A stretch of 32,000 nt of DNA from Candidatus Velamenicoccus archaeovorus (GCF_004102945.1 NZ_CP019384.1:1800001-1832000); one strand, 5' to 3'. Shown: positions 1 through 32,000, counted from the first letter of the stretch. Numbers and translations: made by a program. The notes: generated by a model from the sequence alone, not told the origin.

Positions 1-6
1 CCTCTC

Positions 7-81
7 GTCCCCATCGTCTAGCCTGGTCTAGGACACGAGCTTTTCAAGCTTGCGACACCGGTTCGAATCCGGTTGGGGACG
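7..81 (+). tRNA. tRNA-Glu (anticodon UUC)
   Basis: Hand-folded cloverleaf. Acceptor GTCCCCA pairs with TGGGGAC. Anticodon stem is CGAGC/GCTTG (one G-U) with loop TTTTCAA, giving anticodon TTC. T-arm is CCGGTTCGAATCCGG. Discriminator is G and no CCA is encoded. Closely resembles bacterial tRNA-Glu. Confidence 0.9.
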
Positions 82-91
82 CTAAAATCTC

Positions 92-123
92 AAAGGCCCT
101 CTTGACGAGGGCCTTTTCCTTTT
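92..123 (+). terminator. Rho-independent terminator after tRNA-Glu
   Basis: Stem GGCCCTC (95-101) / GAGGGCC (107-113), loop TTGAC, followed by TTTT CC TTTT. Confidence 0.75.
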
Positions 124-233
124 CCAGAAGGAACCTTACTGGACGGCGGCCTCCCTCTTGATCAGCAAAGAAAAAACGCCTCCCGGCCTCTTTTTTATCG
201 ACGACTGTCTGCGCCATTGTTTTTTATATTTAG

Positions 234-262
234 TTGCACATGGTGCCTTTTTTTGATATTTT
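234..262 (+). promoter_or_regulatory. Candidate sigma70-type promoter for the FIST/kinase genes
   Basis: TTGCAC (234-239), 17-nt spacer, TATTTT (257-262), within an AT-rich tract upstream of the FIST gene. Motif match only. Confidence 0.3.
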
Positions 263-317
263 TAATCAAGGTGCGGATTAAACCCTTCCTTTATGTGGAA
301 TGCGGAGATTCATTACC

Positions 318-1526
318 ATGAGCACACTGATCGGGGTTGGGTTCAGCGAAAAAAAAGACCCTTTCTTGGCCGCCTCCGAGGCAGCCAAGATGGCCCTTTA
401 TCAGATTCATCACCGGCCCATCACCGTCGCCTTCCTGTTTTCCACCATCCACTTTGCACACCAGCGTCTTCTCGAGGGCATCTATTACGCCCTGGGGCAT
501 ATCAAACTCCTGGGATGCACGGGTTCAAGCGTTATCTGGCCCGAAGCGATCAACAAATACGGCGTCGGCCTTATGCTCATCAGCATGGACCACGTCACGT
601 TCGGACAGGCCCATAGCGTCGGCATCAAGACCAAAGGGGCGCGCCAGATCGGAGAAGAATTCGCGCGCCAGGCCCTCAAGAACCTGAGCACGCCCCAGCG
701 GGACCTGGCTCTCATCTTCTGCGACGGCATCGTCGAGAACGGATCCGATCTCCTCAAAGGCATCAAGGACATTCTGGGATTGAGCTTCCCTATCTTCGGC
801 GCTTCCGCGGCCGACAACTTCCGTTTCCACCAGACATACCAGTATTTTGACAAGGAATTGCTGACGGACGGCGTCGCAGGCCTCATTTTTTCCGGCGAGA
901 ATATTTTCGGCATGGGGGTACGGCATGGCTGGAAGCCTCTCGGCAGACCGCACACCATCACCGGCGTCAAAGGCAATGTGATCAAGACCATTGAAGAAAA
1001 ACCGGCCGTGACCATCTATGAAGAATACTTCGGGAAATCCAGGAAAGAGATCGAAAAGACCCTCATCGAGATGAGCATCTACTATCCCCTCGGGCTCTAT
1101 GTGCCCGGGGAAACGGAATACCTCCTGCGCAACGTCCTGAGGATTGACGAAGACGGCGGGCTTGTCTGTCAGGGCGATGCTTCCGTCGGAAGCGAAGTCC
1201 GCCTGATGATGGGAACGAAGGAATGGGCGCTCAATGCTGCAACGCAGGCTGCCCAAGAGGCCAAAGACTCTCTCAAGGACAAAGAAGTCAAGGGGGCCCT
1301 TGTGTTCGAATCCATCTCCCGCAACAAACTCCTGGGACGATTGACAGAAAGAGAGTTATCGCGTATAAAAAAGGTGTTGGGCAATGTCCCGATCCTGGGC
1401 ATCTGCAGTTACGGCGAACAGGCGCCGCTGAAATCGCTGGAACATTACGGGGAGACCTACTTCCACAACGAAACCCTGGCCATCCTGGCCATTGGAGAAT
1501 CGCATGCCGCCGACAAGCACATTTAA
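318..1526 (+). CDS. FIST domain signal-transduction protein (cytoplasmic sensor module)
   Basis: The ORF runs 300-1526. I prefer the ATG at 318 because GGAG at 304-307 lies 10 nt upstream. The N-terminus (STLIGVGFSEKKDPFLAASEAAKMA) and overall ~400-aa layout match FIST_N/FIST_C proteins as I remember them. No TM segments. Confidence 0.75.
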   Translation: MSTLIGVGFSEKKDPFLAASEAAKMALYQIHHRPITVAFLFSTIHFAHQRLLEGIYYALGHIKLLGCTGSSVIWPEAINKYGVGLMLISMDHVTFGQAHSVGIKTKGARQIGEEFARQALKNLSTPQRDLALIFCDGIVENGSDLLKGIKDILGLSFPIFGASAADNFRFHQTYQYFDKELLTDGVAGLIFSGENIFGMGVRHGWKPLGRPHTITGVKGNVIKTIEEKPAVTIYEEYFGKSRKEIEKTLIEMSIYYPLGLYVPGETEYLLRNVLRIDEDGGLVCQGDASVGSEVRLMMGTKEWALNAATQAAQEAKDSLKDKEVKGALVFESISRNKLLGRLTERELSRIKKVLGNVPILGICSYGEQAPLKSLEHYGETYFHNETLAILAIGESHAADKHI

Positions 1527-3024
1527 CACCCCCTCTTCCCTGGAAATCCTCATCAGCTATATGGGCATGTTCGGGATGATCGCCGTCATCGTCCTGGTCA
1601 TCATCCTGGTCTTCAAGATGGAAAAGATCAAAGAGCTGAAGACCGAGCTGGCCAAACTCAAGCGGGCCTTTGAAGAACTCGACGGCCAGGCCAAACTGAT
1701 CGTCCAGACAGACGTCGAACTCCACAAGGCCCAGGAAGAGCTGGACAAAAAAATCTCCAGCCTTGTGACCCTGCAAAAACTCAGCCGCCTGATCTCGACG
1801 ACCCTCGACGAAGAAGAGATATTCCAGAAGCTCGACGAGAAACACATCACCGAACTGGGGTTCGACCGGGCCGTCGTCTTCTGCCGGGATGAAACAAAAG
1901 GCTACCTGTTGAAGGCCGCGATCGGCTATACGGCCGAGGAGGCGGACCGCATCATGAAACTCATGACGGGCATGCCCCTGCTCATGGACACCGTCATGAA
2001 CAAACACAAGGTCCTCTCGACCCTGGAGATGGACCGCGCCGCCAAGGAAACGCCGCACCTGCTCTCCATGCTGGGGCTTTCCTCCTTTGTCTGCGCCCCC
2101 ATGATGCAGAAAGAAGGCGCTGTCGGCCTTCTCCTGATGGGCAGCGAATCCCCCTACACGCATATGACCGAAGGCGATAAAGACCTCGTCTACATCCTGG
2201 CGACGCAAATCGGCCAGTCCATCGAGAATGCCAAGCTTTTTGAAGAACAGTGGCACGCCCAGCAGGAACTCGAAAACAAGATCCAGCTGAGGACAAAGGA
2301 ACTGTCGGCGGCCCTGGAAGAGATCAAGGTCGTCAGCAAAAGAAAATCAGATTTCATCAATGCGGTCTCCCATGAACTGCGCACACCCCTGACATCCATT
2401 AAAGGTTACGCCTCGATCCTCGCCGCAGGCAAGCTGGGTGAATTGCCTGCCGCGGCCAAGGAAAGGGTTGAAAAGATCAACAAACATTCCGACAATCTTT
2501 CCGAGCTTATCAACGGGCTCCTGGACATCTCCCGCATCGAATCCGGCCGCGTGGAGATGAAGCTGGAGCCTCTCGACCTCCTGAACATGGCGCAGTCGCT
2601 CGCTGACATGCTGGCGCCGCCCATGAAAGACAAAAATGTCGAATTCGTCGTCGATATTCCCGAGGGGCTGCCGCAGGTCAGGGCCGATAAAGGACAACTG
2701 GAACGCGTCTTTATCAATCTTATCGGCAACGCCATTAAATTCACGCCGCCGGGCGGCAAGATCACGGTAGCGGCGAGGCCCGTGGACAACGCCATGATCC
2801 AGGTCGGCGTCAGTGACACAGGCATCGGCATCAGTGAGCACGACCTCAAGAAGCTCGGCGAAGAATTTTTCCGCGTCGACAACGACGTCAATGCCAAAGT
2901 CAAGGGCACAGGCCTGGGGCTTTCTTTGGTCAAACGCATCATTGAAGCCCACCAGGGAACCTTTTCCATTTCAAGCCAGCTCAACCACGGCAGCACATTC
3001 TCTTTCACGCTGCCCAAGATGTGA
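1504..3024 (+). CDS. Sensor histidine kinase (single N-terminal TM, coiled coil, GAF-like domain, HisKA, HATPase_c)
   Basis: The ORF track starts at TTG 1492. The ATG at 1504 is preceded by GGAG (1494-1497). TM segment is MFGMIAVIVLVIILVF. H-box is SHELRTPLTSIKGY. N, G1 and G2 boxes are NLIGNAIKFT, DTGIGI and GTGLGLS. The start overlaps the FIST stop codon (1524-1526) by 23 nt, suggesting coupling. Confidence 0.9.
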   Translation: MPPTSTFNTPSSLEILISYMGMFGMIAVIVLVIILVFKMEKIKELKTELAKLKRAFEELDGQAKLIVQTDVELHKAQEELDKKISSLVTLQKLSRLISTTLDEEEIFQKLDEKHITELGFDRAVVFCRDETKGYLLKAAIGYTAEEADRIMKLMTGMPLLMDTVMNKHKVLSTLEMDRAAKETPHLLSMLGLSSFVCAPMMQKEGAVGLLLMGSESPYTHMTEGDKDLVYILATQIGQSIENAKLFEEQWHAQQELENKIQLRTKELSAALEEIKVVSKRKSDFINAVSHELRTPLTSIKGYASILAAGKLGELPAAAKERVEKINKHSDNLSELINGLLDISRIESGRVEMKLEPLDLLNMAQSLADMLAPPMKDKNVEFVVDIPEGLPQVRADKGQLERVFINLIGNAIKFTPPGGKITVAARPVDNAMIQVGVSDTGIGISEHDLKKLGEEFFRVDNDVNAKVKGTGLGLSLVKRIIEAHQGTFSISSQLNHGSTFSFTLPKM

Positions 3025-3029
3025 AGCCT

Positions 3030-3056
3030 CCCCGGCCTTTAGACCGGGGTTTCTCC
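3030..3056 (+). terminator. Possible terminator or attenuator after the kinase gene
   Basis: Stem CCCCGG (3030-3035) / CCGGGG (3044-3049), followed by TTTCTCC. The stem is short and the U-tract weak. Confidence 0.35.
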
Positions 3057-3148
3057 TGATTAAAAGGCTTGCCGTTTACGGCCCCTTCTGACGCCGCCGC
3101 GGCAACTCGTGGCTTACAACAGAATTGTGTCAAAAAACGCCAAAAATA

Positions 3149-3157
3149 TGCTATGAT
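3149..3157 (+). promoter_or_regulatory. Candidate extended -10 promoter element for the response-regulator genes
   Basis: TGcTATGAT at 3149-3157, ~45 nt upstream of the ATG at 3206. No convincing -35 (TGTCAA at 3128-3133 is poor). Confidence 0.25.
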
Positions 3158-3205
3158 ATTTTATAGAGCCCGTGAGAACAACCGTGGCCACCATCAGGAG
3201 TGTAT

Positions 3206-3952
3206 ATGACTACAAAAAAGAAAATCCTCGTGATCGACGACGAGGCGGACATCAGGGAGATCGTCCGGATCTACCTTGAAGAGGAAGGTTGTGAAGTGAT
3301 CGAGGCCTCCAACGGCCAAGAAGGCATTTTAAAGGCCCAGAGCGAAAAACCGGACCTGATCGTGCTCGATATCATGCTGCCCGGAATCAACGGTTTCGAG
3401 GTGGCCAAGCACCTCAAAGACGACCCAAACACCCAGGACATCCCCGTCATCATCCTGTCCGTATTGGCCCAGGACTCCCAGTACCGCCAGGGCATCCTGG
3501 ATTATATCTCAAAACCTTTCCGTCAGGAGGAGCTCGTGGCCACCGTCAGACGCATTTTCTCAAAAGTGAACGGCAAGAGCCCGAAAAAGACCATTCTTGT
3601 CGTCGACGACGATCCGGACATTGTCGACATCATCGCCATCTGCCTCAAGGACAACAATCTCAATCCAGAAAAAGCATATAATGGGCAAGAGGCCCTGCAA
3701 AAAGTCAAGACAAACAAGGTCGATCTCATCCTCTTGGACATCAATATGCCCGGCATGAACGGCTTCGAAGTCATCAGGCACTTGAAACTCGATCCCGCAA
3801 CTTGCGATATCCCTGTCGTGGTCCTTACCGGCACCTACATCTCCGATGAAGACAAGCGTCACGGCCTGACGCTGGGAGTCGCAAAATATCTCACCAAACC
3901 TTTTTCCGCCGACGATCTCGTCAAAGAAATCAAGGGTTCGCTCCATGCCTAA
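3206..3952 (+). CDS. Tandem-receiver (REC-REC) response regulator without an output domain
   Basis: The ORF runs 3200-3952. The ATG at 3206 lies 5 nt after AGGAG (3196-3200). It has two complete receiver domains: ILVIDDE...LIVLDIMLPG...SKPF and ILVVDDD...LILLDINMPG...TKPF. Each keeps the acidic pocket, phospho-acceptor Asp and conserved Lys. Confidence 0.9.
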   Translation: MTTKKKILVIDDEADIREIVRIYLEEEGCEVIEASNGQEGILKAQSEKPDLIVLDIMLPGINGFEVAKHLKDDPNTQDIPVIILSVLAQDSQYRQGILDYISKPFRQEELVATVRRIFSKVNGKSPKKTILVVDDDPDIVDIIAICLKDNNLNPEKAYNGQEALQKVKTNKVDLILLDINMPGMNGFEVIRHLKLDPATCDIPVVVLTGTYISDEDKRHGLTLGVAKYLTKPFSADDLVKEIKGSLHA

Positions 3953-4901
3953 AACGCGCATCATCGTCATCGACGACGACCCGGACATCCGGGATGTCCT
4001 GAGTCTGACCTTGACTGAAGAAGGCTACGACATCCTGGAGGCGGAAAACGGCCTGGAAGGCGTTGAGATCATCAAAAACAAGGCGCCGAACCTCGTCATT
4101 GTCGACTACAACATGCCGAAGATGACAGGACCGCAGCTGTGCGCGATCATCAAGAAAGACATCCTGCTGAGCCACCTGCCCATCATCATGCTGACGGGCA
4201 AGAGCGACGTCTCCGACAAAGTCTCCGGCATCAACGCCGGCGCCGACGATTATCTCGTCAAACCCTTCGAGCCCCAGGAACTCCTGGCGCGCATCAAAAT
4301 GATCCTGCGGCGATCCGAACGCGATCTCGACGCCAATCCTCTCACGAGGCTCCCCGGCAACGTCTCCATCCTGAACGAACTCCAGGACAGGATCGACAAA
4401 AAGGGCCCCATCGCCGTCATCTATGCCGACTTGGACAAATTCAAGGTCTACAACGATAAATATGGATTCACCCGCGGCGACGAAGTCATCCGGGAAACGG
4501 CAAGGTCCCTCATCCGCGCGACACAGGAATGCGGCAATGCCGATGATTTCATCGGCCACATCGGCGGAGACGACTTTGTCGTCATGACCACGCCGGACAA
4601 GTGCGAAGCGATCTCGACGAAAGTGATCGAAGGATTCGAAAAGATCTCGCCGTCCTTCTATACGGAAGAAGACCGGCAGGCCGGATACATCATGGGAAAG
4701 GACCGCAAGGGAGTCGAGCAAAAATTCGGGCTCCTCTCCATCTCCATGGGGATCGTGACCAACGAAAACCGGCAGCTGACGCACGTGGCCCAGATCGCCG
4801 AGATCGGCGCAGAACTCAAGGAAGCCGCCAAACGCATCGATCGCTCCAGCTATATCAAAGACAGAAGAGTCGAAGACAGAAGAACGGAATTCAGAACCTG
4901 A
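3945..4901 (+). CDS. Response regulator with GGDEF-family output domain (motif reads GGDDF)
   Basis: The receiver is IIVIDDD...LVIVDYNMP...VKPF. The GGDEF-like domain is YADLDKFKVYNDKYGFTRGDEV...IGHIGGDDFVVM. The motif codons ggc gga gac gac ttt lie at 4563-4577. The start overlaps the upstream stop by 8 nt. Confidence 0.85.
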   Translation: MPKTRIIVIDDDPDIRDVLSLTLTEEGYDILEAENGLEGVEIIKNKAPNLVIVDYNMPKMTGPQLCAIIKKDILLSHLPIIMLTGKSDVSDKVSGINAGADDYLVKPFEPQELLARIKMILRRSERDLDANPLTRLPGNVSILNELQDRIDKKGPIAVIYADLDKFKVYNDKYGFTRGDEVIRETARSLIRATQECGNADDFIGHIGGDDFVVMTTPDKCEAISTKVIEGFEKISPSFYTEEDRQAGYIMGKDRKGVEQKFGLLSISMGIVTNENRQLTHVAQIAEIGAELKEAAKRIDRSSYIKDRRVEDRRTEFRT

Positions 4902-4925
4902 TCATCGATGACGCCGGTAATAAAT

Positions 4926-4960
4926 AAAAACCTGCATAGGTCCTTATGCGGGTTTTTTTA
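4926..4960 (+). terminator. Rho-independent terminator after the GGDEF gene
   Basis: Stem CCTGCATA (4931-4938) / TATGCGGG (4945-4952) with one G-U pair, then a T7 run (4953-4959). An A-run on the 5' side gives it a bidirectional appearance. Confidence 0.8.
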
Positions 4961-4965
4961 TTCCC

Positions 4966-5031
4966 GTGCCGGGTAACGGGGTTCCAGGTTTCTGTTCCTT
5001 GCCGTCCCCGGCCGACAGCCGGTGAACCTAC
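4966..5031. repeat. Repeat A, copy 1 (66 nt)
   Basis: 63/66 identical by eye to 5295-5360. It begins with GTGCCGGGTAACGGGG, a diverged copy of the tRNA-Leu 3' end as read on the + strand. Confidence 0.9.
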
Positions 5032-5109
5032 GGAGGACCCCTGTCTGCCTTGAAAAACTGTATTCACAGAGGGCAGGCATCCAGCGACATCCCGCCGCAA
5101 AGGCGGGGC

Positions 5110-5160
5110 AAACAAGTTGGGCTGCCCCGATCATTGGGACAGCCCAAGCTCTGATATGGT
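5110..5160. repeat. Repeat B, copy 1 (51 nt)
   Basis: 51/51 identical by eye to 5361-5411. It contains the hairpin TTGGGCTGcCCC...GGGaCAGCCCAA. In copy 1 a 78-nt segment (5032-5109) separates it from repeat A. Confidence 0.9.
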
Positions 5161-5294
5161 TCTGCTCCGCAGCAATTCCCTCGCGTTCATTGCTTCGTAG
5201 CCGTGGGCAAAAGCACCACGGCGAAGAAGAATGGTGCCTAGCACCGAGAGATTCTTTGGTTATTTCGCCTTCCTTAAGCTACGCAGCAAACCAG

Positions 5295-5411
5295 GTGCCG
5301 GGTAACGGGGTTTCAGGTTTCTGTTCCTTGCCGTCCCCGGCCGACAGCCGGTCGACCTACAAACAAGTTGGGCTGCCCCGATCATTGGGACAGCCCAAGC
5401 TCTGATATGGT
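5295..5411. repeat. Repeats A+B, copy 2 (contiguous 117-nt unit)
   Basis: A2 is 5295-5360 and B2 is 5361-5411. B2 runs directly into the exact 20-nt tRNA-Leu 3'-end copy. Confidence 0.9.
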
Positions 5412-5427
5412 GCCGGGAAAGGGGGTC
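5408..5427 (-). repeat. Exact 20-nt duplicate of the tRNA-Leu 3' end (att-like core)
   Basis: TGGTGCCGGGAAAGGGGGTC at 5408-5427 equals 5556-5575. That segment covers the complement of CCA, the discriminator, the 3' acceptor strand, the 3' T-stem and part of the T-loop. Confidence 0.85.
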
Positions 5428-5502
5428 CCCTCGACTTCGCTCGGGACTCCTTCGCTTTCGCTTGAGTCGCGAACCCTCACCTTGATGGCGTAAGGGTTCT
5501 TA

Positions 5503-5547
5503 TCTCACAAATCAAAACGGCTCACCTCATCATGGCGGTGAGCCGTT
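5503..5547 (-). terminator. Rho-independent terminator immediately downstream of tRNA-Leu
   Basis: Perfect 11-bp stem AACGGCTCACC (5516-5526) / GGTGAGCCGTT (5537-5547). On the minus strand it is followed by TTTGATTTGTG. Confidence 0.8.
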
Positions 5548-5555
5548 AATGAAAC

Positions 5556-5640
5556 TGGTGCCGGGAAAGGGGGTCGAACCCTTACGCCTTACGGCATACG
5601 CCCCTCAAACGTATGTGTCTGCCAATTCCACCATCCCGGC
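5556..5640 (-). tRNA. tRNA-Leu (anticodon GAG), type II with long variable arm, CCA encoded
   Basis: The reverse complement reads GCCGGGATGGTGGAATTGGCAGACACATACGTTTGAGGGGCGTATGCCGTAAGGCGTAAGGGTTCGACCCCCTTTCCCGGCACCA. Acceptor is GCCGGGA/TCCCGGC. Anticodon loop is TTGAGGG. The variable arm is long and the T-arm is AAGGGTTCGACCCCCTT. Confidence 0.9.
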
Positions 5641-5715
5641 AAATCCTAAATGTCACACCCCCCGGACGTGGCCTGGACACAAAATTTTCGTCGGCCGCAA
5701 ACCGGCATTCGGAAA

Positions 5716-6756
5716 CTATGCGCTTTCAAAAAGCTTCTTGTCGTGGATCCACGGCAGGGCCGATTCCTGGGAAATCTTTCCCGCAGCGACGAGAGCCCGC
5801 AAAGACCTCTCCATCGGCTGCATGCCCAACTGGACGCCTGTCTCAATTTCCGTTGCAATGAGGTGTGTCTTTCTGCTGCGAATCAATTGACGGATCGCCG
5901 TCGTCACAACCATGATCTCGCAGGCCAGATGGCGCCTGCCGCCTTCTGCGGAAGGCAGAAGGACCTGCGAGACGACCATCTCAAGGCTCTCGGCCAGCTG
6001 GGTGCGGATCTGCTCCTGCTGATGCGGAGGAAAAATATCAACGATCCTGTCGATGGTCTGGGCCGCACCGCGCGTGTGGAGCGTCCCCAGGACCAAATGG
6101 CCTGTTTCCGCCGCAGTCATGGCCATAGAGATCGTATCCAAATCGCGCAATTCGCCGACCAGAATGACATCGGGATCTTCGCGCAGGGCGCTGCGCAGGG
6201 CCTCTGAAAAAGAACGGGTGTGTGTCCCCACTTCGCGCTGATTGACGATACATCTTTTGTGGGCATGGACAAATTCCACAGGATCTTCGATGGTGATGAT
6301 GTGGTCATGCCTCCTGGCATTGATCATATCGATGATGGCCGCCAATGTCGTCGATTTTCCGCTGCCCGTGACACCCGTCACCAGCACCAGGCCGCGCTTC
6401 ATCTCGCTGACCTTGCCGACGACCTCGGGAACACCCAGCTCACTCAACGTCCGGATAAGGGCCGGAACAAGACGGAAGGCCGCACACAATCCATTACGGT
6501 CATAATAGATATTGACCCGGAAACGGGCCACGCCCTTGATCTCGATGCCAAGATCGATTTCCTCTCCAGGCACCAGCTTCTTGTCTTCCGGAAGGATCTT
6601 TGCGGCCATCTCCAGGATCTGGGCGCTTTCAAGGACCTCATCCTCGAGCCTTTCCAAAACGCCGTTCAAACGCATCATCGGCGGCAATCCCGGCGTCAAG
6701 TGCAGGTCCGAAGCCCCTTTGGCCACGATATGCTTCAATAAGTCTCTGATATCCAT
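5716..6756 (-). CDS. pilT: Type IV pilus retraction ATPase PilT
   Basis: 346 aa. N-terminus is MDIRDLLKHIVAKGASDLHL. Walker A is GVTGSGKST. The LVGELRD and TGHLVLGTLHT motifs are typical of PilT/PilU-type secretion ATPases. Confidence 0.9.
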   Translation of the reverse strand: MDIRDLLKHIVAKGASDLHLTPGLPPMMRLNGVLERLEDEVLESAQILEMAAKILPEDKKLVPGEEIDLGIEIKGVARFRVNIYYDRNGLCAAFRLVPALIRTLSELGVPEVVGKVSEMKRGLVLVTGVTGSGKSTTLAAIIDMINARRHDHIITIEDPVEFVHAHKRCIVNQREVGTHTRSFSEALRSALREDPDVILVGELRDLDTISMAMTAAETGHLVLGTLHTRGAAQTIDRIVDIFPPHQQEQIRTQLAESLEMVVSQVLLPSAEGGRRHLACEIMVVTTAIRQLIRSRKTHLIATEIETGVQLGMQPMERSLRALVAAGKISQESALPWIHDKKLFESA

Positions 6757-6781
6757 AGAATCCGGCGAAAAACAACCCCCA

Positions 6782-6810
6782 TAGACAGTCTGAATGAATG
6801 ATATTATAAT
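6782..6810 (+). promoter_or_regulatory. Candidate sigma70 promoter for the 7045-7368 gene, divergent from and overlapping the pilT promoter
   Basis: TAGACA (6782-6787), 17-nt spacer, TATAAT (6805-6810). The two -10 boxes share the palindrome ATTATAAT (6803-6810). The predicted leader is ~228 nt. Confidence 0.5.
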
Positions 6811-6830
6811 GCTTTAAAAAGAGAAGACAA
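6803..6830 (-). promoter_or_regulatory. Candidate sigma70 promoter for pilT
   Basis: On the minus strand: TTGTCT (6825-6830), 16-nt spacer, TATAAT (6803-6808). This lies ~45 nt upstream of the pilT ATG. Confidence 0.5.
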
Positions 6831-6890
6831 GAAAAAAATGAGACTCCCTGCGGCAAGCTGCAGGGTATCGTGCATGCGAAAGCGAAATTC

Positions 6891-7016
6891 CTTCGAAGCC
6901 GAATACCCGGATGACCCTGCGTCGCAGGAGTTCTTCATTCGCCTTCATCCCGTATAGGGACGTTGCCCCAAAGGGACTTTACGTCCCCACGGCTTGCCGC
7001 GGGGTATTCGGCGAAG
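6891..7016 (+). promoter_or_regulatory. Structured 5'-leader domain (three-way-junction-like), unclassified
   Basis: A long-range 11-bp helix pairs GCCGAATACCC (6898-6908) with GGGTATTCGGC (7002-7012), and CTTC/GAAG extends it. It encloses helix GGATGA (6909-6914) / TCATCC (6945-6950), which has an inner hairpin at 6916-6928. It also encloses helix GGGACGT (6957-6963) / ACGTCCC (6981-6987). The domain ends 19 nt before the SD GGAGGA (7035-7040). Confidence 0.3.
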
Positions 7017-7044
7017 AAGAATAAACCGGTACGGGGAGGAAGTC

Positions 7045-7368
7045 ATGAAAGGCAAAAAACACTTTGCGGTTTGTATCTGGACGGCGGCTGTGGCCCTGGT
7101 CTTGATTTCTTCGGCGTACGCCCAGGCGCCCACCCTATCCCTCAAAAAGTCCATCGACCTGGCGGAGACGGCCTTAAATAAAACCTCTGTTGACCTGCTG
7201 CAATATTATCTCTACAGCATAACGCTCTCCAACTCATCCCAGGGCCAATTCTGGTATCTCACGTACCGACCGGTCAACCCTTCGGAATACAACGAAATCT
7301 TCGTCAAGGTCTACATGGACGGGTCTGTCGGCCTTTCCGGCGGGCCATTTTCAAGTTCGGGATACTAA
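7045..7368 (+). CDS. Small secreted hypothetical protein (signal peptide; possibly PepSY-like)
   Basis: The ORF runs 6994-7368. The ATG at 7045 follows GGAGGA. The signal peptide is MKGKKHFAVCIWTAAVALVLISSAYA, with cleavage after the final Ala (mature protein starts Q). No family firmly recognised. Confidence 0.6.
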   Translation: MKGKKHFAVCIWTAAVALVLISSAYAQAPTLSLKKSIDLAETALNKTSVDLLQYYLYSITLSNSSQGQFWYLTYRPVNPSEYNEIFVKVYMDGSVGLSGGPFSSSGY

Positions 7369-7374
7369 CGACTC

Positions 7375-7662
7375 TCATCCTCGCTTCTTTAACAAGCTCG
7401 CCAACCCATAGCCGGCGGCAAAAACGACAACAACGCCCAGCGCGCCTGCCAGGGATGTCGCCACTGACTCATTTTTCACTCCGGGCACGACGTAATCCGG
7501 AACGGGGGCGCTCACGGCAGGCCGGCCTTCTCCTTTTTCAAGGAATTTCTGGTCTTCTGCGACGCGCTCCAGGCCGTCCGGCGATTGCGAAGCAAACGGA
7601 CTGAAAAAGATAGCCAGAAGAAGCGCGGCAACCACCCCAAACCAAATATCTCTCGATTTCAC
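7375..7662 (-). CDS. PDGLE-domain membrane protein (CbiN/NikN-like accessory component)
   Basis: 95 aa with two TM segments and a literal SPDGLE motif. It lies directly downstream of cbiM. Confidence 0.75.
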   Translation of the reverse strand: MKSRDIWFGVVAALLLAIFFSPFASQSPDGLERVAEDQKFLEKGEGRPAVSAPVPDYVVPGVKNESVATSLAGALGVVVVFAAGYGLASLLKKRG

Positions 7663-7713
7663 GGTTCCCTCCTTGATGCCTGGTTGCCTATAAAGGGTGA
7701 TTTCCTCGCAAAA

Positions 7714-8361
7714 TCAACTCAAATTTTTCGCTCGTAAACCGTATACCAGATCCGGCCGGGCCTTGACGACAAACTCGACGACGAGCATTGTGATGAACGC
7801 TTCGCCGATGCCGATCAGGGCATGTACGCCGACCATGGCCGCAAACACAGCCCCAAAGCGGGCCGTACCCGATAAGGCCAGCTCAATGGCGCAGGATGCG
7901 GACGCCAAGACAACGGAAAACCAGGCAGCGACGGCAACGGCCGCCGTAAATCCTCTAGAGGAAGGCATCAAGCGAAAGAGGATCCTGAAAAGACCGTATC
8001 CCCCCAATGTCCCCATCACGGCCATGTTAAAAATATTGGCACCGAGGACAAATAGCCCGCCATCCTGAAACACCAAACATTGGATCACCAGAACGCAGGC
8101 CAGGACAAGAGATGCCGCCCATGGACCCAAAAGCACGGCGGCCAGAACCCCTCCCAAAAGATGCCCTGAAGTGCCTCCCATAATGGGAAAATTCAACATC
8201 TGCGCCGCAAAGATGAACGCGCACATGACGCCCATCAGCGGCACCATCTTTTCCTGCAGAAGCTGCCTGGTTTTATGGACGCCCCAGCCTAAAAACGCTG
8301 CTGCAGCCGCCCAGCCGGACCCCCAAACAGGAGGAGACAAAAACCCGTCGGGAATATGCAT
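7714..8361 (-). CDS. cbiM: ECF-type cobalt/nickel transporter substrate-capture subunit CbiM/NikM
   Basis: 215 aa and polytopic. The N-terminus MHIPDGFLS is diagnostic, since the N-terminal Met-His participates in metal binding in this family. GGTSGHLLGG is also conserved. SD GGAGG is at 8366-8370 (complement). Confidence 0.85.
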   Translation of the reverse strand: MHIPDGFLSPPVWGSGWAAAAAFLGWGVHKTRQLLQEKMVPLMGVMCAFIFAAQMLNFPIMGGTSGHLLGGVLAAVLLGPWAASLVLACVLVIQCLVFQDGGLFVLGANIFNMAVMGTLGGYGLFRILFRLMPSSRGFTAAVAVAAWFSVVLASASCAIELALSGTARFGAVFAAMVGVHALIGIGEAFITMLVVEFVVKARPDLVYGLRAKNLS

Positions 8362-8370
8362 AACGCCTCC

Positions 8371-8560
8371 TTAATCCGCCTCTGGCGGATTAACCCCTGC
8401 CTGCCCACCTGACGGGCAGGCGAGCCTGCGCAGGTCAATTTAGCGACTGCCCTGGCCCGGCCTATCGGCCAGGGCCGAGGCGCTTAGGAGCTAAATTGAC
8501 AAGCGCCCGCCACCACTGCGTCGGCGGGCGTCCGCCGAAGAACTAGTGGCGGACGTTTTG
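8371..8560 (-). promoter_or_regulatory. Hairpin-dense leader/intergenic region upstream of cbiM
   Basis: I count six strong stems by eye:
- 8371-8393: TTAATCCGCC/GGCGGATTAA, abutting the SD
- 8400-8420: CCTGCCC/GGGCAGG
- 8425-8434: the palindrome CCTGCGCAGG
- 8434-8500: an 11-bp GTCAATTTAGC/GCTAAATTGAC stem enclosing a CCCTGGCC/GGCCAGGG hairpin
- 8503-8529: CGCCCGCC/GGCGGGCG
- 8530-8554: GTCCGCC/GGCGGAC. Confidence 0.3.
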
Positions 8561-8606
8561 GCAAAGGGCCTTTTTTTAGTGTTAAACGATCATCAATATA
8601 TTTTCT

Positions 8607-9980
8607 CTAGAAATCAATCTGGCTGCGCAAGCCCCAGACACACACGGGATCCGTGTTCCCAATGACATCCTGCCCGAAGGGATTCCAGATATACTGGAAA
8701 TCCGGGCTGATGGATAGATGGTCATTCAGATGGATATTATAATACGCCTCCAGGTGGCCTTCGGACTTGGCGGCGAGGGCGCTGTTGGATTTCTTGTAAT
8801 CGCCAGAGGCAATGGCCTGGCCAACGGCAAGACCTAATACGTCTTTTTCGCGGCCCCAAAGCCCGCCTTCGACCCGAACACCCGCGCTCCAGGATTGTTC
8901 CAGAGAAAATATCCTATCGCCTGTCGCGGCCAAAGACGGATTGTAAACACGCGGGTCCTGCCAACCATAACGGCAGAAGAGCATCACTTCGTCGGTCACC
9001 ATCTGGTCGAAGCTCAAGGCAAAGCCGAAAGCAGGTTCCTTGTCATTCGTCGGCGTCAACCAAGAGGTATGCGGCAGATCGTTATACCACCCCAGAATGC
9101 GGTAGTTGCCCTGGCGGCCAAAGACCTTTGGTTTAAGAGCTGCCTGGCCTGCGCAAAAGGCGTCGTCGCCCACCTTTTCCCAGTCCGCATTGGCGTCAAA
9201 AACACCGACATTGAACTCCACCCACTCCTTGGGCATATAAGCCAGGCGGACACCTAACGCATTATCCGGAAATTCGATGGCAGGGTTATTGCGGAAGATC
9301 CTGCCCAAGAATTGGGTTGTTTCGTCGTTGGCCGCTTCGTTGGTATCAAAATAGACCGTCGGATCAAGCTTGCCAAAGGTAATGGCAAAGCGATCGTGGC
9401 AGCTGCCCTGCTCATACCAGGCCTCTGTCAGATGGACGTCGTTATTGTTGTCCGCATCCCGGTTCACATTGGAATATAACGCCAGGTTGTCTTCCAGGCC
9501 GTCGCCCGTTCCTGCTTCCAGGTGGACAAATGCCCTGCCATTGACAGACTCAAATTCCTTGGCCAGCGTCACGTCAGCCGAATAGGAAGCGTCGGCCCGG
9601 TCCTCCCCTGCGCCGGCATTGGCATTATTGGTCCCCTGCACGATCACCGTCGCCCCGGCGCCAATCTCAAGACCGCGGCCGATCTCGATGGCCGAAGGCT
9701 CCTGGCGGTGCAATCTCTGGTCGAGCGCCTCAACAGTCGCCTTGTAATCCCGCAGATTCTTCTCCTGGTTGTTTATTGTCTTCTCTTGCTCCAGAAAACA
9801 CTTGTGCTGATCCTGGATGCGGGCCTCTTGCGCCGCCGCCTTCTTTTCCAGGGCCTCCACTCTTGCCTGAAGATCAGCGATGACAGCGCGCAGCGATTCC
9901 TCGTCCGCCCAGGCGGGCCGCGCGCAGGCGGCAAGGATCCCGAAAACCGCAAAAACGACAAAATTTTTCACGTCTCCCAC
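8607..9980 (-). CDS. Outer-membrane porin, OprB (carbohydrate-selective porin)-like, with N-terminal coiled coil
   Basis: 457 aa with a signal peptide ending in ARPAWA, cleaved before D. A heptad-rich segment follows (LRAVIADLQARVEALEKKAAAQEARI). The rest is a beta-barrel-type sequence ending in the aromatic C-terminus QIDF. The start codon is uncertain: GTG at 9980 or GTG at 9971. Confidence 0.6.
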   Translation of the reverse strand: MGDVKNFVVFAVFGILAACARPAWADEESLRAVIADLQARVEALEKKAAAQEARIQDQHKCFLEQEKTINNQEKNLRDYKATVEALDQRLHRQEPSAIEIGRGLEIGAGATVIVQGTNNANAGAGEDRADASYSADVTLAKEFESVNGRAFVHLEAGTGDGLEDNLALYSNVNRDADNNNDVHLTEAWYEQGSCHDRFAITFGKLDPTVYFDTNEAANDETTQFLGRIFRNNPAIEFPDNALGVRLAYMPKEWVEFNVGVFDANADWEKVGDDAFCAGQAALKPKVFGRQGNYRILGWYNDLPHTSWLTPTNDKEPAFGFALSFDQMVTDEVMLFCRYGWQDPRVYNPSLAATGDRIFSLEQSWSAGVRVEGGLWGREKDVLGLAVGQAIASGDYKKSNSALAAKSEGHLEAYYNIHLNDHLSISPDFQYIWNPFGQDVIGNTDPVCVWGLRSQIDF

Positions 9981-10018
9981 CGGCCGTAAAATTGTGTTAC
10001 GATTTATATTTTCGTGTT

Positions 10019-10047
10019 ACTATAACAGAGGGCGACTCGGCTGTCAA
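10019..10047 (-). promoter_or_regulatory. Near-consensus sigma70 promoter for the porin gene
   Basis: On the minus strand: TTGACA (10042-10047), 17-nt spacer, TATAGT (10019-10024). Confidence 0.6.
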
Positions 10048-10063
10048 GGGTTATCGGGGAATA

Positions 10064-10276
10064 TCAGGTGTTCGGTTCTTTTTTGAGGCCGAGCCGTAAA
10101 AAGGCTTTCTCGGCGGGACAGAAATCCGTGAAAGCCGACTGGATGAGATTGCAGCCGACAAAAACGGCCAAAAGCAGCCACCAGCGGTTCACGAAAACTG
10201 CCAGGGCGACGGAAACAAGGACAAGCGTCCCTGCCAGAATACGGATGGCTTTTTCGACAGAAAGTGATCTTTTCAT
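10064..10276 (-). CDS. DUF2892 (YgaP-like) small membrane protein
   Basis: 70 aa with two TM segments. The C-terminal signature is NLIQSAFTDFCP. Confidence 0.75.
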   Translation of the reverse strand: MKRSLSVEKAIRILAGTLVLVSVALAVFVNRWWLLLAVFVGCNLIQSAFTDFCPAEKAFLRLGLKKEPNT

Positions 10277-10336
10277 GACACCCCTCCTTGGTCCCCGGCG
10301 CGCATGACACCGGGAAGTGATTGAGGAACGGAAGGC

Positions 10337-10663
10337 CTATCTTTTAAAAATAAAAAGGACGGCGGCCACGATCAGAAGAAAGCCTACCGCGTGATTCCAG
10401 CGCAGGGATTCCCTGAGGTAGACAACGGAAAAAACCGAAAAGACAAGGAGGGTGATGACCTCCTGGATCGTCTTGAGCTGGGCGGCTGAAAATTCGCCGT
10501 GGCCGATGCGGTTGGCCGGGACCTGAAAGCAGTATTCGAGAAAAGCGATCAGCCAACTGGCCACGATCACTAAAAACAAAGGCGCCTGTTTATATTTCAA
10601 GTGACCGTACCAAGCGATGGTCATGAAGACGTTCGAAGCCAATAAAAGGAGTATTGTTCTCAT
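10337..10663 (-). CDS. DMT-superfamily small membrane protein (DUF486)
   Basis: The ORF extends to 10849, but the conserved protein begins at MRTILLLLASNVFMTIAWYGHLKYK (ATG at 10663). EYCFQVPANRIG is typical of DUF486. Confidence 0.8.
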   Translation of the reverse strand: MRTILLLLASNVFMTIAWYGHLKYKQAPLFLVIVASWLIAFLEYCFQVPANRIGHGEFSAAQLKTIQEVITLLVFSVFSVVYLRESLRWNHAVGFLLIVAAVLFIFKR

Positions 10664-10751
10664 GATTCTTGTGAAGACAGGGCGCTTGCCCCTGCCGGGG
10701 CCGGATTCTGCCGGCCCCGGCGAAGCCACGCGCCACCCTTTTTGTTGCAGT

Positions 10752-11099
10752 TCATTGCTGAGATGATGCGGAAATACTTGCCGCAACGTTCTGGCCGTTA
10801 TCAGCCGCCTTGTAGCTGGCCGTGACGTCATCCCCTGTCGCGACATCAACCAGAGTAGCTGCCTTGCCGTCCTTCTCGATCATGGTGGAATCGTCTACAA
10901 TCAGGGCCGTTTCTTTCTGTCCTTCATCGGAGGCCGACACGACGATCAACTTCTGAGCTTGAGGATCGACAAAAGTGACCGTGCCGTAAACTTCATTGGC
11001 GGCGGCCGTCTCATTGTCCTGCGCCAAGGCCAGACGCGGCGCACCGCAAACCCCCAGCATCAGAAAAAACATCATAAAAACAGCAACGAGCCTCTTCAT
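10752..11099 (-). CDS. Small secreted hypothetical protein
   Basis: 115 aa. The signal peptide is MKRLVAVFMMFFLMLGVCGAPRLALA, with cleavage after the final Ala (mature protein starts Q). The mature part is acidic and Ala/Asp/Val-rich. No family recognised. Confidence 0.55.
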   Translation of the reverse strand: MKRLVAVFMMFFLMLGVCGAPRLALAQDNETAAANEVYGTVTFVDPQAQKLIVVSASDEGQKETALIVDDSTMIEKDGKAATLVDVATGDDVTASYKAADNGQNVAASISASSQQ

Positions 11100-11158
11100 G
11101 CCAACTCACCCCCCCTCACCCTTAGAGAAGAGGCCGCAGCACCTTGTGCCGCGGCCAC

Positions 11159-11187
11159 ACAAAAAAAGAGAATGATCTCTCATTCTC
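11159..11187 (-). terminator. Rho-independent terminator after modC
   Basis: Perfect 8-bp stem GAGAATGA (11168-11175) / TCATTCTC (11180-11187) with a 4-nt loop. On the minus strand it is followed by T7 (the + strand A-run at 11161-11167). Confidence 0.85.
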
Positions 11188-11254
11188 CAGTCAGACTTTG
11201 TTTTTCGTCCCCTCCAATCGAATCTTATTCTACCTTAAGGGGGTCGTTTGTCAA

Positions 11255-11986
11255 TCAAAACCCGCGCACCGCCCGAGGACCGTTTTTGGCCGACTGAAAA
11301 AACACCTCCCATTCCGAGCCGCAGAACACATCTTGCGGCCCTCCCGATTTAACAATACGGCCCGCCTCCAGCATAAACACACGGCCGGAAAGTTTCATCA
11401 CTTCAAAAGGGTCGTGGCTGACAAGGATCATGGTGATGCCGGTCTTCTCATAGAGCCTCAACACCTCGTCCTGCAGCCGCCACCGTGTCTGGACATCAAG
11501 CGCCGACAACGGCTCATCAAGCAAAAGGACCTTGGGGTGACGCAAGAGCGCCCGCGCCAGCGCCACCCTTTGTTTCTGGCCGCCGGACAGCTTCGACGGA
11601 TAGCGCCGTTCCAAACCCTTCAATCCCACAAGGCCGAGATATTCTTGGACACGGACGGCCTCCTCGCCGCGGCGCAGGGCAAACTTCAGATTCTCTTCCA
11701 CCGTCATGTTGGGAAACAGGCTGTATTCCTGAAAGACAAAACCAGCCGCTCTTTTTTGCGGCGGCAGATTAATCCCAGCCGAGCTATCAAACCAGACTTC
11801 GCCATCCGCCTTCACGAGGCCTTCCTGCGGCGCCTGGAGCCCGGCGATCATCCTCAAGATCGAGGTCTTGCCGCAACCGGAGCGGCCAAACAAAGAAACA
11901 CACTCCCCATCCCTGACCTCAACGTCGATGCTCAGGTCAAAAGGACCTTCGGGCGCCATCAGCGTTTTTTTGAGGAAGATCTTCAC
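11255..11986 (-). CDS. modC: Molybdate-type ABC transporter ATP-binding protein (short form, no TOBE/Mop domain)
   Basis: Walker A is GRSGCGKTS, the signature is LSGGQKQRVALARAL and Walker B is LLLDEP. The 4-nt overlap with modB indicates coupling. At 243 aa it ends shortly after the NBD. Confidence 0.8.
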   Translation of the reverse strand: MKIFLKKTLMAPEGPFDLSIDVEVRDGECVSLFGRSGCGKTSILRMIAGLQAPQEGLVKADGEVWFDSSAGINLPPQKRAAGFVFQEYSLFPNMTVEENLKFALRRGEEAVRVQEYLGLVGLKGLERRYPSKLSGGQKQRVALARALLRHPKVLLLDEPLSALDVQTRWRLQDEVLRLYEKTGITMILVSHDPFEVMKLSGRVFMLEAGRIVKSGGPQDVFCGSEWEVFFQSAKNGPRAVRGF

Positions 11987-12654
11987 ACAACCTCCCCATG
12001 CCGCCGGTACAGGACATGGAACAACACAAGGGCCGCAAGCGAGAAAACAACCAGGATCACCGAATAAAAATTGGCCGCGCTGTAATTCATGGCCTCCACT
12101 TCATTGTAGATCGCGATGGATGCGACGCGTGTCTGGTGGGGGATGCCGCCGCCGATCATGAGCACAACGCCAAACTCCCCCATCGTATGCGCAAAACTCA
12201 TCACGATCCCCGTCAATAAAGAAGCTTTGGTGTTAGGGATGATGACCGACACAAGCGTCTGACGGCGGGATTTACCGAGTGTATAGGCCGCTTCGATCAA
12301 GGCATGGGGAAAATTCTGGAAACCCGCCTTGACGGGATTAACCATGAAAGGAAGGCTGAAAATCACCGAACCGATCACAAGGCCTGTAAAAGAAAACACA
12401 ACTCTCACATCCAGGACGCGTTCCAAAAATGCACCGAAGGCATGCCCGGGGCTCAACAATACCAGGATATAGAACCCCAATACCGTCGGCGGCAAGACAA
12501 GGGGCATGCTCACAAGGGCTTCCCAGAACGGCTTGGTGCGGCCGCGGCTGAAGGCCAGGCTATAAGCCAAAGGGATGCCGACGAGGATCAACACGATCGT
12601 CGTCACTGTCGCCAGTTTTAAAGAAAGCCAGAGCGGCGTAAGATCGTAGGTCAT
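11983..12654 (-). CDS. modB: Molybdate ABC transporter permease
   Basis: 223 aa. The N-terminus LTPLWLSLKLA and the MPLVLPPTVLGFYLL region are typical of ModB/CysTW-type permeases. Confidence 0.85.
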   Translation of the reverse strand: MTYDLTPLWLSLKLATVTTIVLILVGIPLAYSLAFSRGRTKPFWEALVSMPLVLPPTVLGFYILVLLSPGHAFGAFLERVLDVRVVFSFTGLVIGSVIFSLPFMVNPVKAGFQNFPHALIEAAYTLGKSRRQTLVSVIIPNTKASLLTGIVMSFAHTMGEFGVVLMIGGGIPHQTRVASIAIYNEVEAMNYSAANFYSVILVVFSLAALVLFHVLYRRHGEVV

Positions 12655-12672
12655 TTTCTCTTGTTTTCGCCC

Positions 12673-13431
12673 CTAAGAAGGGAGACGATAGCCGTACTTC
12701 TTGAAAATATCGGCCGCGCTTTCGGAAAAAAGGAAACGATAAAACGCCTCTGCGGCACGAGGGTTGTGTTTGGCGGCATACGCCAGGACCACGGCGCCTT
12801 GGGCGATCGGCTCGTACAAAGACGCGTCGATCTCCACCCAGCGCCCTTTATCTTTGACCGAATCATCCACCACCGAAGATTTCGAGGTAAAACCTCCGTC
12901 TGCAGCCCCCGAGAGGATAAATTGGTTGGCCTGAGAGATATTCTCGGCATAGACCAATTTGGGCCGGGTGCCAAGATACACATTCAGCGCTTTCATGGTG
13001 TTGACGGCTTGCCGGCCGTAAGGCGCTGTTTTGGGATTGGCAAGCGCAATCTTCTTCAACGAAGGATCCTCCAGGACCTCGCCGAGAGGACGAGACAAAT
13101 CCAGGGACTTTGATGTCCAGAATACGAGAAGTCCGTACACATACACCTTCGGTTTCTCCAAAGCCAGGCCTTTTTTAAAAAGGACCTCGGGATATGACAT
13201 GTCCGCCGACATAAAGACATCGAAGGGGGCGCCGTTCTCGATCTGCGCCGTCAGGTTTCCGGAAGACCCGATAACGACATCCACGCTGGAACCGGATTCC
13301 TTTTCAAACGTCGTCACCAGCTCATCCATCAGCACCTGCAGGTTTGCCGCTACGGCGACCGTCAGGTCTTTGGCGAAAACAGAAACAGGAAAAATAAGAA
13401 GCAGAAAAATTGCCGTGATCCACTTTTTCAT
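12673..13431 (-). CDS. modA: Molybdate-binding periplasmic protein
   Basis: 252 aa with a signal peptide. LTVAVAANL...VIGSSGNLTAQIENGAPFDVFMSAD is typical of ModA. I cannot distinguish molybdate from tungstate specificity here. Confidence 0.85.
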   Translation of the reverse strand: MKKWITAIFLLLIFPVSVFAKDLTVAVAANLQVLMDELVTTFEKESGSSVDVVIGSSGNLTAQIENGAPFDVFMSADMSYPEVLFKKGLALEKPKVYVYGLLVFWTSKSLDLSRPLGEVLEDPSLKKIALANPKTAPYGRQAVNTMKALNVYLGTRPKLVYAENISQANQFILSGAADGGFTSKSSVVDDSVKDKGRWVEIDASLYEPIAQGAVVLAYAAKHNPRAAEAFYRFLFSESAADIFKKYGYRLPS

Positions 13432-13563
13432 GATTCTCCTCTCTTCTGGAAACTATATGTGCTTTTTCCTCTGGAGCCCCACGGGCTGGGCCTCGCCCGC
13501 CCAAGCGGGCAGGGAATTCCGGCAAACGGGATTTAACGGCGCCGACTCCCCGCAGAAATTGTC

Positions 13564-14490
13564 TCACGCAAAAGCCGGCCTACTTTTCCAGCGGCGGTGC
13601 ATCCATCCGCCCCACTCGGAAGGATAGCGGCGGATATAGCCCTCGATAATTTTCGTCAACTGAGAGGTATTGCGCACCAATCCTGACGGTTCATCCGGGG
13701 CAACCTCAAGCTCAATGGGCGCATCGATAAGGATCTTGTGCCTGCCCCTTGCCCCATCACGCACGATAAAAACTGGCAAAATCGGCGCTCCCGACCGATA
13801 GGAAAAAACGACCGGCCCTGTGGCCGTTGCCGCCTGACGACCGAAAAAATCAACAAAGACCCTGCCACCCGCTCCGTAATTTTGATCCAAGAGCATAAAT
13901 AAGACCTGATTATTACGCAAGCTCCTGAGCGAATGCGCCACGCATCGGCCGTAAGGAAGAGAATTAATCTTCCGGATGCCGTTTTGATCGAGATAATCGG
14001 AAACATGACCTTCGAATTGTTCGTCTTTCAGCCGGCGCATAATACAATTGGTCTTATACCCGGCCAGAGCCATCCGCAGGTACATCAATATAAAATTCCC
14101 GAAATGGGCGCTGAGCAATATAACCCCGTGCCCCCGGCAAAGCGCCTCATCCAGGTTCTCCCTGCCTTCAATGGCCACGCTCTCCACGATTTTTTGCGGC
14201 CGGTCGAGAAAATAAATAAGCTCAACCATGCCGAAGCCGACATTATCAAAATAGCGGCTGAAAATATCTTTGATCTCCTTTTCGGTCTTTTCGGCGCCAA
14301 AGGCGATATGCAGATTCTCCAGGATAACACGCTTTTTTCTTTCGATGAGCAGCCACCCCAGAGCGGCGAAAAAAGGAATGAAGATCTTGAAGGCGGGGTC
14401 GGGAAGCCGGCGGACAACCCGACGACCCTGCAATAATGCATGACGCCCTGCGGCGCGGAGAAATCTCTTATAGCCGGAGATAAACGACAT
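13564..14490 (-). CDS. Lysophospholipid/lipid A acyltransferase family protein (LpxL/HtrB-like)
   Basis: The ORF extends to 14718 but would then overlap the upstream gene. I prefer the ATG at 14490 (MSFISGYKRF). ILLSAHFGNF, LDQNYG and FFGRQAATATGP resemble the Lip_A_acyltrans family. Confidence 0.7.
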   Translation of the reverse strand: MSFISGYKRFLRAAGRHALLQGRRVVRRLPDPAFKIFIPFFAALGWLLIERKKRVILENLHIAFGAEKTEKEIKDIFSRYFDNVGFGMVELIYFLDRPQKIVESVAIEGRENLDEALCRGHGVILLSAHFGNFILMYLRMALAGYKTNCIMRRLKDEQFEGHVSDYLDQNGIRKINSLPYGRCVAHSLRSLRNNQVLFMLLDQNYGAGGRVFVDFFGRQAATATGPVVFSYRSGAPILPVFIVRDGARGRHKILIDAPIELEVAPDEPSGLVRNTSQLTKIIEGYIRRYPSEWGGWMHRRWKSRPAFA

Positions 14491-14584
14491 GGAAACACTC
14501 GGTTTCTGAGACGGAATTCCGCCGCGCGGGTCAACCGACAGATCCTTCGAATGCCCCGGCGGCGCAGTCACCGCTAAACACGGT

Positions 14585-16057
14585 TTAAATATGCTTCTCT
14601 CCTTTGACGGCGCCGGCTTCCCACTTGCCGACACCGGCCATGACATCCTTAAAACATAACTTCGCCAGCTCGTCGAAGTGACTGCCGAAGATCCTCTGCA
14701 TGCGGCCCGGCCGTGCATAAAACTCCCTCATGCCCCATGCGCCCAGGCGGCCCAAATCTTCTATGGATAAATGTTCCGTCGGAACGACCGGATGCAGGAA
14801 ATCCCATTTGAGCATATCCATCTTGTTGAGTTCAACCCAGCCACGCCGGACAGCATCTCTCCAGAGGGGGGAACCCGGCGGAGGGGTCAGATACCCCACC
14901 CACATCACGTCCGGATCCACCTTTTCGGCGAATGCAAAGCGTTCTTTGACGATCTCTTCGGTATCGTAATCGAAGCCGATCATGATATCCCCGACGATCG
15001 CGATGTCGTTCTTGCGCAGGATATTGATGGTCTTATAAATCTGGCCGACCGTGATGCCTTTGTCCAGACGGCGCAGTTCGTCGTCATTGGCCACTTCAAT
15101 ACCGAAGACCCCCATGAACATACCGGCCTTTTTCATGAGAGGCACATCCTGCTCGAGCCTGACCCAATCGCTCGCGCAGCCGAGGCTCACCCACTTCATG
15201 CTGAGCCCCCTTTTGATCTTTTCTTCGCAAAATTCCCGCACCCTCCTGCCGTTGATGTTGAAATTATCCTCCTGGATCACCATCACCTTCGTTCCGAACT
15301 TCTTTTCCAATAGCTCCACTTCATCAACGACGCGCTTGGCGGATTTGGCGCGCCAGCGGTTAAAGTTTTTGATGGCACGGGGGTCGTGCTCGCTCCATTC
15401 ATAGCAAAACGCGCACCCATGCGTGCAGCCGCGGGATGTGACGACCTCGACGAATGGTTTCCAGTAGGTATGGCCCACGTATTTATCCATCGGGAACAAA
15501 TCGTAAGCAGGCAACGGCAGAATATCCAAGTCTTCTATGAGCTCGCGCACCGGTCCCCAGACGACCTTTCCGTCTTTCCTTGAGGCCAGCCCCGGGATAT
15601 CCTCGAAACGGGCCTGTCCTTTTTGCAGGGCTTCTGCCAGTTCGCAAAAGGTAATCTCTCCCTCGCCCATCACGACGAAATCTATCGCCGGATTCTGTTC
15701 GAGCGTCTCCGTGCTCAAAGAGGAATACCAGAGTCCTCCCACGACAATCTTGACCGACGGGAGTTTTTTCTTTATTCCCGCCGCTGCTTCATTGAAATAT
15801 TTCTGGACGGCAAACCCGCCGTAAGAATGCAGGATATCGCCCAACACGACGACATCAGGATTCTTATCCTTGACGATCTCCAGCATATGTTCGAAGGGAA
15901 TGCTCAAGACCTTGCAATCCAAAACTTCCACCTCTGCGGCACCGTGTTCGCGCACATAAGCCGCCCACTGGGCATGCATCTGATTGGGGGCGACATGGTG
16001 TCCGTGCGTCGCCCACGAACCCAGTTGCGGCGTCACAAACAAAATCTTCACGACCAA
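14585..16057 (-). CDS. B12-binding-domain radical SAM protein (class B type)
   Basis: 490 aa. The N-terminal Rossmann-like region (KILFVTP...DVVVLGD...VVGG) is followed by the radical SAM motif CTHGCAFC (CxxxCxxC). Confidence 0.8.
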   Translation of the reverse strand: MVVKILFVTPQLGSWATHGHHVAPNQMHAQWAAYVREHGAAEVEVLDCKVLSIPFEHMLEIVKDKNPDVVVLGDILHSYGGFAVQKYFNEAAAGIKKKLPSVKIVVGGLWYSSLSTETLEQNPAIDFVVMGEGEITFCELAEALQKGQARFEDIPGLASRKDGKVVWGPVRELIEDLDILPLPAYDLFPMDKYVGHTYWKPFVEVVTSRGCTHGCAFCYEWSEHDPRAIKNFNRWRAKSAKRVVDEVELLEKKFGTKVMVIQEDNFNINGRRVREFCEEKIKRGLSMKWVSLGCASDWVRLEQDVPLMKKAGMFMGVFGIEVANDDELRRLDKGITVGQIYKTINILRKNDIAIVGDIMIGFDYDTEEIVKERFAFAEKVDPDVMWVGYLTPPPGSPLWRDAVRRGWVELNKMDMLKWDFLHPVVPTEHLSIEDLGRLGAWGMREFYARPGRMQRIFGSHFDELAKLCFKDVMAGVGKWEAGAVKGEKHI

Positions 16058-16080
16058 CCTCGCTTATTTTCTGTAACCGA

Positions 16081-17379
16081 TTATATCTTTAACGTTATCT
16101 GTGAATAAACCCAATCGACATCGTCGTGGGATCCTGTGTCCTTGACATAACCGCCGCAAAAAAAGTGGGCGTAACCACATTCGGCCTTCACGTTCTTGCT
16201 GAAATCGTAAAATACGCGCAAGGAGGCTTCCGTGCCGACATAAGAGCTGCGGTCGCCGCTCGTCTTGGTCCGCACGACCACGCCGCTGGAGTTATACCAG
16301 GAGTCATTGGTGTTCTGAAGCCAAAAAAGATCGACCTGGGGCTTGAGCTTCAACTTGCTCGTCGGAGAAAGCGTCAGGCTAAGCTCGGGATTGCGCACGT
16401 TCTGCCACCGGAAGAAATCCAGAAGACCGTAGGGATCGTGGGTAGACTGGTAAAGAGGATTAAAAGTATTCGTCGTGCCGTCGCCTACTTTTTTGTCGCC
16501 CGAGGCCTCGTCGTAGCTGACAGCCACCTGCGGCTTCCAGGCGATCTCTCCAAAAGTCTTGGAGACATCCAGGTGGAATGCATACGCGCTGATGTCCCGG
16601 TTTTGCGTCCTGCCGAACTGATACGGCGCTTCCATGTCATAATCCAGACCAAGCGCGCGGCCGGTGAGACGAAAGCCTATCGTATAGCGGCGCGTCCTGG
16701 GCGAAGAAGACGTCACATCCTGGGACAAAAAATACCCTTCTGTCGTCACATTCGTCTTTTGCGCCTTATAGCCCCCGTAAACACCGGTCAGAGACTCAAC
16801 ATGGCTTGAGACATTAAGGTTATTATCGTTGTATTTGACATCCTGACCGTAAAGGATGTCGGCATAAAAAGCGTCATTGTGATAACGGATGACGCCGCCG
16901 TCAAAAGACCTGATGCGGTTGGCCCATGTGGGCGCGGCGACCAGGCGGCCCTTGCCGTATTTGAATTCCTGGCGGCCGGCCTTGACATCAACGCCAGAGC
17001 CTCCTATGTCGATAAAATTCACAAAGGCCTGGTGCAGGTCAAAATCATCCACCTGGCCGGAATTCGCCTTGATCTGGTAGGCGCCTGTCTGGGCATCCAG
17101 CATTTCGATATAAATATCCACCTTGGGGTCAAGGTATTCATCCGTCAGCGCCGCATCAAAACCGACGCGCAAACGCTGATAAAACTGGCTGCCCGTATCT
17201 TTTTTGCTTTTGTCGAAATCAAAATCATGCTTGTATTCATAACGGAACCTGTCTTCGGCATTCCAGGCTGTCCGCCACTGCAGAAATTGCCCCGCCGACG
17301 ACGTCTCCTGGGCAAAAGAAGGAGCAATCCCCGCGATGAGCCCGAACAAAACGGCCAACAAAACAAGACCTTTCCTCAT
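16081..17379 (-). CDS. Alginate-export (AlgE-like) family outer-membrane beta-barrel
   Basis: 432 aa with a signal peptide ending in APSFA, cleaved before Q. The family motif is GRQEFKYGKGRLVAAPTWANRIRSFDG. The C-terminus is aromatic-rich (YSQITLKI). Confidence 0.75.
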   Translation of the reverse strand: MRKGLVLLAVLFGLIAGIAPSFAQETSSAGQFLQWRTAWNAEDRFRYEYKHDFDFDKSKKDTGSQFYQRLRVGFDAALTDEYLDPKVDIYIEMLDAQTGAYQIKANSGQVDDFDLHQAFVNFIDIGGSGVDVKAGRQEFKYGKGRLVAAPTWANRIRSFDGGVIRYHNDAFYADILYGQDVKYNDNNLNVSSHVESLTGVYGGYKAQKTNVTTEGYFLSQDVTSSSPRTRRYTIGFRLTGRALGLDYDMEAPYQFGRTQNRDISAYAFHLDVSKTFGEIAWKPQVAVSYDEASGDKKVGDGTTNTFNPLYQSTHDPYGLLDFFRWQNVRNPELSLTLSPTSKLKLKPQVDLFWLQNTNDSWYNSSGVVVRTKTSGDRSSYVGTEASLRVFYDFSKNVKAECGYAHFFCGGYVKDTGSHDDVDWVYSQITLKI

Positions 17380-17382
17380 GAC

Positions 17383-17961
17383 CTATCTTCCTTTCTTTAA
17401 GATGCCATGCGCCCATATATCCAAAACAGCCTGGAGGGCCTCATCAAAACTCAAGCGCTCCTGTTCCAAAAATCTCGGACTGATGATGGCCTTGACAGAC
17501 CCCAGATACGCCTGGACAGCCACCGAAGCCGGAACTTTACGCAAAACCCCCCTCTTGATCCCTTTTTCCACAAGAGACCGGATTTCCAGGATCTTTTCAT
17601 TCCTGTAACGCAGGAACTCTTTCCATAGATCGGGGAGCTCGAGCGCGATCTCCTTGAAAAAATGTTCGAACCAGGGCCCGAGGGTCCTGCGCAAAAGCAG
17701 GATGCTGCCGGAGAATACCCTCAAGGGATCTTTCTCCCGCCGCTCCAGATCATCGAGGCCCCTGTTGATGTCTTCCTGCAGACGCTTGACCAGCCCCTTG
17801 GCGATCTCTTCCTTGCCGACAAATATCTTGTAGATCGTGTTTTTGCTCGCCCGCAGATCCTGGGCGATCTCGTCCATCGTCACCTTGCGGTAACCAAACC
17901 GGATCATGCGCGCCTGCGCCGCGTCTAAAATTTTTTCCTTTAATGAGGATGCGTGGATCAT
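17383..17961 (-). CDS. TetR/AcrR family transcriptional regulator
   Basis: The N-terminal HTH is ILDAAQARMIRFGYRKVTMDEIAQDLRASKNTIYKIF. Its stop lies 4 nt before the start of the outer-membrane barrel gene. Confidence 0.9.
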   Translation of the reverse strand: MIHASSLKEKILDAAQARMIRFGYRKVTMDEIAQDLRASKNTIYKIFVGKEEIAKGLVKRLQEDINRGLDDLERREKDPLRVFSGSILLLRRTLGPWFEHFFKEIALELPDLWKEFLRYRNEKILEIRSLVEKGIKRGVLRKVPASVAVQAYLGSVKAIISPRFLEQERLSFDEALQAVLDIWAHGILKKGR

Positions 17962-18043
17962 GGGAACCTCCCGGAGAGAACTCCGCTAGAGAACGATATT
18001 TTCTAACGGAGTAAACCTATAATACTGATTTGGTATTTTTAGT

Positions 18044-18072
18044 ATTCTACAAGGCCGAGGGCTTGCTGTCAA
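18044..18072 (-). promoter_or_regulatory. Near-consensus sigma70 promoter for the TetR-headed cluster, with overlapping inverted repeat
   Basis: On the minus strand: TTGACA (18067-18072), 17-nt spacer, TAGAAT (18044-18049). An inverted repeat AATACT (18021-18026) / AGTATT (18041-18046) overlaps the -10 box and the likely start-site region. Confidence 0.55.
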
Positions 18073-18159
18073 TGAATTTTTTAGGGCACTCTGTTTGTAT
18101 CGGGACAGGATGAAGACTGGGCCCTTAGGGCCTGGCCCTAAAAGGCCGGGCTCCCCGGG

Positions 18160-18687
18160 CTAAGCTTTCTTAAGGAAGGCCAGGATGGCGGAAAGGATCT
18201 GTGCGGGAGATGGCGGACAGCCGGGGATATGCAGGACGACGGCGCCGATGAGGCCCCGGATGCCCTCAGGATGCCGGTAATAGGAGGCGCCGAACCCCCC
18301 TCCGTCCAAAGCGCAGTCTCCAACGGTAATCACGAATTTCGGGCCGGGCATTGCCTCATAGGTTCTTTTGAGGGCCAGCGCCATGTTACGCGAGAGCGCG
18401 CCTGTCACCACAAGGGCGTCGGCGTGGCGCGGAGAGGCGACAAAATCAATCCCGAAACGCTGGATATCATAGACAGGATTACTCAATGCCGTCATCTCTG
18501 ACTCGCAGGCCCCGCAAGAGCCTGTGTCCACCTCGCGCAGATGCAGAGAGCGGCCGTAGAGGGAAAGGATGGTTTTCTTAAGCTCTTGGCCGATATCCTC
18601 AACCTCGGAACAGGAAGGAATGTCCGGCAAGGTCTTTCTTTCGGTCAAAAGGCCTTTCAAAATACTGTTTTTTATTATCGTCCACAT
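18160..18687 (-). CDS. NuoB/HycG-like small subunit of a group-4-hydrogenase-related complex
   Basis: 175 aa. The Fe-S ligand motifs GSCGACE, GDCALDGG and PGCPP are retained. Confidence 0.85.
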   Translation of the reverse strand: MWTIIKNSILKGLLTERKTLPDIPSCSEVEDIGQELKKTILSLYGRSLHLREVDTGSCGACESEMTALSNPVYDIQRFGIDFVASPRHADALVVTGALSRNMALALKRTYEAMPGPKFVITVGDCALDGGGFGASYYRHPEGIRGLIGAVVLHIPGCPPSPAQILSAILAFLKKA

Positions 18688-19030
18688 TTCTTATTTACCT
18701 CATTGCCTGCCGGTGAGACGGCACAGGACCAACTATGTCTCTGGGTAACGGTCATAAGGCCCGTTTAAAGTATATATAATGACGAATTCCTAAATCCAAA
18801 TGCCTAATAAATGCCGAATTCTCAAAACCGAAACCTTTCCGTATTTTTGTCCCTAGGAATTTGGATTTTATTTGTCATTGGAACTTAGAAATTCGAAACT
18901 GTCTTGAGGCGTAGTGTTAACATCGTGCCCCTGGGTCATCACCGTAGCCGTTACCAAATCCAAAAAACGACATGGCCGACAAAAAAATCTTATTGAATCA
19001 AAAGGTTCATTGTTGATGAAAGATGTCCTA

Positions 19031-20611
19031 TTAAAGATCGTTACCTGCATAAGACAAATCGAAACTTTTGTTGCAGACGGGAAAATCAGGGATGATATTC
19101 CCCAGGACGGCAAACGACAAACCGGGCCAATTATGGAATGAGGGGTCGACAATCTTGCAGCGATCAATCTGTCCGTCGGCCACCTTGACCCAATAAAGAA
19201 CAGGCCCTCTCCATGCCTCCACGGCGCCGAGGGCGCATGCCGGCGCGGCAAGAGAAAAATTCGCGGCCAAGGCCCCCTCTATGTCCGCCAGCCTGTCGGC
19301 AAAATAGATGATCAGGCGCGCCGACTCATCAACCTCCTCCATCCTGACTCGGAGACGAGAAAGAACATCTCCTCTTTCCTGCGTGATCATGCGGAAATCG
19401 GACCCCGCATAGACATCCGGAAAGGTCTTGCGCAGGTCGACGGCGATCCCGGAGGCGCGGGCCGCCAGGCCCACAATCCCTAAGTCCCGTGCCGTCTTTT
19501 GACGCAGAACGCCGGTATCGTCAACGCGATCCATGAACGAGACGCTTGCCAACAGCATCTGCTTAAGTTCCCCATGATCGTCGCAAACAGACAAAATCTC
19601 GCACAACAGCGCCTGGATATCCTGGCGCGAAAACGCGCGGCGAACCCCTCCGATGCGGTTGACACCTTTAAGATAGCGGCTGCCGGTTAAACGTTGGTTC
19701 AACCGCAGGATCTTCTCCTTGAGAACAGAGGCGAATTGCGCCGCAAAGCTGAATCCCACATCCACGGCGATACCGCCGATATCGGCGAAATGATTATAAA
19801 GTCTCTCCAGCTCAAGGCAGATCGCCCGTTCGTACAGCGCCCGGGCAGGAACTTTCAGGGCCGATGCTTTTTCGACAGCCTGACAAAACGCCCAGCTATG
19901 GCCGAAAGCGGTGTCGCCGGCCACGCACTCGGCCAGCCCGACCGCATCGTCAAACGTCTTATGCTCAAAAACTTTTTCGACACCGCGATGCGTAAAACCC
20001 AGGCGGATCTCCAGATTGACGATCGGCTCGCCGGCGGCGCTGAAACGGAAGTGGCCCGGACCGATGATGCCGGCGTGGACCGGACCGACAGGCACCTCAA
20101 AAATCCCTTCGCCGGCGACGCGATTGAAGCCGTAGACACCATCCGGCGCGACATGCGCCGGAAGAACAAAATCTTTTCTCAGGGGGAACAACCCCTTCGG
20201 CCAGACCTCGTCATGCAGATGCAGGCGTCTCTTATCAGGATGCCCCTGCGGCTCCAGACCGAACATCTCCTGGATCTCGCGCTCAAAAAAACTCGCCGAG
20301 TGAATATCCCGTGCCAGGGATGGGAACAACGGCCTGTCCTGCGGGATATCGGCGGTAAAGATACACCATTTCTGGAAGTCGCGGGCCAGAAAAACGCAAT
20401 AAATCTCGAACGCATTCTTGGCAACTCTTTCGTCGGCCGCAAACATGGCCATGACCGCCGATGAAAACGTCTTGTGCGCAAAAAGGCAGGCGCGATGAAA
20501 ATCCTCAAGCTTGAGACGGATAACAACCTCATCGGGATGAAGCTCGAAGGTCTCAACGATCATGACGCCCTGTGCCCTTAATTCCTCTATCACGCCCATG
20601 AATGTCTTCAT
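19031..20611 (-). CDS. Fused NuoC+NuoD / HycE-like large subunit lacking all four Ni-Fe cysteine ligands
   Basis: 526 aa. The NuoC-like N-terminus contains FFEREIQEMFGLEPQGHPD. The HycE-like core contains GPVHAGIIGPGHFRF and RLGFTHRGVEK. AECVAGDTAFGH (19898-19933) sits where RxCGxCxxxH is expected. The C-terminus FDLSYAGNDL (19034-19063) sits where DPCxxCxxR/H is expected. Confidence 0.85.
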   Translation of the reverse strand: MKTFMGVIEELRAQGVMIVETFELHPDEVVIRLKLEDFHRACLFAHKTFSSAVMAMFAADERVAKNAFEIYCVFLARDFQKWCIFTADIPQDRPLFPSLARDIHSASFFEREIQEMFGLEPQGHPDKRRLHLHDEVWPKGLFPLRKDFVLPAHVAPDGVYGFNRVAGEGIFEVPVGPVHAGIIGPGHFRFSAAGEPIVNLEIRLGFTHRGVEKVFEHKTFDDAVGLAECVAGDTAFGHSWAFCQAVEKASALKVPARALYERAICLELERLYNHFADIGGIAVDVGFSFAAQFASVLKEKILRLNQRLTGSRYLKGVNRIGGVRRAFSRQDIQALLCEILSVCDDHGELKQMLLASVSFMDRVDDTGVLRQKTARDLGIVGLAARASGIAVDLRKTFPDVYAGSDFRMITQERGDVLSRLRVRMEEVDESARLIIYFADRLADIEGALAANFSLAAPACALGAVEAWRGPVLYWVKVADGQIDRCKIVDPSFHNWPGLSFAVLGNIIPDFPVCNKSFDLSYAGNDL

Positions 20612-22071
20612 AGCCCCCCTCCCGTGACAAGGCGGGATGCAGCAACAAGCAATGCCTGCAACGGTGTCGGCATCATGACGCCCAAAAGAACCAGAAGAAG
20701 CGCCAAGGACACAAAGACCAGTTTCATGCTTAGGGCCTCACCGCCGGACTCTATCCCTTTGGGCTTATGTCCGAATATCGATGCGCTCAAATGGAACATC
20801 AGGGCGCCGAAAACAACCGCCAGAAAAAGCAAAAGCAGGACCGCCGGGCCGTAGAGCCCCTTCTGGAAGCAGGCCGAGAGGATCATGAGCTTGCTCATAA
20901 AAATCCCAAATGGCGGCATCCCAACGAGGCTGAGGAGCCCGACAAGGGCCGCCGCCGCCGTAAAGGGAAGCGTCTGGACCAGACCGTGGATCATGTGAAG
21001 ATGATGCGTCTTGTATTTCTTGACGGCGTTGCCTGCCGCAAAGAAAACCAGCGATTTGGTCACCGCATGGTTCAAGGCATGGAACATGGAGCCGAAAACT
21101 GCCAAGGGCGTCCCCACGCCCAGGGCGAAAACGATGATGCCGACATGCTCGATACTGCTGTACGCCAAAAGGCGCTTGAAGTCCTTTTGGGCCAGCAAGA
21201 AAATTCCGGCGACAGCGACCGAGAAGAGCCCGAAGAAAATGAAAAGACGCGACGTAAATTCCGGCCCCATCGCCTTGTTGGTGATCATGGCGAACCGGAT
21301 GATCGCATAGAGAGAGGTCTTCAGAAGCACGCCCGAAAGCAAGGCGCTGACCGGGGTCAAGGCCTGGCTGTGGGCGTCAGGCAGCCAGGTGTGCATCGGC
21401 GCCAGGCCCGCTTTTGTGCCATATCCGACCAAGATGAACAAAAAGGCCACGCTCATAATCCGGGGATTAAGGCCTGCTGCGCGGCCCATGATGACGGACC
21501 AGTCGAGGGTCTTTGTGCCCGCCTGGGCGGCCACGGCATAATAGACCAGGACCGTCCCCAGGAGAGCGAGCGTGATCCCTACCGAACAGATGATGACATA
21601 TTTCCATGCGGCTTCAACGGATGCCTTCGTATTGTAAAACCCGACGAGGAATGCCGATGCCAGTGTTGTCAGCTCCACGGCCACCCACATATGTCCCAGA
21701 TTGTCCAAAAGGGGCACCAAAAGCATGGTGGCGGCAAAGACATTGAAAAGAATATCGTAGCCGCGGGCCTGCCTGACGGACAGGGCGCCTCCATCGATGT
21801 CTTCCTGCAGATAAGGCCGGGAATACACAAGGGCCGCCAAGTTGATCAAACTGATCAGGAGAATGAAAAAAGCGCTCAAGGCATCGGCCCGCAGGACGCC
21901 GCCGAAAGCAACAATGCCGCTTCCCGGGGAGATGCGATAAGCCAATATACCTGCCAAGGCGAGGAGGACGCCATGCGCCGCAAGATTGGCCATACCGCGC
22001 AGACGCGCAGGCAAAAGGGCCGAGAGAACAGCGGCCAGCACCGGAATAATGACGATCGAAAAAAGCAACAT
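20608..22071 (-). CDS. NuoM/NuoN/HyfF-like antiporter-type membrane subunit
   Basis: 487 aa and polytopic. WVAVELTTLASAFLVGF and the LAPMHTWLPDAH motif are typical of Mrp/NuoMN-type subunits. It has a 4-nt overlap with the large-subunit gene. Confidence 0.85.
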   Translation of the reverse strand: MLLFSIVIIPVLAAVLSALLPARLRGMANLAAHGVLLALAGILAYRISPGSGIVAFGGVLRADALSAFFILLISLINLAALVYSRPYLQEDIDGGALSVRQARGYDILFNVFAATMLLVPLLDNLGHMWVAVELTTLASAFLVGFYNTKASVEAAWKYVIICSVGITLALLGTVLVYYAVAAQAGTKTLDWSVIMGRAAGLNPRIMSVAFLFILVGYGTKAGLAPMHTWLPDAHSQALTPVSALLSGVLLKTSLYAIIRFAMITNKAMGPEFTSRLFIFFGLFSVAVAGIFLLAQKDFKRLLAYSSIEHVGIIVFALGVGTPLAVFGSMFHALNHAVTKSLVFFAAGNAVKKYKTHHLHMIHGLVQTLPFTAAAALVGLLSLVGMPPFGIFMSKLMILSACFQKGLYGPAVLLLLFLAVVFGALMFHLSASIFGHKPKGIESGGEALSMKLVFVSLALLLVLLGVMMPTPLQALLVAASRLVTGGGL

Positions 22072-22077
22072 CGGCCC

Positions 22078-22713
22078 CTATCCCTTTAAATCCGTTAAAC
22101 GGTGGACCTCTATGTGCGTAAAAACCTTGTTGATGCGGTACATAAAAATCCCCGTGATGATCGCGCAGACAAAAACGTCAAAGGCGATGACGATCTCGAC
22201 GAAAAACGGCATCCCGCCGGCGATGGAGCTCGCCAAAAGGAATATACCGTTCTCCATCACCAGAAGCCCGACAATCTGTGTGAGGGCCTTCATCCGGAAG
22301 ACCATGATGAAAAACCCGACCAAAACGACCGTGATGGAAACGACAAAGGCCGCAAAGACGACGGCCGGACTGTCGCTCACCAACCATGCGCAAAAAACCG
22401 CAGCCCCCCACGTCAAGAACAAGGCGGCGATCAACGACAAAAGAGGATTCAGGAACAACCCCAAGCGTTCATCCACCCTGATCTTTTTGACAAGATGATT
22501 CAAAAATGACGGAATCAGGATCACCTTCACCAGAAGCAAGAGCCCGGCGACGACGAAGACGCCTGCTTCCTTTTGCCGCACGGCAAAATCAAGCGTGACC
22601 AGGAAAAGAAATAAGGATTGCAGGCGGAAATTCTGGATCAACGCCGGGATCCTGTGACAGACAAGCATCGCGTACGTCAAGATCATGATTCCCGTTAGCA
22701 AAAAAAGCGTCAT
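22078..22713 (-). CDS. HyfE-like membrane subunit (NuoK-related)
   Basis: 211 aa and hydrophobic. GLLVMENGIFLLA is typical of the hydrogenase-4 component E family. Confidence 0.7.
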   Translation of the reverse strand: MTLFLLTGIMILTYAMLVCHRIPALIQNFRLQSLFLFLVTLDFAVRQKEAGVFVVAGLLLLVKVILIPSFLNHLVKKIRVDERLGLFLNPLLSLIAALFLTWGAAVFCAWLVSDSPAVVFAAFVVSITVVLVGFFIMVFRMKALTQIVGLLVMENGIFLLASSIAGGMPFFVEIVIAFDVFVCAIITGIFMYRINKVFTHIEVHRLTDLKG

Positions 22714-22728
22714 TGTGTCATACCTCTG

Positions 22729-23646
22729 TTAATATCCCAGGCCTGAGACCACCAAGGCCAGGACGGAAAACAGGAAAGCAAGCCCCAAAAAATCAGTAAC
22801 CCTGAACAGCCTCATCTTTGCGAGGCCGATCTCCGTCAAACCCACGACGATGGCGCAAAGGATTATCTTTAAAACAAAAAATGCCGCACAGGCGACAGCA
22901 GACAACCCCGAAGAACTCCCTATCGGCCACGGCCAGAGGATGGCCCCCAGGAGCGAAAACCAGATCAACTGTTTGGCGTGCGCGGCCGTCTCCAGCATGG
23001 CCAGCGACGGTCCTGAATATTCCAGGAGCATCGCTTCGTGGATCATCGTCAATTCCAGATGCGTCTCCTGGTTGTCGACGGGAATCCGCGATGTTTCCGC
23101 AAGCACGACCATGAAAAGCGAGGCGGCTGCGATCATGCCGGAAAAAGACATGCCCATGGAACGCACCAACGGCTCGGCGGCGGAAGAAGAGCTGTGCGCG
23201 GCGACAACGGCGACGGCCAGAACAGCCGCAGGTTCCACAAAGCTGGCGATAAACATCTCGCGCGAAGACCCCATCCCCCCGAAGGCGCTGCCCGCATCCA
23301 GGCCAGCCAACGCCAGAAAAAAACGCCCCAGAGAAAAAAGGAAAAAGAGCGACAAGACATCGCCCATACCCGCCGCAGACAGGGAAAACGAGAAAACAGG
23401 AACAAACATGAGCGCGGCCAGCGTCGAACCCAGGACCACGGAAGGTGTCCAGCGAAAAATCCACGATGCCGTTTCGGAAACGACCTCCTCTTTTCTCATG
23501 TATTTGGCGATGTTGCGGTAGGGCTGCACGAGCGCAGCCCCCTGGCGCATCCGCAGGGCATTCTTCACCCGGCGGACGAAACCGCTGACCAACGGCGCAG
23601 CGAGAACCGCGATGCCTGCCTGCAATAAAAGCAAGGGTATCTTCAT
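22729..23646 (-). CDS. NuoH/HycD/HyfC-like membrane subunit
   Basis: The ORF extends to 23715. I prefer the ATG at 23646 (MKIPLLLLQ), 5 nt after the upstream stop. RMRQGAALVQPYRNI and MLLEYSG are typical of HycD/NuoH. Confidence 0.8.
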   Translation of the reverse strand: MKIPLLLLQAGIAVLAAPLVSGFVRRVKNALRMRQGAALVQPYRNIAKYMRKEEVVSETASWIFRWTPSVVLGSTLAALMFVPVFSFSLSAAGMGDVLSLFFLFSLGRFFLALAGLDAGSAFGGMGSSREMFIASFVEPAAVLAVAVVAAHSSSSAAEPLVRSMGMSFSGMIAAASLFMVVLAETSRIPVDNQETHLELTMIHEAMLLEYSGPSLAMLETAAHAKQLIWFSLLGAILWPWPIGSSSGLSAVACAAFFVLKIILCAIVVGLTEIGLAKMRLFRVTDFLGLAFLFSVLALVVSGLGY

Positions 23647-23651
23647 TACTG

Positions 23652-25493
23652 TCAGGGCCTCCCGAAAATAACGACCAGCACCAGGATCGTCACGAAAACA
23701 TAAGCCAGGTACCAATGGATACTGCCCATCTGAAATCCGCGGACGTACTGCGCCAGCCTGAAGAGACCGCCAACCACGGGATCATATAGATATCTCTTAA
23801 AAACTGGCGTTGTGGACGTCTCGTAGCTGAATTCCTTGACGTGATAAAAAGAATCCCGTATCTTCTCGGTCTTGCGGTAGGGCAGAAGGAAAAAGCCGAA
23901 GGCGATCCGAAACGGCTTTGAAAATGCCGTGGCCGTGTATTCCGTGCGGTGATCCAGGCGGTAATAACCGCAGCCCCACGTCCTGCCGACCGTGACGGAA
24001 TGTTTACGCGAGACCAGACGGACGAACGCATAAACCGCAGCTATGCCTGCACTCAACGCCAGCATAATCATGGGCGTACGCAGACAGGCATCCGTGCCCG
24101 GGAACCGGATCAGCCCCCAGGAACCGGACAAAAGCCCGTCCCAGACGGCCGGCGGCGGTTTTAAAAAACTCGCCGCCACGGCACAGAGCATTTTCCAGAC
24201 GAGGCCGGCGCCTATCCCTAGGGCGACGGTCAACGCCGCCAAAAAAATCATGGCACTCCTCATGCTCAAGGAAACTTCCCCGGCCTCTGCGGCGGCGCGG
24301 CTCCTGGGCATGGCCAAAAACGCCACGCCGAAGGCCTTGACAAAACAGGCGGCGGCCAGGGCGCTTGTCAACGCCAGACACGCCATCATGCCGGCAAAAA
24401 ACAGCTTTCCGCCCGAGGCCGCATCGCGCAACCCGGCAAAAAAGACCTGGAAGATCAACCACTCGCTGACAAAACCGCTCAAAGGGGGGAGCGCCGAGAT
24501 GGCCATGGCTCCGACGAGAAACGACGCGGCCGTCTGCGGCATGCGCTTGATCAATCCACCCAGCTTCTCGATATCTTTGGTGCCTGTTGCCACATGGATG
24601 CTTCCGGAACACAAAAACAAGAGCCCTTTGAAAACCGCGTGGTTGACCGTATGGTAGAGGCCTGCGGCAAAGGCCGCACATGCCAAAACCCACCAGCCCC
24701 AATGCCAAAAGATCATGCCGGCGCCAATGCCCAAAAGGATGATACCGATATTCTCGACGCTATGATACGCCAGAAGCTTTTTGATGTCGTGTTCCATCAA
24801 GGCATAGATGACGCCCACGAGACACGAGATGCCTGCCGCCACAAGGATCGCACTGCCCCACCACACCGGCGGCACGCCCAGCATCCCGGCGATAAAACGC
24901 AGGATGCCGTAGACGGCCACCTTGATCATGGCGCCGGACATGATGCTCGAGACCGATGCCGGGGCCTGTGGATGGGCATACGGCAGCCAGATATGCAGAG
25001 GAACGATGCCGGCCTTCATGCCGAAGCCGGCAAGAAAAAGACCGAAAAGAATATTCTTTAAACCAACCGGGAATGCGGGGGCTGCGGTACGGATCCCCTC
25101 GAAATCCCACGTCCCGGCCTGGGCGTGCATCAGAAGAAAGGCCGCCAAAAGAAACGCGGTGCCGACATGGGTCATGACCAGATAGATTGTGCCCGCCTTG
25201 ACGGACGCCTCATGCTCATGTTCGAAGACGACGAGGAAATACGACACGAGCGACATGAATTCCCAAGCGAACAGGAAAAGGATAAGATTGGCGCTGGCGA
25301 CGACCGCCGCCATGGAAATGACAAAAAGGGCCGTCAGGCCTGTGGCAAGCGCAGTCCGACGCCTGGAAAATTGCCTGCGCAGATATCCTGCCGAGAAGAG
25401 AAGAGACGGGAGGCTGACCACGACGATGACGCCGAGAAAAAACAAGGCCAGCGGGTCAAAACACCATCGGCTATTTTGACTCAAGAAAAACAT
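23652..25493 (-). CDS. NuoL/HyfB-like antiporter-type membrane subunit
   Basis: The ORF track starts at TTG 25508. The ATG at 25493 follows AGGA. FAWEFMSLVSYFLVVF and LHIWLPYAHPQAP are typical of NuoL/HyfB/MrpA. Confidence 0.85.
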   Translation of the reverse strand: MFFLSQNSRWCFDPLALFFLGVIVVVSLPSLLFSAGYLRRQFSRRRTALATGLTALFVISMAAVVASANLILFLFAWEFMSLVSYFLVVFEHEHEASVKAGTIYLVMTHVGTAFLLAAFLLMHAQAGTWDFEGIRTAAPAFPVGLKNILFGLFLAGFGMKAGIVPLHIWLPYAHPQAPASVSSIMSGAMIKVAVYGILRFIAGMLGVPPVWWGSAILVAAGISCLVGVIYALMEHDIKKLLAYHSVENIGIILLGIGAGMIFWHWGWWVLACAAFAAGLYHTVNHAVFKGLLFLCSGSIHVATGTKDIEKLGGLIKRMPQTAASFLVGAMAISALPPLSGFVSEWLIFQVFFAGLRDAASGGKLFFAGMMACLALTSALAAACFVKAFGVAFLAMPRSRAAAEAGEVSLSMRSAMIFLAALTVALGIGAGLVWKMLCAVAASFLKPPPAVWDGLLSGSWGLIRFPGTDACLRTPMIMLALSAGIAAVYAFVRLVSRKHSVTVGRTWGCGYYRLDHRTEYTATAFSKPFRIAFGFFLLPYRKTEKIRDSFYHVKEFSYETSTTPVFKRYLYDPVVGGLFRLAQYVRGFQMGSIHWYLAYVFVTILVLVVIFGRP

Positions 25494-25706
25494 GCATGTT
25501 CCTGACAAGACAGGGGGTCTTTTTGAAAACGCGGCAGGGAAAAATACGAGGCCGGTGCCTATGGTCCCAATCTATACGATAAACGGCTTAACAACTTACC
25601 TGTACGTCGCACTCCGTCCGGCTTGGATTCCTGTCCACGGGCCGTCTCCATCCCGCCCCATCTGTCATGCAGGGGATGCGCGGCCGCAGGGAAAACAAAC
25701 ATGAAT

Positions 25707-25734
25707 ATTTTAGTCGCCGCGACTTTTTTGTCAA
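25707..25734 (-). promoter_or_regulatory. Candidate sigma70 promoter for the hydrogenase-like operon
   Basis: On the minus strand: TTGACA (25729-25734), 16-nt spacer, TAAAAT (25707-25712). The -35 box overlaps the archaemetzincin stop codon. The implied leader is ~200 nt. Confidence 0.5.
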
Positions 25735-26321
25735 TAGAATTTACGGCGCGTCTTGGCGGGGGCTTCAAAGATGGGGAGTTTTCGGGCGGATATTTTCTGC
25801 GGGATCTTCTGTTGGCAGGCGGGACAGAATTTTAAATCCTTTCTGTCGGTATCTGCGATGGTTTTAGAAAAATGCATGATGCAGGACGCCTGCGGGCAAT
25901 GCGCAAGTCCGAAACTATGCCCGACTTCATGCACGGCCTCCTTGACGCCCCTCTCGCAAAACAAAGCGTTATTCCCGGCTGCGCTGTAAAATTCCGGCCT
26001 CAGGCGCGTCAAGGCGATCAGCGCGTAACCGGTGCGGGGATCTGTCAGGCCGAAAACAAAATCAAGGCCTTGCGCATAAACGTCGGCGTCGATGATCCCC
26101 AAGACCCTCTGTTCCTTTTTACAAATAGGGGCGCACGCCGCAAGCCCGCGAAAAACCGCCGCGGCGTCATACTGCCCCCTGTCTTCGTCAAAGCCTCCTT
26201 GCGGCAAAGGACAGCTTTGCGTCACCGCAACGTCCGCCGAAAACAAGCGGGACAAAACCTCTGCCAGATAATCCAGGCATTGCCCGTGAACCGAACCTAT
26301 GGGCACAAGATATATCTTCAT
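25731..26321 (-). CDS. amzA: Archaemetzincin-family zinc metalloprotease
   Basis: The ORF extends to 26390. I prefer the ATG at 26321 (MKIYLVPIG). The motif HEVGHSFGLAHCPQASCIMHF...FCPAC matches the archaemetzincin signature HExxHxxGxxxCxxxxCxM...CxxC. I count 16 residues in the last spacer, whereas I remember 17 for the family. Confidence 0.85.
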   Translation of the reverse strand: MKIYLVPIGSVHGQCLDYLAEVLSRLFSADVAVTQSCPLPQGGFDEDRGQYDAAAVFRGLAACAPICKKEQRVLGIIDADVYAQGLDFVFGLTDPRTGYALIALTRLRPEFYSAAGNNALFCERGVKEAVHEVGHSFGLAHCPQASCIMHFSKTIADTDRKDLKFCPACQQKIPQKISARKLPIFEAPAKTRRKFY

Positions 26322-26402
26322 GTCAGACGCCTTGAGCCGCGGGCGGCGGCCGCTTTCAAAACGCAGCCCCGCCGTTCCCGGAAAGGACAAAATACAAAAA
26401 TT

Positions 26403-27566
26403 TCAGCTGTGCGCGGGCCACAGCATCCTGATCTCCCGGTCCGTGTAGGCCATCTTAAGCGGACACGGCCTGCCGGCCCGCCTCAGCTTCTTCATTTCAT
26501 CCTGGATCATGCGTGTGCGTGACCATATTTCCCGGCGAGGAACTTTGCGATCCAGCCGAAAAGCCCTCATCTCCGGCTTGTCCAGATAGCAGAAATAATT
26601 CACTTCGTCGAAATGATCGGCGAGCTGAAACGATGCGGCAAGGTCCTGGCGGGTCTCCCCGGGAAAGCCATAGATGATGTGTGTGATCAGGTGTATCGCA
26701 GGATTTAACCGCCTGATATCGTCGATGATCTTCAAGACGTCCTTCACGTCATAATGGCGGTTCATCCGCTTCAAGATCCCGGGAGAACACGACTGAAGAG
26801 GAATGCACATCTCGGCCACCTTCTGGCGGATGATCTCCTTGTCAATGGCCGGATAAAGCCTGGCCAGACGCTGGGGCTCGAAAAAATTAATGCTCAACCG
26901 GAAGTCTTTGTTCCGGAAAGCGGCGAGCAGGTTCAACAATTTCGCGAAATCGGTATTCTTGTCGACGCCGTAACTGCCGCAGTCATCGGCCAGAAGGACG
27001 ATCCTCTTGTAACCCGCTTTAAGCCCGTCGTGGAATTCCGAGATCACTTCAGCCGGCGGCTTGCTCTTGACACAACTCCTGATCTCTTTATAATCGCAAT
27101 ACGTGCAGTTGTTGAGGCAGCCTTCACAGATATGGATGCAATAACTTCTGACAACGGCGCGTCCGCGGGCGAAAAACCTCCTGGTCAATGCATTGGTCCT
27201 GATGACATCCAAGGAAATCCGGGGATGAAAGATGTTATCGAAAAGTCCGTATTGCTCGACGGGGACGATCAGCGCGCGCGCAAACATCGCCCCAAGTCCG
27301 CGCCTGGTCGAAGCCAGGCAGCCGCAGACGATCATCTCTTTTTTGGGATACTTCTCGTAATATTGCCGGATCATCCGCATCGTCCTGTCTTCTTTGATAC
27401 GGTCAAAACCGCATGTCGTCAAGACAATGACGTCTGCAAACGAAGGATTTCTGACGAGCTGAAACCCATTCTCCCGGAAATAATTATAAAAACGCGTGGT
27501 ATCGAATAAATTTCGGGTGCATTCCGGATAGGTGGAACGCAAGAATATTTTCTTGTTCTTTGCCAT
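26403..27566 (-). CDS. Methylthiotransferase-like (MiaB/RimO family) radical SAM protein without an obvious TRAM domain
   Basis: The N-terminal UPF0004-like region has three Cys (TYPECTRN, LTTCGF, VCGCLA). The radical SAM motif is CLNNCTYC. It is ~387 aa from the ATG at 27566 (MAKNKK). The last ~50 aa are basic and do not look TRAM-like. Confidence 0.75.
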   Translation of the reverse strand: MAKNKKIFLRSTYPECTRNLFDTTRFYNYFRENGFQLVRNPSFADVIVLTTCGFDRIKEDRTMRMIRQYYEKYPKKEMIVCGCLASTRRGLGAMFARALIVPVEQYGLFDNIFHPRISLDVIRTNALTRRFFARGRAVVRSYCIHICEGCLNNCTYCDYKEIRSCVKSKPPAEVISEFHDGLKAGYKRIVLLADDCGSYGVDKNTDFAKLLNLLAAFRNKDFRLSINFFEPQRLARLYPAIDKEIIRQKVAEMCIPLQSCSPGILKRMNRHYDVKDVLKIIDDIRRLNPAIHLITHIIYGFPGETRQDLAASFQLADHFDEVNYFCYLDKPEMRAFRLDRKVPRREIWSRTRMIQDEMKKLRRAGRPCPLKMAYTDREIRMLWPAHS

Positions 27567-27567
27567 T

Positions 27568-28053
27568 TTATCTGACCGTAAATTCATTAGACACGACGCT
27601 CAGCCACGGCCCCTGATTTATCGGAGGGGTTGCCGGCGCACGGTAGGAAATGCGAAGGCGATATGTTCCGGCCGCCGGCCGGACTCTTTCATGGGCGCCG
27701 CCTGTATAGATCCAAGGGTCCCACGCCCAGAACACACTCTCCTGGGGCCTAAGTTCTGCCGGGGCATCCATATCATAGACGCAAAATGGAGGACGACACC
27801 AAGCCGACAAGCTATCCCAGCCCCCCTGGACATTTTTCATCTCAACACCCTCAATGGCAAAAACAGGAGTCTGGCTTCCCAGGTGAGAAAAGATACTCTC
27901 CGGCGATCCGTTCGTTAAGCGGATCGTAACGATCTCTTGCGGCCTGTACTCTTTTTTATCCGTCGTGACGGAAAGACCGGTTTCGCCGAAGGAAAAACCT
28001 GCCCCGCCAAACCCTCCCAGCACCAATAACGCCGCAAGTCTCCACCACCGCAT
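27568..28053 (-). CDS. Secreted hypothetical protein (beta-rich, possibly Ig-like fold)
   Basis: The ORF extends to 28074. I prefer the ATG at 28053 (MRWWRLAALLVLGGFGGAG). Its stop lies 2 nt before the start of the rSAM gene. No family firmly recognised. Confidence 0.55.
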   Translation of the reverse strand: MRWWRLAALLVLGGFGGAGFSFGETGLSVTTDKKEYRPQEIVTIRLTNGSPESIFSHLGSQTPVFAIEGVEMKNVQGGWDSLSAWCRPPFCVYDMDAPAELRPQESVFWAWDPWIYTGGAHERVRPAAGTYRLRISYRAPATPPINQGPWLSVVSNEFTVR

Positions 28054-28120
28054 ATCTCCCCCAATTGATAACACCGGCCGGCACCTTCTTGCTCCCCTTC
28101 CGTCAGAGCGGAGACGCCCC

Positions 28121-29305
28121 CTAGAGTTCTTTGGTCTTCAGAAACTCTCCCCGACCGTTTTTTAACGAAAAGAGCGAGGCCCATCCATATGCCGCAATGA
28201 TGGCAATGAACGGCATCATGGGCACCCTGTATCTTTCCCCGACGTTCCACATCTCGACGATAATGGTCCCGCAGGCAAAACAGATGACGATCAGCAGCAA
28301 AAATTGATAATAGACGTTGCGCCTTATTTTCGTTACGCCGTAAAGAAAACCGCCCATCCAGAAGACCATCACGATATAACTGAATATTTTTCCTATCACG
28401 GCCAAGAGAGGACAATGGAGGTATTTGAAAGTTCCCGGCCTCGTGAAGAGAGACAGGGCGCAGCGCCAGCTCACATTGATATAATAAAGGAGGGGCGGCG
28501 CCCCCAGCGTGGAAGGATCCTGGTTTCTTGAATAGCTGTGAAACAAACCTCCAAAGGCCCCGCCGGTAACAGTCTCCATGGAGATGATGCTGCTGAATAC
28601 GGCCTTATGAAAAATCAAGTAATTCCTTGTCTGCCACAACCCCAGCAAACCATAGGCCACCACCAGCAAAACAAGGGCGTGACCGGCCGCCCTTTTCCTG
28701 TTGCCGGTGACGTTTGCATATGCGATGAAGGCCGCCATGACCATCCCAAGAAAATAAGGGCCCGGCCTGACATACACAGCAGCGGCAAACGCCAAGCCGG
28801 TGAGCACCAGAAATTTCATCCTGCCGGTCTTCAGGTATTTAATAAAGCAAAACATCACCGACGTGATAAGAAGCAAAAACAGCGATTCCGTCAAGATCAG
28901 CAAAGAAAACATGGTGACGGCCGGCGAATAGAGAAAGATCGCTAAAGCCAAGAAGCCCAGCCGATGATCTATCTCCATGGCTGTCTTATATGTAATGAGG
29001 GCGGCAAGAACCGTCAGAAACACCTGGATCGCTATCACGCCGGCCAAGGGGATCCCCCACAACCAGTGCAGAACGCCGAGAAAAAACGGATAGCCGGGGG
29101 CTATAAAAAAATTGGGCTCCAGCTTCCCGTCTGCTCCGTGGCTGGCAAACACCCCCTCCGATACGATCGCCCTTCCTGTATCTAAATACTGGTAAGAATC
29201 GCGCACAAGCCTGGCGTGGGGAACATGGACGATGGAAAAATAAAGCAAAAAGGCTTTTATCAAAAGGGCGGCGCCAATGATCGCGATGAGATATTTTTTG
29301 TTCAT
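28121..29305 (-). CDS. Polytopic membrane protein, GT-C-fold glycosyltransferase-like (ArnT/PMT_2-like)
   Basis: 394 aa with ~10 predicted TM segments. The first TM is followed by a loop containing RDSYQY, and the general layout resembles family 39/83 glycosyltransferases. The assignment is by resemblance only. Confidence 0.5.
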   Translation of the reverse strand: MNKKYLIAIIGAALLIKAFLLYFSIVHVPHARLVRDSYQYLDTGRAIVSEGVFASHGADGKLEPNFFIAPGYPFFLGVLHWLWGIPLAGVIAIQVFLTVLAALITYKTAMEIDHRLGFLALAIFLYSPAVTMFSLLILTESLFLLLITSVMFCFIKYLKTGRMKFLVLTGLAFAAAVYVRPGPYFLGMVMAAFIAYANVTGNRKRAAGHALVLLVVAYGLLGLWQTRNYLIFHKAVFSSIISMETVTGGAFGGLFHSYSRNQDPSTLGAPPLLYYINVSWRCALSLFTRPGTFKYLHCPLLAVIGKIFSYIVMVFWMGGFLYGVTKIRRNVYYQFLLLIVICFACGTIIVEMWNVGERYRVPMMPFIAIIAAYGWASLFSLKNGRGEFLKTKEL

Positions 29306-29502
29306 TCAATGCCCTTGTTTTAAACCGGACAGATGCCCGTTGGTTATTGCCGGGACGATCGGCTCTATTTTAGCATCCTATCGCATATTCATATACATCA
29401 TTGTTTATTTTGACCACGTCCGCCGAATCCCGCCGTGCGCGGAGCGAACGCCCATTCTTTCTGAAGAGACAGGGGGATATCGATTTTTCAAGGCTGGCCA
29501 CA

Positions 29503-29538
29503 CCAAAAAACCCTCTGCCACATTTTCATGGCAGAGGG
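29503..29538 (-). terminator. Rho-independent terminator after the DUF4340 gene
   Basis: Perfect 10-bp stem CCCTCTGCCA (29511-29520) / TGGCAGAGGG (29529-29538). On the minus strand it is followed by T6 (the + strand A-run at 29505-29510). Confidence 0.85.
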
Positions 29539-29594
29539 CCAAAAAGACTGGGACGGCTTCCGGAATGGACCAGCCGGCCTCACTGTCCGCCTCG

Positions 29595-30665
29595 TCAAGA
29601 ACCCGCGGCGGCGCCCCTCTGTTTTCCTTTGGACGCTTGTTGCAGGAAAAACGATCTGTCTTTCTTTAAAAACATCGCGGTCTCTTCAGGGAGGCGGTAA
29701 ACGATATTCCCAGGCACAAGCCTGGCATAATATGATTTTTGCGCTGCATCGAAATTGCCAATCTCCAGCCGATATGAGACCGCGACCTCTTTCTTCTTGG
29801 CGTTCACAATGATCGTGGACGTCGGCTTATCGAAACCGTAGGTCGTGACGTTAGGGTCCATGACATCCCGGGCCTGGAGATCGGAGATTGTGCGCAAAAA
29901 CTCGTCCATCCTGGCCTGGTCGACCGGAGCGCGGGGATCCGGCGGATCGAGCTGCCAACCGGCGGCCGCGGACGGGCCCTCTCCTGATTTTTTCAGGACA
30001 AAGGGACGCGCCGCCGGCGCCGCCTTGATCTCGAGGCGGTCTGCTGCCGCGGCGAGATCGCCGGGAAATATTTTAAGATCCAGGTACGATCGGGCGCGAA
30101 GCTCGGCCTTTGGATCCGACGACAAACCGAGGACCATCAAAAAATTCTTTTCAACAAGAAAAACCTTCTGGGCACCCAATACCCTGACAAAACTCTCGTT
30201 CCATGCCGCCTTTGTGAGACCTACGACCAGATGAACGGCCTCTTTGTCGGCCGTGTTCACAAGAACGATGTGCAGACCTTCGTTATCGGCGATCTGGAAG
30301 TCAGAAAACACAGCCTTGGAATCCGTGCGCAACTCCCCCTTGAGCCCGGAAAGATATTTGATCAGCTCTTCGGGAACGTTCTTTCTGGCCGGTGCGGAAA
30401 ATTTGTTTTCAACGATCCATTCCTTGGCCGCGTTCCTGGAAAAAACGACCTTTTTGGCCTCGCTTCTCCCCTGATACACAATGACCTTGGAGATAAAATC
30501 TGCCGTGATCCTCGGCGTCAACTCGGAGAGCGTAGCTTCTTCGGCTTTTTCAAAAGGGATGGCCCGCGGCTTGACAACCGTCTTTTTCACAACGGCCAGG
30601 AGAACAAGGGCCCCTAAAACAACAAACAGGATGATCAGTTTTTTAAACTTCATAGGATCCGGCAT
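29595..30665 (-). CDS. DUF4340-domain protein (usual partner of GldG-type ABC auxiliary proteins)
   Basis: 356 aa. It has an N-terminal TM anchor (KKLIILFVVLGALVLLAVV) and sits directly after the GldG-like gene. The alternative start is at 30653. Confidence 0.65.
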   Translation of the reverse strand: MPDPMKFKKLIILFVVLGALVLLAVVKKTVVKPRAIPFEKAEEATLSELTPRITADFISKVIVYQGRSEAKKVVFSRNAAKEWIVENKFSAPARKNVPEELIKYLSGLKGELRTDSKAVFSDFQIADNEGLHIVLVNTADKEAVHLVVGLTKAAWNESFVRVLGAQKVFLVEKNFLMVLGLSSDPKAELRARSYLDLKIFPGDLAAAADRLEIKAAPAARPFVLKKSGEGPSAAAGWQLDPPDPRAPVDQARMDEFLRTISDLQARDVMDPNVTTYGFDKPTSTIIVNAKKKEVAVSYRLEIGNFDAAQKSYYARLVPGNIVYRLPEETAMFLKKDRSFFLQQASKGKQRGAAAGS

Positions 30666-30675
30666 CTGTTGCGGG

Positions 30676-32000
30676 CTAACGGCTGTGCGCCATGAGATAG
30701 AACTGCTTTTCTTTGCGGCGCAGGAAAAGTCTCAGAGATGCAAAGCCGATCCACAGGATCGGCACAAGAACGACGGCCATGAACCTTAGCCCCAGCTTCT
30801 GCGCATCGGAAAGCTTCTTGATATCGCGGCTCACTTCGGTCTTGGAACGGATCTGGACCACATCTTCTCCCAACGCAAGGCTATCCACCAGATTGGCAAA
30901 AAGACTCAGGTTGGCGGGATTGCCGATCAGACTGTCCGAGAACATCTTGGAGCAACCCACGACAACAAGCTTACCAGGCCTGGGCTCAAGCTTTTCTTCT
31001 GCCTTCTGAGGCGGCACCGCCTCTGCCTGAGAAGCATTCGACGACACATCGATCTTGCTGGGCCACGGCGGCACACCCTGGTCTGCAAATGTATTCGTAA
31101 ACTGACCCTGTAAAATCATGCCTAGAACGAATTTTCCCCCGGTGTCCGCTTTTAAAAATCCAAGGGCATCCGGCTTCAGTAATCCGCCGGTATAAGGGAC
31201 CTTCCAGCTCTCGGCGCTGGAGGTAAACAAGACGGTGGGGCTCAAATTTAACGATTTGACCACTTCGTCGGCCACATCCAAAGCCGATCCCCACATATAA
31301 AGGAAAGCGGGCTGACGGCGCATCAAAGGCAGCTTGGAATTCATCGTGTCCTGCCGCACCAGGATCTGGTTCGGCACCTTGACGGGTATCGAAACTGCAA
31401 ACGGGCCGACCCGCTGCTCCGTCGAAACATTGACGATATCGCTGCTCTCGTCCATCAGCATATCTTCGTTGATCTTTATCCCCCATTTACCAAGAAGATT
31501 ATTGATATCGAGGCTGAGCTTGAACGGCTGGACTTGGACACCCCGCGGCGGCACCATCTGGAAAGCATAATCATATCCTTGGGCGGCGACAATGACCGAT
31601 CCCCCCTGGTAGAGATATTTATTGATCTCATACAACTGGCGGGCATTGAGGGAACCGGGATTGATCACCAAAAGTTCGGTCGCATCCGGCGGCAGAGGAT
31701 CTCCCTCGGTCAAGGCGACGCGTTGATAATCATAGCCGTTATTGCTGACCAATGGCGCGATGTTCTTGTAATCGTCTTCGTACTGCGGCGAGGCCTTGCC
31801 GAGCTTGAACAAGAGCTGGTTCATTTCCGGGGTTACGTCGGCCCCCCTCAAGGGCGAGAACAGCACAATCTTCGGCTTGTGGTCGAATGTCATCTTGACG
31901 ATGCGCGACAAGAGAAGATATTCGAGGTCCGGCAGCGTTTGCGGGACGATGCGCGGCAGGAGTTCCTCGCCTTTTTCCTTATAATCGATGGTCATGGCGG
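30676..32000 (-). CDS. GldG-family ABC-transporter auxiliary protein (5' end probably outside the window)
   Basis: The ORF runs from 30676 to at least 31995. It has an ABC_transp_aux-like sequence and a C-terminal TM anchor (FMAVVLVPILWIGFASLRLF). The N-terminal TM usual in this family is missing and no upstream stop is visible before the window edge. Confidence 0.7.
   Translation of the reverse strand, partial: AMTIDYKEKGEELLPRIVPQTLPDLEYLLLSRIVKMTFDHKPKIVLFSPLRGADVTPEMNQLLFKLGKASPQYEDDYKNIAPLVSNNGYDYQRVALTEGDPLPPDATELLVINPGSLNARQLYEINKYLYQGGSVIVAAQGYDYAFQMVPPRGVQVQPFKLSLDINNLLGKWGIKINEDMLMDESSDIVNVSTEQRVGPFAVSIPVKVPNQILVRQDTMNSKLPLMRRQPAFLYMWGSALDVADEVVKSLNLSPTVLFTSSAESWKVPYTGGLLKPDALGFLKADTGGKFVLGMILQGQFTNTFADQGVPPWPSKIDVSSNASQAEAVPPQKAEEKLEPRPGKLVVVGCSKMFSDSLIGNPANLSLFANLVDSLALGEDVVQIRSKTEVSRDIKKLSDAQKLGLRFMAVVLVPILWIGFASLRLFLRRKEKQFYLMAHSR

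Follow-up and report, generated by a model that had tools for sequence, protein, structure and literature searches.

Anatomy and possible functions of a cysteine-less Ehr-type operon in Candidatus Velamenicoccus archaeovorus

Complexes of the Ehr type are described in the literature as the products of operons that combine NuoB/C/D/H genes with HyfB/E/F-like genes, and their large subunit is close to group 4f but lacks both CxxC motifs. They have been reported in Sulfobacillus, Nitrospira, ammonia-oxidising archaea, CPR, Margulisbacteria and Saganbacteria. A further described system is Hyq (hyqRBCEFGI), an 'endo-hydrogenase' found in diazotrophic alphaproteobacteria, among them Azorhizobium caulinodans (PMC3357923). 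HyqG is a fused NuoC::D protein without both CxxC motifs, HyqI has four cysteines and one N2-type cluster, and HyfH is absent (PMC3357923). Deletion of hyq in A. caulinodans reduces diazotrophic growth and H2 production, and the authors regard a Ni-Fe centre as 'uncertain, if not unlikely' (PMC3357923). The first-pass annotation of the locus discussed here held that no physiological role had been shown for cysteine-less complexes; because of the genetic literature on Hyq, this statement is too strong.

The window, i.e., the whole stretch of 32,000 nucleotides that was analysed, belongs to Candidatus Velamenicoccus archaeovorus, a member of the phylum Omnitrophota. On its minus strand (18160-25493) lie six same-direction genes in the order HyfB, HyfC-NuoH, HyfE, HyfF, fused NuoC+NuoD-HyfG and NuoB-HyfI-like. 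The Pfam and NCBIfam calls (Proton_antipo_M/HyfB, NADHdh/NuoH, HyfE, Proton_antipo_M/HyfF, Complex1_30kDa+Complex1_49kDa and Oxidored_q6) bear out the gene set, strand and order proposed in the first-pass annotation. It is near certain that the locus encodes an Ehr-type complex of six subunits whose ancestor was a group-4f-like membrane [NiFe] hydrogenase. Indeed, NuoB/C/D/H and antiporter-like genes share one operon, both CxxC motifs are absent and the affiliation is group-4f-like, all of which agrees with the Ehr assignment made earlier. A search with the window's protein family also recovered loci from the same groups in which Ehr had been reported. The Ehr family is already named and widespread, and the window locus is one more member, with no essential difference from those described; the traits of its clade are Gly184 in place of a loop Glu of the large subunit, a replacement specific to the Omnitrophota clade, and a HyfB-like subunit without two N-terminal helices. 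The features of the locus are as follows.

25707-25734, minus strand: sigma-70-type operon promoter, TTGACA-16-TAAAAT, 11/12 matches (promoter scan)
25494-25706, minus strand: untranslated leader of ~210 nt from promoter to first gene (stops in all three frames)
23652-25493, minus strand: HyfB/NuoL-like antiporter-like subunit, 613 aa from ATG (Pfam Proton_antipo_M, 1e-56)
22729-23646, minus strand: HyfC/HycD/NuoH-like subunit, 305 aa from MKIPLL (Pfam NADHdh, 7e-32)
22078-22713, minus strand: HyfE-like small membrane subunit, 211 aa, with a NuoK-like C-terminal half (NCBIfam hydrogenase 4 membrane subunit, 4.7e-19)
20608-22071, minus strand: HyfF/NuoN-M-like antiporter-like subunit, 487 aa (NCBIfam HyfF, 7.5e-141)
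19031-20611, minus strand: large subunit of 526 aa, a NuoC and NuoD/HyfG-like fusion devoid of Ni-Fe ligands (Pfam, NCBIfam, HMMER)
19898-19933, minus strand: remodelled L1 site AECVAGDTAFGH, with Ala231 and Thr234 in place of the two Cys (HMMER alignment to HycE)
19034-19063, minus strand: remodelled L2 site and C-terminus FDLSYAGNDL, with Ser520 and Gly523 in place of the two Cys (HMMER alignment to HycE)
18688-19030, minus strand: AT-rich inserted spacer of 343 nt, separating the small subunit gene from the large one (sequence comparison of loci)
18160-18687, minus strand: NuoB/HyfI-like small subunit, 175 aa (Pfam Oxidored_q6, 5e-27)
17383-17961, minus strand: TetR-family regulator gene directly downstream of the operon (Pfam TetR_N)

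The genes had been described as separated by 5-15 nt, apart from one ATGA overlap. Gaps of 5, 15 and 6 nt and the overlap at 20608-20611 are indeed present, but the large and small subunit genes are 343 nt apart. This spacer shows 89% identity to that of loci L003 and L004 and is missing in L001, L005, L007 and L009. The first gene had been thought to reach 25734; its reading frame stays open only to a TTG at 25508, and since stops occur in all three frames upstream of that position and orthologues are 610-613 aa long, its start is the ATG at 25493. L001, L003 and L004 have both promoter hexamers unchanged in their orthologous leaders. The leaders of L001 and L003 are also long, with patchy conservation, and the leader in the window has no match in Rfam. 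The downstream TetR gene has a promoter of its own (18072-18044, promoter scan) and is syntenic in L001-L003; its product is a possible local regulator of the operon. In two Firmicutes loci (L047 and L056), TetR genes unrelated to that of the window lie upstream of the operon. Among the window ORFs scanned, and in the precomputed Pfam annotation of the syntenic locus, there are no HycF/NuoI-type, HycB or FdhF genes and no NuoEFG, hyp or HycI-type endopeptidase genes, as the first-pass annotation had noted for all but HycB.

The large subunit aligns best with HycE of E. coli formate hydrogenlyase (7z0s_E, E 2.9e-67, HMMER), far better than with Nqo4 (1.5e-34), so that scores and motifs place it on the group 4 side and not with complex-I NuoD. 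Its AlphaFold2 model (pLDDT 95) likewise has HycE as the best Foldseek match (7z0s_E, TM 0.94). In the HMMER alignment, RVCGICGFAHS of HycE pairs with ECVAGDTAFGHS at L1, and DPCYSCT pairs with DLSYAGN at L2; the four Ni-Fe cysteine positions are therefore occupied by Ala231, Thr234, Ser520 and Gly523. The replacements claimed earlier, Ala/Thr at L1 and Ser/Gly at L2, were recovered at exactly the coordinates given for them, and the MbhL alignment also puts Ala231 and Thr234 at both L1 positions. The loss of all four ligands extends to 120 close homologues and to 90 representatives of the family, and because of this loss the protein is not a canonical [NiFe] hydrogenase, as had been proposed. 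The site that remains is conserved: the family motif at L1 is E[C/R]V[S/A]GD[S/T], with Asp233 near-invariant across the family, and the tail CNKSFDLSY[S/A]GNDL is nearly unchanged in the 120 homologues and between phyla. The protein ends at the mature hydrogenase end point, with no C-terminal maturation extension. Nor is this a complex I: the quinone ligands (His38/Tyr87 of T. thermophilus Nqo4) correspond to Ile183/Gly232 in a gapless alignment to 2fug_4, and His179 and His187 of the beta1-beta2 loop are invariant.

In light of the Hyq literature, it might be asked whether some non-canonical site of the complex serves H2 turnover, as might be the case in Azorhizobium HyqBCEFGI. By published description, the likeness is close (six genes in the order B-C-E-F-G-I, a Cys-less NuoC::D protein and a four-Cys NuoB-like subunit), and the impaired diazotrophy and H2 production of the hyq deletion strain speak for such an activity. 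However, the evidence for Hyq is genetic, not enzymatic, and its authors themselves doubt the Ni-Fe centre (PMC3357923). No metal ligands are left in the window protein, in which even the loop Glu is Gly184, and the window ORFs scanned include no hyp gene, no nif gene and no HyqR-type activator gene. Moreover, Hyq is NifA-dependent, with HyqR as activator and H2-related mutant phenotypes, whereas the window locus is preceded by a sigma-70-type promoter and lies next to a TetR gene. Of the conserved cysteine pair that Hyq has near the C-terminus, only half is matched in the window (Cys513), and a search seeded with a proteobacterial family member recovered relatives from Thiobacillus and Hydrogenophilales only. 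A cryptic H2 enzyme is therefore a very unlikely interpretation of the locus.

The small subunit aligns with HycG (2.2e-26), cluster ligands included, and retains the four proximal [4Fe-4S] ligands Cys58, Cys61, Cys125 and Cys157 (alignment to HycG, MbhJ and NuoB), which upholds the single cluster predicted in the first-pass annotation. Its residues 1 to ~20 are a vestigial HycF/HyfH N-terminus, a point missing from the first-pass annotation, from which the ferredoxin core (2x[4Fe-4S]) has been deleted, as seen in alignment with fused and separate versions of HyfH; we take this leader to resemble the N-terminus of E. coli HycF. A HycF leader joined to a NuoB core is common to the Omnitrophota clade, Nitrospirota and Saganbacteria, and with one [4Fe-4S] cluster and such a leader the window locus represents the commonest form of the family. 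The four cysteines are present in all Omnitrophota, Saganbacteria and Nitrospirota relatives examined, which, together with a small-subunit dN/dS of 0.11-0.15, indicates that the cluster matters.

Cluster ligands kept under purifying selection would suit a ferredoxin-driven pump. Reduced ferredoxin, produced by pyruvate:ferredoxin oxidoreductase (PFOR), might dock on the small subunit where HycF loss has exposed it, and electrons might pass through the cluster into the remodelled cavity and there reach an acceptor, either soluble or in the membrane, which would drive H+/Na+ export in the manner of MBH, MBS and Ech. PFOR is indeed encoded in Velamenicoccia, the NuoH/NuoD/NuoB coupling interface is invariant together with His179 and His187, other family members carry one or two extra clusters, and a redox-coupled charge translocator is the default view of Ehr in the literature. 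Nonetheless, with neither Ni-Fe nor quinone ligands, no acceptor site can be named; relay clusters are lacking, and relatives without any cluster ligands have the same 'active-site' motifs. Rnf already serves ferredoxin-linked ion pumping in this organism, and the abundance of the protein is very low. This pump, the main rival of the ion translocator favoured below, is a possible but rather doubtful explanation.

Comparison across the family bears on this point. The family occurs in at least 594 species of bacteria and archaea, and its carriers include aerobes, anaerobes, CPR bacteria and archaea. When the neighbourhoods of 87 loci from a wide range of phyla are compared, conservation is confined to the six gene families, with no conserved redox partner; an ArsR-like regulator (10 loci) and TetR regulators come next in frequency. 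The six-gene order is retained in at least 60 loci. Among Cys-less loci, the ferredoxin domain is absent from 25 (+3), has one cluster in 13 and two clusters in 5, and is replaced by a separate HyfH gene in 3. By contrast, the domain is found in all seven four-Cys relatives whose NuoB site is intact (Fisher p = 0.01, phylogeny ignored). The NuoB ligands themselves have gone in five loci (CPR Daviesbacteria, Saccharibacteria, Thermoleophilia, Bdellovibrionales and one other), and in the four named lineages the consensus large-subunit motifs are retained; the 'SGD…LSYSGNDL' site is kept throughout the family, cluster-less lineages included. At the other extreme, Firmicutes members have a complete three-cluster wire leading up to the Cys-less site, which suggests that electrons do have a destination, at least among some members.

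The charged residues of the membrane arm are intact in both antiporter-like subunits. The HyfB-like subunit matches HycC (7z0s, 6.8e-70) and retains the TM5 and TM12 Glu and the TM7, TM8 and TM11 Lys. Its match to the NCBIfam HyfB profile begins at position 77/669, i.e., it lacks the first two TM helices seen in other lineages, and these N-terminal 65-70 residues are absent in the Omnitrophota clade only. The HyfF-like subunit (MbsH, 4e-42; MbhH, 8e-40) retains the TM5 Glu and the TM7, TM8, TM11 and TM12 Lys. The HyfC-like subunit matches HycD (7z0s, 1.4e-33); its reading frame is open to 23715, and orthologues are 303-306 aa long. The HyfE-like subunit, which gives a weak Pfam Oxidored_q2 match, is present in 65 of the 87 loci. 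The ion-translocating module proposed earlier is consistent with the charged TM residues retained in both antiporter-like subunits.

The complex has thus lost the Ni-Fe site, the large-subunit maturation extension and two HycF-type clusters and, in this clade, also the loop Glu and two HyfB helices, and it has retained one small-subunit [4Fe-4S] cluster and an intact chain of charged residues in both antiporter-like subunits. Such anatomy leads us to favour, at somewhat less than even probability, an ion translocator whose core activity is independent of electron throughput and whose cap serves as a plug or redox gate. The membrane arm would move H+ in an Mrp-like manner, and probably Na+ or some other cation as well, with no need for electron throughput. 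The former hydrogenase cap, with its remodelled polar site (Asp233, Ser/Thr234, Ser520, Asn524 and Asp525), would act as a cytoplasmic plug and form the entry of the HyfC channel. The remaining cluster might be structural, or it might sense the ferredoxin pool as a redox gate. The anatomy, residue losses, conservation and expression are matters of observation, and the direction of transport, the identity of the ion and the gating role are what we infer.

Several findings speak for this translocator. With the Ni-Fe cysteines and quinone ligands gone, there is nothing to catalyse; with a HycF leader that lacks its core, there is no wire; and beyond the six genes no partner is conserved. Redox centres decay across the family, in contrast to the four-Cys relatives, the carriers live in all the settings listed above, and a membrane arm with intact Glu/Lys residues is selected and expressed at a low protein level. 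However, the cluster ligands conserved in Omnitrophota, Saganbacteria and Nitrospirota, the full wire of Firmicutes members and the Hyq genetics, which tie a Cys-less relative to H2 turnover, all point the other way, and the cluster-less lineages could represent a separate neofunctionalisation. Mrp antiporters function without any NuoH/NuoD/NuoB module, so antiport alone does not explain the strong selection on that module. In addition, we know of no complex-I-type assembly that works without redox chemistry.

Selection and expression data also bear on whether the operon works at all. The stepwise loss of metal sites, ferredoxin core and two HyfB helices, the 343-nt insertion that splits the operon and the very low protein level might suggest that what remains here is a relic without function, left by a hydrogenase operon in decay. 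Yet all six ORFs are intact and under purifying selection (dN/dS 0.07-0.18; 0.09 for the large subunit), and published enrichment-culture data give transcripts of 11-28 TPM for all six genes, including the small-subunit gene downstream of the insertion. Considered with near-invariant replacement motifs over 120 homologues and several phyla and with the widely retained gene order, this evidence came out against the pseudogene possibility raised in the first-pass annotation, and the relic is effectively refuted. In published proteomes, the large subunit is barely detectable (1-2 ppm riBAQ, with neighbours at 100-1600 ppm), which is unlike a main energy-coupling enzyme.

The conservation of the polar site, cluster-less lineages included, exceeds what a plug needs, both in SGD…LSYSGNDL and in HAGII(E/G)PGHFRF. 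It would fit a membrane arm that runs as a motor on the H+ or Na+ gradient and powers a non-redox reaction or ligand release at this site, on the model of CO2 hydration by NDH-1/Cup or DAB complexes; the oxygen donors (Ser, Thr, Asp and Asn) that replace the ligands would probably suit a hard cation or polar substrate. However, no catalytic accessory gene (e.g., carbonic-anhydrase-like) lies near the operon in any of the loci, no substrate can be proposed from the sequence, and the idea is purely inferential, so that we consider such catalysis unlikely. More broadly, it may be suggested, tentatively and with the doubts already raised, that the Ehr family, the window locus included, is a complex-I-type machine without redox chemistry, whose wire, once the Ni-Fe site had gone, has decayed from three clusters to two, one and none. 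If so, strong selection held the remodelled site and the ion-translocating arm while the clusters vanished, and the polar site would be an ion or ligand site that couples a non-redox event to ion movement, or the reverse. To our knowledge, this mode of coupling would be new to the complex I superfamily.

Among known systems, group 4 [NiFe] hydrogenases have a small subunit with proximal [4Fe-4S] ligands, as here; membership was rejected, both ligand pairs (L1 RxCGxCxxxH and L2 DPCxxCxxH/R) being absent. E. coli FHL (Hyc, PDB 7Z0S) is the best solved-structure match for four subunits (HycE, HycC, HycD and HycG), but it differs in that it has HycF, HycB and FdhF in addition to a Ni-Fe site, its C-terminal extension is cleaved and its maturation involves Hyp/HycI, and its single antiporter-like subunit lacks the TM7 Lys that the window's HyfB keeps. 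Complex I/NDH-1 shares the core folds of NuoB, C, D and H and the K-like and L/M/N-like subunits, although NuoA, J, I, E, F and G genes are absent here and the quinone ligands are replaced. MBS/Mbx has 13 subunits, with an Mrp module and NuoI-like MbsN, and was likewise set aside: the window has six genes and no NuoI-like domain, and MbsL is a weaker match (7.8e-22). The locus does not belong to the Mrp antiporters either, which have seven subunits (MrpA-G) and no peripheral arm: no MrpB/E/F/G equivalents occur here, and the complex has a NuoBCD cap and a NuoH-like subunit in addition. Nonetheless, MbhH, MbsH, MrpA and MrpD are strong matches for the antiporter-like subunits, and Mrp and the Mrp-like modules of MBH/MBS have two such subunits with a full Glu/Lys chain and a NuoK-like subunit, as in the window. 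The four-Cys group 4f-like clusters (Thermincola L033, Ectobacillus funiculus L064 and Selenomonas L070) retain CGxC and LCYxC, both absent from the window locus, and the seven with intact small-subunit ligands always have the one- or two-cluster HyfH domain that the window lacks; they nevertheless have an identical B-C-E-F-G-(H)I order, 39-42% identity to the large subunit and, in common with it, GPxHAGIIEPGHFRF and DFPLINKSF.L.Y…D.

The six genes lie on the minus strand and encode a complex that is a member of the Ehr (energy-converting hydrogenase related) family, i.e., complexes in which the large subunit is without the Ni-Fe cysteines. All six subunit assignments are backed by Pfam and NCBIfam, with NCBIfam scores that all fall below the curated equivalog cut-offs:

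23652-25508, minus strand: HyfB/NuoL-like antiporter-like subunit (open reading frame; the ATG start at 25493 gives 613 aa)
22729-23646, minus strand: HyfC/HycD/NuoH-like subunit (305 aa)
22078-22713, minus strand: HyfE-like subunit
20608-22071, minus strand: HyfF-like antiporter-like subunit
19031-20611, minus strand: fused NuoC+NuoD/HyfG-like protein, the large subunit (526 aa)
18160-18687, minus strand: NuoB/HyfI-like protein, the small subunit (175 aa)

The first-pass annotation had the first gene reaching 25734, but no frame is open beyond 25508 on the upstream side, and the orthologues have 610-613 aa; likewise, the large and small subunit genes, which had been placed 5-15 nt apart, are separated by an AT-rich spacer of 343 nt (18688-19030). 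An apparent second HyfF copy (QAT18072.1, same protein cluster) was rejected: it is the HyfF gene itself with another start codon (99% identity). The nearest relatives of solved structure belong to E. coli formate hydrogenlyase, namely HycE (2.9e-67), HycC (6.8e-70), HycD (1.4e-33), and HycG (2.2e-26).

When the large subunit is aligned to HycE with HMMER, the cysteine columns of the N-terminal ligand motif (L1) are occupied by Ala231 and Thr234 and those of the C-terminal motif (L2) by Ser520 and Gly523, which bears out the ligand loss first noticed in the sequence, with both motifs located exactly. The AlphaFold2 model of this subunit (pLDDT 95) superposes on HycE with a TM of 0.94. Its C-terminus coincides with the end point of mature hydrogenases, and the extension is present in HycE/HyfG-type sequences from the same search. 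Four histidines (His179, His187, His208, and His274) are invariant in the family, and Glu228, Asp233, Cys485, and Cys513 are kept in most members. Judged from these ligand positions, canonical H2 chemistry is excluded for the complex, and so is quinone reduction of the complex I type, because His38 and Tyr87 of Nqo4 align to Ile183 and Gly232. As had been proposed, the ligands of the proximal [4Fe-4S] cluster are all four present in the small subunit (Cys58, Cys61, Cys125, and Cys157). Within the membrane arm, the NuoH-like subunit aligns with HycD end to end, and both antiporter-like subunits retain the TM5 glutamate, the lysines of TM7, TM8, and TM11, and the TM12 glutamate (HyfB) or lysine (HyfF); E. 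coli HycC, in contrast, is without the TM7 lysine. Compared with all other lineages examined, the HyfB-like subunit is missing its first 65-70 residues (two helices).

The source organism, an ultramicrobacterium of the Omnitrophota, lives in a methanogenic enrichment that degrades limonene, where archaea and bacteria are its prey. In that culture, the six genes are each transcribed at 11-28 TPM, similar to their neighbours, and the large subunit protein was found at 1.85 and 1.27 ppm riBAQ, with no detection of the other five subunits in the published metaproteome (PMC12583861, Tables S1/S2). So low a level of the protein speaks against a central role in energy conservation. Decay into a pseudogene, raised in the first-pass annotation as the alternative, can be rejected, since dN/dS is 0.07-0.18 for every gene (Nei-Gojobori, against two relatives) and all six are transcribed. 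The initial observation and its interpretation were essentially right.

The closest 120 homologues of the large subunit (55-87% identity) come nearly all from Omnitrophota MAGs, and the motifs E[C/R]V[S/A/C]GD[S/T]xF[A/G]HS and CNKSFDLSY[S/A]GNDL are almost invariant among them. When 1.84 billion cluster representatives were searched exhaustively, 7,415 matches were obtained, and among the best 150 of these, which were scored, about 90 full-length sequences are without cysteine at the scored ligand columns, a count that is approximate because two of the four columns were offset by one and three residues. Position 233 is Asp in 76/90 of these sequences. Some 20 further sequences fall between them; these have CGxC and LCY[S/A]C in an otherwise identical motif context and are group-4f-like true hydrogenases. 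When GTDB was scanned with one genome for each species, at least 594 genomes proved to have a family member; among the matches listed are Omnitrophota, Saganbacteria, Nitrospirota, Acidobacteriota, Rokubacteria, Chloroflexota, Firmicutes, Actinobacteria, CPR phyla, Verrucomicrobiota, Thaumarchaeota, and Methanomassiliicoccales. This family matches the Ehr of the literature, where it has been described from Sulfobacillus, Nitrospira, ammonia-oxidising archaea, CPR, Elusimicrobia, Margulisbacteria, and Saganbacteria, with its function stated each time to be unknown.

To analyse the neighbourhood, open reading frames were called in 87 loci, and the resulting 1,418 proteins were clustered all-against-all. 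The large subunit was found in 79 loci, antiporter-like subunits in 76, HyfE in 65, the small subunit in 62, and the NuoH-like subunit in 60. No other neighbour is conserved across the 87 loci (the next most frequent family, an ArsR-like regulator, occurs in 10), and redox partners, such as formate dehydrogenase, NuoEF, or CODH, do not recur. The gene order B-C-E-F-G-I (HyfB- to HyfI-like) predominates, with a variant in which the small subunit gene comes first, and two Nitrospirota MAGs (L032 and L079) carry two complete Ehr sets in tandem (B-C-E-F-G-I, then B-C-E…). The operon flanks differ entirely even inside Omnitrophota. An association of Ehr with formate dehydrogenase (PMC6349859) was considered for this locus and rejected, as neither fdhA nor nuoEF lies nearby and V. 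archaeovorus is reported to have no formate dehydrogenase.

The iron-sulfur wire is progressively reduced across the family. In Firmicutes, the small subunit (236-349 aa) carries an N-terminal HycF/HyfH-like domain with two CxxCxxCxxxCP motifs, and in some loci a separate two-cluster ferredoxin gene (108-124 aa) lies between G and I, the position of hyfH. The neighbours of the complete-wire Firmicutes loci are TetR regulators, a transposase, transporters, and chemotaxis proteins. In Acidobacteria and Thaumarchaeota, ligands for just one cluster of the ferredoxin domain remain, and in Omnitrophota, Saganbacteria, and Nitrospirota this domain is gone. The small subunit of V. archaeovorus begins with MWTIIKNSILKGLLTE…, which aligns to the MFxIxKxxxxGxxTxxYP start of fused or free HyfH, and then passes directly to the linker before the NuoB core; thus, it is a fusion of HyfH and HyfI that has had its ferredoxin core deleted. 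In five loci (L041, L049, L058, L067, and L037), even the NuoB ligands are replaced (e.g., GSTNACEQE, GDDA, PGDPP), with three or four of the four cysteines lost. These loci belong to CPR (Daviesbacteria, Saccharibacteria), Thermoleophilia, Bdellovibrionales, and one unclassified MAG, and their six-gene module is intact; in the four named groups, the large subunits carry the family consensus ERISGDSSFSHSL, HAGIIEPGHFRF, and NKSFNLSYSGNDL. The glutamate of HAGIIEPGHFRF is present in 84/90 representatives and is Gly184 in V. archaeovorus and its clade. No mention of the loss of NuoB cluster ligands was found in the Ehr literature examined.

Among the 63 small subunits tallied, 25 combine a cysteine-less large subunit with an intact NuoB site and no ferredoxin domain (plus three with Cys at the first L1 position), and this one-cluster form, to which the V. 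archaeovorus complex belongs, is the commonest. The other cysteine-less loci have a one-cluster domain (13), a two-cluster domain (5), a separate HyfH (3), or a lost NuoB site (5). All seven four-cysteine loci with an intact NuoB site have a ferredoxin domain (Fisher p = 0.01, uncorrected for phylogeny). In a Chloroflexota MAG (L077), a four-cysteine large subunit appears to be paired with a small subunit whose proximal ligands read E, C, E, D and which has an N-terminal ferredoxin domain; either this pairing is an artefact of ORF calling or the hydrogenase is an unusual one.

How the complex works must be reconciled with these variants. It has no relay cluster, acceptor site, or conserved partner, and relatives without any iron-sulfur ligands have the same "active-site" motifs. 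The core conserved activity may be ion translocation via the membrane arm; the HyfC channel would then have the cap as its cytoplasmic end, the remodelled site there being polar or acidic, and the iron-sulfur centres would be a losable accessory with an energising, gating, or structural part. Such a translocator is the simplest reading that covers all variants, and we tentatively regard the V. archaeovorus complex as redox-independent or redox-gated, with somewhat less than even confidence. The main rival, a conventional ferredoxin-driven pump that delivers electrons to some acceptor, is held to be only a little less probable; it is favoured by the strict conservation of the four cluster ligands in the clade of V. 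archaeovorus and by the complete wire of Firmicutes Ehr. Velamenicoccia encode PFOR, but they also have Rnf. If translocation is indeed redox-independent, this would be relevant to the mechanism by which ion pumping in complex I is coupled to an event in the periphery. The decay of the wire, its disappearance from some lineages, and the retention of the former active site provide a concrete, testable hypothesis, for which three-, two-, one-, and zero-cluster forms are available as natural variants.

The operon is preceded by a near-consensus promoter (TTGACA-16-TAAAAT, 25734-25707) that is invariant in three related contigs, followed by a leader of approx. 210 nt (promoter and leader together span 25494-25734); in L001 and L003, which are close relatives, the leader measures 305-373 nt. 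It has a few conserved blocks, e.g., TCACCGGCCT, and no match in an Rfam search; it is possibly regulatory. In L003 and L004, a spacer with 89% identity to the 343-nt one occupies the corresponding position, although the genes on either side are far more diverged at synonymous sites (dS 0.9-1.5). L001, a closer relative, does not have it, nor do L005, L007, and L009, and apart from L003 and L004 no other copy occurs in the 86 loci. The spacer holds a long imperfect hairpin, but its fold as a whole is no better than that of shuffles (z = -0.6). A HyfH remnant or an RNA gene was considered and rejected, since the spacer has no conserved ORF, Rfam match, better-than-shuffled fold, or other copies; it is a later insertion rather than the deleted ferredoxin gene. 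A mobile element or an RNA under constraint are possible identities. Directly upstream of the promoter lies an M54 (archaemetzincin-like) zinc peptidase gene (25731-26390), unrelated to HycI-type hydrogenase endopeptidases and present at that place in L001, L003, and L004, not in L005. A TetR regulator is found downstream of the operon here and upstream in Firmicutes loci. Two genes downstream of the operon, an alginate-export-family outer-membrane protein (16081-17379; QAT17777.1 by gene order) is abundant in the published metaproteome, reaching 1,594 ppm riBAQ against 1-2 ppm for the Ehr large subunit. A CbiM/NikM-type cobalt/nickel uptake component (7714-8361) and a ModA/TupA-type (SBP_bac_11) ABC transporter of the molybdate/tungstate type (11255-13431) lie 5-10 kb downstream; their synteny with the operon is limited to L001 and L003, both close relatives.

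In the public record of V. archaeovorus, a protein with 100% identity to the large subunit, QAT17780.1/WP_128700745.1, is annotated as "formate hydrogenlyase subunit 5". This and other public names of these genes ("formate hydrogenlyase subunit 7", "hydrogenase 4 subunit F", "NADH-quinone oxidoreductase subunit C") denote activities that the sequence cannot support. The published metabolic description credits V. archaeovorus with a group 4g [NiFe] hydrogenase, and the large subunit matches PF00346, a domain used elsewhere for scoring "complex I"; both kinds of call may partly stem from the Ehr locus. The routine labelling of Ehr as "formate hydrogenlyase", "hydrogenase 4", or "complex I" leads to distorted reconstructions of metabolism and warrants caution in annotation. 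The matter concerns hundreds of species, including nitrifiers, soil Acidobacteria and Actinobacteria, Firmicutes, CPR, Thaumarchaeota, and an Omnitrophota predator that kills archaea, and the question of Ehr function dates from 2005-2013.

With respect to known systems, the complex is none of complex I, MBH, and MBS. It is proposed to work like the Mrp antiporter, of which it is not a member, and it has the layout of group-4f-like hydrogenases but not their defining ligands. By its published description, Azorhizobium HyqBCEFGI matches, with a cysteine-less HyqG, a four-cysteine HyqI, and no HyfH (PMC3357923); a search seeded with a proteobacterial member retrieved Beta- and Gammaproteobacteria only and not Hyq itself. 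Deletion and reporter data tie the hyq operon to the recycling of nitrogenase-derived H2 and to microaerobic H2 production, and its authors were themselves doubtful of a Ni-Fe centre (PMC3357923). The V. archaeovorus locus adds a member, in the commonest, one-cluster form, to a known, functionally uncharacterised family; new here are the remnant of HycF, the series of cluster losses across the family while the site is conserved, and the evidence of selection and expression.
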